Shown here piece by piece: positions 1-64,000 of a stretch of DNA of 64,000 nucleotides. The stretch comes from a virus: the UHGV virus genome UHGV-0326727; one strand, 5' to 3'. The position numbers were made by a program, and so were the translations under genes. The notes beneath the pieces are model-generated. The model made no database searches. It saw only the letters and a list, made by a program, of their open reading frames with translations, and had not been told where the DNA came from. The number at the start of each line of letters is the position of its first letter. The stretch's first letter is position 1.

Positions 1-354
1 AGATTCTTCCACCTGCATCTTCTAACCAATCTTGTTCAGAAGAATAATTAGAGCTTAACCAGCGTTTAAAATCATCTGACCAGATAGTCCAACGTTCTCC
101 GTCATTTTCACCCCAAGTGCGGAAACGGAGTTCACCAAGCTTATTCTCTCCGTTCAGGAACCATAAAGCTTCCCCAATAACTTGCCGTGTAAACACCTGT
201 TTAGATGTTAAGAGTGGGAAACCAGTTCGCATATCAAAACGAAACTGAGGTGGAGCAAATGCAGAGATAACATCTCCAGTTCGTGTAGTACGCAGTTCAC
301 CAACGGATAGAACATGGTTCAGGATATTTTTGTAACTTGAGTCTGCTTGTGACA
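1..354 (-). CDS. thyA: thymidylate synthase, N-terminal part (gene runs off window start)
   Basis: Minus-strand ATG at 352-354, 3 nt past the frd stop; N-terminus ...RTTRTGDVISAFAPPQFRFDMRTGFPLLTSKQV...EALWFLNGE resembles the ThyA dUMP-binding region; frd-td order. Confidence 0.7.
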
Positions 355-356
355 TA

Positions 357-902
357 TCAAAAGTGTCCTTTTACTTGTGGAACATAAATTTCAAAAGTTG
401 CTTTACCATCCTCTGATGGTTTTGACTGTACCTTTGTAAATACACGGTTATCATACAACTTCTCGAAGAAGTTTTCAAAAGGTAAATGCACAGTGGCCTC
501 TTCAGTAACTTTATGAAAGACTGTATGGAACACTACATCAGCATACGGTAAAGCATTGACAAGGACACCTGCACCACCAATTACAAAGACATCTTCATCA
601 ATAGAGCTATCAAGATATTTCAAAAATGCTCCAAATGACTCTTTACTGGCTTTTGCATACATTACATCATCTTTGCCAAAGTCTATGCCTAAGTATGGTA
701 CAGAATTTGTTAAGATTAGGTTTGCACGTTCTGGTAAAGGTTTACTACCCAGAGTCTTAAAAGTCTCATTCCCCATCACTACTAAGTTGTTTTTAGTGAG
801 TCTCTTAAACTCTTGCATATCCTGTTTATGTCGAGGCCACGGCATACCAGTTGGAGTACCAAACTCCCCATTTTCACCACTTGCAAAGATTAGTTTAATC
901 AT
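357..902 (-). CDS. frd: dihydrofolate reductase
   Basis: 181 aa; MIKLIFASGENGEFG...GMPW...LVVMGNETF pattern typical of DHFR; adjacent to thyA. Confidence 0.8.
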   Translation of the reverse strand: MIKLIFASGENGEFGTPTGMPWPRHKQDMQEFKRLTKNNLVVMGNETFKTLGSKPLPERANLILTNSVPYLGIDFGKDDVMYAKASKESFGAFLKYLDSSIDEDVFVIGGAGVLVNALPYADVVFHTVFHKVTEEATVHLPFENFFEKLYDNRVFTKVQSKPSEDGKATFEIYVPQVKGHF

Positions 903-1159
903 TTTATAAATCCTTTCTTAATGAACCAGTTGATAACATTCTTCACAGCTTTATTGCTATGGTAGATTAAGTGTGGTGTAGGCTGGTATGAGCCATAGGC
1001 CCAGAATGATAGATGCTCACCACAACCAACACATGTAGTACTTTCTTCAGCTATATGACCATTAACAATCACATGAACTTCACCTTGCAAGTCTGTACAC
1101 CCACAATGTGGACAACGGATAGGTGTTCCATCAGACTCATAGCAGTGTTCAATTTTCAT
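899..1159 (-). CDS. small zinc-ribbon protein
   Basis: 86 aa; CPHCGC ... CVGCGEH cysteine pairs; 4-nt overlap with frd start. Confidence 0.4.
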   Translation of the reverse strand: MKIEHCYESDGTPIRCPHCGCTDLQGEVHVIVNGHIAEESTTCVGCGEHLSFWAYGSYQPTPHLIYHSNKAVKNVINWFIKKGFIK

Positions 1160-1675
1160 TTATTTAACCTCAAAAACTGGTTCAAGAACCAATATAAAGT
1201 CTACACAGTCATCTTCTTCATCCAGAATACCATCAAAGTTCTTAGGAACGAAGTCGAAGAGGCTCATAACAAAACAGTCAGAAGTAACCCTAATAGTGCC
1301 TCCCATATTCTCTACAGTCAACACTGTACGACTTTCTTTTACCTCTCGCAGAAGATTGCTCACAAAGTCATCTAAGAAGTACTTCATCAGTGACTTAAAA
1401 CCTTTAGGATAATCTGTACCAGAGTATGTTTCAATCTGAGGTACAAGCTTAACATTTATACTAGTCTTTGCTAAGAACGTGCTAGAGAACATACTATCAG
1501 GTAACTTACAAACAGTCTTTCCAGTACCTTCATGTTCAATCTCAACAAAACCAGCTTCGTCGCCACATGTAACTATTTTAAAAGATGCTTCATTCTCATA
1601 CTGTGAAGCCATAAACTTTTTAAGCATGACTTTAAGGAAATCTGCATGAGCATCTTGTAAGTAGATATCAATCAT
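1160..1675 (-). CDS. hypothetical protein
   Basis: 171 aa ORF tightly packed in minus-strand operon. Confidence 0.4.
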   Translation of the reverse strand: MIDIYLQDAHADFLKVMLKKFMASQYENEASFKIVTCGDEAGFVEIEHEGTGKTVCKLPDSMFSSTFLAKTSINVKLVPQIETYSGTDYPKGFKSLMKYFLDDFVSNLLREVKESRTVLTVENMGGTIRVTSDCFVMSLFDFVPKNFDGILDEEDDCVDFILVLEPVFEVK

Positions 1676-1688
1676 AGTTAATCACCTA

Positions 1689-2048
1689 TTATGGGAACAG
1701 ACACTTGATGTCATCATTTTTGAAAACAAAACTTGTGTAGTTGTGACCATCAACATCCAGCCAAACAGCCTGAACATCTACACCATCAAGATTCTGGTAA
1801 AGCTCTTTGATGAAGTGGTCTTTTACAACCTGACTGCTAGTTGTTTCCAGCTTAATGTTAGAGATTGCTGAACCTACAGCCATATAACCCATGACACGTT
1901 TCTTCTCAGTATGCTTAATCTTACCATCTTTGTAAGCCATAATGAGATTGGAAAGAATCTTCACACCATAATACTTTTCAAGGTGAGTAGGTACACCATA
2001 AAAGCCTAATGCGAAGTTTTCAGAGTGGATAATGTTTTCACGTTTCAT
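1689..2048 (-). CDS. hypothetical protein
   Basis: 119 aa ORF, operon context. Confidence 0.4.
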   Translation of the reverse strand: MKRENIIHSENFALGFYGVPTHLEKYYGVKILSNLIMAYKDGKIKHTEKKRVMGYMAVGSAISNIKLETTSSQVVKDHFIKELYQNLDGVDVQAVWLDVDGHNYTSFVFKNDDIKCLFP

Positions 2049-2049
2049 A

Positions 2050-2349
2050 TTAATCTGCCAGCCTTAAATTAAAGTTAACACCAAATTTTTCACATACTTC
2101 CAACATAAACTCAAGGGAGACATTACCAGTGAGATTGATTATGTTGGATACACGAGCCTGAGAGATACCACAAATTTTAGCAACTTGCTCTTGAGAAAGA
2201 CCTCTGGATTTAATCTCTCTCTTAAAACGATGTGCAACGAAATCTCTCATTTCGTCTACATCCATTGGACAAATATAACTCTCCATTTCAGCCTCTCTGT
2301 CAGCCTCCCAATCATCTTGTGGAGCATAAGGGTCAAAAACCTCATTCAT
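2050..2349 (-). CDS. HTH (XRE-like) DNA-binding protein
   Basis: C-terminal LSQEQVAKICGISQARVSNII helix-turn-helix signature; start moved to internal Met (MNEVFDP) just after upstream stop. Confidence 0.5.
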   Translation of the reverse strand: MNEVFDPYAPQDDWEADREAEMESYICPMDVDEMRDFVAHRFKREIKSRGLSQEQVAKICGISQARVSNIINLTGNVSLEFMLEVCEKFGVNFNLRLAD

Positions 2350-2554
2350 CTTTCTTCCTCCGTTTGCGTGGAGTGTCAATCAATGAATCTATGTTTGTAG
2401 CCCTAACCTTTTCACGTTCATCGTTAAGGTAATCATCAAGAGCCTTTTCAATCTGTGAATCATCTTGACAGATAACTGTAAAGACTGTAAAGCCATCTGT
2501 ATCATCAATTATCTTACCATAACCGCTTCTGGGATGTAACTTTTTAAGAGCCAT
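2342..2554 (-). CDS. hypothetical protein, basic C-terminus
   Basis: 70 aa ORF ending ...PRKRRKKDE. Confidence 0.3.
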   Translation of the reverse strand: MALKKLHPRSGYGKIIDDTDGFTVFTVICQDDSQIEKALDDYLNDEREKVRATNIDSLIDTPRKRRKKDE

Positions 2555-2555
2555 A

Positions 2556-2939
2556 TCAAATACCTGTGCAGCTTCTGTTTTCTAAGAAATACTCAACACC
2601 ATACATAGCTTTTTGCATCAAATCTTCTTTAAACTGAATACGATGATTAAGCATAGCCTGTACATCAATATCATCATGGTGCTTCTCTTTAATATTTGCA
2701 GATTGCAGGAAATACTCTGCAAGAACACGATACTGATAGTCAGTTACCTTGTCAGTCATCTCTGTTAAAGATTCTTCAGAGATTGGTTTAAGTAACTCAC
2801 CATTAGCCAAAGCAACACCTTTAACAATCTGACAAGTGTCTTCTGGAACACCTGATAAGTCCACATTTGGAAGTTCTGTTGCATTGACTGGTAAATTCAT
2901 TGCCATAACCATTGCAGCGGCTAATAAAATCTTTTTCAT
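2556..2939 (-). CDS. secreted protein with signal peptide
   Basis: N-terminus MKKILLAAAMVMAMNLPVNA resembles a Sec signal peptide. Confidence 0.45.
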   Translation of the reverse strand: MKKILLAAAMVMAMNLPVNATELPNVDLSGVPEDTCQIVKGVALANGELLKPISEESLTEMTDKVTDYQYRVLAEYFLQSANIKEKHHDDIDVQAMLNHRIQFKEDLMQKAMYGVEYFLENRSCTGI

Positions 2940-3327
2940 AATGACCTCAAAGTTATATTAAATTTTGTATTACATTGAGTATAAAAATAAGCTATAACAC
3001 CTGACTTGTCAACAGATTTTATAGCTTATTTGGCAGATTTTTTATAAGGCTACTGCCATCCTTCCATACATTACCTTACCTTACCTCACCTGACCTGACC
3101 TGACCCTACCTAACATTACCGTGCCACACCTCACTTAAAAACCCTCTTAAAAGACTCTTAAGTGATGTAAGTCTCATTTTAATGTAGCTGAGACTAACTA
3201 CCCATACCTGACCGAACATTACTAGGCCTTACCAGACACTACAGAACAGGACAGCACCGCACCTTATTAAAAGACCCTGTTTAAAGACCTTTTAAAAAGG
3301 AGCCTCCGAAGAGGCTACCTAGTCAAC
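2940..3327. repeat. ORF-free modular repeat region (5-bp periodic ACC tract plus conserved blocks), copy 1
   Basis: cattaccttaccttacctcacctgacctgacctgaccctacc; shares a 42-bp identical block taagtctcattttaatgtagctgagactaactacccatacct and two 35-40 bp near-identical blocks with 4374-4786. Confidence 0.7.
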
Positions 3328-3768
3328 TTAGAAAGGTTTTCTACGTTGCTTGTTAATGTTAGCTTTCATAGCAGCTAAGTGGTTTTGCTGTTCAATCAGT
3401 CGTGAGCGTTCTTGATGGCTAAGTTCCATAGTGTTCACATTCTCAATAGCTTGAGTGGCTTGCTTTAAAGCTCGACCAATCTTACCAGACATTTTACGTT
3501 TTGCAATAGTTGCTTGATGTTTAGGTTCAACCACACGATAACCAACACCCATTGAAGCAACCAGATAAATCTTCTCTTCTTTAAGAAGCTTCTCAATAAA
3601 CTTCTCAAGTCGGTTTAGACGTGTAAGTGCATAAGCCTTCATTTCATCTTCGTACTTAACAATGTCGCCTTGATAAGTTGGCTTCATAATACCTAAGAAG
3701 GTGTCCATCTCAGAATGTGATACAGTGTCACCGTAACTAAACTTTGCTGCTAATGCTTTTGTATTCAT
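3328..3768 (-). CDS. hypothetical protein
   Basis: 146 aa ORF flanked by the two repeat regions. Confidence 0.4.
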   Translation of the reverse strand: MNTKALAAKFSYGDTVSHSEMDTFLGIMKPTYQGDIVKYEDEMKAYALTRLNRLEKFIEKLLKEEKIYLVASMGVGYRVVEPKHQATIAKRKMSGKIGRALKQATQAIENVNTMELSHQERSRLIEQQNHLAAMKANINKQRRKPF

Positions 3769-3770
3769 AA

Positions 3771-4786
<1,016 letters not shown>

Positions 4787-5890
4787 TTATTCATAATCTC
4801 GTATAACGAGGCCAACAGGGAACTGTAAAGAACCTTTACGAGTCATCTTCTGGAACTGAACCGTCAAAGGTTTCCCGATAAACTCTTCAGGATGTTCAGC
4901 AAGATACTGTTTCTTCTCATGAGTAGTCTTCCATGAGACATCTACAAAGACGTTAGGAAGAGTCTCTACAACGAACTTGCCATGACCACGCTTATCAGTC
5001 TTTACACCAGTCACTTTAAACTCTTCAGTGTGCATCTTCTTGTGCTTAATCAAGAAGTATGAACGGTGACAACACTCATAGAAGGAGTCTTCAGAGATTG
5101 AACGGTACATTGCACCTTCAAACTTGGCTTCAACCCACTTATCATGAGCTTCATCAAACTCTTCCCAAGAATTTACACGACGAGACTTAACAGGAACAAC
5201 TTTACAGCCGTCTCTAAAGTCATTCAATGGTGAAGTCTCAATAATATCTCTACGCTCAGGCCACGTCTTAGTACTGTCACAGATATCGTACCAGTAAAAC
5301 TTGAGCAAGTGTCTGTCAGGATTGTCTTCATTTTTAATCATGGAGACGATATCTTCTAAGTCCCACCCATGAGCATAAATCTCTCCATCAAATTCATCAA
5401 CATCTTTGTGGAGCCTTAACATTGCCATAATGTCAGGTATTAGTTCAGTAGGGATTTTATAAACAGTATTCTCACGAGAGTATGCTGTAAATACACTACC
5501 AATGCTTAAGTGCCTCGAAATCCTACAACGGACACCATCAAGCTTCGGTTGAGCATCAGCAGGGAATTTCAAATACTTTGCATGACTAACCTTTGCAGCA
5601 TCATGAGCAAGCTGCACACCTACCTTCTCAGTATTCTGTGCAGACTCTTTTGTGTAAGCATAGCCTTTGCGGTCAACTTGCTTTTTATACTTAGCAGCAA
5701 CTTCAAAGAGAGCTTGCTGTTCAGCGTTACGCTCATTCTTTTTACCGATGTTTTTCGGTTCTGCTGTGTACTCTTCAAACATCATCTTGCCATTTTCTTT
5801 ACCGTAGGTTGTAATAACTTTGTCACCTACAGCAACGCATGACCAGACGTTAAAAGAGCCGTCTTTATTTTGTTTGTACAGTATTGTCAT
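4787..5890 (-). CDS. ATP-dependent DNA ligase (T7-like size)
   Basis: Nucleotidyltransferase motif I KLDGVR (PKLDGVRC), motif IV-like EGAMYRS, motif V-like LIKHKK; start set at MTILYKQ with GAGGA RBS. Confidence 0.65.
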   Translation of the reverse strand: MTILYKQNKDGSFNVWSCVAVGDKVITTYGKENGKMMFEEYTAEPKNIGKKNERNAEQQALFEVAAKYKKQVDRKGYAYTKESAQNTEKVGVQLAHDAAKVSHAKYLKFPADAQPKLDGVRCRISRHLSIGSVFTAYSRENTVYKIPTELIPDIMAMLRLHKDVDEFDGEIYAHGWDLEDIVSMIKNEDNPDRHLLKFYWYDICDSTKTWPERRDIIETSPLNDFRDGCKVVPVKSRRVNSWEEFDEAHDKWVEAKFEGAMYRSISEDSFYECCHRSYFLIKHKKMHTEEFKVTGVKTDKRGHGKFVVETLPNVFVDVSWKTTHEKKQYLAEHPEEFIGKPLTVQFQKMTRKGSLQFPVGLVIRDYE

Positions 5891-5891
5891 T

Positions 5892-6083
5892 TTATTCCTC
5901 TGAGTGATACCAAGTATTGCAAGCATTACATGCGTAAAGCTCTAAGTCATTTTTATCTGGTTTATGAAAACAGTTTGCTCCGCAGTGGCAACGAAACGGC
6001 TTTCCACCAACTGTCAGGATGAAGGATTGAACCTTTCCATCAGGAGTTCGTACAGCATTTTTATGCTTGTCTTCTTTGTTCAT
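5892..6083 (-). CDS. small Zn-binding protein
   Basis: 63 aa; CHCGANC...CNAC cysteine/histidine cluster. Confidence 0.35.
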   Translation of the reverse strand: MNKEDKHKNAVRTPDGKVQSFILTVGGKPFRCHCGANCFHKPDKNDLELYACNACNTWYHSEE

Positions 6084-6286
6084 TTTCTCTTACCACCAAT
6101 CTCTACGTCGATAACTTGAACATCACCAGCAACATCAAACTTATGAATGATGCTTCCCACAGTGTAAGTCCAACCCTCGATGCGAACCAACTCACCTTCT
6201 CGTGGGACGATTGGATTACGTTGAGCTACGGTTGTAGTGGAGTGAACAACATCATAACAATAGATATAGTTTACTAGGACTTCCAT
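6080..6286 (-). CDS. hypothetical protein
   Basis: Start moved to internal Met (MEVLVNY) with GAGG RBS so it no longer overlaps the lipoprotein gene. Confidence 0.3.
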   Translation of the reverse strand: MEVLVNYIYCYDVVHSTTTVAQRNPIVPREGELVRIEGWTYTVGSIIHKFDVAGDVQVIDVEIGGKRK

Positions 6287-6296
6287 CTTGAAAACC

Positions 6297-6533
6297 TCAC
6301 TCAATAACAGTAGTGTGTGATTGACCATTTTTGCCATAGCTATAAGATGTTGTTGTTTGAGAGTTTGGACATCTGACAACAACAATATCTCTGCTTATGG
6401 CATCACCATGTAACTTATAGACCTTACAATCTTGCATTTCTGGTGGGAGGCTATAAGAAGCATTCTTATCTTCATAAGAAGGGTTGCAGCCAGTTAGAAA
6501 AATAACACCAAGTGTAATTACTGCTTTCCACAT
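6297..6533 (-). CDS. small lipoprotein
   Basis: MWKAVITLGVIFLTGCNP: signal peptide with lipobox LTGC. Confidence 0.45.
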   Translation of the reverse strand: MWKAVITLGVIFLTGCNPSYEDKNASYSLPPEMQDCKVYKLHGDAISRDIVVVRCPNSQTTTSYSYGKNGQSHTTVIE

Positions 6534-6721
6534 AACACATCTCCTGTTTTATTGTTCACGATGTTCTACTTCTCTGTATGTACGCCGGTAGTTTATGATG
6601 AGTTGTGCTAATTCGTTGCTTTTAACATCTGAACGTAGCAGTTGCCAATCAAAACCTTTACCGACTCTCCCATATAAACTAAATAATTTTACTTTGCGTT
6701 TCATTTTGGTGTTCCCAATAC

Positions 6722-6949
6722 TCAGAGGTCAATACTGATACGTTCACCCTTAAGGACTCCTGTGCGGTCTCTTGCAATCTTACCGTCAACAATAAGGATA
6801 TGCGCAGACTTTAAAGATTCACTATTAAAACCTTTTACGAACTTACTAGGCATCACCACAATAAGCATCTCTTGAATCAACTCTGGAGTGTAGCAATTAT
6901 CGTGAAGTTGCTGAATAACGTCTGCAAGTGTCATTTTTGATGTCTCCAA
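6722..6949 (-). CDS. small protein, paralog of 7137-7355
   Basis: Shared C-terminal block GKIARDRTGVLKGERISIDL vs GKIAKDKTGYLKGERVNIESLL. Confidence 0.45.
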   Translation of the reverse strand: METSKMTLADVIQQLHDNCYTPELIQEMLIVVMPSKFVKGFNSESLKSAHILIVDGKIARDRTGVLKGERISIDL

Positions 6950-7140
6950 TATTCAATATCAATAAGTTCTTGTGCAATGCTTTTCAGATTACCTTTCAAG
7001 AAAACCTTCTCAGAACCTGAAAGAGATGAATTGTCAATTAGCCTGTTCATTCTCTCAAACAACTTCTGCTTACGGTTCTTGATAGTTTCCTTTGAAGCAC
7101 CTTTCATCATTGCTGCATGGGTTCTTCCACGGTGGCTCAT
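6931..7140 (-). CDS. small basic protein
   Basis: 69 aa ORF between the two paralogs; Lys/Arg rich. Confidence 0.3.
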   Translation of the reverse strand: MSHRGRTHAAMMKGASKETIKNRKQKLFERMNRLIDNSSLSGSEKVFLKGNLKSIAQELIDIEYWRHQK

Positions 7141-7355
7141 AGTAAACTCTCAATATTTACACGCTCACCTTTTAAGTAGCCTGTCTTATCTTTTGCGATT
7201 TTACCTCCAGCAATAAAGATATCTACTCTACGTAGAACTTCAGGGTTTACCTTCAAATTCCTACAGCTACTGCAAAGAACAATAAACATCCCTTCAATCT
7301 CTTTTTGAGAATAACCTGCACATTGCAACTGAACTTCAATCTCTGAAAGTGTCAT
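7137..7355 (-). CDS. small protein, paralog of 6722-6949
   Basis: See 6722-6949. Confidence 0.45.
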   Translation of the reverse strand: MTLSEIEVQLQCAGYSQKEIEGMFIVLCSSCRNLKVNPEVLRRVDIFIAGGKIAKDKTGYLKGERVNIESLL

Positions 7356-7406
7356 ATGTCCTCCTATACAAGATATTGTATAAGGTACTCTTCCATGAGC
7401 ACCTTG

Positions 7407-7931
7407 TCAAGATAGTTTTGCGAACTCTCCGTGTAGTTTTATAGCAGCTTCACAGTAAGCTTTATGGGCTTCTTCTGGTGTGTCAAACATACCAAGATGA
7501 TAGTTTTTACCCTGTAAACGAATCATTGCTCTAAACCTTTTACTTATTTTCTGTACACCTTTTGGCAATCCAGATAGGGACTTTCTTGACCGATTACAAG
7601 AGTTTTGTGAGGCTGTACAAACCCTCAAATTCAAGTATCTATTATCCCAACCATCTCCATTCTTATGGTCAACCTGTAAGGTTTTATCAGGTAGATACCC
7701 ATCCATGTATAGTATTACTAAACGGTTAGCTTGGTAGCCTTTACCATCAAGCAACAACTGAACAGACTTGTGACCATCTGTATTTATCCTATAATTACCT
7801 GCCTTTTTACCTCCAAAACGAGAGTTGAAGTTCCTATTACCTCGTGATATTGGCTCTCTAAACTTCCAAGTAAAGACCCCTGTTTCGGGGTCGTAGTCCA
7901 GTAGTTCCTTAAGACGAATTTCTGTAATCAT
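7407..7931 (-). CDS. HNH homing endonuclease with AP2-type DNA-binding domain
   Basis: HNH motif VDHKNGDGWDNRYLNLRVCT; C-terminal AP2-like FRAMIRLQGKNYHLGMFDTPEEAHKAYCEAA; free-standing 10 nt downstream of the polymerase stop; start set at in-frame ATG 7929-7931. Confidence 0.7.
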   Translation of the reverse strand: MITEIRLKELLDYDPETGVFTWKFREPISRGNRNFNSRFGGKKAGNYRINTDGHKSVQLLLDGKGYQANRLVILYMDGYLPDKTLQVDHKNGDGWDNRYLNLRVCTASQNSCNRSRKSLSGLPKGVQKISKRFRAMIRLQGKNYHLGMFDTPEEAHKAYCEAAIKLHGEFAKLS

Positions 7932-7941
7932 TTCAATACCA

Positions 7942-10671
7942 TCAATGCACTTCCAACCAGCTCTTACCAACCTTACCAGTGCCAGTTACAAGCGTCTCTC
8001 TCTTCAAACCCAAATTCTGAGATGCCTGACCATACATCCAGTCAGTTATAGCTTTAACCTCTTGAGTCATACTTTCTGGGCATTCCCAACTGTTTTCATC
8101 GTGGTATGCCAGCAAAAGTCTAGCACCGATTGCTGGTTTTCGTCCATTTAATTTTGTCAACCCTTCTTCACATGCCCTTCTACAAGCAAGGTTAATTGCC
8201 TCATTTTGAATCTGAGCCTCTGAACCCATCAAAAGATAGTTCAACAGTTTGTGTGGAGATTTACACCACAACCAAGCTCCAGCAACCCTTACAAAACCCC
8301 CTTTAGAGATTGCAGCAGTCTTACCAAACACCTCTTCAAGTGCCTTTTTAGTCGCTTTGTAGTCAGCTTCCAAGTCATCTAGCAGCTTCTTAATCTTAGG
8401 CAAACGGATAAAGTAAGTCTGTTTAGTCAGTGCACCTTCCTGAGTAGTTGCAGCTTTAATTGTCTTAGCAAACTTCTCATCACCTGCACCAAACAGTAGT
8501 GCATAGATGCCATTCTTAGCTTTCTTACGACCCTTGCTAATCTCATGAAGAAGGTTCTCATCCTGAGTAGCTCGACAAGTCAAGATATCCTGCTCATCAT
8601 TCAAGCTAAAGTAAATACTATTCAGTGTGTGTGCATCAGTCCCTGAATAGACAACGTAAAGGTCATTCTCAGAGTCATAACGCAGATACTTGTCAACTTC
8701 TGGGTTAAGGTACTCATCAAAATGTTTGCAGTAATAGCGTCCGTCTTCTTGACGAATAAATTCAATCTCTTCTTTACCTTGCGTTACCGCTTTGGTGAAG
8801 TCTTTGTCACCCATGAAGTTACAAAGAAGAACTAGCTGGGCTGAGTTCATGTCTACAGAGACAACGTTAGTACCTTCTTCACAAATCCACACTGCCCTCA
8901 TTGGTTCCCCATAGACAGCAGCACCAGACGGTACGTTTACAATACCATATTGTGTCATACGTCCAGTTGAAGTACCAAATACCATTGCACCAGCACTAAG
9001 GCGACCATCTGGACGAATCTGGTTCAACCAACCTTTTTCATCATCCTTTGAGTTCTCAATAGTTCTGCGTCTGTGCATCAAAGTATAGTACTTAGCAATC
9101 TTCTGTCCAAGCTCACCTTCAATCGTATCATAAGATGATTCAGTAAGCTTTGGTGAAGTCCTAATCAGACAAGGTTCAAGTAAATCTGTGTACTTCTTAA
9201 CAGACCAGTTATGCTCAATGTACTGGACACCTTCATGTTCAACATAACTCAAACCACACCGTTCAACCATCTCCTGCCACTTAGGATGCTTGGTAATCAT
9301 CTTTTTGTTGTCTTTGAAACGACAAACCTTAACAGGACGACCATCTGAGTCTTTCTTGTAGTTCCAGTCATCTGGAATCCAACCAACTGATTTCAAGTAG
9401 TCTTTAACAACTGCTACCTGAGTCATACGAGAAACTTCGAACTCAATTGGTGTATATGGTGCATCAATCAAACCTGTGTAGCGACTTGACTCAAGCTCAA
9501 AGTGGTTAACAACATGGCTGTTATAGTACTTCACAGTCTTAACTGTTTTTACTGGCTTCCAGTCTTTGCACTTCTTACCAATCTTTGCATTCAACTCATT
9601 GCAAATTGCACGAGCATCCTTCATTGCTACAAAGCCTTCATTGTACTCTTCACCAGTTACAGAGTTGGTTGGTGTATAGCAATTCCGCTTTTCAATGTTA
9701 AAAATCTTTGTAGTTGGCTTACCAAATGGCTTGATTTCATATGTCTGCATTTCACCATTACGTACCTGCTGACGATACTTTGTCTTAGGGTACTTGGTAA
9801 TTCTCTTCAGTCCATCTGCATGACCGAATGCTTCAACATACTCATTCCAAGCTTTTGCAAATTCTTCTCCAGTGACTTTACCTTTGGTCTTAATAGTTGG
9901 TGGAAGGTGTGGTTCAACTTCTGAAGCAAGCTCATTAGTCAACTTGTCAAGTTCCTTTGCATGGAACTCCATAAGCTCTTTATCAGCTTTCCAACCATTG
10001 ATAGCCTGTTGACTCATCCAGAAAGATGTTTCTTTAGCTCGCATATAGGTTTCATAAGTATCTATGCCACACTTCTTCAGCTTGAGATATTCATTATCCA
10101 GTGCACGTTTAGTTTTGGCGTTAATACGGATATCTTCTACAACACGAGTGAAGATTTCTGCATTCCACACACCCCAATGTTCAATCTCTGGTTTACGTAC
10201 ACCAACACGAGCACCCCATGCTGCCAAGCCATGAGCACCTTTATAACCTTTTGGAGTTGGTCTATCCATCCACTGAACACGAGACTGGATAAGAGAATCC
10301 TGAAAGAAATTACTCCACGGCTTACACTTTGGATTATCAAAGTTCCACAAATCAGGTGCAATGTGATTGAAAACCCACCAGTCATACCCCAGACCATTAT
10401 GGATGCAGAGTCGTTTTGCCTTTAACGCAAACTCAATGCCTTCACGTAAGCCACCCTTAATGTACTTGGTATACTTGTGACCGAGGATAGGTTCATCTGT
10501 AAAGACCCATACAGGCGGCTCTTCATCGTCAGATTTATAGTCTGCGAAAGCCATTACGTGCACTTTAGTGAACTCAAGGAGTAAACCATCAGTTTCTGTA
10601 TCACCAACTAAATGTAAGTTTTTAAAATCTACGTTTTCCATTTTTACTCCCTCTAAAATCATTAACCTCAT
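7942..10671 (-). CDS. DNA polymerase, family A (Pol I-like) with 3'-5' exonuclease domain
   Basis: 909 aa; exo I motif GDTETDGL; motif B-like RKKAKNGIYALLFGAG; motif C YHDE; C-terminus ends ...SWLEVH (terminal His typical of family A). Confidence 0.85.
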   Translation of the reverse strand: MRLMILEGVKMENVDFKNLHLVGDTETDGLLLEFTKVHVMAFADYKSDDEEPPVWVFTDEPILGHKYTKYIKGGLREGIEFALKAKRLCIHNGLGYDWWVFNHIAPDLWNFDNPKCKPWSNFFQDSLIQSRVQWMDRPTPKGYKGAHGLAAWGARVGVRKPEIEHWGVWNAEIFTRVVEDIRINAKTKRALDNEYLKLKKCGIDTYETYMRAKETSFWMSQQAINGWKADKELMEFHAKELDKLTNELASEVEPHLPPTIKTKGKVTGEEFAKAWNEYVEAFGHADGLKRITKYPKTKYRQQVRNGEMQTYEIKPFGKPTTKIFNIEKRNCYTPTNSVTGEEYNEGFVAMKDARAICNELNAKIGKKCKDWKPVKTVKTVKYYNSHVVNHFELESSRYTGLIDAPYTPIEFEVSRMTQVAVVKDYLKSVGWIPDDWNYKKDSDGRPVKVCRFKDNKKMITKHPKWQEMVERCGLSYVEHEGVQYIEHNWSVKKYTDLLEPCLIRTSPKLTESSYDTIEGELGQKIAKYYTLMHRRRTIENSKDDEKGWLNQIRPDGRLSAGAMVFGTSTGRMTQYGIVNVPSGAAVYGEPMRAVWICEEGTNVVSVDMNSAQLVLLCNFMGDKDFTKAVTQGKEEIEFIRQEDGRYYCKHFDEYLNPEVDKYLRYDSENDLYVVYSGTDAHTLNSIYFSLNDEQDILTCRATQDENLLHEISKGRKKAKNGIYALLFGAGDEKFAKTIKAATTQEGALTKQTYFIRLPKIKKLLDDLEADYKATKKALEEVFGKTAAISKGGFVRVAGAWLWCKSPHKLLNYLLMGSEAQIQNEAINLACRRACEEGLTKLNGRKPAIGARLLLAYHDENSWECPESMTQEVKAITDWMYGQASQNLGLKRETLVTGTGKVGKSWLEVH

Positions 10672-10701
10672 ACATTACTGCAAAAAATTATAAAAAGCAA
10701 G

Positions 10702-10730
10702 TTGACAATGTGCTTGACAAGGTGTTAATC
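10702..10730 (+). promoter_or_regulatory. sigma70-like promoter in divergent intergenic region
   Basis: A-rich upstream, TTGACA (10702-10707), 17-bp spacer containing a second TTGACAAGGTG, -10 TTAATC. Confidence 0.4.
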
Positions 10731-10898
10731 TTTGCGAAGTGGGTTTTTACTTAAAAGGTTACTTAACAGTTTAACTATACAGATACTTTAAAACTCTTAA
10801 AAGATTATTTAATAGCTTTTAAAAAGCTTTAAAGTATAACGTATAGAATACGTTAAGATAAAAGATTAAAACTTAATAGTTACTTAAAAGAGGCTTAC

Positions 10899-11321
10899 AT
10901 GCAGAAAATGTTTGTTCACCCAGACATAGCTGACTTTGTTAGAGCTTTGCAGAAGTTGGAAGAACTTGACATTGCTGCTCAACGGGAATATGCTCACCAT
11001 CACAGGAGAATGGTTGATATACAACATGAAATAGAGTTGTCTGAAAACTATGAAGATGACTTAAAATGCTCTGTGTTTGAGCATATGAAAGATGTTGCTA
11101 CAGCGAGACGTAAAGCTAAAGACACAGTTGCTTTACTAGATTCTCTTAAAAAGAGGTTGCAAAGTGGTACAGACCTGTGTAATCTAGCGTCACTGATTAA
11201 CGATGTTGAAACTTCTTGGGATAGACATTACTATCCACGTTCTGAAAAGACACTTGACTTTTCTTCATCAGAAAACTTAAAATGTTCTAGAAAGAAACTT
11301 AACCAACTGAGAGAGAAATAA
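10899..11321 (+). CDS. hypothetical protein
   Basis: 140 aa ORF, first gene of plus-strand operon. Confidence 0.4.
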   Translation: MQKMFVHPDIADFVRALQKLEELDIAAQREYAHHHRRMVDIQHEIELSENYEDDLKCSVFEHMKDVATARRKAKDTVALLDSLKKRLQSGTDLCNLASLINDVETSWDRHYYPRSEKTLDFSSSENLKCSRKKLNQLREK

Positions 11322-11322
11322 T

Positions 11323-12135
11323 ATGAATACTACTGTAGACCAGATGCTTGAAGAAAAAGGTATTGACGAAGCATTCTTAATCAATGCCGTAGAAAGCATG
11401 GCTATGATTCTTCGTGGAAACAACTACACAGAACAGTTTATGCCTGCAAGCTATAACTTGCCTAAAGACAAGTCTGATAACGGTGCTTTTGCAGAACAGG
11501 TTAATATGATGCTGTGTGATAAAACACTTGCTTTAGCATCTATCGTTGTAGGTGTTGATGCTCTTGCAGAGTTCATTTTCTATGAGATGCAGAAAAATGA
11601 CTATATTGCCATGACCTCTGAAGAAAAAGACTCGCTACTGCTCTTAGGTTATGATGAGCTAGTTGACCTGTTAATTTCGTCAACAAGTGCTGTTATGGCT
11701 GCTCTTGAGAAGCGAATGGAAGAGAAGCTGTCACGATATGAAAAACTTGATTGGGGTGTAGAAGAGTTAAACCCACGAATCAAAGAGATTATCCAGCAAA
11801 CTAAAGACTCTTTAGCAGAAGCTGTGAAAGATGATTCTGTAGCTGATGTAGAACCACTACAGGTGAAGGTTGCTCTGATGATTCCAGCTATCTCTACAAT
11901 GATGAATATCGTTGCACTAATCCAACTTTCTCAGATGTTGGGTGTAACCATTGAGTTCGTTGAGGAGATGACTGGTGGTGTCAGTATGCAAGCAATCAAT
12001 GATGTTTTGGTAAACATTGGCGCTTCAATCATTGAAGAGAAGCTACGTATCAACTTCGGTGATGATTTTGTGAAGCAAATCTCAGCTATTGCTGAAAAAG
12101 AGCACTCACAAATTACTAGTGACCAACTGCACTAA
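11323..12135 (+). CDS. hypothetical protein
   Basis: 270 aa ORF, 1-nt gap from upstream gene. Confidence 0.4.
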   Translation: MNTTVDQMLEEKGIDEAFLINAVESMAMILRGNNYTEQFMPASYNLPKDKSDNGAFAEQVNMMLCDKTLALASIVVGVDALAEFIFYEMQKNDYIAMTSEEKDSLLLLGYDELVDLLISSTSAVMAALEKRMEEKLSRYEKLDWGVEELNPRIKEIIQQTKDSLAEAVKDDSVADVEPLQVKVALMIPAISTMMNIVALIQLSQMLGVTIEFVEEMTGGVSMQAINDVLVNIGASIIEEKLRINFGDDFVKQISAIAEKEHSQITSDQLH

Positions 12136-12153
12136 GTCTTTATAAATCTTACA

Positions 12154-12177
12154 AGCCTCCTTAATTGGGGGCTTTTT
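12154..12177 (+). terminator. rho-independent terminator
   Basis: agcctccttaattgggggct hairpin followed by TTTTT. Confidence 0.6.
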
Positions 12178-12196
12178 AGTAATTAATGGAGATAAA

Positions 12197-12940
12197 ATGA
12201 GTAATATTATCGCGTTTACTGGAAAAGCACGTTCTGGAAAGGATACCTCATGTTCTATTGTCAAGAATATCTTAGAAGATGAGTATGGTTACAATGTTGC
12301 AGTAATGGCCTATGCAGACAATCTTAAGCTATCTGCATCAAGGATATTTGACTTGACATGGAATGACCTGTACGGTGAAACTAAAGAGACTCCACAGGTT
12401 TTTGATTTATCATACTCTGAACTGATGTTCAAAGTTACAGAAGCTATGGAGTTCACCTTCAGAGATGAACGTTACCATATGGATTTTAAGCTTATGTCGG
12501 AGTTAACCGGACGATTAATCATGGAACTTAAGAAGGTTGCTAAGCCAACTCTATTGACACGTCTGGGATTTAGCAAGAAGTATAAATTCTCATCAAGACA
12601 AATTCAACAGATTTGGGGTACTGAAGTTGTCCGTAAAGTTATGGGTGACAAGTTCTGGGCTAAAGACCTTGAAAAAAGAATGGTAAACTTCTTTGACGTT
12701 TGCTCACTTAGGAATCAAGAAGGTGTTGTTTTAATCAGTGACTTAAGGTTTGACTCTGAAGCTGAGTGGCTGAGTAGGTTTGCACACCAGATTATTGAAG
12801 TAAAAAGAGACAATGTGAACAAGGTTTCATCACATGTTTCAGAAAATGGAATTTCTACCAAATATGCGCGTGACATTATCCATAATAATGGTACTCTTGC
12901 AGACCTTGAAAGTAAGCTGAGAGCTATCCTGAAAATTTAA
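12197..12940 (+). CDS. deoxynucleoside monophosphate kinase (P-loop)
   Basis: N-terminal IIAFTGKARSGKDT P-loop resembling phage dNMP kinases. Confidence 0.55.
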   Translation: MSNIIAFTGKARSGKDTSCSIVKNILEDEYGYNVAVMAYADNLKLSASRIFDLTWNDLYGETKETPQVFDLSYSELMFKVTEAMEFTFRDERYHMDFKLMSELTGRLIMELKKVAKPTLLTRLGFSKKYKFSSRQIQQIWGTEVVRKVMGDKFWAKDLEKRMVNFFDVCSLRNQEGVVLISDLRFDSEAEWLSRFAHQIIEVKRDNVNKVSSHVSENGISTKYARDIIHNNGTLADLESKLRAILKI

Positions 12941-12948
12941 AAGAGAGA

Positions 12949-13149
12949 ATGAAGATGAGAGTAAAAGATAATTTTAAGGTTATTGACCATCGTTTAGTGG
13001 AACTCTCATCTCTTTCCAATGAGGTAATGATTGAACGTCTTAAGAGAGTTGAATCACGAAGGAAAGAGATTGCAGATGAAATTCATGAACTGGACAAGAT
13101 TGAAAATGGATTGAAGGCAGAACTACAACGAAGAGGTGCTAATGTCTAA
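12949..13149 (+). CDS. hypothetical small protein
   Basis: 66 aa ORF, charged/coiled-coil-like. Confidence 0.3.
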   Translation: MKMRVKDNFKVIDHRLVELSSLSNEVMIERLKRVESRRKEIADEIHELDKIENGLKAELQRRGANV

Positions 13150-15127
13150 AGGTCGTAAATTAAAAGAGGCTGGTCAGTTTATTGGTCATTGTGCATGTCC
13201 ACGTTGTGGTTCATCAGATGCTGGTTCAATCTACCATCATGACGATGATTCTTATTCAATGACTTGCTTTAGCTGTAACAAAGGTTTCCCAGAGTGGGAT
13301 TTTGATAAAGGACAAATCGTGAGCACTTATTCTACTGGTTCAGATAATAAAAACCGTACTTTCCGTGGAATGGATTTAGACGATGTAAAAGAAAACCTAG
13401 AAGCAATGGACTTGAAAGACAGGAAGATTCCTGCAAAAGTCCTTGAACGTTTAGGTATCAAGGTTGACATTGATAGTGACGGTGAAATTGATGCACATTT
13501 CTATCCAACTTACAAACGTAATGAAGATGGCAAGCTAGAACATGTTGGTTATCGTGTTCGTCACCGTTACCCAGAAGACCATCCAAAAGAACACCTACGT
13601 GGTAAGCTAAAAGACTTTTCAGGTGGTGTTGGAGATATTAAAGGTGAACTGGCAATGTTCGGTTCATGGATTGCTCCAGAAGGTGGGAACCGACTGTTCA
13701 TCTGGGAAGGTGAGATGGAATGTGCGACAGCTATCTACATGACTTCTTTGGCGATTAAAGATAAGTCTCGTCGTAAGAATTACTGTCACGTATCTGTTCC
13801 ATCAGGTGCAAACATTAAGTCTATCAAAGACAACTATCAGTACATCACATCATTTGATGAGATTTACTTGTGCTTTGATAACGATGAAGCAGGTGCTAAA
13901 GCTACCAAAGAAGCTGCTGGTATCCTACCTATTGAAAAGGTTCGTTTATTCCAGTATCCAGAAGGTGTAAAAGACCTTAACGAATGGTGGACAAAGTTCT
14001 ATAAAGAGAAAGACACAGTTCTGGAAGGATTTAAACAGCGTATCTACAACGCACCTCGTTACTGCCCTGCTGGTATCAAGAACTTCGCAGATGGTTTTGA
14101 GGCAATGAAGAATCGTGGTCAGATTCCATTGATTCCTTTCCCAGAATCTTTCGGTGATTTGAACAGGTTGACTTATGGTGGTTACGGTTTAGGTGAGATT
14201 ACGACTATTGCAGCACCATCTTCAGTAGGTAAGTCAGCTTACACCCGTGAGATGATTTATTCAGCTTGGAAAGAAACTGATTATAATATCGGTGTAATTC
14301 CTGTAGAGGATACCTATGAAGAGTTGATGGAGATGCTCTGTGCAATCCACCTAAGCAAGCAGATTTCTGAGATTCCTTATGATGAACGAGATTGGGATGA
14401 ATTAAAGGGAGCACACGCCGAGCTTTCAAAAGGTCGTCGCATTCATATCGTTGACCATCAAGGGGCAATTGACCAAGATAACCTGCTGGAGTTTGTTGAC
14501 TATCTTGTTAATAGTTTAGACTGTAAGATTATCATTCTTGACCCTATTACGTTGGCTCTGTCACGTTCAGATACGGATGAAGAGGAAGTTTTGTCTGAGC
14601 TATTACGTCGTTGCAAACGCTACCAGTATGCACAGGTAAACGTCTGCCACGTTCGTAAGAGTGCAGGTGGTCAGAAAGCTAACTCTGAAGGTGGAGATAT
14701 CTCTGAAGAGGATATTAAGGGTTCTGGTGCATACTTCCAGATTTCCATGAACAACATTCTGTTAATGCGTAACAAGGTTGACCCAGACCCTGTTAAGAAA
14801 AACTTGACAAAAATCAAGTTAACTAAGTGTCGTCGTCATGGTAAGTCAACAGGTATCGCTGGTCATACTTGGTACAATCCAGACACAGGGCGTCTTATCA
14901 AAGCTTCTGGGTGTGGTGTTGACATTGATGGTGCAGCAGAAAATATCCGTCAACAGTTTGGTATTGGTGAAGCTGAAGACCATTATGATGACTCTTTACC
15001 TCATTATGAGGATGAAGTGTTTGACCGTGAGACTGGTGAAGTTTATACTGAAGAACAGCGTCAAAGCTCAACGATTCCACCTGTATTAAGTGAGGATGCA
15101 GATGACTGCCCATTCGAAACTGAGTGA
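13142..15127 (+). CDS. bifunctional primase-helicase (T7 gp4-like)
   Basis: N-terminal Zn ribbon CPRCG...CFSC; TOPRIM-like acidic motifs (EGEMECATA, DNDEAG); helicase Walker A AAPSSVGKS and Walker B-like IIILD; start at ATG 13142 with GAGGTG RBS. Confidence 0.8.
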   Translation: MSKGRKLKEAGQFIGHCACPRCGSSDAGSIYHHDDDSYSMTCFSCNKGFPEWDFDKGQIVSTYSTGSDNKNRTFRGMDLDDVKENLEAMDLKDRKIPAKVLERLGIKVDIDSDGEIDAHFYPTYKRNEDGKLEHVGYRVRHRYPEDHPKEHLRGKLKDFSGGVGDIKGELAMFGSWIAPEGGNRLFIWEGEMECATAIYMTSLAIKDKSRRKNYCHVSVPSGANIKSIKDNYQYITSFDEIYLCFDNDEAGAKATKEAAGILPIEKVRLFQYPEGVKDLNEWWTKFYKEKDTVLEGFKQRIYNAPRYCPAGIKNFADGFEAMKNRGQIPLIPFPESFGDLNRLTYGGYGLGEITTIAAPSSVGKSAYTREMIYSAWKETDYNIGVIPVEDTYEELMEMLCAIHLSKQISEIPYDERDWDELKGAHAELSKGRRIHIVDHQGAIDQDNLLEFVDYLVNSLDCKIIILDPITLALSRSDTDEEEVLSELLRRCKRYQYAQVNVCHVRKSAGGQKANSEGGDISEEDIKGSGAYFQISMNNILLMRNKVDPDPVKKNLTKIKLTKCRRHGKSTGIAGHTWYNPDTGRLIKASGCGVDIDGAAENIRQQFGIGEAEDHYDDSLPHYEDEVFDRETGEVYTEEQRQSSTIPPVLSEDADDCPFETE

Positions 15128-15379
15128 TAGTTATAAAAGAGAGGGGTTCATACCCTTCTTTGAAGAAAAAAGTTTAAATGAATTTCAGGAAGAGTGTTTG
15201 ACAAAGGTTGATAGGTTCTATAGAATGCTCTACATGAAATGTGATGGAGGCGTTGAGGTAGAAAAAAAGTTCCATCACAACATAATCACAATCATTATTA
15301 CTATACCTGAACATAATATTGGTTGGCTGTTTGTAATAAAAGAAAATGTGTTTGAATATCAAGTATATCGGAGAATATC

Positions 15380-15529
15380 ATGAAACACTCTAAAGCATTT
15401 GAAAAAGTTTTTGGGGATTCCTTAAAAGCCACTGCTGGCAAACCAGCAAAATACTATGAAGAGAAGCGTGTAAGAACTGGAAAAACTGCACGCAAAGCAG
15501 CTTCTAAAGATAAGCACAACTTCCAGTAA
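15380..15529 (+). CDS. hypothetical small protein (49 aa)
   Basis: ATG with GGAGA RBS; below the track length cutoff. Confidence 0.25.
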   Translation: MKHSKAFEKVFGDSLKATAGKPAKYYEEKRVRTGKTARKAASKDKHNFQ

Positions 15530-15601
15530 TTAATGTTTGACAATAGAGTATCAACAAATTAGAATTGGTACTCTTCATAAATTGAGATAGAGGTTTAAAT
15601 A

Positions 15602-16459
15602 ATGTCTAAAGTTGTTAAAATGAAAGCTCCGGTAGAGAAGTACAATGGTACTGAACGTCAAACTCTGCGTTACCTGCTAAAAGATGTTTGGTTTTATTAC
15701 CTGAACACTTCACCACGTCCGGGAAAAGGTAAGTCCATTGATAAGAAATTCCCAGGAAAAGACTGCAACTACAGTGTTTCAATTCTGGCAGAAGACGGTA
15801 ACAAGCTGTTTAAAGAGTTCACTAAGTCTAAGAAAAACCCAGAAGGTTGGGATAAAGTTACTACTGAAGCAGTTGATGCAGATGACTTCGAAGAGAAGTT
15901 TGGTTGCAAACCACCTTTTGAAGCAGACACTTACTACATCTTGAAAGTAAGTCGTGCAGCAGCTTATAAAGATGGTGCTGTGTGGACAGCTAAACAGTCA
16001 TTCCCTGTAATGCTGATTGAAGAAGTAAATGGTAAGCGTGTAGCTGTTAAGCAGCCGATGAAGAAAATCAAAGCTCAAGCATCTGATAAGCATGAAGATG
16101 ACAAGAACTATGATGTAATTCATCCAGATATCGCAGTCGGTAACGGTTCTTTTGGTAGTGTGATTCTTTCTACTCACTTCTACACTTTTGAGAACAATGT
16201 TCTGACAAAACCTATTCAGGAACAGTTTATCATTGATACTCTTGTACCTTACACTGGTGGTAATGGTGCTAATGGCGAACCTGAACTGGATGAAGACGAA
16301 CTGGCTATGCTTGGTCTTGATGGTGTTGAAGATAACGGTGAAATCACTGAAGAGGATGCAACAGACCACAAACCTTCGAATGATTCTGATGATGGCGACG
16401 ATGAAGACTTGCCAGACCCAGATGATGAAGAAGATGAAGACTTCGATACAGAAGACTAA
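15602..16459 (+). CDS. single-stranded DNA-binding protein-like (acidic C-terminal tail)
   Basis: 285 aa; C-terminus DDGDDEDLPDPDDEEDEDFDTED resembles SSB acidic tails; replication-gene context. Confidence 0.5.
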   Translation: MSKVVKMKAPVEKYNGTERQTLRYLLKDVWFYYLNTSPRPGKGKSIDKKFPGKDCNYSVSILAEDGNKLFKEFTKSKKNPEGWDKVTTEAVDADDFEEKFGCKPPFEADTYYILKVSRAAAYKDGAVWTAKQSFPVMLIEEVNGKRVAVKQPMKKIKAQASDKHEDDKNYDVIHPDIAVGNGSFGSVILSTHFYTFENNVLTKPIQEQFIIDTLVPYTGGNGANGEPELDEDELAMLGLDGVEDNGEITEEDATDHKPSNDSDDGDDEDLPDPDDEEDEDFDTED

Positions 16460-16478
16460 TCTCTAAAAGTTACTTTAA

Positions 16479-16505
16479 AGCCCTGTACTTAGTATGGGGC
16501 TTTTT
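16479..16505 (+). terminator. rho-independent terminator
   Basis: agccctgtacttagtatggggct hairpin followed by TTTTT. Confidence 0.5.
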
Positions 16506-16521
16506 CATATGGAGAGTCACA

Positions 16522-17562
16522 ATGGAGAAGTATACGCTAACAAAACTTCCCGATTCAGTTACACATGTCTTTATTGACTCTGATAGTATTGCCTATAAAG
16601 GTGCTTGTGTAGTTGAGAAAGCAAAATATAAATACGTCAATAAACTCACAGCAGAAGAATCTGAACCATTTGATAATGCAAAAGATGCTGCAAGATGGTT
16701 AGCAGACCAGAGAATCCTTGTAGAAGAGCTTGGCCTGACATTTGATGAAGATGAATGGGAAAGACAGACTTGGAAAGAAGCTAAGAGTGAAAAAGAAGCT
16801 ATCATGGCTACTCAGCAGGTTCTTCAGGAATGGCTTAAGGTTGTTGGTAAAGAAAGAACTTGGGTAGGTTACTTAACAGAGAAGGGCGTACATAAACATA
16901 AAGATATTAAAGGTCTTGAGCACCAATATCAAGGTAACCGTAAAGAGGCTGTCACACCAACACACTTAGTTGCTTGTCGTGAATATCTTTTATCCAGACC
17001 AGAGTTCAAACTCTTAAAGGGTGGATTCGAAGCTGATTCAATCGTAATTGCTAAAGCTGAAAAGATGGGTAAGAAAGCTGCTCTTATGAGTATTGACAAA
17101 GACCTTCGACAAGCTGAAGGGACTTATTGTATTGATATGACTTATGAAAAGTCACCACTAATTTTTATTGCTGATAATAATGTTGGTGATATCTGGGATT
17201 GTCCTATCAAATCAAAACCAAAAGCTGCAAAAACAGTTGGTGTAGGTTTTAAATTCTTGTGTTATCAGGCTGTTGCTGGAGATAATGCAGACAACTACTT
17301 CGGCCTCAAAGGTGCTGGCAAAGTAGCTGTGATGAAGGCTTTAGATGGTAAAGAGACTTATAAAGAGTGTCTTGATGCTATCTATGAACTTTATGCTAAA
17401 AAAGAATCTTACACCTATGTGTCATGGGATGGACAGACTGTTACCAAAACACCGTTAGAGTTAATGGAACAGCATTTCTTCCTAGCTTATCAAGAGAGAA
17501 ATCCAAAAGATAATTTCTCTTTTAAGAAATATAATTGGGAGCCGTGTATGAATGAAGATTAA
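16522..17562 (+). CDS. 5'-3' exonuclease / flap endonuclease (FEN family)
   Basis: GGFEADSIVIA matches the FEN G(Y/F)EADD motif; N-terminal acidic cluster VFIDSDSIAY. Confidence 0.6.
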   Translation: MEKYTLTKLPDSVTHVFIDSDSIAYKGACVVEKAKYKYVNKLTAEESEPFDNAKDAARWLADQRILVEELGLTFDEDEWERQTWKEAKSEKEAIMATQQVLQEWLKVVGKERTWVGYLTEKGVHKHKDIKGLEHQYQGNRKEAVTPTHLVACREYLLSRPEFKLLKGGFEADSIVIAKAEKMGKKAALMSIDKDLRQAEGTYCIDMTYEKSPLIFIADNNVGDIWDCPIKSKPKAAKTVGVGFKFLCYQAVAGDNADNYFGLKGAGKVAVMKALDGKETYKECLDAIYELYAKKESYTYVSWDGQTVTKTPLELMEQHFFLAYQERNPKDNFSFKKYNWEPCMNED

Positions 17563-18049
17563 AGGATTTGGCAATTGTCCTACCTATGGTCATTGGGTAT
17601 CTTTATGTGGGGAAGTTGACCCCACTAAACATTTTGGCTTTGTCTATTTAGTATACTGTAAGAAAACCGGACAATATTATATCGGAAAGAAACAGCTTAA
17701 TAGCGTGACCAAAAGAAAAGTTGCTGGCAAGACTCGGAAGAAGGTAGTCACTAAGGAGAGTGATTGGATGACTTATGAGACTTCTTCTGAGTATATTAAA
17801 AAAGATATTGAGAGCTTTGGAAAAGAATTTTTTGACTTTTACATTATCCAAACCTACTACACGAAAGGTGGTCTAGTTTATGGTGAAGCAAACCTCCAAC
17901 ATAAATTCGATGTAATGACAAAAAGGATTGACTCTAAGCTCAGACTCTTCTATAATGCCAATATTGCAGCAATTAAGTTTATCACTAAAGAAACTTATGA
18001 AGATGCTGAAAAAAGAATCCATAAGGTAATGAAAGCAAATTGTGCTTGA
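17552..18049 (+). CDS. GIY-YIG-like nuclease domain protein
   Basis: FVYLVYCKKTGQYYIGKK resembles the GIY...YIG motif; otherwise unassigned. Confidence 0.35.
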   Translation: MKIKGFGNCPTYGHWVSLCGEVDPTKHFGFVYLVYCKKTGQYYIGKKQLNSVTKRKVAGKTRKKVVTKESDWMTYETSSEYIKKDIESFGKEFFDFYIIQTYYTKGGLVYGEANLQHKFDVMTKRIDSKLRLFYNANIAAIKFITKETYEDAEKRIHKVMKANCA

Positions 18050-18055
18050 TAACTA

Positions 18056-18301
18056 TTGAGAGAGAATAAAATGTTTAACAAAAGTAAAGCTGTGAGTCAT
18101 GTAGCAAAGGTTGACAGCAAGATTGAAGAACTTGAGCGCATTCTTGCAAATGCCAGAGAGTCAATAATTAAAGAAGTTGAAGCTGTTGAATCTCAAATGC
18201 AGCACCTAATGCTTAAACGTCAAGAGTTACGTGAGCATCTGGAATATATTGAAACACGAGAGCTAAAAGTTAACAGATTTTTAAGGAGTCCGAATGTTTA
18301 A
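18056..18301 (+). CDS. hypothetical small protein
   Basis: 81 aa ORF. Confidence 0.3.
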   Translation: MRENKMFNKSKAVSHVAKVDSKIEELERILANARESIIKEVEAVESQMQHLMLKRQELREHLEYIETRELKVNRFLRSPNV

Positions 18302-19049
18302 CTCAAGAGAATCAGTAAAAAACTGGAATCTTCGTTGCGGAAACACCCAAAAGCAACCTTACAGTGATGAGTATTGGGAATCTTTGAAATCCCAGTCTCT
18401 GTGTATGCTTGAAGAAGCAAAAGAGCTTGTAAAAGCAATTGAAGAGAAAGACCCCATTGAGACATTGGATGCTCAGGCAGATTTGCAATATGTTCTTGAC
18501 GGTCTGATTTACCTGTCACAACATGACCACAATGGCGCTATGGAAGCTGTTTGCCATAATAATGACCTGAAGTATACAGACAACTATGAAGAAGCTTTAA
18601 AGCGTCTTGCAGATGTTGAGAAGCGTACTGGTCAAGAGTGTATCATCAGAATGTCAGTGGTTGATGGTAAAGAGTGGTATGCGATTGTCCGTGCAGCCGA
18701 TGGGAAGATTATGAAGCAATCAAATCTCCCTAAAGTACAACTTGGTGAATACATTGTAGAACTTGAAAGCCAAGAACTTTTTGTGGTAGTATCTGAGACA
18801 TGCGTTATCTGCAAAGGTATTGTATGTAGCTTAAAGGATTTGGGTGTAGATGGTTTTGTAGAAGTTAATCCAATTACCTCTAAAGCAGATAAAGATTTCT
18901 GTAAAGAGAATGGATTATGGATTGCAGATATTGTCTACTACGATGGTGAGCAGTTCCATGTAACCTCATACCCGAAACTGAATTATGATGCTAATAACCT
19001 AAAGTGCTGGTTAAAAGGGGTTGGTTATAATGGATTCACAGAACATTAA
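18294..19049 (+). CDS. hypothetical protein (possible MazG-like NTP pyrophosphohydrolase)
   Basis: LEEAKELVKAIEEKDPIETLDAQADLQYVLDGL loosely resembles the MazG EExxE...D helix pair; weak. Confidence 0.3.
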   Translation: MFNSRESVKNWNLRCGNTQKQPYSDEYWESLKSQSLCMLEEAKELVKAIEEKDPIETLDAQADLQYVLDGLIYLSQHDHNGAMEAVCHNNDLKYTDNYEEALKRLADVEKRTGQECIIRMSVVDGKEWYAIVRAADGKIMKQSNLPKVQLGEYIVELESQELFVVVSETCVICKGIVCSLKDLGVDGFVEVNPITSKADKDFCKENGLWIADIVYYDGEQFHVTSYPKLNYDANNLKCWLKGVGYNGFTEH

Positions 19050-19353
19050 TAAAGAAGGTGTGGCTCAGAAGAGCCACTTCTCAAACTACAATATTTCTAT
19101 GACGGTGTTTATGAATGACCCGTTACTTGAGAAGTATGGTGAGACTCCAGATACACTTCTGGATAATGAACAAGTTTTAAAAGCAGTTCTGTACAAATAC
19201 GGAATTGATATTGAGAAAGAGTATTCTTTTGAAATCTGTCAACACAGGAATACTTTTGGTAAAGTTGTAATGGCTCCACTCTTCATGGGTGTAGAAAGAA
19301 CTGACTATGGTTGGTTATATCTAAAAAGAAACTTGGAGAAATACCGTGTCTAA
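19021..19353 (+). CDS. hypothetical protein
   Basis: 110 aa ORF. Confidence 0.3.
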   Translation: MVIMDSQNINKEGVAQKSHFSNYNISMTVFMNDPLLEKYGETPDTLLDNEQVLKAVLYKYGIDIEKEYSFEICQHRNTFGKVVMAPLFMGVERTDYGWLYLKRNLEKYRV

Positions 19354-19687
19354 AGCCAAAAAGTTATCTTATGATGACATTATCTCAGGTGCTAAGTTAG
19401 GTGTTGATAGTATCGGACAAGACGTTAAGCACGGAGACACAGTTATGTACTGTGATGACCGAAGAGGGAGAAGTGCAATCTTGTTTGGAAGAATTGTTTG
19501 CAAGATGCGAGGTAATTACGTTGTTGCAGACATGGATGTGAACGTTACACAAAAACTTGAAACACTTATGGATGATAATTCATCATCATCATGGTTCTTC
19601 CTGAATTGTATGCACACTTCTTCAGTCACAAAAGTAAGTGATAAGTTTTACGATATGTGGCAGAATGAGCAAATTTTCAAGATTTAA
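19346..19687 (+). CDS. hypothetical protein
   Basis: 113 aa ORF. Confidence 0.3.
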   Translation: MSKAKKLSYDDIISGAKLGVDSIGQDVKHGDTVMYCDDRRGRSAILFGRIVCKMRGNYVVADMDVNVTQKLETLMDDNSSSSWFFLNCMHTSSVTKVSDKFYDMWQNEQIFKI

Positions 19688-19694
19688 ACTAGGG

Positions 19695-19716
19695 GAGCCT
19701 CTTCGGAGGCTCTTTT
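19695..19716 (+). terminator. rho-independent terminator
   Basis: gagcctcttcggaggctc hairpin (TTCG loop) followed by TTTT. Confidence 0.6.
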
Positions 19717-19734
19717 CATCTGTAGGATTTAAAA

Positions 19735-21969
19735 ATGATTAAGACAATTAAAAAATCAAACGGTACAGTAGTAAACTTTGACCCAGAAAGACTGAATAAG
19801 TGGGCATCATGGGCAGATAAGCGTGGTATTATCTGGTCAGAAGTCACTATGGAAGCTATGAAACGTGTCTATGAAGGTTGCACTACAAAAGAGATGCACC
19901 AAGCCATGATTGATGTTTGTGTTGATAAACAAACTCAAGAGTACTCAGATATGGCTGGACGGCTACTTCTGGGAATTATCTACAAAGAAGCCTTTGGAGG
20001 CTTTACTAAGGTTCCTACGCTGGTTACCTTCGTTAAAAATATGGAGAGAGCAGGACTTTGGGAGAAGATGGACTATTCTCAGGAAGAGCTTGAATATCTG
20101 CAAGGGTACATTGTACACTCAAAAGATATCTCTTACGGTTATGCAGTCCTGAAACAGTTCAGAGACAAGTATGGTATCCGTGATATTAAAACGGGAAGAC
20201 TTTTTGAGTCACCGCAGTTTATGTTTATGGGTATGGCTATGAAAGCCTTCGAGAAGCAACCAAAGCACCGTAGACTGCAAGATGTTATCAAGCTGTACAC
20301 TTACCTATCTGACCTGAAGATTAACGCTCCTACGCCTTATCTGAATGGTTTAAGAGCTACTAAATCAGGTTATGCGTCATGCTGTTTGATTAAGGCAAAT
20401 GATACTGCTGAATCACTCGGTATTGCTGCAAAGGTTGCTTATGATATGACTACAAAGCAAGCTGGTATTGGTATGTTGATGGAGACTCGCACTATTGGTG
20501 ATGGTATTCGTCAAAATACTATTGAGCACATGGGTAAACTACCTTATTACAAGCTTGTACGTTCATCTGTAGAGGCAAACAAACAGAAGAGTCGTGGTGG
20601 TTCAGCTAACAACTTCTACACTGCTCTAGACCCGCAGATTGAAGATTTACTACGTTTGAAGCACCCTACAACGGTTCCTTCAAAACGTATTAACGAGATG
20701 GACTACTCATTCGGCACAAATGATTATTTCTGGCAGTGTGTTCAATATGATACAGACTGGTTGCTATTCTCTTACAAGGATGCACCAAAACTCTATGACA
20801 TGTTTTACACAGCATCTGCTGATGAGTTTGCTATGGCAGTTGGTCACGCAGTACATTCAGGCGTTAAGCACAGACGGGTGAAGGCTCGTGAAATTGCTAA
20901 ACTGTTTATCCAGCAGCGTTATGCAACAGGCCGTGTGTATCCATTCTTTACGAATAATGCAAACACACATACACCATTTAAAGAGCCTTTGAAGATGTCA
21001 AATCTTTGTATGGAAATTGTGTTGCCAGTGTATGGGTTTGAGAAAGAGACAGACCTTTACAGAGATGATGCTGTGAAAGAGGATGGTGAGGTAGCTCTTT
21101 GCTTCCTAGCTAGTTTGGTTGCAGGGAGAATTTCAGAAGATGAATACGCTGACGTTGCTTATTATGCTCTTGCAATGGTTGACTCCGTTATTGACCTTAT
21201 GGATTATCCGTATCCGTCGATGCGTAACCATGTTCAGAAGCGTCGTTCTGTTGGTATTGGCCTTACAAATGTGGCTCATTACCTTGCAAAAAATTACGTG
21301 AACTACTCTTCAAGAGCAGGTAAGACGAAGCTTCATGAGCTTGCTGAAATGCACTCTTACTACTTACACGAAGCTTCTTTAAGACTTGCTAAAGAACGTG
21401 GTGTACCTGAGTATATGCAGTTCACTAAGTATCCTGAAGGTTGGGTTCCTCCGAAGACAGCTAACAGTAAGATTGATGAGAAGCATGATGCAAAACTTCG
21501 TTATGATTGGGATGACTTAGCACAACGTATTAAAGAAAATGGTGGAATCCGTAACTCTGTATTAGAAGCTTACATGCCTAATGAGAGTTCTTCACTGGCA
21601 ACTAATACGACAAATGGCTTGTATCCAATTCGTGACTTTATTTTAACTAAAAAGTCTGCAACTGGTAACGTACTGTTTATTGTTCCAGATTACGAAGAGT
21701 TGAAGTATGTCTATGAAATTGCTTGGGATATTGACACCTTTGACCTGATTGATTGCTATGCAATTGTTCAAAAGTTCACTGGTCAAGCTATCTCTTCAGA
21801 TTTCTATGTTGACTACGCAAAAGCTAAGAAGGTATCATTGGCTCAAGCTTTGAAGTACATGATTTATGCCAACTCAGTAGGTATGAAAACCATGTACTAC
21901 CTTAACAGTCGCATCGGTGTAGGTAAATCTGCACTGCAAGATGCTTATTGCGAGGGTTGTGGTGTTTAG
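19735..21969 (+). CDS. nrdA: ribonucleotide reductase class Ia large subunit
   Basis: 744 aa; N-terminal ATP-cone-like start (MIKTIKKSNGTVVNFDPERLNKW), typical size, followed by the small subunit. Confidence 0.85.
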   Translation: MIKTIKKSNGTVVNFDPERLNKWASWADKRGIIWSEVTMEAMKRVYEGCTTKEMHQAMIDVCVDKQTQEYSDMAGRLLLGIIYKEAFGGFTKVPTLVTFVKNMERAGLWEKMDYSQEELEYLQGYIVHSKDISYGYAVLKQFRDKYGIRDIKTGRLFESPQFMFMGMAMKAFEKQPKHRRLQDVIKLYTYLSDLKINAPTPYLNGLRATKSGYASCCLIKANDTAESLGIAAKVAYDMTTKQAGIGMLMETRTIGDGIRQNTIEHMGKLPYYKLVRSSVEANKQKSRGGSANNFYTALDPQIEDLLRLKHPTTVPSKRINEMDYSFGTNDYFWQCVQYDTDWLLFSYKDAPKLYDMFYTASADEFAMAVGHAVHSGVKHRRVKAREIAKLFIQQRYATGRVYPFFTNNANTHTPFKEPLKMSNLCMEIVLPVYGFEKETDLYRDDAVKEDGEVALCFLASLVAGRISEDEYADVAYYALAMVDSVIDLMDYPYPSMRNHVQKRRSVGIGLTNVAHYLAKNYVNYSSRAGKTKLHELAEMHSYYLHEASLRLAKERGVPEYMQFTKYPEGWVPPKTANSKIDEKHDAKLRYDWDDLAQRIKENGGIRNSVLEAYMPNESSSLATNTTNGLYPIRDFILTKKSATGNVLFIVPDYEELKYVYEIAWDIDTFDLIDCYAIVQKFTGQAISSDFYVDYAKAKKVSLAQALKYMIYANSVGMKTMYYLNSRIGVGKSALQDAYCEGCGV

Positions 21970-22024
21970 TTTTAATAACTATGAGGGTCGTAAAAGACCC
22001 TCTAAAATTAACTTTGGAGAAACT

Positions 22025-22282
22025 ATGAAAGACCTAATAGAAAAACATGAGAGACCCATATACTTGTTCTACAAACCCCGCAAAACATTATACTACGTGA
22101 GCAGCACAGGCATCATGATAAAGCAGAATGATGACTTATGGGTCACTGGAGCCTCTTACATCTCTACAGCAGATGGTAAAATCTACGCAAGACCTTATGA
22201 GATGTTCAATGAAGAAAATTGGGAAGTTTTAGACAGAAAACAAGCCTTAGAGATGATAAAGAAAGGAGAAATCACACTATGA
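22025..22282 (+). CDS. hypothetical small protein
   Basis: Internal ATG with GGAGA RBS chosen over the track start that overlaps nrdA. Confidence 0.3.
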   Translation: MKDLIEKHERPIYLFYKPRKTLYYVSSTGIMIKQNDDLWVTGASYISTADGKIYARPYEMFNEENWEVLDRKQALEMIKKGEITL

Positions 22283-23352
22283 TTAACCAACACCCAATCT
22301 TTTTAGGATGTGAGAGAAAAACATTTGACTCACTTAATAAGCACTACCCAAAAATCTTTGAACTATATAAACAACAAAAAGCACAAGACTGGTCAGAAGA
22401 TGAGTTCCCTTTTGAACAATCACGTCTTGATTTTGAGAGTGTGCCAGCATCAATGTCAGGTGTAATGCTTGAGATTCTTAAGTGGCAGTGGGAAGCAGAC
22501 ACCCAAGTTGCTAAGAGCTTAGCGTTTGCCTTTGCACCATTCATCTCTGATGACATTTATGCAACTGCAATTGTGAAGCAGACTGAGATTGAAAACCTAC
22601 ATGCTCTCACTTACTCAGAGATTGTAAGGCAATGTATTAAAAATCCTGAAACAATCTTAGATGAGATTAACCAGAACATTGCTGTACAAGACCGATTAAA
22701 AACTGTGAATCGTGTTCTTGAAGAATTACTAGATGAAGGCATAAACTATCGTCTGAGTTATGTCCGTGACTCTCTTCTGGACAAAGACCCTTTACACTTC
22801 CATAAAGTGGTTCTGAAAGGTCTATTTGCAGTGACTGCACTTGAAGGTATCTCTTTCATGGCATCCTTTGCATGTACTTTTGCACTTGATGCTCAAGATA
22901 AATTTCAAGGTATTGCTCAAGCTGTCCAGAAAATTATGCTTGACGAAATCCTTCACACTAAAATTGATATTGAAGTTTTAAAAGAAACTTTAAGAGATGA
23001 TGAGTGGCAAAAAGCTTTCCAACAAATTCTTCCAGAGATTAAAGTAATCTTAGATGAAGTAGTTGAAAGTGAAGAGAAATGGTCGTATTATATCTTCTCC
23101 GAAGGACGTGCTGTAGTTGGGTTAAATACAAAGCTTCTTCATGAGTGGGTTTACTATAATGCTGCCCCACTGTATGATATGTTTGGCATTCCCAGAGATT
23201 TTGTAGCTCCTAAAGAACCACCTTTGAAGTATATGATTAAGAAGATGGAAATTGATAAAGAGCAGAATGCTAATCAGGAGCAACAGAACGGTGCGTATTT
23301 ATTGAATACTGTTGTAGATGATTTGAATAGTGGATTTTTAGAGGTTCCTTAA
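22279..23352 (+). CDS. nrdB: ribonucleotide reductase class Ia small subunit
   Basis: Position after nrdA and size; start set at MINQHPIF with AAAGGAGA RBS. Confidence 0.8.
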   Translation: MINQHPIFLGCERKTFDSLNKHYPKIFELYKQQKAQDWSEDEFPFEQSRLDFESVPASMSGVMLEILKWQWEADTQVAKSLAFAFAPFISDDIYATAIVKQTEIENLHALTYSEIVRQCIKNPETILDEINQNIAVQDRLKTVNRVLEELLDEGINYRLSYVRDSLLDKDPLHFHKVVLKGLFAVTALEGISFMASFACTFALDAQDKFQGIAQAVQKIMLDEILHTKIDIEVLKETLRDDEWQKAFQQILPEIKVILDEVVESEEKWSYYIFSEGRAVVGLNTKLLHEWVYYNAAPLYDMFGIPRDFVAPKEPPLKYMIKKMEIDKEQNANQEQQNGAYLLNTVVDDLNSGFLEVP

Positions 23353-23594
23353 TGACTTATGTAATTTACTCCAAAACTGGATGCCCTCAATGTGAGACTG
23401 CAAAGAATTTTGCAAAAGCTCGTGGTATTGACCATGTTGTGAGAATGTTAGGACAGGATTATGAACTGTCAGACCTGATGGATATTGCACAGATGCCAGT
23501 TCGTCAGATGCCATTCATCATGAAAACTGATGGTCAAAATCTAAAACCTGTTGGAACGCTACAGAATTTTATGGCAGAGGTGAATAATGCTTAA
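23352..23594 (+). CDS. glutaredoxin/NrdH-like redoxin
   Basis: 80 aa; CPQC active-site motif near N-terminus; adjacent to nrd genes. Confidence 0.6.
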   Translation: MTYVIYSKTGCPQCETAKNFAKARGIDHVVRMLGQDYELSDLMDIAQMPVRQMPFIMKTDGQNLKPVGTLQNFMAEVNNA

Positions 23595-23793
23595 ACGCCT
23601 TTGGGAAGGTTTGGTTGTTGATGCACCAGCTATTGTGATTGGTATGCTTGTTGTTAACCTATTTACTGATTTTGAACAAGGTTCATTGTTTGGAGCCATG
23701 TTACTATGGGTTATCTTTGAAATATTAGAAATACAGTTAGGCATCACTGAAAAACTAAGAGAACTCTTTTCGAAGTTTTCTAAAAAGATTTAA
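23587..23793 (+). CDS. small hydrophobic protein
   Basis: 68 aa; hydrophobic stretch VVDAPAIVIGMLVVNLF. Confidence 0.3.
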   Translation: MLKRLWEGLVVDAPAIVIGMLVVNLFTDFEQGSLFGAMLLWVIFEILEIQLGITEKLRELFSKFSKKI

Positions 23794-23801
23794 AATGAAA
23801 G

Positions 23802-23822
23802 GGTCTCTTCGGAGACCTTTTT
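23802..23822 (+). terminator. rho-independent terminator
   Basis: ggtctcttcggagacc hairpin followed by TTTTT. Confidence 0.6.
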
Positions 23823-23841
23823 AGCATGTAAAGGGGCAATA

Positions 23842-25986
23842 ATGAACAAAGTACAAATTATTAAAAAGAATGGCTCACTTGAAGAACCGGATATCAAAAA
23901 AGTTTTAGCAGCAGTAACTAAGTCAGCTAACAGGGTTGGATATAAAGAACTTCCACCAGATGTTACCCAAGCTCTTGAGTCAGCATTTATGAGGATTCTG
24001 GTGAAGTCCACTAAGCAGAATAATTTGCTCATCTCAGTAAACGATATTCACAGCATTGTTGAGGGTGCTTTGGCAGAAGTAAATCACGAGATTTATGAGT
24101 CTTACTCAACATACAGAAATTACCGTAAAGAGGTTGCTCAAAATTGGGATGAGCTTTACCAAAAGACCAGAGACACACTCTTCTTAGGTGACCGTGAAAA
24201 TGCTAACTTTGACAGCAGTTTAATTTCTACAAAAGGCTCAATTATTCGTGGTTACTTGACTAAAGAAATCTTTAAACAGTACCATTTAACACCAGAGGAA
24301 CTCGAAGCCATTGAAAAAGGGTTTATCTACATCCATGACTTAAGAGACCTAATTTTTGGTGGGATTAACTGTTGCTTGTTTGACATTGGTAAAGTACTGA
24401 AAGGTGGCTTTGAAATGTCTGGCATCGAATACTGTGAACCGAAGTCTGTACTGTCAGCCTTACAAGTTATCGGTGATGTAGTTCTTTCAGCAACTGCACA
24501 GCAATTTGGTGGATTTACTTTAGCAGAGATTGATAAGGTACTTGTACCGTATGCTAAGAAGTCTCTACGCTATCATGCTGAGAAAGCAGCATCTTATGGT
24601 ATTCCTAAAGAACATTACCATAATTATGTCATGGAGCAGCTACAGATTGAATTAACTCAAGGTTTCCAGTCACTAGAGATGAAGCTAAATACTGTACCTT
24701 GTAGCCGTGGTGATTTCGCATTCACAACTTTAACATTTGGTTTACTTGACTCAGACATGTCTAATGAAGACAACCGACTACAATACATGATTGCAAACAC
24801 CATTCTTGATGTTCGCATGAATGGACAAGGTAAGAGCAAGAAGCCTGTTGTATTCCCTAAACTGGTTTATATTCATGACCAGAAGAGACACGATGAGAAT
24901 ATCTGTCAAGGTCAACTGTACAGTAAAGCTATTGAGTGTTGCTCTAAAGCTATGTATCCAGATTTCTTAAGTGTATCTGGTCATGGTGCTGTAGCAGAGG
25001 CTTTTGAGCGTTCTGGCAAGGTAATTTCACCGATGGGTTGCAGAGCTTTCTTATCCCCATATCTTAACGAGAATGGAGAAGAGTTCTACGTTGGTCGTGC
25101 TAATATTGGTGCTGTATCTTTGAACTTACCTATGATTTACCAGTATTCTAAAGAGAATGGTTTAGATTTCTGGAAAGAACTTGATAAGTACCTAGAGATG
25201 ATTCGCAGCTTCCACAAGAAACGCTACGAAATGATTGCTAATATGCCAGCAAGTTCTAACCCTCTTGCATTCACACAAGGTGGTTTGTACAAAGGAACTA
25301 AAAAACCTACCGACAAGGTTGGTTGGGATATCGTGAAGTCCTTCACAGCTTCTTTTGGGGTTACTGCGCTTGATGAGTTGTCTGTTCTTGCTGAAGGTAA
25401 ACGACTCCATGAAGTTGGAAGTTCTAGTTTTGCATACGATGTTCTGGCATACATTAACATGAAAACTGAAGAGTTTAAGAATGAAGATGGCTTCCTGTAT
25501 GCAGTATATGGCACTCCAGCAGAGTCATTGTGTGGAACTCAGCTAAAACAGTTCAGAGATATGTTTGGTGTTATCAAAGGCGTTTCTGACAAGGAATACT
25601 TTACAAACAGTTTCCATATGAATGTTGCAGCAAACATTTCACCATTTGAGAAGCAGGACTTAGAAGAGCCATTCTTCCACATCTGTAGAGGTGGCAGAAT
25701 CCAGTATGTAAGGGTAGCTAACCCAGAAAACTTAACAGCACTTAAAAGTTGTATTACCAGAGGGATGTTGAAAGGTTTTTATCAGGGGCTTAACTTTGAC
25801 TTAGCAATCTGTGAGCATTGTGGTAACAGACCAAAGGCTGATGTTGAAGAATGTGAGGTTTGCCATTCACATGATATCTCTGTGATTAACAGGGTGTGTG
25901 GTTATCTTGGATGGACTAAGATTAAAGGTGAATCCCGAATGAATGATGCAAAAATTGCTGAGATTCGTGACAGAGTTTCTATGTAA
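23842..25986 (+). CDS. nrdD: anaerobic ribonucleotide reductase (class III) catalytic subunit
   Basis: 714 aa; C-terminal Cys cluster CEHCGN...CEVCHS and glycyl-radical-type motif RVCGYLG. Confidence 0.8.
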   Translation: MNKVQIIKKNGSLEEPDIKKVLAAVTKSANRVGYKELPPDVTQALESAFMRILVKSTKQNNLLISVNDIHSIVEGALAEVNHEIYESYSTYRNYRKEVAQNWDELYQKTRDTLFLGDRENANFDSSLISTKGSIIRGYLTKEIFKQYHLTPEELEAIEKGFIYIHDLRDLIFGGINCCLFDIGKVLKGGFEMSGIEYCEPKSVLSALQVIGDVVLSATAQQFGGFTLAEIDKVLVPYAKKSLRYHAEKAASYGIPKEHYHNYVMEQLQIELTQGFQSLEMKLNTVPCSRGDFAFTTLTFGLLDSDMSNEDNRLQYMIANTILDVRMNGQGKSKKPVVFPKLVYIHDQKRHDENICQGQLYSKAIECCSKAMYPDFLSVSGHGAVAEAFERSGKVISPMGCRAFLSPYLNENGEEFYVGRANIGAVSLNLPMIYQYSKENGLDFWKELDKYLEMIRSFHKKRYEMIANMPASSNPLAFTQGGLYKGTKKPTDKVGWDIVKSFTASFGVTALDELSVLAEGKRLHEVGSSSFAYDVLAYINMKTEEFKNEDGFLYAVYGTPAESLCGTQLKQFRDMFGVIKGVSDKEYFTNSFHMNVAANISPFEKQDLEEPFFHICRGGRIQYVRVANPENLTALKSCITRGMLKGFYQGLNFDLAICEHCGNRPKADVEECEVCHSHDISVINRVCGYLGWTKIKGESRMNDAKIAEIRDRVSM

Positions 25987-25995
25987 AACTTGACA

Positions 25996-26036
25996 AGGTG
26001 GTGTGAGTCTTGATAGGCTTACATCACCTTTTTTTA
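25996..26036 (+). terminator. rho-independent terminator
   Basis: aggtggtgt...acatcacct stem followed by TTTTTTT, right after the nrdD stop. Confidence 0.5.
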
Positions 26037-26141
26037 TTGGATGTTAGATATGGCAGAGAGTATTATTGGGTTGTTCATAGGTTCTGTCTTACTAGGGTTC
26101 TTTTTAGGACTCTCTTATTGTGAATTGAGAGATAAGTTAAA

Positions 26142-26342
26142 ATGTTTAAAATATCAAAAACGTTGATATACATACTCCACATTCTAATCTTCTTCTTTGG
26201 GGTTAGTGTTATGGTATGGGGTTTTTCAGACCCACAATGGAGTTTATCATATCATGGACAAATGGATTTATGGTCATGCTTCAAACCATTTTTAGGGTTA
26301 GCTATAGCATTCAGTGCATTACCAACTAGGGTGAAATTATGA
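26142..26342 (+). CDS. small membrane protein
   Basis: 66 aa, two hydrophobic segments. Confidence 0.3.
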   Translation: MFKISKTLIYILHILIFFFGVSVMVWGFSDPQWSLSYHGQMDLWSCFKPFLGLAIAFSALPTRVKL

Positions 26343-26734
26343 TTAAGTTGAACCAAAAACAGTTAGAGTGGATTAAAGACTACGCCTCAGAGTGTGGCTC
26401 TTGCGAAAAGAATCACGTAAAATACTCAACATTCCATACAGTCTTCACATTGTACATCAGCGACAATGTTCTAAGTGATTCCGTGGAAGACGGTGTAGCG
26501 TTACCTAATGAGTTACTTGATAAACTAGCTGTAGTCACTGGAACTTGGTCTGAAGAAGACGGTCATGAATTATCTGATGATGTTGTCTTCTACACTCTTG
26601 AAAACATCATGAATCCAGAGTACATTATGCTAATGACTTGTGCACAAGACTGTGTGCCATTACAAAACTTCATTAAAGAACACTGTGAAGAATTTATTAC
26701 TAAACAGGTTCCTTGTCAGGTAGTGTTTGAATAA
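26339..26734 (+). CDS. hypothetical protein
   Basis: 131 aa ORF. Confidence 0.35.
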   Translation: MIKLNQKQLEWIKDYASECGSCEKNHVKYSTFHTVFTLYISDNVLSDSVEDGVALPNELLDKLAVVTGTWSEEDGHELSDDVVFYTLENIMNPEYIMLMTCAQDCVPLQNFIKEHCEEFITKQVPCQVVFE

Positions 26735-26769
26735 GTAAAACAATTAAATAATATTGGTGAGGTAACTAG

Positions 26770-27255
26770 ATGAATTACATGGAGATTCGACCATTTGACA
26801 CAGCTAATGGTGAAGGGGTTCGTGTAAGCCTCTTCGTAGCTGGCTGTAAACATCACTGTGAAGGCTGCTTTAACAGGGAGTCTTGGAAGTTTAATGCTGG
26901 TAAAGAGTTTACTTATGCAAACCTCTACGGCATCATTAAGTTAATGGATGATAATGCTATCAGTGGGCTGTCAATACTTGGTGGGGAACCTCTGGATGAC
27001 AGAAACATTCAAGAGGTCACCAACATATGCAAGCGTATTAAAACTGTTTATCCAGAAAAGTCTATATGGCTTTGGACAGGTTTTCAACTACACGAAAAAA
27101 TTCATCTAGATGTGATGAAATATGTTGACGTGGTAATTGATGGTAAGTATGATTCTTCTAAACCAACAGTTAAACCATACCGTGGCTCTGATAACCAAAA
27201 CCTCTGGAGAAAAGAATATGGGTGGCAAGGCGATTGTCAATGGCGAGCAGAATGA
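26770..27255 (+). CDS. nrdG: anaerobic RNR activating enzyme (radical SAM)
   Basis: CKHHCEGC (CxxxCxxC radical-SAM cluster motif) near N-terminus; downstream of nrdD. Confidence 0.75.
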   Translation: MNYMEIRPFDTANGEGVRVSLFVAGCKHHCEGCFNRESWKFNAGKEFTYANLYGIIKLMDDNAISGLSILGGEPLDDRNIQEVTNICKRIKTVYPEKSIWLWTGFQLHEKIHLDVMKYVDVVIDGKYDSSKPTVKPYRGSDNQNLWRKEYGWQGDCQWRAE

Positions 27256-27493
27256 TTATTCTGGCAAGTGGACTTATGACATCAACAAGTTAGATGCCTG
27301 GATTATTTATACAAGAGAAAAATTTGGTGCACATTCATTATGTGCTCTTGCAACGATTGTAAAGAATGTCACCTTTGTCATACACGAGTCAGATAAATTT
27401 GGAGACTTCTACAGGATTCAAAACATGAGAGAGGGTATCACTCCAATAGGAATCACTGAAGAAGAACTTCATAAGTTCTGCATTAAACTTTAA
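27218..27493 (+). CDS. hypothetical protein
   Basis: Internal ATG with GGAGAAAAG RBS chosen; overlaps nrdG 3' end in another frame. Confidence 0.3.
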   Translation: MGGKAIVNGEQNDYSGKWTYDINKLDAWIIYTREKFGAHSLCALATIVKNVTFVIHESDKFGDFYRIQNMREGITPIGITEEELHKFCIKL

Positions 27494-27508
27494 TGAGAGA
27501 GACTAAAA

Positions 27509-27775
27509 ATGGGAATTTTAGGTAATATGAAGGCTGGCTTCTTGAAGGCACTGGCAAAAGCAGCAGCAATCATTTCTATGACTGGAAAGCAGGTTGGTGT
27601 AGATGCTTCAGCAGTTGCACAAGTTCTTGCAAGCCAAATTGAACAGCAGCCTTACATCCACGTAGGTCGTGGCAAAGGTGGTAAAAAACAAGCACATCGA
27701 CCAACTGGTGCAGCAGCAATTAAACGTGCAGCTAAGAAAGCTCGTAACCGTAAACGTAACAAGAAGGCTAAATAA
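27509..27775 (+). CDS. small basic protein
   Basis: 88 aa; Lys/Arg-rich C-terminus KKARNRKRNKKAK. Confidence 0.3.
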   Translation: MGILGNMKAGFLKALAKAAAIISMTGKQVGVDASAVAQVLASQIEQQPYIHVGRGKGGKKQAHRPTGAAAIKRAAKKARNRKRNKKAK

Positions 27776-27777
27776 TC

Positions 27778-28098
27778 ATGAACAAAGTTTATAATACTCG
27801 TAAATTACAGATTTTCGTACTGTGCCAGTTTATGGCTAAAGAGTATAACTACTACTATTGTGGTACAGGGTTCATTAGTGACAATGACGGCTCATATCTA
27901 CCATTTAAAGAGGCTGTAAAACTCTTCAATGAAGAGAAAAGCTCTAAGAAAGATATTGAAAAGGTTAAGCTAACCTACAGCAAGAAAGATAAGAAGATTA
28001 TCTGCCTAGATAACTTTGTCAAAGTTACTGGAGAAGCAAAAGAGTTTATGGATGAGAGTGAAATCTCATTCACAAGCATCTTGAAAGTAGCTCAGTAA
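27778..28098 (+). CDS. hypothetical protein
   Basis: 106 aa ORF. Confidence 0.3.
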   Translation: MNKVYNTRKLQIFVLCQFMAKEYNYYYCGTGFISDNDGSYLPFKEAVKLFNEEKSSKKDIEKVKLTYSKKDKKIICLDNFVKVTGEAKEFMDESEISFTSILKVAQ

Positions 28099-28111
28099 AC
28101 AGATACTATAA

Positions 28112-28140
28112 GGGGACTGTAAAGGTTCCCTTTTTATTTT
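28112..28140 (+). terminator. rho-independent terminator
   Basis: ggggactgtaaaggttccc hairpin followed by TTTTTATTTT. Confidence 0.45.
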
Positions 28141-28149
28141 GGAGATAAC

Positions 28150-28665
28150 ATGTATCTGTCAAATCTGAAACGTTCGGTTGCAATGTCAGTTCTAAGACTG
28201 AGCTTTGAGGAACGTCAAGAGTTCATTGACTCCCACCAATACGACCCTTCTAACTCAAATCACATGATTCTCTGGAATCGTGACAGTACTCGTGAAAGAG
28301 CACTATTCCGCTATTACCCACATTACACCATAGATAATCTGTATGAATGCTTTGTTGTGAAGAACACCATTGCAGTGCTCAATAAGCTTTGTAGATACAA
28401 AGGTAACCAGTCCTTCACACTAGGCCACCATAAACCTGTTACAAAAGGTGGTGAGCATCACTGTGCGAACTGGTTTATCCAAACTAAAGCTGATAATCAG
28501 AAGCAAGGAGATAATCTTTTAAGCACCTCTAAGATGACCTATGAAGAGCAAGAGAAATATATCAAAAATAATATGCCAGATGTGCTTGACAACAACTATA
28601 CAGATTTGGCAATATCTCTCCTGTTGAAGTTCGAGACAGTTTATAGGGCAACTTACAATGGCTAA
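28150..28665 (+). CDS. HNH nuclease domain protein
   Basis: GHHKPVTKGGEHHCANWFIQTKADNQKQGDN resembles the HNH His/Asn motif. Confidence 0.4.
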   Translation: MYLSNLKRSVAMSVLRLSFEERQEFIDSHQYDPSNSNHMILWNRDSTRERALFRYYPHYTIDNLYECFVVKNTIAVLNKLCRYKGNQSFTLGHHKPVTKGGEHHCANWFIQTKADNQKQGDNLLSTSKMTYEEQEKYIKNNMPDVLDNNYTDLAISLLLKFETVYRATYNG

Positions 28666-28936
28666 AGGGAAGTGGGAGATTTTACCACTAGTTAGTGAGG
28701 GTGGTAATGGTTGTGAAATGTACATGATACGTGGTCATGTTCCAGAACCAATTGCACTTGAGATGATAAACAATTTTACAGATGGTTCTTACAAAGACTT
28801 AGGAGAACCAACTGTCAAGCAACAATGGGTTAAACCTGTACCAGACAGCACAGGTAACTGTAGTGTACTTTATCACGTTGTAGACCCTGCAAAATGCAAA
28901 TCTGCAATGGCAGTAACAAACGTAACTTTTGATTGA
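28658..28936 (+). CDS. hypothetical protein
   Basis: 92 aa ORF. Confidence 0.3.
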   Translation: MAKGKWEILPLVSEGGNGCEMYMIRGHVPEPIALEMINNFTDGSYKDLGEPTVKQQWVKPVPDSTGNCSVLYHVVDPAKCKSAMAVTNVTFD

Positions 28937-29829
28937 GAGAGAAAACCATGAAAACATCTATCCGTGTTACAGTTCATTCACCAACTAAAGGAACTCATGA
29001 AGAAGAGTTTAACATCATCCAATTCCCTTCTGGTGAGATTGGTGGAAACTTTTCACCAGAGTTTGTTGATTTTACTGCTTATGCAGCATCATCTATCAAC
29101 AATGTGATTATGATTGTAAAAGGTTATGATAAAGATACATTGTTTGCTGTGGCACTTGCTAAAGAGGCGGTGGACAACTTAGTACCTCATAAGTTTGCTA
29201 TGAAGACCATTATCTTTTACTATTTGCCAAATGCACGTTATGACCGTCACATGTTTAAAGGTGATGCAGCAGCTTTGAAAGTGTTTGCACAACAGGTTAA
29301 TGCAATGGGTTTTGATGCAGTCTGTGCAGTTGACCCTCACAGCTATGTACCAGATAACCTGTTTAACTGCTTCCAGAGTATTCCTCAAAAGGAAATTGCA
29401 GTCCACTATGCAAATGACCCACTAGTTGATTACTTAGTAGCCCCAGATGCAGGTGCTGCTAAGAAGATTGCAGAGACTGCTAAAGAGGTGGATAAACCAT
29501 ACATCACAATGTCTAAAGTGCGTAACCTTAAGACTGGTGAGATTACCGGTATGCGAATCCTTGATGATGTTGATTTGACAGATAAAACCGTTATGATTCT
29601 GGATGATATTTGTGATGGAGGTCGTACCTTTATAGAGGCAGCTAAACATCTTCGTGAAGCAGGTGCAAAACGTGTGGAACTTTATGTAACACATGGTATC
29701 TTCTCTAAAGGTGTTGAAAACCTTCTTGACAATGGTATTGACCACATCTACACTACAAACTCTTTAGGGGAAGCTAAAGACCGTGGTTTAACACATTATG
29801 GTCAAGTTACTGTAGCAAACCTTGATTAA
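28933..29829 (+). CDS. ribose-phosphate pyrophosphokinase (Prs) family protein
   Basis: PRPP/ribose-phosphate binding loop VMILDDICDGGRT and HGIFS motif. Confidence 0.65.
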   Translation: MREKTMKTSIRVTVHSPTKGTHEEEFNIIQFPSGEIGGNFSPEFVDFTAYAASSINNVIMIVKGYDKDTLFAVALAKEAVDNLVPHKFAMKTIIFYYLPNARYDRHMFKGDAAALKVFAQQVNAMGFDAVCAVDPHSYVPDNLFNCFQSIPQKEIAVHYANDPLVDYLVAPDAGAAKKIAETAKEVDKPYITMSKVRNLKTGEITGMRILDDVDLTDKTVMILDDICDGGRTFIEAAKHLREAGAKRVELYVTHGIFSKGVENLLDNGIDHIYTTNSLGEAKDRGLTHYGQVTVANLD

Positions 29830-29838
29830 AACTTTATA

Positions 29839-29860
29839 GGGGGCTTTTAAGCCCCATTTT
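29839..29860 (+). terminator. rho-independent terminator
   Basis: gggggcttttaagcccc hairpin followed by ATTTT. Confidence 0.5.
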
Positions 29861-29875
29861 GAGAGAGATTAAAAG

Positions 29876-31657
29876 ATGACTAAATCACTTTATGCAGTAC
29901 CAGCAGGTTTAAACGCAGATGCTTACAAATCTGGTCACATTTACCAGTATCCTAGTGCAACAGAATACTTGATGTTCAACCTGACACCACGTAGTGATAA
30001 ATGGTTTAACAGTCCTTTAGCAATTGACGGTGTAGTGGCTTTTGGTATTCAACGTTTTATTAAAGACTACTTAATAGACCACTGGAACGCCACCTTCTTC
30101 GAACGTGACAAAGAAGAAGCAATTGACGAAATCTTAGAAGTCATGAACGGTGTTCTGGGTAAAGATGCTATTGGTCGTGAACATTGGGAAGCACTTCACG
30201 ACTTAGGTTATCTACCAGTTGAAGTATACGCTGTAGAAGAAGGCACAGTTGTTCCTATGCGTGTACCAATGATTGTCTTCCAGAACACTGTTTCAGGTTT
30301 CCATTGGGTAGCGGGGTATCTGGAAGATGCTTTCTCTGCTGAGATTTGGAAGGCTTGTACCATTGCAACTATTGCATTGCACTACAAACGTATCTGTAAG
30401 AAGTGGTCTGACCTTACTTGTGATAACGACTTACATTTGCCTTATCAGTGTCATGACTTTGCTATGCGTGGTATGTCCGGCTTTACTGATGACGCATTTA
30501 ACGCTGTAGGACACTTAACCAGCTTTAAAGGAACTGATAGCTTCCCTGCTGTATATACAGCTAAACGCATCTATGGACAGTCCTACCCAATCTCTGATAT
30601 TGGTAGTTCTGTACCAGCCACTGAACACTCTGTAATGTGTGCAAACATTGCTTGGGAAGGTGGTAATGAGTTGATTGAAGAAGAAAGACGCTTTAAAGGT
30701 GAGTTACAAACTTTCCGTCGTTTCTTAACAGAAACTTACCCAACTGGTATTGCAAGTGTTGTTTCAGACACTTATAATTTCTGGAGAACTGTATCAGAAA
30801 TCTTACCAGCACTTCGTAAAGAGATTATGGAACGTGACGGCAAACTGGTAATTCGTCCTGACTCTGGTGACCCTGTACATATTGTCACAGGTTATAAAGC
30901 AATCCACTTAGAGTGTGCTAAAAAGGCTTATTACGAACACCTAAGCAAGCTGGAAGCCAGTGACACAATGCTGAATGCTGTTCTGAACATGAAGCTTGAA
31001 AACATCAACTATGGTATTGCTGGATGGCTATTGTCAGAAGGCTACGAAATGGTTGTTGACAGAGAAGACTTTGAAGTTGCTGATACAGTGCTGTTGAAAA
31101 ATGCTTATATGGTTGGCTCTGCAAACGTTGTAACACGTCCTGTAGCAGAGATTGATGGGGCTATTAAGACCCTGTATAACATCTTTGGAGGGACTATCAA
31201 CTCTAAAGGTTTTAAGGTACTGGATGAGCACATTGGCCTTATTTATGGTGACTCTATCACGTTGGAACGTGCAAACGAAATCCTGAAACGTTTGTATGAA
31301 ATGGGTTTTGCAAGCTCTAACGTAGTGTTTGGTGTAGGTTCTTATACTTACCAGTACATGACTCGTGACACCTTTGCATTTGCTGTCAAAGCAACTCTTG
31401 CAAGTATTGGTGGTAAAGAGATTATGCTTGCAAAAGACCCTAAAACAGATAGCGGTGTTAAGAAGTCTGCTTTTGGTGGTGTAGCACCCATGTGGGATGG
31501 TGATAAGCTGAAAGCTGTAGATGGCTATGGATTCCAGAGCTTTGCAGATGTGCTTGAACATCCAGCTTGTGCTTTACGTTTAGTCTTTAGTGACTCTGAG
31601 CAGTTCGGTTACACAACTCTTGGTGATATTCGAAATAATATTGACAAGCAACTTTAA
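29876..31657 (+). CDS. nicotinamide phosphoribosyltransferase (NAMPT) family protein
   Basis: 593 aa; FKGTDSFPAVYTA and SDTYNFW regions resemble NAMPT/NAPRTase type II phosphoribosyltransferases. Confidence 0.6.
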   Translation: MTKSLYAVPAGLNADAYKSGHIYQYPSATEYLMFNLTPRSDKWFNSPLAIDGVVAFGIQRFIKDYLIDHWNATFFERDKEEAIDEILEVMNGVLGKDAIGREHWEALHDLGYLPVEVYAVEEGTVVPMRVPMIVFQNTVSGFHWVAGYLEDAFSAEIWKACTIATIALHYKRICKKWSDLTCDNDLHLPYQCHDFAMRGMSGFTDDAFNAVGHLTSFKGTDSFPAVYTAKRIYGQSYPISDIGSSVPATEHSVMCANIAWEGGNELIEEERRFKGELQTFRRFLTETYPTGIASVVSDTYNFWRTVSEILPALRKEIMERDGKLVIRPDSGDPVHIVTGYKAIHLECAKKAYYEHLSKLEASDTMLNAVLNMKLENINYGIAGWLLSEGYEMVVDREDFEVADTVLLKNAYMVGSANVVTRPVAEIDGAIKTLYNIFGGTINSKGFKVLDEHIGLIYGDSITLERANEILKRLYEMGFASSNVVFGVGSYTYQYMTRDTFAFAVKATLASIGGKEIMLAKDPKTDSGVKKSAFGGVAPMWDGDKLKAVDGYGFQSFADVLEHPACALRLVFSDSEQFGYTTLGDIRNNIDKQL

Positions 31658-31670
31658 AAGTATATGATAA

Positions 31671-31694
31671 GAGGCTCCTACGGGAGCCTTTTTA
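31671..31694 (+). terminator. rho-independent terminator
   Basis: gaggctcctacgggagcctt hairpin followed by TTTT. Confidence 0.6.
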
Positions 31695-31710
31695 ATTTCT
31701 GGAGAAGATT

Positions 31711-32046
31711 ATGAAAATCAAAGAAATGAACATCAACATTGTCTTAGAAGAACGTTGGGAGAACATCAAGAGGTCTGAAAATGGTCATAAGTTCCTCAAC
31801 AAAATCTTAGTGGCAGCTAAAGAAGAACTGACTGGCAAGGTTGCAGCAGCAATCACAATAAAGGTGTGTGTAAAAGGTCTTCCAGACAATCACCAATTTG
31901 CACTTGACGAGTTTAAAGAAAGCTTCTACAATCCAAACAAACAGATGCTTGAAAGTAACTTTGCAGTATCTACAAGTATCGTTCATGACAGAAGCTTTAT
32001 CCTTTACAAGAATATGAGAGGTGAGTCATGCAAGCATATTGGATAG
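31711..32046 (+). CDS. hypothetical protein
   Basis: 111 aa ORF. Confidence 0.35.
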   Translation: MKIKEMNINIVLEERWENIKRSENGHKFLNKILVAAKEELTGKVAAAITIKVCVKGLPDNHQFALDEFKESFYNPNKQMLESNFAVSTSIVHDRSFILYKNMRGESCKHIG

Positions 32047-32204
32047 AAATTTTACTGTCACTTGGTAGTGTAGCAGTGTTCGTTTACCTTCTTTGCAAGT
32101 ACTATGCAGAGCACAAAAAATGTGACTTCTGTGACGGAGAAGGTTATACAAGAGCAGGTTGTTGCCCTATGTGTGGCGGTTCTGGTAAAATGTTTAATAA
32201 GTAA
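32028..32204 (+). CDS. small membrane protein with C-terminal zinc ribbon (58 aa)
   Basis: ATG 32028 with AGAGGTGAG RBS; hydrophobic N-terminus then CDFCDG...CCPMCGG; below track cutoff. Confidence 0.3.
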   Translation: MQAYWIEILLSLGSVAVFVYLLCKYYAEHKKCDFCDGEGYTRAGCCPMCGGSGKMFNK

Positions 32205-32232
32205 TTTAACAGTAAACTAAGAGGAAAGTATT

Positions 32233-34599
32233 ATGCGCATGGTAAATGACCACGCAGAAGTGATTAAGAGTTCAACTTCTTTAGAGACGTCTCAAGCACA
32301 GATTACAATGACACCTGAAATGTTCAGCCTTTTGAGTTCTGGTGTATATACCTTTAAAGAAAGGGCAGTTATTCGTGAACTGTCATGTAACGCAGTAGAT
32401 GCTCAGAAAGAAGCTGGAAAAGAGAACATCCCGTTCCATGTGCATTTACCTACTCGTTTTGAGCCTTACTTTGAAGTTCGTGATTTTGGAACTGGATTGA
32501 CTCATGATAAAGTTATGAGTTTGTATCTAAATTACGGGGCTTCTACGAAGAATGACTCTAATGACTACATTGGTGCAATGGGTATCGGCTCAAAATCCCC
32601 ATTTGCAATTGCTCAGTCATTCACAGTATCTAGCTATGTTGATGGTGTTGTCAATAAGTACTCTGTTTACCTTGAGAATGGTATCCCTCAAGTAACTAAG
32701 CTGACCACTAACCCAACAAAAGAACCTAATGGTTTAGCTGTACGTGTAGCAGTTGCTGACCACCGTATTTCAAAGTTCTTTGAAGAAGCTGGTCACGTAT
32801 ACTCATACTTTGCTGTAAAACCAGAAAGTAATATCGAGTACGACGATATATTAGCAGACATGAATGTCATTGCCCGTGAAGAAGGTGTTTATGATGCCAT
32901 GATTCATAAGCAAAGCTGGCGCTCTAGTGGTAACAGGACAGAGTTTAATGTGGTGATGGGTAACATCGCCTACCCTGTTAACATGGAAGCACTACTTGGT
33001 GATGATTTCTTCAAAGTCTTGCCAGAGTTTTTCCGTAGGAGCGTAGACCTTGTAAACATCTATATGCCTATTGGTTCAGTTGCTATTGCAGCTTCTCGTG
33101 AAGCATTGCAGATGAATGATACAACAAAAAATGTTATCATTGAGGCTACTAAAAAGATAACTGAAGCAATTACAAAGGATGTTATCAAGAAAGTTAATAG
33201 CCAACCTACACTCATGGATGCTGCACAGGCTTATGCTGAGTTACGTTTAAACTCACGAGAGATGTTTAATGCTGTGTGTCCAAAACTAGAGTGGGGAGGC
33301 GTTAAGCTTGATTCTTTGGAAGAAGAATTGCTAAACATTCGTCGTGGAATTATCTACGCAGAAGACGGCTCAGTTATCTATGAACGTGACGGCAAAGGTA
33401 ATATTAAGGTTGATAGGAACGGGAACAACATCCCTAAAGTAGATTATCTTTATAATCCAGTTGCTTATGTTAAGTTTAACTCTTTAGAGAGTAAGATTCG
33501 TGCAACAGCGCTTTCCTACACTCAAGAGGCAAGTATGTTCAATATCTTTGGCGCAATGCGTAAAAGTCAAATTGAGCAGTTTTTGTTTGTTATAAATGAC
33601 CGTCGCAATAAAAATGGTACTGAGAAGACTGTAGGACGCAATCAGATTCTGCGTGGTGCATGTCGAGACTATGCCAGTGAATCCAGTCTGTTTCACAGAT
33701 ACAATGGTATTGTCTTTGTATTCTCGACTGAAAAAGAGCTAGATGATTTAATCAATCTTCACAAACTTGATAAAAGCTTGTTAAAGATTGTGAAGATGTC
33801 TGATAAGGAACATCATTATCAGCGTAAAGAAGCTGTAAGAGGTGTTGTAAAACTTTGGAAAGCTGTTCCAGCAGAAGGTGTAGCTTCATACAAAGAGGTG
33901 TCAGAAGACTTAGATACGATTGAAGAGCCTCAGCTTTATATTAAGGCAGTAGGCGACACAGTTGATGGCGAATGTTTTTGCTCATCTCCAGAAGATGTAG
34001 CTAAGTCAGTTGCCAATGTCATTGGAAAGACAGTATATGTTTTCCGAAAAGCAAATTGGAAAAAGATACCAGAAGACTGGATTGAAGTAGATGAGAAGCT
34101 CTTGAACGACAGCTTAACTGATGTTCACTGGATTAATCATAATAGGTATATGACACGTATCTATATGAATGGTGTCCTTGACCTTACAAGCAGTTGGATT
34201 ATTGCCAGAAACTTTACGTTCAATAACAGGAAGATTTCTCGTGGCTATTGCTATTCACGAGACACAAACAAAACTATCTTCTTAGAAGGTAATGAAGATG
34301 CTGTTGAGGCAATGTTTGGTAAAATCCAATACGTTGCTGCACCGTTTGCATACACTTACACTGTTAGTCGGTTGCAAACTTTGAAAGAATGCCTTGACAA
34401 TGACACAAAGTTGTACAAGAAAATTAAGAAAGCTGGTGACCGTATGGTTATTAAGGTGACAAACTATCTTTTAAAAAGAAAACAAGAAAACTTCTTGCTT
34501 TCTCATTTAGATTGGAATAAAGTGTCACCCATCGAAGTAAGTAAGTTCTTAGGCTTTGATGTGAAGTGTGTTCCAGAAGGGACTACAATTTACGATTAA
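32233..34599 (+). CDS. rIIA: rIIA-like protein with N-terminal GHKL-type ATPase domain
   Basis: 788 aa; Bergerat-fold motifs RELSCNAVDA (N box), DFGTGLT (G1), GAMGIGSKSPF (G2); size and position fit rIIA. Confidence 0.55.
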   Translation: MRMVNDHAEVIKSSTSLETSQAQITMTPEMFSLLSSGVYTFKERAVIRELSCNAVDAQKEAGKENIPFHVHLPTRFEPYFEVRDFGTGLTHDKVMSLYLNYGASTKNDSNDYIGAMGIGSKSPFAIAQSFTVSSYVDGVVNKYSVYLENGIPQVTKLTTNPTKEPNGLAVRVAVADHRISKFFEEAGHVYSYFAVKPESNIEYDDILADMNVIAREEGVYDAMIHKQSWRSSGNRTEFNVVMGNIAYPVNMEALLGDDFFKVLPEFFRRSVDLVNIYMPIGSVAIAASREALQMNDTTKNVIIEATKKITEAITKDVIKKVNSQPTLMDAAQAYAELRLNSREMFNAVCPKLEWGGVKLDSLEEELLNIRRGIIYAEDGSVIYERDGKGNIKVDRNGNNIPKVDYLYNPVAYVKFNSLESKIRATALSYTQEASMFNIFGAMRKSQIEQFLFVINDRRNKNGTEKTVGRNQILRGACRDYASESSLFHRYNGIVFVFSTEKELDDLINLHKLDKSLLKIVKMSDKEHHYQRKEAVRGVVKLWKAVPAEGVASYKEVSEDLDTIEEPQLYIKAVGDTVDGECFCSSPEDVAKSVANVIGKTVYVFRKANWKKIPEDWIEVDEKLLNDSLTDVHWINHNRYMTRIYMNGVLDLTSSWIIARNFTFNNRKISRGYCYSRDTNKTIFLEGNEDAVEAMFGKIQYVAAPFAYTYTVSRLQTLKECLDNDTKLYKKIKKAGDRMVIKVTNYLLKRKQENFLLSHLDWNKVSPIEVSKFLGFDVKCVPEGTTIYD

Positions 34600-34604
34600 A
34601 GTGT

Positions 34605-34634
34605 TTGACAAGGGGCTTTGAAGCCCCTTAGAAT
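34605..34634 (+). promoter_or_regulatory. sigma70-like promoter with hairpin in spacer
   Basis: TTGACA at 34605-34610, about 18-bp spacer forming aggggctttgaagcccct hairpin, -10 TAGAAT. Confidence 0.35.
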
Positions 34635-34678
34635 ATCCTTACAAAATGATTTATTAACTGACAAGAGAGAGTAATAAG

Positions 34679-35788
34679 ATGACTACTAAAACTAAAGCAC
34701 AGATTGACGCAGAAATTTACAAACTGGTTAAAGAAGGTAAGCTGACTAAAACAGCTATTGCACAGAAGTTCAATACTTCAACCCGTTCAGTTGGTCGTGC
34801 TGTAGAGCGTCATGAAGCAACCTTAAAAGGTAAGAAAAAGGTAGCTTCTAAACCAGCTAAGAAGACTTTGAAGCAAGTTGCTAAGTCAGTTAAAAAGAAA
34901 GCTGGCAAACCAGTTGAAAAGGTTGTTAAAGAGGCTGTACAGAAAGCTCCAGTAAATAAACTACACGAAGCTATGCAGAATGGTGACCGAATTGAGTATA
35001 TGATTACTGGCGATTCTGTTATCATGACTTTCGGTGCAGATTCTGAAATCGTTGAGTCTACCCATCCGAACTACAAAGAAATCGTAATGGCTGTTGTAGG
35101 TGGTGAGTACAAGAAAGCTTTCGAACTGATGAACATTCGTAAGTCTATCGAAAACTTCACTCAGGGTGCTATCACAATCAAAGGTGATAAGTTATTCTAC
35201 GGTGCTGTTGAGATGCGTTCTACTCTGGTTGACCGTATCCTTCACATGATGAAGACTGGTGATAAAGGTTTTGAACGACTTGTAATGTTCTTCGAAAAAC
35301 TGATGGAAAACCCATCTAAAGACTCTGTAGAACAACTTTGGGGATTCGTATCTCATCTTGATGTTGAAATTGATGAAGAAGGTTACATCATTGGTTGGAA
35401 GAAAGTCTCTACTCGTGAAGGCAAGCTGGTTGACTCTCACACCTACAAAGTACCTAATGATTTGGGTAACATTGTAGAGATGCCACGTTGGATGGTTGAT
35501 AACAACCGTAACGTAACTTGCTCTCAAGGTCTTCATGTTGGTGCTTGGGATTATGTTCGTTGCTTCTCAGGTGATACCATCCTGAAGGTTCGTGTCCATC
35601 CACGAGATGTTGTATCTGTTCCAACTGATTACAACGATATGAAGATGCGTTCCTCTCGTTATGAAGTTGCAGCAATCGTTGATAATCAACGTAAAGTGCT
35701 GAAAGCATGGGATGGTAAGACTGAAGCTTTGCATGTCATCGTTGGCACTGCTGGTGAACTCATCTCTCAACGTAAACGTGAAATCTAA
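34679..35788 (+). CDS. rIIB: rIIB-like protein
   Basis: 369 aa immediately downstream of the rIIA-like gene; call is by position and size only. Confidence 0.4.
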   Translation: MTTKTKAQIDAEIYKLVKEGKLTKTAIAQKFNTSTRSVGRAVERHEATLKGKKKVASKPAKKTLKQVAKSVKKKAGKPVEKVVKEAVQKAPVNKLHEAMQNGDRIEYMITGDSVIMTFGADSEIVESTHPNYKEIVMAVVGGEYKKAFELMNIRKSIENFTQGAITIKGDKLFYGAVEMRSTLVDRILHMMKTGDKGFERLVMFFEKLMENPSKDSVEQLWGFVSHLDVEIDEEGYIIGWKKVSTREGKLVDSHTYKVPNDLGNIVEMPRWMVDNNRNVTCSQGLHVGAWDYVRCFSGDTILKVRVHPRDVVSVPTDYNDMKMRSSRYEVAAIVDNQRKVLKAWDGKTEALHVIVGTAGELISQRKREI

Positions 35789-35804
35789 TAAGTAATTTCT
35801 TAAA

Positions 35805-35828
35805 AGGCTGCTTCGGCGGCCTTTTTTA
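35805..35828 (+). terminator. rho-independent terminator
   Basis: ggctgcttcggcggcc hairpin followed by TTTTTT. Confidence 0.6.
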
Positions 35829-35888
35829 TTTGTATTTTGTGCAGAGTGCTGTATAATTGTGGTCACGATAAACTAAACAGGAGAACCA

Positions 35889-36437
35889 ATGAAGAAGTTG
35901 ATTCTAGGTTTGTGCTTAATGTTTACAGCACACTTATCTTATGCAGTTGACTGCCCAGAGCTATCAATTAGCCAAAAAGTAAACATGTTAAAAGCTTACC
36001 AGTATGGTGAGAATAATATGGGGAAGGGCTGGGGTATTACTCTAGCAGCTATAGCCTTACAAGAGTCAGAGTTAGGTCTGAAGGTAGAGAATAAAAAGAC
36101 CCATGACTATGGTATTTTCCAGAATCACTTGAAGACTGTTGTAAAGCGTAACAAAATTAGTCCTAATGTGGCTAAAAAGAAACTCTTAAAAGATTTTGAC
36201 TATGCAGCAAAAGAGACGCATAAAGAGCTTGAGTTTTGGACGAAGGTACATGGTCAACCAAAGTCAAAGAAGACTTTACAAAAAGTTTTAGCATCATATA
36301 ATGCTGGGTATTCGTACAAAATTCCTAAAGCTAAGAAATACTCTCAAGATGTCTACAACAATATGAAAGTTATTGCTCAATGTGAATTTGCAACAAACAT
36401 TTCTAAGGTAAATCATGAAAAAATTAAGAAAGTCTGA
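35889..36437 (+). CDS. secreted lytic transglycosylase-like protein
   Basis: Signal peptide MKKLILGLCLMFTAHLSYA; AIALQESELG and DYGIFQ resemble SLT-domain catalytic Glu and GLMQ motifs. Confidence 0.4.
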   Translation: MKKLILGLCLMFTAHLSYAVDCPELSISQKVNMLKAYQYGENNMGKGWGITLAAIALQESELGLKVENKKTHDYGIFQNHLKTVVKRNKISPNVAKKKLLKDFDYAAKETHKELEFWTKVHGQPKSKKTLQKVLASYNAGYSYKIPKAKKYSQDVYNNMKVIAQCEFATNISKVNHEKIKKV

Positions 36438-37110
36438 TGAAGTACTGTGTCATGCTTATGACTTACATCCTCATGAGTTAGGTCTTGATTCCTGTGTATG
36501 GACCCCAGAACAGTGCAGAGATTTTGAAGATACTGCAAGAGAGGTTGTATGCTCACTTGAAGAGTTCCACACATCAGAATCAATTGTGAACGTTGTGGAC
36601 AAAGAGACTGGACAATCTATAGGTGTAAGACGTGACAGTTTAGTCATAGTCAATAAAGACCTTGTAGAAAAAGGTAACCTTATCTTAGCAGACATTGATG
36701 GTGTTCTTACAAATTTTAATCACGAAGATTTCTCAACGGAATTGATTGATGGGTCATTTTCACAGTACACTAATTTACTTGACTCTGTAAGTGCAAAGCC
36801 AACGTATGTTTTCAATATTATTGATGCAATCTCTAATCATGCTGCCATTGGACTCTTGACAGCGAGGGGTGAATCTCAGAGAATACCTACTGAGATGTTT
36901 TTAAGGCATTACATAGAGCATGATTACATGCTTTTTATGCGTGGTTTTGGAACTAATTCTATAAGTGCAGAAAGTTTGAAAGTGAGGATGATTCAGTCTT
37001 GCATTCTGCCTTACTTTAATATAGTATGTTTTATAGAAGATACAGAGAAGAATGTTCAGAAGGTAAACAGAATCCTTCCACACATTAAAACCATGTTAGT
37101 TAAACATTGA
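36415..37110 (+). CDS. HAD-superfamily hydrolase-like protein
   Basis: DIDGVL matches HAD motif I DxDG(T/V); start uncertain (overlaps upstream gene). Confidence 0.4.
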   Translation: MKKLRKSDEVLCHAYDLHPHELGLDSCVWTPEQCRDFEDTAREVVCSLEEFHTSESIVNVVDKETGQSIGVRRDSLVIVNKDLVEKGNLILADIDGVLTNFNHEDFSTELIDGSFSQYTNLLDSVSAKPTYVFNIIDAISNHAAIGLLTARGESQRIPTEMFLRHYIEHDYMLFMRGFGTNSISAESLKVRMIQSCILPYFNIVCFIEDTEKNVQKVNRILPHIKTMLVKH

Positions 37111-37586
37111 GAGAAAAACTTATGAACAATATCATTACGGTAGCACTGGACGATACGACAAACAAATCTGTAGTAGTTCGTAAAATGATTCAAGGTAACT
37201 TTGAAGGTAAAATTTTTCGTGCTGTTAATGTAAAAGCTGATGGCAGTATTCGTGAATATCGTGCATTGTTGAATGTTAAAAAGCACGTAAAAGGTGCTGG
37301 TTCAACGACTGCACACAAAGAAAACCTGATGACTATTTATGATATGGGTAAGGCTTCAGAGTTAGGTGCTGAAGGTATCGTTAAAGAAGGTGCTCCGTAT
37401 CGCTCTTTCAATCTGGAAACTACTCTTATGCTTTCCTTTACAAGTGGTTCTAAAACAATCACTTACCTCTTTACTGATGCTGCAACGGTATCTGCTATCA
37501 AGGATAGCACTGTCAAAGCTGGCGTAGTTGCTGCTGCAAAAGCTTCTTCGATGGCTGCAAATATCCTTGCTAAAGTCCTCGGTTAA
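37107..37586 (+). CDS. hypothetical protein
   Basis: 159 aa ORF followed by a strong terminator. Confidence 0.35.
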   Translation: MREKLMNNIITVALDDTTNKSVVVRKMIQGNFEGKIFRAVNVKADGSIREYRALLNVKKHVKGAGSTTAHKENLMTIYDMGKASELGAEGIVKEGAPYRSFNLETTLMLSFTSGSKTITYLFTDAATVSAIKDSTVKAGVVAAAKASSMAANILAKVLG

Positions 37587-37597
37587 GGTTAAGATAC

Positions 37598-37619
37598 AGG
37601 CTCCTTCGGGAGCCTTTTT
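37598..37619 (+). terminator. rho-independent terminator
   Basis: aggctccttcgggagcct hairpin followed by TTTTT. Confidence 0.65.
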
Positions 37620-37638
37620 CATTTCAGGAGATTGTTAA

Positions 37639-37986
37639 ATGACATTTAAAGAGTTCTGTCAAGCCACTTTCATAATTGTTTTCTTAGTTGGAGCAGGTGT
37701 CTGGGGAGGATACTCTTACAGAGACTATCAAGTTGCTGAAGCTGAGCTAAATAATGAGAAACTAATAAGTGTTGCTAAAGATGCTTATCAGGAAGGTTTA
37801 GCCACACTCAGCACCAATTACAAAAATGATTTGAAAGATGTGCTTGCTAAGAATAAGCATACAAAAGAGGTACTAACATATGAAAAAACTAAGCCAGAGT
37901 TTTATAATGTTTGTGTTACTGATAATTATGTCAGGGTGTTCAACGAACAAAGTGAACAGTACATTCAAAAACTCCCAAGTAAGTGA
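37639..37986 (+). CDS. putative i-spanin (N-terminal TM, periplasmic domain)
   Basis: TM segment ATFIIVFLVGAGVWGG then charged helical region; downstream lipoprotein gene embedded out of frame. Confidence 0.4.
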   Translation: MTFKEFCQATFIIVFLVGAGVWGGYSYRDYQVAEAELNNEKLISVAKDAYQEGLATLSTNYKNDLKDVLAKNKHTKEVLTYEKTKPEFYNVCVTDNYVRVFNEQSEQYIQKLPSK

Positions 37987-38149
37987 GAGTGACAAGTACA
38001 CTCAAGAAGAGACAAGATTCATTGTCAAAGGTAATACTGGCAGTGATGTGGCAGCAGCCCTTGAGTTTTATCGTGATGGTTTTTACCAGTGCACAATAAA
38101 AGCTAATAACCTTATTGATATGATTTTATTAGGAAACAAACAGCAATGA
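37880..38149 (+). CDS. putative o-spanin / lipoprotein embedded in +1 frame
   Basis: MKKLSQSFIMFVLLIIMSGCS signal peptide with lipobox MSGC; starts inside the preceding gene. Confidence 0.4.
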   Translation: MKKLSQSFIMFVLLIIMSGCSTNKVNSTFKNSQVSESDKYTQEETRFIVKGNTGSDVAAALEFYRDGFYQCTIKANNLIDMILLGNKQQ

Positions 38150-38415
38150 CAGAGAATGAAGACACTTTCTATGTAGAAGGGTACTTACTGCTACCACGAC
38201 CAAAAGAAACTTATATGCGGTTTGATTTCTCACCAACCATTATGGATAATGTGATGTGTCATATCTTTATGCAAGGTGTCACAGCACAGCTTAAGCATGT
38301 TGGTAAAGAGTGCAAAATAAAGGTTGACACTCATCCAGAAATCAAAGAGAATCACTACGCATGGTTCTTACCAGACTCTAAAGAAATCTTAGCAGTTCTA
38401 AAAACGAGGAAATGA
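38146..38415 (+). CDS. hypothetical protein
   Basis: 89 aa ORF. Confidence 0.3.
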   Translation: MTENEDTFYVEGYLLLPRPKETYMRFDFSPTIMDNVMCHIFMQGVTAQLKHVGKECKIKVDTHPEIKENHYAWFLPDSKEILAVLKTRK

Positions 38416-38726
38416 TTATGCAATTCCAGCCAACAAATCGTGGATTTTCTTATGCAGAATTTAAAGATGCTAAAGGAGAGATTTGTACTTTACAAGAAAG
38501 TTCATCATATGAACCATGTATCTGGTTAGGTGCTAAAGAGGTCTCTGTTCAGTACCTAGATGGTGGCTGGAAAACACTTGATATCCCAGCATTAGTAGGC
38601 AAAGATTTTGTAGGTAACCAAAGAATGAAACTCAATCAAGAACAGGTAAAAGAACTGTTGCCGTACCTCCAATACTTTGCTGAAAATGGTGAATTACCAA
38701 CAGAGGAACTTACAAATGCAGATTAA
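38412..38726 (+). CDS. hypothetical protein
   Basis: 104 aa ORF. Confidence 0.3.
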   Translation: MIMQFQPTNRGFSYAEFKDAKGEICTLQESSSYEPCIWLGAKEVSVQYLDGGWKTLDIPALVGKDFVGNQRMKLNQEQVKELLPYLQYFAENGELPTEELTNAD

Positions 38727-39042
38727 CGGAAGAGATTTTGTAGCCGTTTACTACGAGAAAGATAAAGAAGTTGGCGTAGCACAAGTATCTTATGGTAATG
38801 GTAAGTGGTTGTATGGGACAATCGCAGTAGTCGGAACAAGAAGTGATACAAAAACTTTTAAAGACTGTGTTGACCTTCTTGAGGAATCCATCCATAATCA
38901 TTGGTGTCTGATATGGATGACTGACAACGAAGTGATAGAACGCTTCAAAAAGATTGGTATCAACATTGATAGCATTGAGCATGTTGACTTGTATGAGCTA
39001 ACTGAGAAGGTAAACTATGAAAGTAATACTAGCCAGAGATAA
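38677..39042 (+). CDS. hypothetical protein
   Basis: 121 aa ORF. Confidence 0.3.
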   Translation: MLKMVNYQQRNLQMQINGRDFVAVYYEKDKEVGVAQVSYGNGKWLYGTIAVVGTRSDTKTFKDCVDLLEESIHNHWCLIWMTDNEVIERFKKIGINIDSIEHVDLYELTEKVNYESNTSQR

Positions 39043-39250
39043 AAAGACCCGCAAGATTGTACGTTCAGCAGTATTCATAGGGAGAGATGAAGTCGTCCCG
39101 TTTGCAGGGGAAGATGTGCTAACTTATAAGAAGGGTTTAAAACGTAAATTCAGTGACCGTTTACGCGGCTTCATCTCTGAACCATTAGAAGATTTCAAAA
39201 GTCGCTGTGGCAAAGGCATCATCATTCAAGAGGCAATTATTCATGGCTGA
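39017..39250 (+). CDS. hypothetical protein
   Basis: 77 aa ORF. Confidence 0.3.
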   Translation: MKVILARDKKTRKIVRSAVFIGRDEVVPFAGEDVLTYKKGLKRKFSDRLRGFISEPLEDFKSRCGKGIIIQEAIIHG

Positions 39251-39443
39251 TTTCTGCAAAGATTGTGCTATCGAAATGTTTGGACGTGATACAGGTGACT
39301 TAAAAGGTCTTATCACTGAAGATGACTTTAAAGCTGGCTATGCAATGCCAGTAATCTGTGAAGGTTGTGGATGTATCTGGGTAGACCACGAAGGACAACG
39401 TGTAAAACCTTCAGAAGATAAAGAATCTTGGGAGAGATGCTAA
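39207..39443 (+). CDS. small Cys-rich protein
   Basis: 78 aa; CKDC...CEGCGC cysteines. Confidence 0.3.
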   Translation: MAKASSFKRQLFMADFCKDCAIEMFGRDTGDLKGLITEDDFKAGYAMPVICEGCGCIWVDHEGQRVKPSEDKESWERC

Positions 39444-40229
39444 ATGGGTATTGTAAAAATCATCAATGGGGATATCTTCTCCGCATTTGATAAAGGTAAG
39501 TTTGATATTATTGGTCACGGTTGCAACTGTATGAATTTAATGGGTGCAGGTATCGCTGATAAGATTTCTAAACTTTACCCAAAAGCATATGAGACCGATA
39601 CAGAAGTTTATCTGTATGCAGGTGGTATAGGCCACAAACCCTGTGAAAATTTACTAGGCAATTTCTCTGTAGCACGTTTAAAACAAGGACGTATAGCTAA
39701 CCTTTACACTCAGCTTAAGACTGGTAAAGATGCCCGATACAGTGCTTTAGAGTCATCTTTGAAACAGCTTAACAGATACTGTGAAGTTAATCAGTTGAAG
39801 AAAGTTGGGCTACCTATGATTGGTGCAGGTATCGGTGGGCTAGACCCTCAAGCCGTCACCGTTATCATTAATCAGGTGATGAAGAGTGTAGATGTGTATC
39901 TGTATGTCTACGAAGGAGAGATGTACCACAAGTTACGCTCAGGTTGGAAGAACTACTGTGAACCAGAATACTTTGCAGGTGTAGTAGTGTTCACTGATGA
40001 TGCAGTTACCCTCTTCAGACGAAGAAAAGGTAAGATACATCAAAGTAACCCTCCGGTTGAAAAGATGTCTCTAAGTAACGCTCTAGTTACCCACCTGTCG
40101 AAGAGCAATCACAGAATTGCAGTAACATTTGGCAGTGATGCAGATACATATATCTATGCAAGAACTGATGAGGATGTTGAGGAAATTTTCTCTTCACCGG
40201 AAGTAACCTTCTTAGACGCAAAGAACTAA
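39444..40229 (+). CDS. macro-domain-like protein (putative ADP-ribose binding/processing)
   Basis: N-terminus IVKIINGDIFSAF...FDIIGHGCNCMNLMGAGIADKI parallels the macro-domain GDIT...VNAAN..LxGGGGVxxAI signature. Confidence 0.45.
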   Translation: MGIVKIINGDIFSAFDKGKFDIIGHGCNCMNLMGAGIADKISKLYPKAYETDTEVYLYAGGIGHKPCENLLGNFSVARLKQGRIANLYTQLKTGKDARYSALESSLKQLNRYCEVNQLKKVGLPMIGAGIGGLDPQAVTVIINQVMKSVDVYLYVYEGEMYHKLRSGWKNYCEPEYFAGVVVFTDDAVTLFRRRKGKIHQSNPPVEKMSLSNALVTHLSKSNHRIAVTFGSDADTYIYARTDEDVEEIFSSPEVTFLDAKN

Positions 40230-40289
40230 GAAACTCTGTAGAATATTCACAATAGGTTAAGCCTTTCTTATCTGGTAAATTTTTCAGGT

Positions 40290-40500
40290 AAGGAGGGCTT
40301 TTTCATTTCAGGATTGTGCAGGTAGAGTTCTGGACAGAAATCTGTAGAGAAAATTTTGAACTCCAAAGAGAAAATTCATTTTCAAACTGTGCAGGTAATC
40401 TCCAAAGAGCTTTTTCATTTTCAAAACGTGCAGACCCCGCTCAGGTCGGGCAAGAAAAATCATTTTAGAATTGTGCAGGTAGGTGGGTGCAGGTGGGGAT
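40290..40500. repeat. four direct repeats of a 25-bp motif (iteron-like)
   Basis: tcatttcaggattgtgcaggta / tcattttcaaactgtgcaggta / tcattttcaaaacgtgcaga / tcattttagaattgtgcaggta, plus extra gtgcaggtgggg; no ORF. Confidence 0.6.
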
Positions 40501-40657
40501 GTCGCCATTTCTCACAAGGCTACCACATCTGAAAAGAAAAGTCAACAGAAAAATTTGTAGCGGATTGAAAAATAATTCTTGATTGTAGTTCTGTTTTGTG
40601 GTAGTCGCGTGCGCCCGTTTCATTACAGTTTTTGCAAAAATATTTTTAAAATTCCTA

Positions 40658-40686
40658 TTGACTCTTTGAATATGGTTATCTAATAT
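40658..40686 (+). promoter_or_regulatory. sigma70-like promoter for the small-gene array
   Basis: TTGACT, 17-bp spacer, TAATAT. Confidence 0.5.
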
Positions 40687-40736
40687 TTGCATCAGACGGG
40701 CAATCAAGCCCACTTCCTAAACTGGAGAATCAAAAA

Positions 40737-40943
40737 ATGCTTTACAGTCGTGAATTGATGGTTACAACTAACGTTAACACAAAGTTAAAACGTTTTTATA
40801 TGCAAGTGTGCGGCGCATGGCGTAGAATATCAGAAGCTGATTATTGCAACTATGTAGAAACGGCAATCAATTCTAATTGCTACCTTACGAAGAATACAAA
40901 GCGACATATAAAACAGACAGCGGTTTACTATTACGATATATAA
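40737..40943 (+). CDS. hypothetical small protein (array gene 1)
   Basis: ATG preceded by the ...ctaaactggagaatcaaaaaatg leader. Confidence 0.4.
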   Translation: MLYSRELMVTTNVNTKLKRFYMQVCGAWRRISEADYCNYVETAINSNCYLTKNTKRHIKQTAVYYYDI

Positions 40944-41033
40944 AAAGTACTTTACAGGGGGCTTAAAAGCTGATATCTTAAGCCCCAGATAAAGAGCTTT
41001 ACTTAATTAACCCTTAAACTAGGAGATTCAAAA

Positions 41034-41414
41034 ATGGCTTATCGTGCACCTAAATTCATCAACAAAGACAACTTTCGCAACGCACTGGAGAAGTCACTTG
41101 ATGAAAATTTTAAAGGTAACATTATCGTTGTTCACGCATTCAATTTTAAGTATGATGTAAACGGGAATAGAATCAACCATTACACAGCAACCATGTTAGA
41201 TGGTACGCTATCAAGTGAAAAAGCTGTACTGAATGCACTTGCAGGACGTGGTAAAAACCTGATAAGATGCGATAAGAGACGTTATCAGGGTGGCGCATAT
41301 GGTTATGATGATGCTGTTTATCATCTTGAAAATATGGGCTATTCAGTGGAAAAAGCTGGAGTATCTCAAATAATCGGCAGTGACGGCTATGTGACAATTT
41401 TCAAAATTAACTAA
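41034..41414 (+). CDS. hypothetical small protein (array gene 2)
   Basis: Type-1 cassette upstream (hairpin ggggcttaa..ttaagcccc then ccttaaactaggagattcaaaaatg). Confidence 0.45.
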   Translation: MAYRAPKFINKDNFRNALEKSLDENFKGNIIVVHAFNFKYDVNGNRINHYTATMLDGTLSSEKAVLNALAGRGKNLIRCDKRRYQGGAYGYDDAVYHLENMGYSVEKAGVSQIIGSDGYVTIFKIN

Positions 41415-41502
41415 TAAAGTACTTTACAGGGGGCTTATAGTTCGATAAAGTAAGCCCCAGATAAAGAGCTTTACCACTAAATCCTAAATTGGAGATTCAA
41501 AA

Positions 41503-41793
41503 ATGGCTATTATTAAAAACGTTGTAATTCCTGCAAAAACTCGTGATGACGCTCGCATCATGGCGAAAAAGTTAGGCGGGAAAGTGGTTGACAACGGAAA
41601 ACAAACTGCTGTAAGGTGGAACGTGAAGGCGGATAAACAAATGAATTTAAAAAATTCACCAATAAACCTTTTTACATGTGTAAACACTATCGGGAAAACG
41701 AATGTATACACTAAAAAGGCATATATCAGACGCATCGCCATGACGTCACCTATTCGCACAATGAGAAGTCATGCAAAGCTGAAAATTAAGTAA
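41503..41793 (+). CDS. hypothetical small basic protein (array gene 3)
   Basis: Type-1 cassette upstream. Confidence 0.45.
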   Translation: MAIIKNVVIPAKTRDDARIMAKKLGGKVVDNGKQTAVRWNVKADKQMNLKNSPINLFTCVNTIGKTNVYTKKAYIRRIAMTSPIRTMRSHAKLKIK

Positions 41794-41883
41794 TAGAGTA
41801 CTTTACAGGGGGCTTAAAAGCTGATATCTTAAGCCCCAGATAAAGAGCTTTACCACTCAATCCTTAAACTAGGAGATTCAAAA

Positions 41884-42396
41884 ATGAAAACTGTAGACGC
41901 TACCTTTGAAGTTGTAAAAGAAAAATTTTCCATCATTTACGAAGCTGTCAATTGCTACGAAGCAAGCCATAATCTTGATAATTGGAAGTTTACAGATGAC
42001 CATCAAGGCGGTGTGACTATTAAAAACCCCAACTGTCAGCGTAATGGATTTAAATATGCAATTCCTTTACATTACAGCCTTAAACAGCTTTCAATTGACT
42101 ATGCAAAACAAGGCCGGGAAAATCCATCGAAAGAGGCTTACATCAGCTTACAGAAAGAACTAGAAAGAGATTTAGAGGCTTCAGAATATAACATCGCCGC
42201 GAAAGTTGTAGATGCAAACGGTAGCACGGTTTTAGAGAGTTTTTATATTGGTTATGCTTTCGATTGGTGCTACAGTGACGGCGATGATTTAGATGACAGA
42301 CTAAAAGAGGAAGTGAACAACGCAGACGCAGAATCTGAAGTATTAGAACGCTTGGAAGCATTAAAAGATTCAGTGATGAATATCTTTAAGAACTAA
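41884..42396 (+). CDS. hypothetical protein (array gene 4)
   Basis: Type-1 cassette upstream. Confidence 0.45.
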   Translation: MKTVDATFEVVKEKFSIIYEAVNCYEASHNLDNWKFTDDHQGGVTIKNPNCQRNGFKYAIPLHYSLKQLSIDYAKQGRENPSKEAYISLQKELERDLEASEYNIAAKVVDANGSTVLESFYIGYAFDWCYSDGDDLDDRLKEEVNNADAESEVLERLEALKDSVMNIFKN

Positions 42397-42487
42397 ATAG
42401 ACCTCTTTACACGGGGCTAACAAGCGGATATGATAGCCCCAGATAAAGAGATTTATCAAATTAACCCTTAAACTAGGAGATTCAAAA

Positions 42488-42784
42488 ATGAAATTATCAA
42501 ATAAAGTTAGGGAAAACCTTAGCAAATTACTCAACAAAATTGATTTTATAGAGACATCAAGGAATAGTCATGATGTTATGGAATGGTTACACGGCAAAAT
42601 AAAAGGCCGTCGTGTAGTGATTTGCTTATGGAATAGTTGCAGGGAGTATAAAAAGCCTGTATTGCAAATTAATGTTTATGATGATACTTTTAAAAGTCCT
42701 GTAAAGTCTAAAAGCGATTTATTAGAATCCTATGAGATAACTGTAAATGGCAAAGTATCACGTAAAGAGGAAACACCATGTTAA
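42488..42784 (+). CDS. hypothetical small protein (array gene 5)
   Basis: Type-1 cassette variant upstream (hairpin ggggcta..tagcccc). Confidence 0.45.
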   Translation: MKLSNKVRENLSKLLNKIDFIETSRNSHDVMEWLHGKIKGRRVVICLWNSCREYKKPVLQINVYDDTFKSPVKSKSDLLESYEITVNGKVSRKEETPC

Positions 42785-43110
42785 TGACTGGTATCACTGC
42801 AATCATTGCCATTTTCGCGCTATATAAGGCATATAAAGCCTATAATCTAGCAAATAAGGCAATCACACAGCAAGTTAGCAATAACCTTGTAGAGAGCTTT
42901 CTATGGCGTTTAAGTGATGAGCAAATAAAGCGGCTAGAGATGAGCTTCAGATATAAAGCGAAAACCTATCAGATAAGTGACATCTTCAAAGATGATTTCC
43001 AGTTAGTTGATGATTATAATTCTCTGATAAATGCTTTAAACATCAGTGACTTGAAAGACTATCACGCTGTAATTGTTCAAGAATTGAGCAAACGAAAACA
43101 AAGTGTTTGA
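42778..43110 (+). CDS. small membrane protein (array gene 6)
   Basis: Start overlaps upstream stop with GAGGA RBS; N-terminal hydrophobic segment. Confidence 0.4.
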   Translation: MLMTGITAIIAIFALYKAYKAYNLANKAITQQVSNNLVESFLWRLSDEQIKRLEMSFRYKAKTYQISDIFKDDFQLVDDYNSLINALNISDLKDYHAVIVQELSKRKQSV

Positions 43111-43135
43111 CACTGATTTTTAGATAGGTTAAATT
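43107..43135 (+). promoter_or_regulatory. sigma70-like promoter of type-2 cassette
   Basis: TTGACA, 17-bp spacer, TAAATT, followed by 5' UTR hairpin ggggaggggatgaccttcccc and conserved leader. Confidence 0.55.
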
Positions 43136-43201
43136 ACACATCAACGGGGAGGGGATGACCTTCCCCACTAAATAAAGTCCTTAAACTAGGAGATTCTAAA
43201 A

Positions 43202-43360
43202 ATGTTTTGTGCAGGTGATAAAGTTGTCTGGAATGATATAGATGACGGTTTATGTACGAAAGTTGTTGTTATCTTAGAAATTGATTATATCACTGGTGTT
43301 GCAACTGTAGCAGATAATGATATAATCTTTGATGTCTTAATTAGTGAACTGTCAAAATAA
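43202..43360 (+). CDS. hypothetical small protein (52 aa, array gene 7)
   Basis: Type-2 cassette upstream; below track cutoff. Confidence 0.4.
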   Translation: MFCAGDKVVWNDIDDGLCTKVVVILEIDYITGVATVADNDIIFDVLISELSK

Positions 43361-43386
43361 AGTCCTTAAACTAGGAGATTCAAAAA

Positions 43387-43659
43387 ATGTACACTACTAA
43401 CAACGGTCGCACCTTAAACGTAACCCTACGCCACTATGTGAACGGTGTAATGCACTTCGAGGATTTACAAGCTGAACAGCACATTTTGGATTGGCAACTT
43501 GCAGGATTCCAAAAAACTGCTACCGGATACGGGAAAAAGATTCCAACTAGCTGGAAAGTATACTACGAAGGCCGTTTGCGTAGAATTTATCAAGATGTAT
43601 ACAGTAATAGCGCATCAAGTTACATCATAGTAAAAGGTAAAAAGCTGCATTTAGTATAA
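43387..43659 (+). CDS. hypothetical small protein (array gene 8)
   Basis: Minimal leader taaagtccttaaactaggagattcaaaaaatg. Confidence 0.45.
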   Translation: MYTTNNGRTLNVTLRHYVNGVMHFEDLQAEQHILDWQLAGFQKTATGYGKKIPTSWKVYYEGRLRRIYQDVYSNSASSYIIVKGKKLHLV

Positions 43660-43744
43660 AGTACTTTACAAGGGGCTTATAGTTCGATAAAGTAAGCCCC
43701 AGATAAAGAGCTTTACCACTCAATCCTAAATTGGAGATTCTAAA

Positions 43745-44149
43745 ATGGCTATTAATAACCGTGAGTTATCAATCTTAAAAGCACGTTTGACCGTTAACCG
43801 GATTAATGTTATTACATCATCAGCACCGGATGAGACATTGCACAACATTATCGGGAAGATTCAAAGTGTTATCTTAGACGTTGAAAACGTAAAAAACTCA
43901 TTGGCTGACGTTGCAGCAGGTATCACGCTAGACGGTGCACAACATGAGATGTCTGACATGTTAGGCAAATCTAAGGTAATGAATAAAGAGCTTGATTTGA
44001 AAATGTTTCGTTTTGCTGTTAAAGTGTGGCTATCTGTCGAGTATGACGCAAATTTTGCAATCGCTGACTTTTTCGCAACATGGTTACAACGTAATTTAAC
44101 AAATCTTGATTTCCGTGATATCTGTGATGCAATTTACGCAGAACTTTAA
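43745..44149 (+). CDS. hypothetical protein (array gene 9)
   Basis: Type-1 cassette upstream. Confidence 0.45.
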   Translation: MAINNRELSILKARLTVNRINVITSSAPDETLHNIIGKIQSVILDVENVKNSLADVAAGITLDGAQHEMSDMLGKSKVMNKELDLKMFRFAVKVWLSVEYDANFAIADFFATWLQRNLTNLDFRDICDAIYAEL

Positions 44150-44158
44150 AAATTTTTC

Positions 44159-44187
44159 TTGATTTTGGTTTTAAAAGCAAGTAAATT
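44159..44187 (+). promoter_or_regulatory. sigma70-like promoter of type-2 cassette
   Basis: TTGATT, 17-bp spacer, TAAATT, then hairpin ggggagggaatgaccttcccc. Confidence 0.5.
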
Positions 44188-44252
44188 ACTAATCAACGGG
44201 GAGGGAATGACCTTCCCCACTAAGTAAAGTCCTTAAACTAGGAGATTCAAAA

Positions 44253-44456
44253 ATGGCTATTATTAACGGTTTAAACATTGAAACTACTCACATCAAAGAT
44301 ATCAAAGTCGGGGATATAGTCCTTTTTCACGGCGTAGAAAAAACCGTCACTGAAAAGGATATCAAGGAGGACTCATTCATGGGCCGGACTCTCTTCGGTG
44401 ATTCCTATTGCTTAGGTTACCTTGCAGTTTTAAAAGTTGTCAAAAATAATCGTTAA
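44253..44456 (+). CDS. hypothetical small protein (array gene 10)
   Basis: Type-2 cassette upstream. Confidence 0.45.
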   Translation: MAIINGLNIETTHIKDIKVGDIVLFHGVEKTVTEKDIKEDSFMGRTLFGDSYCLGYLAVLKVVKNNR

Positions 44457-44543
44457 AGTACTTTACAAGGGGCTTATAGTTCGATAAAGTAAGCCCCAGA
44501 TAAAGAGCTTTATCACTAAATCCTTAAACTAGGAGATTCAAAA

Positions 44544-45086
44544 ATGAAATGCTTTCACGGTACTACTCAAGAAAACTTTATCAACCTGATTAATAACGGT
44601 GATAAACCATCAGGCGCATGGAATTGTTCGGATATGGACGGCAATTTTTACGTGTATCCAGAAAATAAAATCTATGGCGACGATGAGGAAGAAATAATCT
44701 CTGAAGGTATCCAGCAAGCTTTAGGCAATGCCACTATAACCGCAGCTTTCCAGATGAAAACCCAAAATATTGTTATCTTAGAACTTGATATCCCAGAGGA
44801 TGAGTTGAATGATGATTATTCTTGTGATAATATGTCGAGCGTAGCAAGTTTTACAGAATACTTCGATTTAAATTGGATTAAAAAGGTTTACGTAACCGAG
44901 TTTAATGCAATGTTTTCACCTTTTTGTCTTCCTTCACTGGATAACCCAAATTTAAACTATCTTGAGGAGACATTAGAACTACTTGCTAAAAGTGTTCAAC
45001 AGTCGGACAGTATTCAGGTTTTTTGTGACATCATGGATACACTGACAGGAAACATTACAGAAGAGGATTTAAAGAGCTTTTTATAA
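44544..45086 (+). CDS. hypothetical acidic protein with N-terminal FHGT motif (array gene 11)
   Basis: Type-1 cassette upstream; MKCFHGTTQENF... see findings. Confidence 0.4.
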   Translation: MKCFHGTTQENFINLINNGDKPSGAWNCSDMDGNFYVYPENKIYGDDEEEIISEGIQQALGNATITAAFQMKTQNIVILELDIPEDELNDDYSCDNMSSVASFTEYFDLNWIKKVYVTEFNAMFSPFCLPSLDNPNLNYLEETLELLAKSVQQSDSIQVFCDIMDTLTGNITEEDLKSFL

Positions 45087-45151
45087 TAACCTATACAATC
45101 CCTTATAAATACTGATTAGCCCCTCATAGGGGCTTTTAGGAGGCTTAAATC

Positions 45152-45385
45152 ATGCTTACAACCATTTACCTCATCCTTTCTATTTGTAATGGTCATTCAT
45201 GCGATTTTAAAGGGCTTGAGGAGTTTACAGGGAGTAAAGAAAATGCCGTTCAAGTGTGCCAGATAGCAAGGCAAGACTATCCCGCCAGTGATGATATACA
45301 ATGTTACTTTAAGACAGAAGATGAAGACGGTATCTATTTTGACAGCGTAGATGGTCAATATGAAATTATCATTGAAAAAGACTAG
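45152..45385 (+). CDS. hypothetical small protein (array gene 12)
   Basis: Upstream hairpin agcccctcataggggct and AGGAGG RBS. Confidence 0.4.
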   Translation: MLTTIYLILSICNGHSCDFKGLEEFTGSKENAVQVCQIARQDYPASDDIQCYFKTEDEDGIYFDSVDGQYEIIIEKD

Positions 45386-45474
45386 ACAAGCCTGATAAAA
45401 GTCTGTAAATTGTCAATCAACGGGAGGTAATAACCTCCCCACTAAGTAAAGTCCTTAAACTAGGAGATTCTAAA

Positions 45475-45816
45475 ATGGCTTATGTAACCGTAATTACCGA
45501 TAAAGCTGGCTCATCTTGGTCAACTCAAGTAAGTGATAAGATGTCACCTATGCAGTGCCTAAAATACTTTGAGCAATGGAACAAAGGCGAGAATGTCAGC
45601 CCCTTTCAAGTCATGCAGATTATCCATACAGATAACGAAGGGAATAAAACTGTTTTGAATAGTGAGTACTATGCAACCAGATTCGAAACGAGAAGTAAAG
45701 CAATGAAGCTTTTGCGTGAGTCTGGTTATTCTCATATTGCCTCACTAATCTGGGATGACCTGCTAAAAAATCAGCGTATCAGCTATGTAAAACCTGAAAA
45801 AATATTCATCAGTTAA
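45475..45816 (+). CDS. hypothetical protein (array gene 13)
   Basis: Type-2 cassette upstream. Confidence 0.45.
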   Translation: MAYVTVITDKAGSSWSTQVSDKMSPMQCLKYFEQWNKGENVSPFQVMQIIHTDNEGNKTVLNSEYYATRFETRSKAMKLLRESGYSHIASLIWDDLLKNQRISYVKPEKIFIS

Positions 45817-45848
45817 TCAATAACTTACAAAAAACTTTTTAAAAAGTA

Positions 45849-45877
45849 TTGACAATACCCCTTGACATTGGTAAATT
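45849..45877 (+). promoter_or_regulatory. sigma70-like promoter
   Basis: TTGACA, 17-bp spacer, TAAATT. Confidence 0.5.
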
Positions 45878-45944
45878 TGTTCGAGGGGGTTTATCTAAAA
45901 GGGATTAACTTAAAAGATTCTTTATAGATAAGCTTAAAAAATTG

Positions 45945-45973
45945 CTTGCAATCAGATATCAAAACAAGTAAAT
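45945..45973 (+). promoter_or_regulatory. sigma70-like promoter of type-2 cassette
   Basis: TTGCAA, 17-bp spacer, TAAATT, followed by hairpin gggagggataacctccct. Confidence 0.5.
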
Positions 45974-46037
45974 TACTAATCAACGGGAGGGATAACCTCC
46001 CTACTAAGTAAAGTCCTTAAACTAGGAGATTCAAAAA

Positions 46038-46568
46038 ATGAACAAGTTCAAAGCTATCAACTTCATTCGTTCAAATAGTGTTATGTCAAAGCCTGTTAAA
46101 GATACCTATGAATTTCGTTGCAATGGGGTGCATTTTGCAACCATCACCAAATCAGAAAACGGAGCTTATTACATCCATCGCCGTAATGTTGCAACCGTTG
46201 TTGTCTCTCACTTTATGCAAGCTGTCGCGGAACTTCTCCCGATGTTTTTAGGGCTTTACTTGGATGAGTGTAAAAACGTTCACAATCACGTTAAAAACCT
46301 TTTAAACAGCTATAAAATGGCTTATGAACGTTCTATCAAGTCATTGAACAAGTTTTACAACGCACCTGAAAATACTGTATCAATAGCTTATGGTGTAAGC
46401 GGTGAAATGGTAAACTTATCCAATGTGGAAGAAATCAAGCTGCATGATTTACGCCCTAACGGTTACGCTAAAACCATCGGTGAAGGTTTAACTTTCAATA
46501 TCAAGAACTTAGAAAAAACTTTAAAAGATATTGAAAAAGATATTGACGAGACAATCAAAAGTCTGTAA
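46038..46568 (+). CDS. hypothetical protein (array gene 14)
   Basis: Type-2 cassette upstream. Confidence 0.45.
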   Translation: MNKFKAINFIRSNSVMSKPVKDTYEFRCNGVHFATITKSENGAYYIHRRNVATVVVSHFMQAVAELLPMFLGLYLDECKNVHNHVKNLLNSYKMAYERSIKSLNKFYNAPENTVSIAYGVSGEMVNLSNVEEIKLHDLRPNGYAKTIGEGLTFNIKNLEKTLKDIEKDIDETIKSL

Positions 46569-46634
46569 ATTGTCAATCAACGGGGAGGGAATGGCCTTCC
46601 CCACTAAATAAAGTCCTAAACTGGAGTTATCAAG

Positions 46635-46898
46635 ATGGAAAACGTCGAACTGACCACACTTTTACAAATTGCAACCGACAAAGAGGATGTAGCATTATTC
46701 CACCGTATCGAAAGTGATTTGTTCAATGGTGAAATCATTAAAGAATCTTACGAAGTGGTCGGATTCAAAGATGGTAAAACATTTGGATTCTTTGACCTCG
46801 ACAAAGGCAACGCTATTACAAAGTATGATGTTTTATCTTGTGAGATTCTGACAAAATACAACGAAAAAAGACTTGCAACATACGCCAACATGCAGTAA
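46635..46898 (+). CDS. hypothetical small protein (array gene 15)
   Basis: Type-2 cassette variant upstream. Confidence 0.45.
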   Translation: MENVELTTLLQIATDKEDVALFHRIESDLFNGEIIKESYEVVGFKDGKTFGFFDLDKGNAITKYDVLSCEILTKYNEKRLATYANMQ

Positions 46899-46974
46899 AT
46901 TACTAATCAACGGGAGGGATGACCTCCCTACTAAATAAAGTCCTTAAACTACTTCCTAAACTGGAGATTCTAAA

Positions 46975-47223
46975 ATGGCAACTATCCGCGCAATTGTAAA
47001 TTCTTATGGCTGCTACACTCTGGACGTTAAATTTGATATCGGTGGGACTGATGAGTGTTTCGAACTGGTGAAGACAGTCATTAAACAAGTTATCCCAGAC
47101 TATAACCCTACTGATGACTTCTGGAAAGATGCCGTAAAAGAGGCGTTGAACGATGAATATCATTACCATTATTGGGGTGACTTGATTGTCTCACTGTACT
47201 ACAATAAACAAGGTTGCAACTAA
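46975..47223 (+). CDS. hypothetical small protein (array gene 16)
   Basis: Type-2 cassette upstream; last gene before terminator. Confidence 0.45.
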   Translation: MATIRAIVNSYGCYTLDVKFDIGGTDECFELVKTVIKQVIPDYNPTDDFWKDAVKEALNDEYHYHYWGDLIVSLYYNKQGCN

Positions 47224-47260
47224 TCGACGCAACGGGGCAAATAGCCCCAGATACCTTTAC

Positions 47261-47284
47261 AGCCCCTTAAATGGGGCTTTTTTA
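47261..47284 (+). terminator. rho-independent terminator ending the plus-strand array
   Basis: agccccttaaatggggct hairpin followed by TTTTTT. Confidence 0.65.
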
Positions 47285-47285
47285 C

Positions 47286-48810
47286 GTCTTATCAAATCCC
47301 TATGCAATCCTTTCCCTTTCCTTTCCAGAATCTATCCCATACCTTAAAAGCAATAACTCTATAGCTTACTCTATAGCCCCTTATCAAATCAACTTAAATA
47401 TAAGCCCATAACCCGAAAGGGAAGGGCAACCATTTAAACGCTCTATAAAGCCCTATAACAGCCTTATCAACCTAACTTAAGGGATTGCATTACCTCACCC
47501 TTAAAAGCCCTTTATAAAGCTTCCCAGAGCCTTAAAAGAATCTTATAAGGGTGTAAGCTTTATTATCTCGTTAGCTATCTTGTGAATGGTTAAACAACCC
47601 CTTGATAGTCACTAAAAAGTATGTTATAGGGGCTATAAAGTTACTTCAAAGTTACGTAAATGCTAGCCCCCTTAACATTTTCTTAACAATTTCTTAACAA
47701 TCCCTACATAGTTATGCTTTTAAGGCACTTGTTAGCAACTTGTTAGCCCCTTGTTAAATCTCTGTTAATACCTCGTAAAAGCCTTGTAAGAGCCTTTGGC
47801 ATAGCCTTTAAAGCTTCTGTAAAGCCTTATAAAGAGCTTTCTACATAGTTGGGGTGTAATTACTAGAAAGAGATTAAAAAGAGCTTATAAGGGGCTATAA
47901 AGGGCTTTTAAGAGGGCTATTTAAAGAGTCACTAAGAAGGAAAGGGAACGATAAGAAAGAGATAGTGACCATGTTAATAGCTTGTTAAAAAGATTAGACA
48001 CTTGTTAGGAACTTGTTAATTATCTTAACAAAATAACTCTTTAAAATTAACTTGTTAGCTCTTGTTAGTCATCTGTTAAGCCTCTGTAAAGACTATGTAT
48101 CAACTGTTAAGAAACTGTTAAGCTCTTGTTAGTTCTGTTAAGGAACTGTTAAGACCTCTGAAGAGATGTTAAGAAGATGTAGCAACTGTTAAGGGATTGT
48201 TAATGATATTTTAAAATTCTGCAAAGGGGATGTTACAGAGATGTTAAGGGCTACCAAGCAGATATACATCTTCTACAGATATTTTTCAGTTCCTTCAAAG
48301 ACCCTAAAAAATGACTTGATAGTCCTATTTTATAAAAATTTTAAAATTCTGAATAATTACCTATACAGTCTTTTAAAAATACAGGCATAAACAGGCTTAT
48401 AAGATACCTTGTTAGTACCGTGTTAGACCTTGTGAGATAAGGTCTGTAAAGATATTCCTGTTAAGTTTGTTAAAACAGCCTATATAGAGGCTTAGTAATA
48501 CCTAGTGAACACCTATAGAGGGTAACATAGCTAACCTAGAGATTAAGAGGTGTATAGGGGCTTCTAAGAGGGTGTAGAGTGATGGTTAAGGTGATTGTAT
48601 AGGTTGTTAAGAAGGCTTGTTAGAAGAGTGTTTAGAAGGGCTATACAGAGGGGCTATTAAGACCACTAGATAGATACTAAGATACTATATAGTACTATAT
48701 AACTATATATATAGAGAGTAAGCTTAAGAAGGTTGTTAAGAAGGTTAGATATTTTATTCACATATGATGGTGACCCATAGGTTGGGACAACCGATAAAAT
48801 TTTATAAAAA
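47286..48810. repeat. 1.5-kb ORF-free island of degenerate 9-11 bp periodic repeats
   Basis: No ORF of 60 aa or more on either strand; repeat families ccTTATAAag/cTATAAAG (about 47400-47900), CTTGTTAG/CTGTTAAG in both orientations (47680-48200, e.g. caactgttaag aaactgttaag ctcttgttag ttctgttaag gaactgttaag), and a TATATA-rich tract near 48650-48720. Confidence 0.75.
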
Positions 48811-48811
48811 T

Positions 48812-48836
48812 TAAAAAGCCCCCAATTAAGGAGGCT
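48812..48836 (-). terminator. rho-independent terminator for the minus-strand block
   Basis: Reverse complement reads agcctccttaattgggggct + TTTTT, the same hairpin as at 12154-12177. Confidence 0.6.
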
Positions 48837-48847
48837 CTTAAGATATT

Positions 48848-49441
48848 TTAAATCAATGTTTCCAGAACTGTCTTCAGTGATGACTTGGTTGTCTGATAAA
48901 AATGAGTGAATCCATTGTTGTTATCGAATACTTGCATCATGATGTCATCTCCCTTGATTGGGTACACTCGGATATCATAGTGAAAACCATTAAAGACACA
49001 AGAACCACTACAGAATGCTCTAAAGTCATCCACTGAGATATACTCTTCATGTCCTGTGATTTTTATACAAACACCTTTACTCGGTCTCTTAGGGTTGATA
49101 TCTTCCATCACAGACATGCTCTGTCCACCAAGAGAGACCATAGTGACCACTTTACGGTTCTTCTGTCTAAAGTACATCTTAACTTTCTGCAAAGTGTCTT
49201 CATAGAACGGATAAGACCTTTCTACAAAGATTCCTTCAAGTGGCTCTTTACCATTTTCAACTTCTCTGTTATGCCGTACTGCAAAGATAATTTGTTGGAA
49301 CCAGTCAAAATTTTCTTCAGATAGTGCTTCCCGAACATCAGCCCAATCAAGGACTAGGTAGTTGCCTTCAACATCTTTTAAGTTATCTTTTTCCATATCT
49401 ATCACACCATTATCGTAAAACTTGGTAATCTGGTACTGCAA
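48848..49441 (-). CDS. hypothetical protein
   Basis: 197 aa ORF, last gene of minus-strand block. Confidence 0.4.
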   Translation of the reverse strand: MQYQITKFYDNGVIDMEKDNLKDVEGNYLVLDWADVREALSEENFDWFQQIIFAVRHNREVENGKEPLEGIFVERSYPFYEDTLQKVKMYFRQKNRKVVTMVSLGGQSMSVMEDINPKRPSKGVCIKITGHEEYISVDDFRAFCSGSCVFNGFHYDIRVYPIKGDDIMMQVFDNNNGFTHFYQTTKSSLKTVLETLI

Positions 49442-49874
49442 ACTTGTTGTTGTTGTTCTTAATGAGGTCTTCTTCTGTTACTAAGAATGTAAGCCCACAT
49501 AAGTGTGTGTAGTGGCTATCATACTCAAATATCTTAAGTAAGTATTTACCATCATGGTAAACAAATTCTACTACACCTTTTGCAACAATCTTTCCAGTCT
49601 TGAAGTCTTTAAGGCGGTATACATTACCAACTTTAGGAACTGTTTTCATCTCAGGTTCTTTTAGCTTCTCACCAACTTCTACATCACCCAGTAAGTGAGA
49701 ACTTTCAAACGCTACATGTTGCATATAAGCTTCTGAGCATTCCCAGATAAAACAATGTACAAGAACCTTAGCAGCATGTCTTGAACAATTCAACTTATCA
49801 CAAATCTCTTTGTACATTTCATCTTTAGTTGAGTTGTCAAGCATTGCTTTTTGGACTACTTCTTTAATTTTCAT
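49410..49874 (-). CDS. hypothetical protein
   Basis: 154 aa ORF. Confidence 0.4.
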   Translation of the reverse strand: MKIKEVVQKAMLDNSTKDEMYKEICDKLNCSRHAAKVLVHCFIWECSEAYMQHVAFESSHLLGDVEVGEKLKEPEMKTVPKVGNVYRLKDFKTGKIVAKGVVEFVYHDGKYLLKIFEYDSHYTHLCGLTFLVTEEDLIKNNNNKFAVPDYQVLR

Positions 49875-49927
49875 TTCGCTACCTTCTAAGTTTCTACAAA
49901 GGGGCTATCAAGTAACCCCTCAAGTTA

Positions 49928-50152
49928 CTACTCAGACTTTTCAGCCTTCTTGTCGGATTTCTTACTAGCCTTCTTCTCAGCTTTCTGCTCAGGTTCCTTC
50001 TCAGAAGTTGCCTTGATAACCATATCAAGAAGCTCTGATAAGTCACTCTTCAGCAGAGTAACAGGCTGCTCATTGTAGAAGTTTTTATCAAGATAGACTT
50101 TGAACTCTTCAATAGATGGAAATCCAAAAATTGGTACAGGTGTCTTAATCAT
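49928..50152 (-). CDS. small protein with Lys-rich C-terminal tail
   Basis: 74 aa; C-terminus EQKAEKKASKKSDKKAEKSE. Confidence 0.35.
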   Translation of the reverse strand: MIKTPVPIFGFPSIEEFKVYLDKNFYNEQPVTLLKSDLSELLDMVIKATSEKEPEQKAEKKASKKSDKKAEKSE

Positions 50153-50228
50153 TACTTAGTTTCTCCATAAGCATCTTTCAAGATTGCCTTGTTAATCATC
50201 TCAGCGATTGCAAAACGAACATATACAG

Positions 50229-50762
50229 CTATAATTGTAGGTTGCATTCTTTACTTACCTCTTCAAGTTTAACCTCAGAGTCCTTAAGTCGTTTCTTATG
50301 AACTCTAAACCTCATTAGTGAGATGATGATACCAACTAAAGGGACAGCATACAAGTACCAAACATCATATACCTTTGCAGTAATCTGTGTAATGGTCAAA
50401 TCTTGAGCTATAGAACTGATTGCTGATACTGCCAGTAATGTTGCTAAGAAAAATGCCAGTACCATTACTGTACTTAAACAACCTCTGGCATGGTGTTCAT
50501 GCTTAATGCACTTATTCTTTTCGTCAACAACCCTGTTGTAGTCGTTTGTAAAGTCTCTGTAGAAAGCTTTCAAGTATTCTTTATTGTAGCCTTCAAAGCA
50601 ACCTGTACCGTACCAATAATCACCACCAAAATGTGCTATGATACCAGTATCTCCGTTTGGTTTAGTTACTCTCAAAGATGTGTGATGACGAGTGTCTTGA
50701 TAGTCTATTTTGTATCTTTCTTCGTAAATCATTTTCCAATCCCTCTCAATCGTTTGTTCCAC
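50229..50762 (-). CDS. membrane protein
   Basis: 177 aa; two hydrophobic segments (LSTVMVLAFFLATLLAVSAISSIA, YLYAVPLVGIIISLM). Confidence 0.4.
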   Translation of the reverse strand: MEQTIERDWKMIYEERYKIDYQDTRHHTSLRVTKPNGDTGIIAHFGGDYWYGTGCFEGYNKEYLKAFYRDFTNDYNRVVDEKNKCIKHEHHARGCLSTVMVLAFFLATLLAVSAISSIAQDLTITQITAKVYDVWYLYAVPLVGIIISLMRFRVHKKRLKDSEVKLEEVSKECNLQL

Positions 50763-50947
50763 TCAAGGTCAACAAGTCTTTGTAGGACTTTACCTCTAGG
50801 TGTTACACCTTTTAAGTCTGCATCGTAACAATGGTAAAAATCACCTTCAGCGTGTCTACCATAGCATTTTCTGATGTTCTGACTTCTGCGATATTGTTCT
50901 AATAATGATACCTTATAGTAATCTTCAACTGTAGTTAACTTTTTCAT
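50729..50947 (-). CDS. hypothetical small protein
   Basis: 72 aa ORF. Confidence 0.3.
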   Translation of the reverse strand: MKKLTTVEDYYKVSLLEQYRRSQNIRKCYGRHAEGDFYHCYDADLKGVTPRGKVLQRLVDLEWNKRLRGIGK

Positions 50948-51489
50948 TCTTTCACCATAGCATTTCTGAACTGACGTTGAGTTTCTCTTGTAATTTCGTC
51001 TGGAGTAAACCCTGCTTTCAGCATATCTCTGAAAAGAACTTCTAAGTGATTCTTTTCAATAATGTAAATTGCATTCTGCACAGATGTTTTAAGTTCCTTC
51101 AGGTCACTGCTAATTTCTTCGCACTTGTTGACAATCTCTGTATCAACTTTCTTAAAGACTGGCATGGTATATCTACGACCACCATTAGCAGCATCCATGA
51201 AAAATTTAAAAGATTCCTCAGAGTCCTTTAAAGCAATCCCGATAAAGTCCTTGTAAGCACCTGTGAAAGCTAAAGACTCAATCTCAGCAGTTGAGTAAAC
51301 AGTTCCTGCACACAGTCTTGCAGAGGTACTAAATGTGTAGCTTTGTGTTATGTCAAAGTCTAAGTTCTTCAGTGGTCGAAAATAAACTGTGCCAGTATGT
51401 GAGACATGTGTTACAACAGCCTCCACACTCTTTGAAGGGTTCTGTTTAACATACAGAATAATTTTATCGTGTTCTTTCACTTTAGGCAT
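50944..51489 (-). CDS. hypothetical protein
   Basis: 181 aa ORF. Confidence 0.4.
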   Translation of the reverse strand: MPKVKEHDKIILYVKQNPSKSVEAVVTHVSHTGTVYFRPLKNLDFDITQSYTFSTSARLCAGTVYSTAEIESLAFTGAYKDFIGIALKDSEESFKFFMDAANGGRRYTMPVFKKVDTEIVNKCEEISSDLKELKTSVQNAIYIIEKNHLEVLFRDMLKAGFTPDEITRETQRQFRNAMVKE

Positions 51490-51561
51490 ATCTATTCTCC
51501 AGAAACTAAAAAGGGAACTACCTCTCGATAGCTCCCATCATAGTTAATGTTGTATACTTGG

Positions 51562-52143
51562 TCAAGAGTATTTTTTAGGCAGTAATGCGCTACGCTTGTT
51601 ACTCTCTTCACTCAATAGTGCGATAAACTCATCACTTTTCCCTTTCCACGGGCTGAATGTAGGGATGTGCTCTCTGATAGCCTCAATCACTGTTTTCAGG
51701 GCGTTGTTCTTTAACCACCAATCAGACACTGCCGAAGCTACAATATAGTAAGCACCGTCATCTGTGAAGATTGGCTCAGAGATACATGGTGAAATCATAG
51801 TGGTAATGATAGAGCCATTATTCATGTAGTATGTTCTTTTTTCAACCTTGTCAAGAAGTTTATGAAGGTCTGCAAAGAGACTTACCACCTCTTTATGGTC
51901 AATATCCTTTTCAAGATTTGCCCTGTATTTCAATAGTGCAGCATCAACCTCTTTATCATTGAATTTGAAGTATTGGACTTCTTCATTCACACATACACTG
52001 ATATTGTTGGTGTTTATCGTCAATTTGCACAGTTTGACTGGAGAGTTGATGTTGGTCTGGAAAAGTGCTACACAGCCTTCTACATTCCCGAAATGTTTGA
52101 CTAGTGTAACTTCTGGTTGAATGTGCTCATGTTCTTCGGACAT
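51562..52143 (-). CDS. hypothetical protein
   Basis: 193 aa ORF. Confidence 0.4.
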   Translation of the reverse strand: MSEEHEHIQPEVTLVKHFGNVEGCVALFQTNINSPVKLCKLTINTNNISVCVNEEVQYFKFNDKEVDAALLKYRANLEKDIDHKEVVSLFADLHKLLDKVEKRTYYMNNGSIITTMISPCISEPIFTDDGAYYIVASAVSDWWLKNNALKTVIEAIREHIPTFSPWKGKSDEFIALLSEESNKRSALLPKKYS

Positions 52144-52487
52144 TACAGTTTCCTCATTAAATACTTTTTAAGTTGTGTGTTAGGTTTCTCAAAAACTTCT
52201 ATAGAAGATATCTTGACAGACTCACCACGCATACCAGTGTGTTTGAAAATATAGTATTCTAACATACCTATGTATTTTGCTGGTAAGTCATACTTGACGT
52301 ACACTGTTACAGAATCTTCAAATTCAACAACCTTTGTACCATCTTTGTAGTTAAACTCTTTAGGATGGTTGTAATTGTCGATGTCGTACATTAAAAAGAG
52401 TCTTTTACGCTGCATATCTAGCTTATTTGTCAAAGACTCTTTGATATCTGAAAAGTTTTTATAGACTGTGACATGGAGCTTACTCAT
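52143..52487 (-). CDS. hypothetical protein
   Basis: 114 aa ORF. Confidence 0.35.
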   Translation of the reverse strand: MSKLHVTVYKNFSDIKESLTNKLDMQRKRLFLMYDIDNYNHPKEFNYKDGTKVVEFEDSVTVYVKYDLPAKYIGMLEYYIFKHTGMRGESVKISSIEVFEKPNTQLKKYLMRKL

Positions 52488-52773
52488 CGTTAAACTCTCT
52501 GACGAAGAAATAGTTGACTTTGTTATTACCTACCATAAGGTCAAAGCAGGTGTTCTCAAAAGGTTTGTTGTAGGCATCATATGAAGTGTACGTATCAGCT
52601 ACTTGTTTAGTGTTGAGCTTTTTACTTGATGGATTTAAGAGGCCACCATACAGTTTCTTGATAGCCTCTTCTACAACAGACCAGATGATTTCGTCAGTAA
52701 TTTCTTCGTACAGGTCAAGTTCACGCTCTAGTGAGAAGTCACAAATAGGGAAAATAACCTGTACTTTACTCAT
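52480..52773 (-). CDS. hypothetical protein
   Basis: 97 aa ORF. Confidence 0.35.
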   Translation of the reverse strand: MSKVQVIFPICDFSLERELDLYEEITDEIIWSVVEEAIKKLYGGLLNPSSKKLNTKQVADTYTSYDAYNKPFENTCFDLMVGNNKVNYFFVREFNDE

Positions 52774-53168
52774 TAACGGATAACCTGTGTGACTTGAATT
52801 GCTTCAGTTACGGACAATTCACCTACTTTCTCTTCTTTGATAAAAGTGAAGGTGAGTTCAACAGGTTCTTCCTCTTCTTGCTCAACTGGAATGCCGTTAA
52901 GCTCATCAAAGATTGATTGAGTTGTCCAGTCTTCTCCACCATCTGGGTAGTGGATTGCGTAAAGTGGAAACTCTAAATTATACCAAGCAAAAACAGGGCA
53001 ACCATCTGCATCATCTCGACATCTGTGGAGATATGTGTTTGTTCCTTCAAAATGCAAATGGAGATTACCATTCTTCTCAAAGAGAATAGCATCTTGCAGG
53101 TCTAGTTCCTCATTTTCGCTGTAACGGCTGACATCAACTTTAACGTGAATATGACTGTTATTATTCAT
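52773..53168 (-). CDS. hypothetical protein
   Basis: 131 aa ORF. Confidence 0.35.
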   Translation of the reverse strand: MNNNSHIHVKVDVSRYSENEELDLQDAILFEKNGNLHLHFEGTNTYLHRCRDDADGCPVFAWYNLEFPLYAIHYPDGGEDWTTQSIFDELNGIPVEQEEEEPVELTFTFIKEEKVGELSVTEAIQVTQVIR

Positions 53169-53559
53169 AAAAACCTCTCTCTGCTTGTTCGATTTTTGCT
53201 CTTAAAATTTCACAATGTTGTAAATGGTAGTTAGCTTCTTGTTCATGTGTTGCTAACTGCCTTTCAAGAACAGTTTTATAATAACCTGCAAGTTGCTCTT
53301 TTGTCAACGGGTGTTCTGAAATAATATCAAGTCCACTTTCGCCAAGAGGGTTGAATTGTCCATACTCATTGACATTGTAAGTCTCAAACTTGAACAGGCC
53401 ATTGTTCACAGACTCAATAGGTGACAGTTCAACAAGCTCTACAGTAAACCGTGTATACACCTTGTCGCCTCTTGAAACCACATTGTTTCCGACAATGCGT
53501 ACAAGCGAACCATTACGAGTGTACTTAAAAGTCCCAAAGTCACTAGCCCAAAGCTTCAT
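53161..53559 (-). CDS. hypothetical protein
   Basis: 132 aa ORF. Confidence 0.35.
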   Translation of the reverse strand: MKLWASDFGTFKYTRNGSLVRIVGNNVVSRGDKVYTRFTVELVELSPIESVNNGLFKFETYNVNEYGQFNPLGESGLDIISEHPLTKEQLAGYYKTVLERQLATHEQEANYHLQHCEILRAKIEQAERGFYE

Positions 53560-53572
53560 AGTTTTCTCCTTA

Positions 53573-53600
53573 GAAAATAAAAAGGCTCCCGAAGGAGCCT
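53573..53600 (-). terminator. rho-independent terminator (minus strand)
   Basis: Reverse complement ggctccttcgggagcc hairpin followed by TTTTTATTTT, just past the endolysin stop. Confidence 0.5.
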
Positions 53601-53609
53601 ATGAAGATA

Positions 53610-54074
53610 TTACTTTGGGTATACGCTGTCAAGATAAATGTCAGCTTCCATTCTACGTCTGTTTTTAAGACCATTTGAAGTGACCTTCTTACCTTTGACT
53701 GTAACCTTGTTCCACCACTGCATAGCTTCTGCACAACCTACCTTGTTACCATCATTGTGGCGCTTGATAAATGTAGAATCCTGCATAGCTGTGATACCGA
53801 TGTTGTATGTTTCACTTACAAGTGCATCGAACTCATTCTGAGAAGTTGGAGCTTTGATAGCTTTATTCACTGCTGCAACAAACTTCTCAACATCTGCGAG
53901 AAGATAATGTTCAGCTTGTTCAGCAGTAATTTTCATACCCATCTTAACAGGTTTTCCGTCAATACGGATTGTACCATAACCGATTGTTGGGAGTCCGGCA
54001 GAGTCTTCGTAAGCCTCTAACTTCAGACCTTCAAAGAACTTAATAGCCTCTAAACCTTTTCTTGAGAGTTGCAT
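53610..54074 (-). CDS. endolysin, GH24 lysozyme family
   Basis: 154 aa; FEGLKLEAYEDSAGLPTIGYGT matches the T4-lysozyme-type catalytic region (E...D...T, TIGYG). Confidence 0.8.
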   Translation of the reverse strand: MQLSRKGLEAIKFFEGLKLEAYEDSAGLPTIGYGTIRIDGKPVKMGMKITAEQAEHYLLADVEKFVAAVNKAIKAPTSQNEFDALVSETYNIGITAMQDSTFIKRHNDGNKVGCAEAMQWWNKVTVKGKKVTSNGLKNRRRMEADIYLDSVYPK

Positions 54075-55207
54075 TATGCCTCCCCTGCTGGGTTAACTGT
54101 AACTGTTGCCACATTAGATGTTACAGAGCCACCTGCACCAGTAACTACACAAGTGTAGCTTCCTGCATCAGCAGCAGTTGCACCTTCTTTGGTGTAAGTT
54201 GCAGCAGTTGCGTCTGGGATGACTTCCTCACCTTTCTTCCACTGATAACCTGTTGCACCAGTTGCCACAACATTCAGCGTTAATGTCTCACCTTCAGTGA
54301 TTTCTTGATTGGCTGGTTGTTGAGTGATAACTGGCAAAGCATTTACCGTGATAGTTGCAGGGTTAGAAGTAACAGAACCCCCAGCACCAGTCACAACACA
54401 TGTGTAAGAACCTGCATCTGCTGGAAGCGCACCAGATTTACTGTAGTTAGCCTTCGTAGCTGAAGGGATGTTAGAACCATCTTTCTTCCATTGGTAACCA
54501 GTTGCACCTGTTGCAGTCACTGCTAAGTTGATGTTCCCACCTTCATTGATGGTCTGGCTAGAAGGTTGTTTGGTAATCACTGGTAAGGCGTTCACAGTAA
54601 CTGTTGCTGCATCTGAGGTGACACTTGTCCCGCCCTCTCCAGATACAACGCAAGTGTATGAACCAGCATCAGAAGGCGCTACAGATTGTTTTGTATAGGT
54701 TGCAGATGTGGCACTGGAGATATTCTCACCATCCTTCTTCCATTGATACCCAGTGGCATTAGTTGCGAGAACGCTTAGGGTAAGTGCTCCACCTTCATTG
54801 ACTGTTTGGTTTGTTGGTTGCTGAGTAATTACTGGTGGCTTAATGGCATCCTTCAACTTAGCATTCAACATTGAGAACGGCTTAACTCTTGCCAACCATT
54901 CACAATACACTGTGTCAACGTCTTTACCATTGATAATTGCATATTGTAAATCCATGAAGAAGTCAGAAGTTCTCATTTGAGCACCGACGCTGTAAAGCAA
55001 ATCATCACTAAAAGGAACTTTGTAGTCTGGTTTGTAGTCAAACTTCTCAACTTCTGCGATATCAGCTTCAGGCCAATATGAGCTATATGTTAGTGGTAAA
55101 ATAGCCTCTTGATATGTTCTAAAATCATATCTCTTACCAGCTTTTACATTTGCGATGAAGCCCTTCACAAATTCTTTGAAGTCTGGGTAAGTCTTTGCTT
55201 TAATCAT
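54074..55207 (-). CDS. protein with N-terminal domain plus three tandem Ig-like repeats
   Basis: Three repeats of about 85 aa each with ATGYQWKKDG...AGSYTCVV...VTVNALPVIT pattern; N-terminal about 110 aa paralogous to 55204-55575. Confidence 0.5.
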   Translation of the reverse strand: MIKAKTYPDFKEFVKGFIANVKAGKRYDFRTYQEAILPLTYSSYWPEADIAEVEKFDYKPDYKVPFSDDLLYSVGAQMRTSDFFMDLQYAIINGKDVDTVYCEWLARVKPFSMLNAKLKDAIKPPVITQQPTNQTVNEGGALTLSVLATNATGYQWKKDGENISSATSATYTKQSVAPSDAGSYTCVVSGEGGTSVTSDAATVTVNALPVITKQPSSQTINEGGNINLAVTATGATGYQWKKDGSNIPSATKANYSKSGALPADAGSYTCVVTGAGGSVTSNPATITVNALPVITQQPANQEITEGETLTLNVVATGATGYQWKKGEEVIPDATAATYTKEGATAADAGSYTCVVTGAGGSVTSNVATVTVNPAGEA

Positions 55208-55575
55208 TTCTTTTTAGCCTCTAAACGTGCGTTTAATCTAAAATAGCCTTTATGTTGTGGAGACACATCACCAACAACGATACCTTCAACTTTATAACCT
55301 TTACCGATTACATACTGGATATCCATAAGAAATGTACCAAGTCCTACAATGTGGAACATTGGATATAATAACTTATCTGAATCTGGGAGATTAATATCTG
55401 GGTTGTAGGTAGGTTGTTTACTAGTAGGTGTAATATCTTCTTCAGGCCATTTACTTAGTCTCCATGTCAAAGGTGTTGGGATAACATCATTAAGATTGTA
55501 CCTCCCACCATTCTCCACGGAATGGATATAGGATTGTAGGAAGCAATAAAAGTCTTTTGCACTCTTAGCTTTCAT
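55204..55575 (-). CDS. hypothetical protein, paralog of the N-terminal domain of 54074-55207
   Basis: Shared features MKAK..DF..F, LLY, FMD(L/I)QY(A/V)I..GK, LNA(K/R)L. Confidence 0.45.
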   Translation of the reverse strand: MKAKSAKDFYCFLQSYIHSVENGGRYNLNDVIPTPLTWRLSKWPEEDITPTSKQPTYNPDINLPDSDKLLYPMFHIVGLGTFLMDIQYVIGKGYKVEGIVVGDVSPQHKGYFRLNARLEAKKK

Positions 55576-55622
55576 TAAATATCCTTATAAATAGATAAAG
55601 GGGCATTAGCCCCTGTTTACAC

Positions 55623-56213
55623 TTAAGCTTTGGTCTTAAGTAGGTTCTTAAGTTTTTTGAGATTCATGCTCTCGTCAAACTTAAAACCAAATCCATTGAC
55701 ATAATCAATGAACTCGGATTTCTTACTAAGTGATAGCGCGTAACTCATATCAAAGTTATTACTTGTTTCTGCGTCTGGACTAGAGTTCACATCAAATGAA
55801 ATTTCTGTAGGCTCTTGCTTGCTACTTCTCATATTATCAATTAATAGGCATGTATAGTTCGCTGGATAGAAGTTTGCACTGCCATCAACATACCCATACT
55901 TATTGTTGTGAATAAGGTTTGAAAATACCTTAAGAAATGTTTCTGAGTCGTGGCATACAAGTTTGAATTGGCTGCATTCTCCAAGAGCCACTAAAGAATA
56001 AGGGCTTTCACTATCAATGTCGTAGTTTGGATTTGATGTTGTAACCGTCACACGCATCAAGTTATTAGCAATAGTCTTCTGCTTGAAAGAATTTGGGACA
56101 TAGTGAAGACCTCTATCACACTGATTAACTAACTCTTTAAGTAGGTCGTTTGCATATGGTGAATTAATTGATACAGAGCCATCACTATTATAGTTAAAAC
56201 TTACTGTTAACAT
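55623..56213 (-). CDS. hypothetical protein
   Basis: 196 aa ORF. Confidence 0.4.
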   Translation of the reverse strand: MLTVSFNYNSDGSVSINSPYANDLLKELVNQCDRGLHYVPNSFKQKTIANNLMRVTVTTSNPNYDIDSESPYSLVALGECSQFKLVCHDSETFLKVFSNLIHNNKYGYVDGSANFYPANYTCLLIDNMRSSKQEPTEISFDVNSSPDAETSNNFDMSYALSLSKKSEFIDYVNGFGFKFDESMNLKKLKNLLKTKA

Positions 56214-56440
56214 TTTTCAGTTCTCCTGCGATTTATGATTTTGCTGCAATAGAGAAACGAAGTAAACTCACTGGAAGAAACCATTAAGTGTTGTTCACTA
56301 GATTGAGCCATTGCCCTGAAATACATTCCAGTCAAAGCATCGTAGTGACTATTCTTTCCAATTGAGGTTATATAGCCATGACTCTTTGCAGTTTGATATA
56401 AATCTATAATATCTGCGATTTCTAATTGGGAACTACACAT
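56207..56440 (-). CDS. hypothetical small protein
   Basis: 77 aa ORF. Confidence 0.3.
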   Translation of the reverse strand: MCSSQLEIADIIDLYQTAKSHGYITSIGKNSHYDALTGMYFRAMAQSSEQHLMVSSSEFTSFLYCSKIINRRRTEKC

Positions 56441-56604
56441 AGATAATCCTCTTGCCTTCTGTAATTTTGAAAGAACAGGTACAGACCAATTTCAGAGGAT
56501 GAATAGTAGAGTAACTCTACCCTTTTTGATTCCTTACAGTGATTGGTATTTTTACCTTTCTTCGGGTTATTTGATTTTCTCATTAAGTCTCCTTTGTAGA
56601 ACAA
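56422..56604 (-). CDS. hypothetical small protein
   Basis: 60 aa ORF, first gene of minus-strand block. Confidence 0.25.
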   Translation of the reverse strand: MFYKGDLMRKSNNPKKGKNTNHCKESKRVELLYYSSSEIGLYLFFQNYRRQEDYLCVVPN

Positions 56605-56832
56605 GGCAGACCTACAGCTTTAAGTAAGATGGTACAGTAATCCATACAACAAGTCAAGAACTATTGCAAGTTAAAAAAGTTGTTGACAAAGTACTTGACA
56701 AGGTGTAGGCTTATAAATACTTAGAAGATAACTTAAAAGGTTCCTCTAAAAAGGCTATTTAAACAGATATCTTTCTGGATATCTATCTTTTATCTTAAAA
56801 GCCTTTTAAGAGGTCTTATAAGAGGCATACCA

Positions 56833-57204
56833 ATGAAAAACAGAACAAACAAAGGCCAGTTTAAAAAAGGCCAGTCTGGAAACCCATCTGGAAGACCAAA
56901 AGGCTCTCGTAACAAAAGTTCACTTGTAAAAGCTCAACTGACCATTGATAATTCTGCTGAGTTTGCTGCAAAGTTGTTTGAAGCGATTGTTACAAGGGAC
57001 GCTGCTAAGCTTGCAGAGTTCGGGTTAAACACAGATGACGTAACCATCAAGAGCATGATTGAGGTCGGTAAAACTATCTTTACTCACTCAGCAGGTGAGA
57101 TGAAAGCGCTTGCAGCAGACACTAAGAAGACTTCTGATAATGGTGGTCAGTCACAGACAGATAACAAACCGACGTTCTCTGCTGTAGCGACTCTCAAAAA
57201 ATAA
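56833..57204 (+). CDS. hypothetical protein with KKGQSGNPSGRPKG motif
   Basis: 123 aa; N-terminal basic Gly/Pro-rich motif, possibly nucleic-acid binding. Confidence 0.35.
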   Translation: MKNRTNKGQFKKGQSGNPSGRPKGSRNKSSLVKAQLTIDNSAEFAAKLFEAIVTRDAAKLAEFGLNTDDVTIKSMIEVGKTIFTHSAGEMKALAADTKKTSDNGGQSQTDNKPTFSAVATLKK

Positions 57205-57285
57205 TTTTAAAAGGTGTTGACAGACTCTGCAAAGTTGCTCTAAAGTCTGTCACATCAAACAACAAATGAGAGAAGAGAGTAAAAT

Positions 57286-63047: not shown

Positions 63048-63120
63048 GTGGCCTTATCATAAATGGTAATGACCCATGCTGTGAACATGGTCTATACGGG
63101 TTCAAATCCCGTAGGTCACC
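63048..63120 (+). tRNA. tRNA-His (anticodon GTG)
   Basis: Acceptor gtggcct/aggtcac, D-stem tcat/atga, anticodon stem ccatg/catgg perfect with loop ctGTGaa, discriminator C; CCA encoded. Confidence 0.75.
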
Positions 63121-63129
63121 CCAATTTAT

Positions 63130-63202
63130 AGTCCAAGTAGCTTATATGGTTAAAGCGCGTGTCTGAAAAACATGAGAAGAGGGTTCAAATCCCACTGGAC
63201 TA
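63130..63202 (+). tRNA. tRNA-Phe (anticodon GAA), slightly irregular acceptor/T junction
   Basis: D-stem gctt/aagc, anticodon stem cgtgt/acatg with loop ctGAAaa, T-loop TTCAAAT; acceptor agtccaa/ctggact with one unpaired base; CCA encoded. Confidence 0.6.
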
Positions 63203-63221
63203 CCAATTTCAAAGGTGCTTA

Positions 63222-63956
63222 ATGAAAGAGATGACAGAACAAGGTAAGGAGATTTTTAATCTCTTAAAAACCGGTAGAGGGTTTTCTAATCCCCTTATTA
63301 CTGGTGCAGCAGTTCTCGGTGGAACCGTAGCTGCCTCTACATCACTTGTAAGCTCTATTAGCTCTGTAACAGACCCTACAATAAAGGATAAGCTTATTGC
63401 TGCTGGACTTACAACAGTTCTGCTTAATAGCTTTACAACGAGTCTGACAAGCACTACATCAACTACTAAGACACTGACAGATTACGGTCAAAAGTCCATT
63501 GATGAGTTTTCATCACGTATGCAGGTAGCAAAAGGATATTCCAATGTTATGGGTGCAGCAGGAGAGCAAGTCGGTTGTACACCATTTAGTGGTATCATGG
63601 GTGTTGCTACAGAGTACGGTCAAAAAGCTATTGACACAATTAACAGTACACTAGACAGTGTTAATGATGTATTAAGTGACTTACAAGATGCTATTGATAA
63701 AGGTCTTGATACTGTTTCTGATTTAGCTAACCAAGCTGTTAGCAAGATTAATGAAGGTATCTCGAAGATTACGGCTTATGCAGATGAAGTTGTGCAGATG
63801 ATTGAAGAAGAAGCTGCCCTTATTGCAGAGTACCTTAAAACGAATATCAATGGGTTCTTAGCAGGTATCTTACCAGACTGGTTTGATGATGCTTGTAAAA
63901 CTGGTGTAATTGATACTATTGCAACACCAGAAATGAAGAACGCATTACAGAAATAA
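63222..63956 (+). CDS. hypothetical protein (Ser/Thr-rich, helical C-terminal half)
   Basis: Start moved from track position 63159 (inside tRNA-Phe) to in-frame ATG 63222 with AAAGG RBS. Confidence 0.4.
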   Translation: MKEMTEQGKEIFNLLKTGRGFSNPLITGAAVLGGTVAASTSLVSSISSVTDPTIKDKLIAAGLTTVLLNSFTTSLTSTTSTTKTLTDYGQKSIDEFSSRMQVAKGYSNVMGAAGEQVGCTPFSGIMGVATEYGQKAIDTINSTLDSVNDVLSDLQDAIDKGLDTVSDLANQAVSKINEGISKITAYADEVVQMIEEEAALIAEYLKTNINGFLAGILPDWFDDACKTGVIDTIATPEMKNALQK

Positions 63957-64000
63957 TGGAAGATTAACCCTAAAAGGTAAGGGAGCAGTTTGCTAAACTG

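Follow-up and report, generated by a model that had tools for sequence, protein, structure and literature searches.

A stand-alone paralogue of the Hex-Dec capsid-binding domain in a Felix O1-like myophage

Gene organization of the locus

This study focused on a segment (positions 53610–55575) of a 64,000-nt stretch of virus DNA, UHGV-0326727, referred to here as the window. The window is Felix O1-like myophage DNA, ~95% identical to UAB_Phi87, and the segment is its head-decoration locus. A preliminary description, made from the sequence alone, had drawn attention to two adjacent ORFs encoding products of 123 and 377 aa, and both were confirmed at the coordinates given there, on the minus strand. 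The features of the locus and its borders are as follows.

53583–53600, minus strand: terminator-like hairpin with a T-run, at the end of the paralogue/Hex-Dec/endolysin unit (sequence)
53610–54074, minus strand: endolysin with a T4-type lysozyme fold, third gene of the cluster (Pfam Phage_lysozyme, E = 3e-39)
54074–55207, minus strand: Hex-Dec/gp20-type, Hoc-like capsid decoration gene, 377 aa, consisting of a capsid-binding domain (CapBD) and three Ig repeats (phmmer against the PDB, Pfam)
54077–54334, minus strand: Ig repeat 3, aa 292–377, C-terminal, equivalent to Bas63 Ig4 (91–95% identity)
54335–54583, minus strand: Ig repeat 2, aa 209–291, equivalent to Bas63 Ig2 (86–93% identity)
54584–54835, minus strand: Ig repeat 1, aa 125–208, equivalent to Bas63 Ig1 (88–95% identity)
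54836–55207, minus strand: Hex-Dec CapBD and linker, aa 1–124, with R79 and R107 (alignment to the modelled parts of 9ncf_S and 9c2d_S)
55204–55207, minus strand: ATGA, where the stop codon of the paralogue overlaps the start codon of Hex-Dec, preceded by a GAGG Shine-Dalgarno sequence (sequence)
55204–55575, minus strand: stand-alone, CapBD-only paralogue, 123 aa (ORF, BLASTP, PHROG profile, AF2 model, dN/dS)
55599–55614, minus strand: GC-rich, terminator-like hairpin between the 196-aa gene and the paralogue (sequence)
55623–56213, minus strand: 196-aa gene, phrog_4034, with no assigned function (ORF, PHROG profile)

The junctions between the genes are tight. The ATGA overlap at 55204–55207 is read, from the nucleotide sequence, as probable translational coupling from the paralogue to Hex-Dec, and the start of the endolysin gene in turn overlaps the Hex-Dec stop (TAATG). 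The hairpin at 55599–55614 is kept in mio and SP116, with a varying loop, and in every lineage the 196-aa gene beyond it (phrog_4034) adjoins the CapBD gene, or genes, on the upstream side. A scan for sigma-70 promoters gave no enrichment over shuffled sequences, and a candidate late-promoter motif 5' of the paralogue, TCTATTTATAAGGA, was rejected because it repeats in the window no more than expected by chance. No motif of the major capsid protein (MCP) was found in the window, and a search of all 64 kb with the HMM of the family did not detect a third copy of the CapBD.

The 377-aa product is a known head protein

The 377-aa product is almost certainly the orthologue of Bas63 Hex-Dec (PDB 9NCF_S) and Sf14 gp20 (PDB 9C2D_S). 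When compared to the PDB by phmmer it matched 9ncf_S (E = 8e-295) and 9c2d_S (E = 2.2e-169) over a span of residues 1–371, and its N-terminal region aligns with 120–122 residues of the modelled parts of these two chains. Hex-Dec is thus not new, the protein having already been characterised, and solved by cryo-EM, in its orthologues. These are found as monomers at the peripentonal hexamers, i.e., the 60 hexamers adjoining the pentons of the T=9 head (PMC11821841, PMC12609058), and in Sf14 gp20 the residues R79 and R107 form salt bridges with Asp221 of the MCP (PMC11821841). The window protein has both arginines, as do 42 of 42 aligned Hex-Dec sequences, and its CapBD is 99% identical to that of Bas63 and 82–90% identical to those of Moogle and SUSP1. 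With CapBD identities of 97–99%, a Hex-Dec monomer probably occupies the same position on the capsid of the window phage, where its CapBD would be held on the hexamers partly by the Arg79/Arg107–Asp221 salt bridges, and its three I-set Ig domains would point outward as a Hoc-like adhesion fibre.

Orthologues of the 377-aa protein carry the database label 'tail protein', which originates from Felix O1 gp36 (Hex-Dec, ORF36). Cryo-EM has located the orthologue on the capsid, and the tail annotation has been called wrong. Hex-Dec is a head protein, not a tail protein, and the common annotation is incorrect. Felix O1 gp36 was found in the virion by MS with 44% coverage. The Felix O1 virion analysis overlooked several proteins that are now known as structural.

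The three tandem Ig-like repeats of about 85 aa noted in the preliminary description were readily verified. They are 84, 83 and 86 aa in length (residues 125–208, 209–291 and 292–377), Pfam Ig_3, Ig_2 and I-set each match three stretches (best E = 1.5e-32), and the motif GYQWKK recurs at residues 153, 237 and 320. The repeats are mutually 67–70% identical at the amino acid level but only 63–67% at the nucleotide level, which is too diverged for them to be detected in the DNA by Tandem Repeats Finder. The accompanying suggestion, that such repeats usually mark surface-exposed virion or adhesion proteins, agrees with the orthologues being hexamer decorations of the Bas63 and Sf14 capsids (PMC12609058, PMC11821841).

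Comparison with other decoration proteins

The window protein, Bas63 Hex-Dec and Sf14 gp20 (PDB 9NCF and 9C2D/9C3A, chain S) are all built of an N-terminal anchor with I-set Ig repeats behind it, and all keep R79 and R107. As in the window, the Bas63 locus adjoins the endolysin gene and is outside the structural module, at a distance of more than 10 kb (PMC12609058). The Bas63 protein differs in having four Ig repeats rather than three, its Ig3 being without a counterpart here.

T4 Hoc is similar in being a monomer at the hexamer centre that extends a string of Ig-like domains from the head, in being dispensable, and in its proposed roles in adhesion and aggregation (PMC11821841, PMC12609058). 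The 'Hoc-like' profiles phrog_2973 and phrog_4069 match only the Ig part of the 377-aa protein (residues ~121–290). The domain order is reversed with respect to T4 Hoc, because the capsid-binding domain of Hoc is C-terminal whereas the anchor of the 377-aa protein is N-terminal, and the CapBD is larger than the Hoc anchor, has a distinct, pseudo-C2 symmetric topology, and shares no sequence similarity with it (PMC12609058). The 377-aa protein works like Hoc, but its anchor is not a Hoc homologue. We know of no anchor-only paralogue in T4. A similar Ig domain is also found in T5 pb10 (PDB 5LXK, 8ZVI; E = 5.6e-12 to 8zvi_a and 6e-12 to 5lxk_A), but pb10 has just one, and its anchor was not matched by the model of the 123-aa paralogue in Foldseek.

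The 123-aa protein is a copy of the anchor alone

The 123-aa gene is present elsewhere under the names Felix O1 ORF37, Bas63 bas63_0125, VpaE1 ORF40c and PHROG 4463. It had been proposed to be paralogous to the N-terminal part of the 377-aa product, and both pairwise alignment and structure prediction uphold this. By BLASTP, the two proteins share 44 identities in 121 positions (36%; 52% positives; E = 1e-16), over residues 1–119 in both. The profiles phrog_4463 and phrog_3995 each match both proteins, with phrog_4463 matching the 123-aa protein at E = 2.5e-78, and phmmer aligns the latter with 9ncf_S at E = 3.1e-12. An AF2 model built from a 32-sequence alignment (pLDDT 75.9, pTM 0.75; an earlier model from 14 sequences was too poor, at pLDDT 62) matched only 9c2d_S (TM 0.73) and 9ncf_S (TM 0.70) when searched against the PDB with Foldseek, both with a probability of 1.00, and its matches in BFVD were Ounavirinae proteins only. 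Chance similarity is ruled out by the E value of 1e-16 together with the shared fold.

The protein ends 4–5 residues past the CapBD and carries no Ig-like display domains (it has no matches in Pfam or NCBIfam), so that what it has in common with Bas63 Hex-Dec and Sf14 gp20 is the anchor only, at 36% identity and without either of the two arginines. Relatives beyond the CapBD family were absent from 1.84 billion representative proteins, the PDB, BFVD, Pfam and NCBIfam. There can be very little doubt that the gene arose by tandem duplication of the CapBD alone. A sequence trace of the internal duplication (L1/L2) published for the pseudo-C2 domain was sought by hhalign and was too weak (P = 0.005, probability 7%). 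The paralogue is absent from the text of both cryo-EM papers; the word 'paralog' is found in neither, and 'duplication' does not occur in the Bas63 paper.

Divergence and selection

When 14 orthologues of the two genes were aligned, 34 columns proved to be invariant. Of the ~120 aligned columns, 36 are fixed and the same in both groups, and these take in the whole structural core, while 44 are fixed within each group but differ between them, a count that is inflated because most of the sequences come from close relatives. The columns that distinguish the groups cluster at residues ~72–113, the region of R79 and R107. In the paralogue, R79 is replaced by G, inside an invariant HIVGLGTF, and R107 by Q or H, with the nearby Lys109 kept. 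R79 is not universal in the wider CapBD family, being absent from the lineages P0104 and P0105, so its loss alone is no proof of a changed target. The charge of the two domains also differs, the paralogue having a pI of 8.9 and a net charge of +3, and the Hex-Dec CapBD a pI of 5.5 and a net charge of −1. The capsomer centre of Sf14 is lined with Asp (PMC11821841).

Estimates of dN/dS were 0.10–0.13 for the paralogue, 0.015–0.04 for the Hex-Dec CapBD and 0.08–0.09 for the endolysin, and the dN of the paralogue was ~3-fold above that of Hex-Dec. A dN/dS of about 0.1 indicates that the paralogue is under purifying selection. It keeps the whole CapBD fold, with a remodelled C-terminal lobe, the one bearing the contacts.

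Distribution, loss and origin

The pair of paralogue and Hex-Dec genes is kept in Felixounavirus, Mooglevirus, Suspvirus and a divergent metagenomic relative, and the overlapping stop and start are seen in all lineages with the pair (Felix O1, Bas63, Moogle, SUSP1 and the metagenomic locus L004). The 123-aa gene is found in more than 230 sequenced phages. In ~19 of 253 genomes (~7%) it has decayed, leaving only a ~190-nt remnant. Compensatory changes were sought in the Hex-Dec of these paralogue-less phages, among them mio and SP116, and none were found; the protein is intact and its CapBD unchanged, with zero private substitutions.

A single CapBD gene occupies the same slot, between a ~190-aa gene and the endolysin, in Kolesnikvirus (the Erwinia phage M7/phiEa21-4 group, where it is the 'tail protein' gp008), Yersinia phage P778, Pectobacterium Arno-like phages (Arno/Wc4) and several metagenomic lineages. 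The proteins of the named phages belong to the same CapBD family (profile E values of 2e-10 to 1e-4) but differ in being single-copy and in the cargo of the anchor, which is Big_2, one Ig or a Lys-rich disordered tail. A single CapBD gene is the ancestral state, and the duplication goes back to the ancestor shared by Felixounavirus, Mooglevirus, Suspvirus and a single, deeper metagenomic lineage.

Some phages produce two isoforms of a structural protein that differ in a C-terminal display domain, for instance an Ig domain added by programmed frameshifting. Another example of a structural protein with two isoforms is T7 gp10A/gp10B (PMC11482910). The present locus resembles such systems in providing one capsid-binding module both bare and with cargo, but the two versions are separate, diverged genes (36% identity) rather than isoforms. 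In Felixounavirus, where the frames fit, the paralogue could be joined to Hex-Dec by a −1 slip at AAAAAG; a programmed frameshift at gct-AAA-AAG-aaATGa was nevertheless rejected as a conserved mechanism because the slippery run is missing in Moogle, SUSP1 and L004.

Expression and virion content

In Felix O1, the transcripts of ORF36 (Hex-Dec) and ORF37 (the paralogue) both peak at 60 min with the structural genes, in the latest class. ORF37, which offers 7 usable tryptic peptides, is not among the proteins given for the Felix O1 virion shotgun proteome, these being the top 17 with at least 25% coverage only. For VpaE1, with 22 virion proteins, ORF40c is still 'hypothetical' in the text of the paper. 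The proteins named for these two virions do include some of 9.7–13.7 kDa as well as low-copy baseplate proteins. The table of MS-supported structural proteins of Sf14 does not include the paralogue (PMC11821841). Both cryo-EM papers describe no density on hexamers other than those bound by Hex-Dec/gp20, and they assign the side-chain density at the hexamer site to Hex-Dec/gp20 (PMC11821841, PMC12609058). Empty hexamers elsewhere fit a transient role of the paralogue and, equally, no role at the capsid.

Possible roles of the paralogue

The reading we prefer, tentatively and at somewhat less than an even chance, takes the paralogue for an accessory protein of the late phase, dispensable to the phage and putatively docking on capsomers in a transient manner, or at another site or state than Hex-Dec. 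It may dock on capsomer centres, for example while the hexamers are immature or still part of a procapsid, or weakly where a hexamer is free of Hex-Dec. Docking at a different state or site could make the protein a transient plug or placeholder, one with an influence on decoration but not itself stably displayed on the virion. Transient docking is suggested by a contact-bearing C-terminal lobe that was rebuilt and then frozen, by the basic charge of the paralogue and the acidic capsomer centre, by transcription with Hex-Dec in the latest class, and by its absence from virion proteomes and cryo-EM maps. That it is dispensable is indicated by the ~19 genomes with a decayed remnant and an unchanged Hex-Dec CapBD. 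It counts against this reading that the Hoc-like and pb10-like decoration proteins known to us do without a helper.

There may be other explanations. It is unlikely, but could be speculated, that the paralogue is a hidden third capsid-associated protein, either a fibre-less plug on the 20 3-fold hexamers or the pentons, or a maturation-specific procapsid-hexamer plug displaced at head expansion; in both cases it would have gone unseen, since a lone asymmetric monomer of 14 kDa, on a symmetry axis or on an immature particle, is lost to icosahedral averaging and to proteomics with a cut-off. Similarly improbable is that it serves as a second, fibre-less decoration protein on the 20 icosahedral 3-fold hexamers and/or 11 pentons, where a lone asymmetric monomer would be smeared by averaging and a low copy number could escape older proteomics. 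The retained CapBD fold, purifying selection, late expression alongside the structural genes and a basic surface, with capsomer centres being acidic, are all consistent with such a decoration protein, as is a contact lobe that is altered yet conserved, which would be expected for another docking site, and both cryo-EM studies imposed icosahedral symmetry, with the 3-fold hexamers unoccupied in both. However, both papers state that the other hexamers are without density, the paralogue is missing from the virion proteins given for Felix O1 and VpaE1 despite the detection there of small and low-copy proteins, and it is outside the MS-supported table of Sf14. In addition, a pseudo-C2 domain would be a poor fit at a 3-fold or 5-fold site, and the gene has decayed in ~7% of genomes.

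Two further explanations move the paralogue away from a capsid site of its own. The overlapping stop and start, the strict adjacency conserved across genera and the shared latest transcription class would suit a protein that acts on Hex-Dec itself, whether as a stoichiometrically co-translated partner or chaperone masking the anchor as long as no capsid is at hand, or as a competitor at the same 60 hexamers that tunes the number of Ig fibres. The competitor version would parallel the phages that use frameshifting to add an Ig domain to only part of the copies of a structural protein, and because the family freely swaps C-terminal display modules on one anchor, an anchor without cargo is a natural variant. 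An action on Hex-Dec is nonetheless quite unlikely. Natural loss of the paralogue leaves Hex-Dec intact and its CapBD without private substitutions, so the paralogue is not an obligatory chaperone, and single-copy relatives do without it. A competitor would remain in virions, yet the proteomes do not show the paralogue; it has also lost the site-specific arginines, and the side-chain density at the hexamer site was assigned to Hex-Dec/gp20. It is doubtful, too, that the protein has been recruited to a non-capsid role late in infection, e.g., an interaction with a host or defence component, with the CapBD fold serving only as a scaffold. Strong divergence from Hex-Dec (36% identity, with the ~3-fold higher dN), the reversed charge and the absence from virion data would favour recruitment, as would its position in an accessory, non-structural part of the genome, with no MCP motif in the window and the Bas63 Hex-Dec gene far from the structural module. 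Against this stand the lack of similarity outside the CapBD family in any collection searched, the conserved, tight coupling to Hex-Dec, and the 36 columns shared invariantly with Hex-Dec that cover the whole structural core.

Significance

Hex-Dec is the Hoc-like head fibre of a phage group that has been studied in depth and is used in Salmonella typing and biocontrol. What the present study adds is that the 'hypothetical protein' encoded 5' of Hex-Dec can be identified as a copy of just the capsid anchor, conserved and under selection, and that the CapBD anchor is a portable module, its load being one to four Ig domains, Big_2, a disordered tail, or no cargo at all. Binding of the bare anchor to capsids, if it occurs, would make it a ready, minimal tag with which cargo could be displayed on T=9 heads, and would provide a handle on how a decoration protein tells apart two chemically identical types of hexamer. 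If the bare anchor does not bind, it would be an example of a structural domain that has been recruited elsewhere. Should the paralogue prove to be a hidden plug, the duplication would have split one anchor fold into two copies, one for display and the other for sensing the site or state of the capsid.

Gene Organization of the Decoration/Lysin Cluster

[quoted passage not shown] In minus-strand order, the features are:

55623-56213, minus strand, phrog_4034 gene (196 aa), first in order, no Pfam or NCBIfam match
55614-55599, minus strand, GC-rich hairpin between the 196-aa gene and the paralogue
55204-55575, minus strand, paralogue (123 aa), with its own AAGGA Shine-Dalgarno sequence
Paralogue stop/Hex-Dec start, minus strand, ATGA overlap
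54074-55207, minus strand, Hex-Dec (377 aa)
Hex-Dec stop/endolysin start, minus strand, TAATG overlap
Directly after Hex-Dec, minus strand, endolysin (Pfam Phage_lysozyme, E=3e-39)
53600-53583, minus strand, terminator-like hairpin after the endolysin

Felix O1-like myophages such as UAB_Phi87 share ~95% identity with the region, which is matched by 253 phage records. The Felixounavirus matches include a 'Staphylococcus phage SA1' record, with a paralogue protein 99% identical (phage collection; VpaE1 Table S1); wrong assignment of the host, or contamination of the record, is the likeliest explanation. The 64-kb window yielded no motif of a major capsid protein, in agreement with Bas63, whose Hex-Dec gene is >10 kb away from the structural module. 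The phrog_4034 gene always lies directly upstream of the CapBD gene(s), even in the most distant lineages, and its protein is absent from the Felix O1 virion list.

Felix O1, Bas63, Moogle, SUSP1 and the divergent metagenomic phage L004 all show the stop-start overlap of paralogue and Hex-Dec. At the Felixounavirus junction (window 55204-55222, minus strand; gaggctAAAAAGaaATGa), ribosomes slipping by -1 on AAA-AAG would fuse the frames into one protein with both CapBDs ahead of the Ig repeats. Moogle, SUSP1 and L004 do not share the slippery run; the site is therefore probably incidental.

Divergent from the cluster, and directly preceding a tRNA array, are a DUF5681 gene (56833-57204, plus strand) and a 471-aa gene (57286-58701, plus strand) annotated as vWFA or 'RNA-binding protein', whose homologues carry DUF2828 and DUF7788. 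The array (58867-63205, plus strand) has 24 genes by ARAGORN, 22 of them confirmed by Rfam at gathering score; an array of this kind is typical of Felix O1-like phages. All Ounavirinae-like loci examined (L004, L008, L013, L022) preserve the synteny of the gene pair, and a TROVE/Ro-like RNA-binding role beside the tRNAs is conceivable.

The Hex-Dec Protein and Its Ig Repeats

The 377-aa protein matched chain S of 9NCF (Bas63 'Hex-Dec', E=8e-295) and chain S of 9C2D/9C3A (Sf14 gp20, E=2.2e-169). The expectation of a surface-exposed virion protein was borne out, since cryo-EM has identified these orthologues as Hoc-like capsid decoration proteins; their CapBD is a monomer at the centre of the penton-adjacent hexamers of a T=9 head, is missing from the icosahedral 3-fold hexamers, and is held in place through contacts of Arg79 and Arg107 with Asp221 of the major capsid protein, with the Ig domains unresolved and pointing outward (PMC12609058, PMC11821841). 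The same authors consider the usual 'tail protein' annotation wrong, and report one to four Ig domains within the genus. Both arginines are present in the window protein which, together with the match to the solved orthologues, means that its identity was already known; it has every testable defining feature of the Hex-Dec/gp20 family and is a member of it. Its anchor would plug the hexamer centre as in the orthologues, and the Ig string would serve as a Hoc-like adhesin. T4 Hoc and T5 pb10 work alike, but the anchor is not homologous to that of Hoc, given its opposite domain order and distinct topology.

In Bas63, the Ig-domain gene g124 (bas63_0124, L017 2869-4251) is dispensable, yet more important on E. 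coli S17-1, and g123 is a defence 'trigger', e.g., of the Ec67 retron (PhageMaP preprint, PMC11482910). The locus-tag numbering would make g123 the endolysin (bas63_0123, L017 4251-4715).

The three tandem Ig-like repeats that had been described measure 84, 83 and 86 aa, each matching Pfam Ig_3, Ig_2 or I-set, and are 67–70% identical in protein and 63–67% in DNA. They correspond to Ig1, Ig2 and Ig4 of Bas63. The second domain of two-Ig proteins (Felix O1, mio) is a chimera that combines, in register, the N-half of Ig2 with the C-half of the last Ig, and the single domain of SP116 joins the N-half of Ig1 to that same C-half, which is retained in all copy-number variants compared (window 54077-54835, minus strand, and loci L002, L003, L017 and L018). 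Judged from sequence, these chimeras indicate that copy number shifts by unequal in-register recombination between repeats, a small addition to a question left open by the cryo-EM studies (PMC12609058, PMC11821841). A 134-aa 'Ig I-set domain protein' of Shigella phage Z31 (A0A6B9M0A5, a BFVD match) amounts in essence to an Ig-less Hex-Dec CapBD, and metagenomes hold Hex-Dec-type proteins of 121–149 aa (P0059, P0081, P0090), on very short contigs and possibly partial. Truncations of Hex-Dec lacking Ig domains may arise repeatedly.

Fold, Divergence and History of the Paralogue

The proposed paralogy was upheld by pairwise alignment (BLASTP, 36% identity, 52% positives, E=1e-16, residues 1–119 of each), and a family HMM detected the domain just twice in the 64-kb window. 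PHROG profiles phrog_4463 (unknown function) and phrog_3995 ('tail protein') each match both proteins. Structure prediction agreed: an AF2 model of the paralogue, built from 32 family sequences (pLDDT 75.9, pTM 0.75), matched only 9c2d_S (TM 0.73) and 9ncf_S (TM 0.70) in the whole PDB, both over the full length, the next match having E=0.5. In BFVD it matched Ounavirinae proteins only.

Across Felixouna-, Moogle- and Suspvirus comparisons, the dN/dS of the paralogue is 0.10–0.13, similar to that of the endolysin (0.08–0.09), whereas the Hex-Dec CapBD gives 0.015–0.04, and dN is ~3x that of the CapBD. Among 51 paralogues and 42 Hex-Dec CapBDs, most of them close relatives, 36 aligned columns are fixed and identical across both groups, and 44 are fixed within each group but differ between them, concentrated at residues ~72–113, a stretch that includes both anchoring arginines. 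That so many of the sequences are closely related is a caveat on these counts. The paralogue has G in place of R79, inside an invariant HIVGLGTF, and Q or H in place of R107, with Lys109 kept; the loss of R79 must be read with caution, since this residue is not universal across the wider CapBD family. With a pI of 8.9 and a net charge of +3, the paralogue is basic; the pI of the Hex-Dec CapBD is 5.5.

A profile of both proteins, searched against 1.84 billion representative proteins, retrieved only 12 clusters. Among them is a deeper pair, P0099 (122 aa) and P0100 (298 aa), with a lysozyme gene next in line on its 87-kb metagenomic contig. More distant lineages have one CapBD gene, likewise placed between a ~190-aa gene and the endolysin, with C-terminal cargo that may be a Big_2 domain (Kolesnikvirus/Erwinia phage M7 group), one Ig domain or a Lys-rich disordered tail; one copy is also present in Yersinia phage P778 and in the Pectobacterium Arno/Wc4 phages. 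The paralogues group as a single clade in a neighbour-joining tree (100% support), and identity to the single-copy outgroups is 34–38% for Hex-Dec versus 24–30% for the paralogues. From the tree, these identities and the varied cargo, we conclude that the anchor is a portable module, that the ancestral state was one cargo-bearing gene, and that a tandem duplication in the ancestor shared by Felixouna-, Moogle- and Suspvirus gave rise to the bare copy, which has since evolved faster. L004 also carries a Gad1 homologue (PF25705, anti-Gabija; 11510-12369, plus strand) ~4 kb downstream of its decoration/lysin cluster.

Possible Roles of the Paralogue

In Felix O1, the lysin, Hex-Dec (31.5 kDa) and the paralogue are ORFs 35, 36 and 37. 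Transcripts of the last two fall in the latest class (60 min), as do those of portal, baseplate and fibre genes, and the virion shotgun proteome includes gp36 (44% coverage) and does not list gp37 (PMC3185647), which yields seven suitable tryptic peptides. For VpaE1, 22 virion proteins are reported; the paralogue there, ORF40c, keeps its 'hypothetical' label and does not figure among the additional proteins named (PMC4690856). Both lists are thresholded, so these absences are only suggestive. An intact paralogue is lacking in ~19 of the 253 genomes, and mio, SP116, REP5 and CECAV_041 share a ~190-nt remnant (L002 2306-2498, L003 2305-2498, L019 505-698, L020 512-698), which in the alignment of mio and SP116 has lost its ATG and acquired a ~220 bp internal deletion and frameshifts.

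Homology, fold, selection, coupling, distribution and decay are shown by the present analysis, and any binding target of the paralogue is something we infer. Our tentative preference, held at somewhat less than even confidence, is for a dispensable late protein that would still dock on capsomer centres, at a state or site other than that of Hex-Dec, as a transient plug or placeholder not stably retained in purified virions. It is unlikely, given what the thresholded lists suggest, that the paralogue is instead a hidden, fibre-less decoration of symmetry-axis capsomers, and we consider a role away from the capsid about equally improbable, set beside a model that matches only the capsid-bound orthologues. 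More doubtful still is a partner or competitor of Hex-Dec itself: the two genes are adjoining, but Hex-Dec is unchanged in phages without the paralogue (no private substitutions were found in the CapBD of mio and SP116), and the site-specific arginines have been lost.

The capsid site, contacts, timing and proteomes are taken from the literature on orthologues. The paralogue has the fold of the Hex-Dec/gp20 family without its anchoring arginines or Ig cargo and is at most a putative virion component, so it is not filed here as a decoration protein. Neither cryo-EM paper mentions it (PMC12609058, PMC11821841), and it is an undescribed, anchor-only variant. The head-fibre gene is ordinary and already explained, and it is the paralogue that is the new observation, modestly interesting and readily testable.
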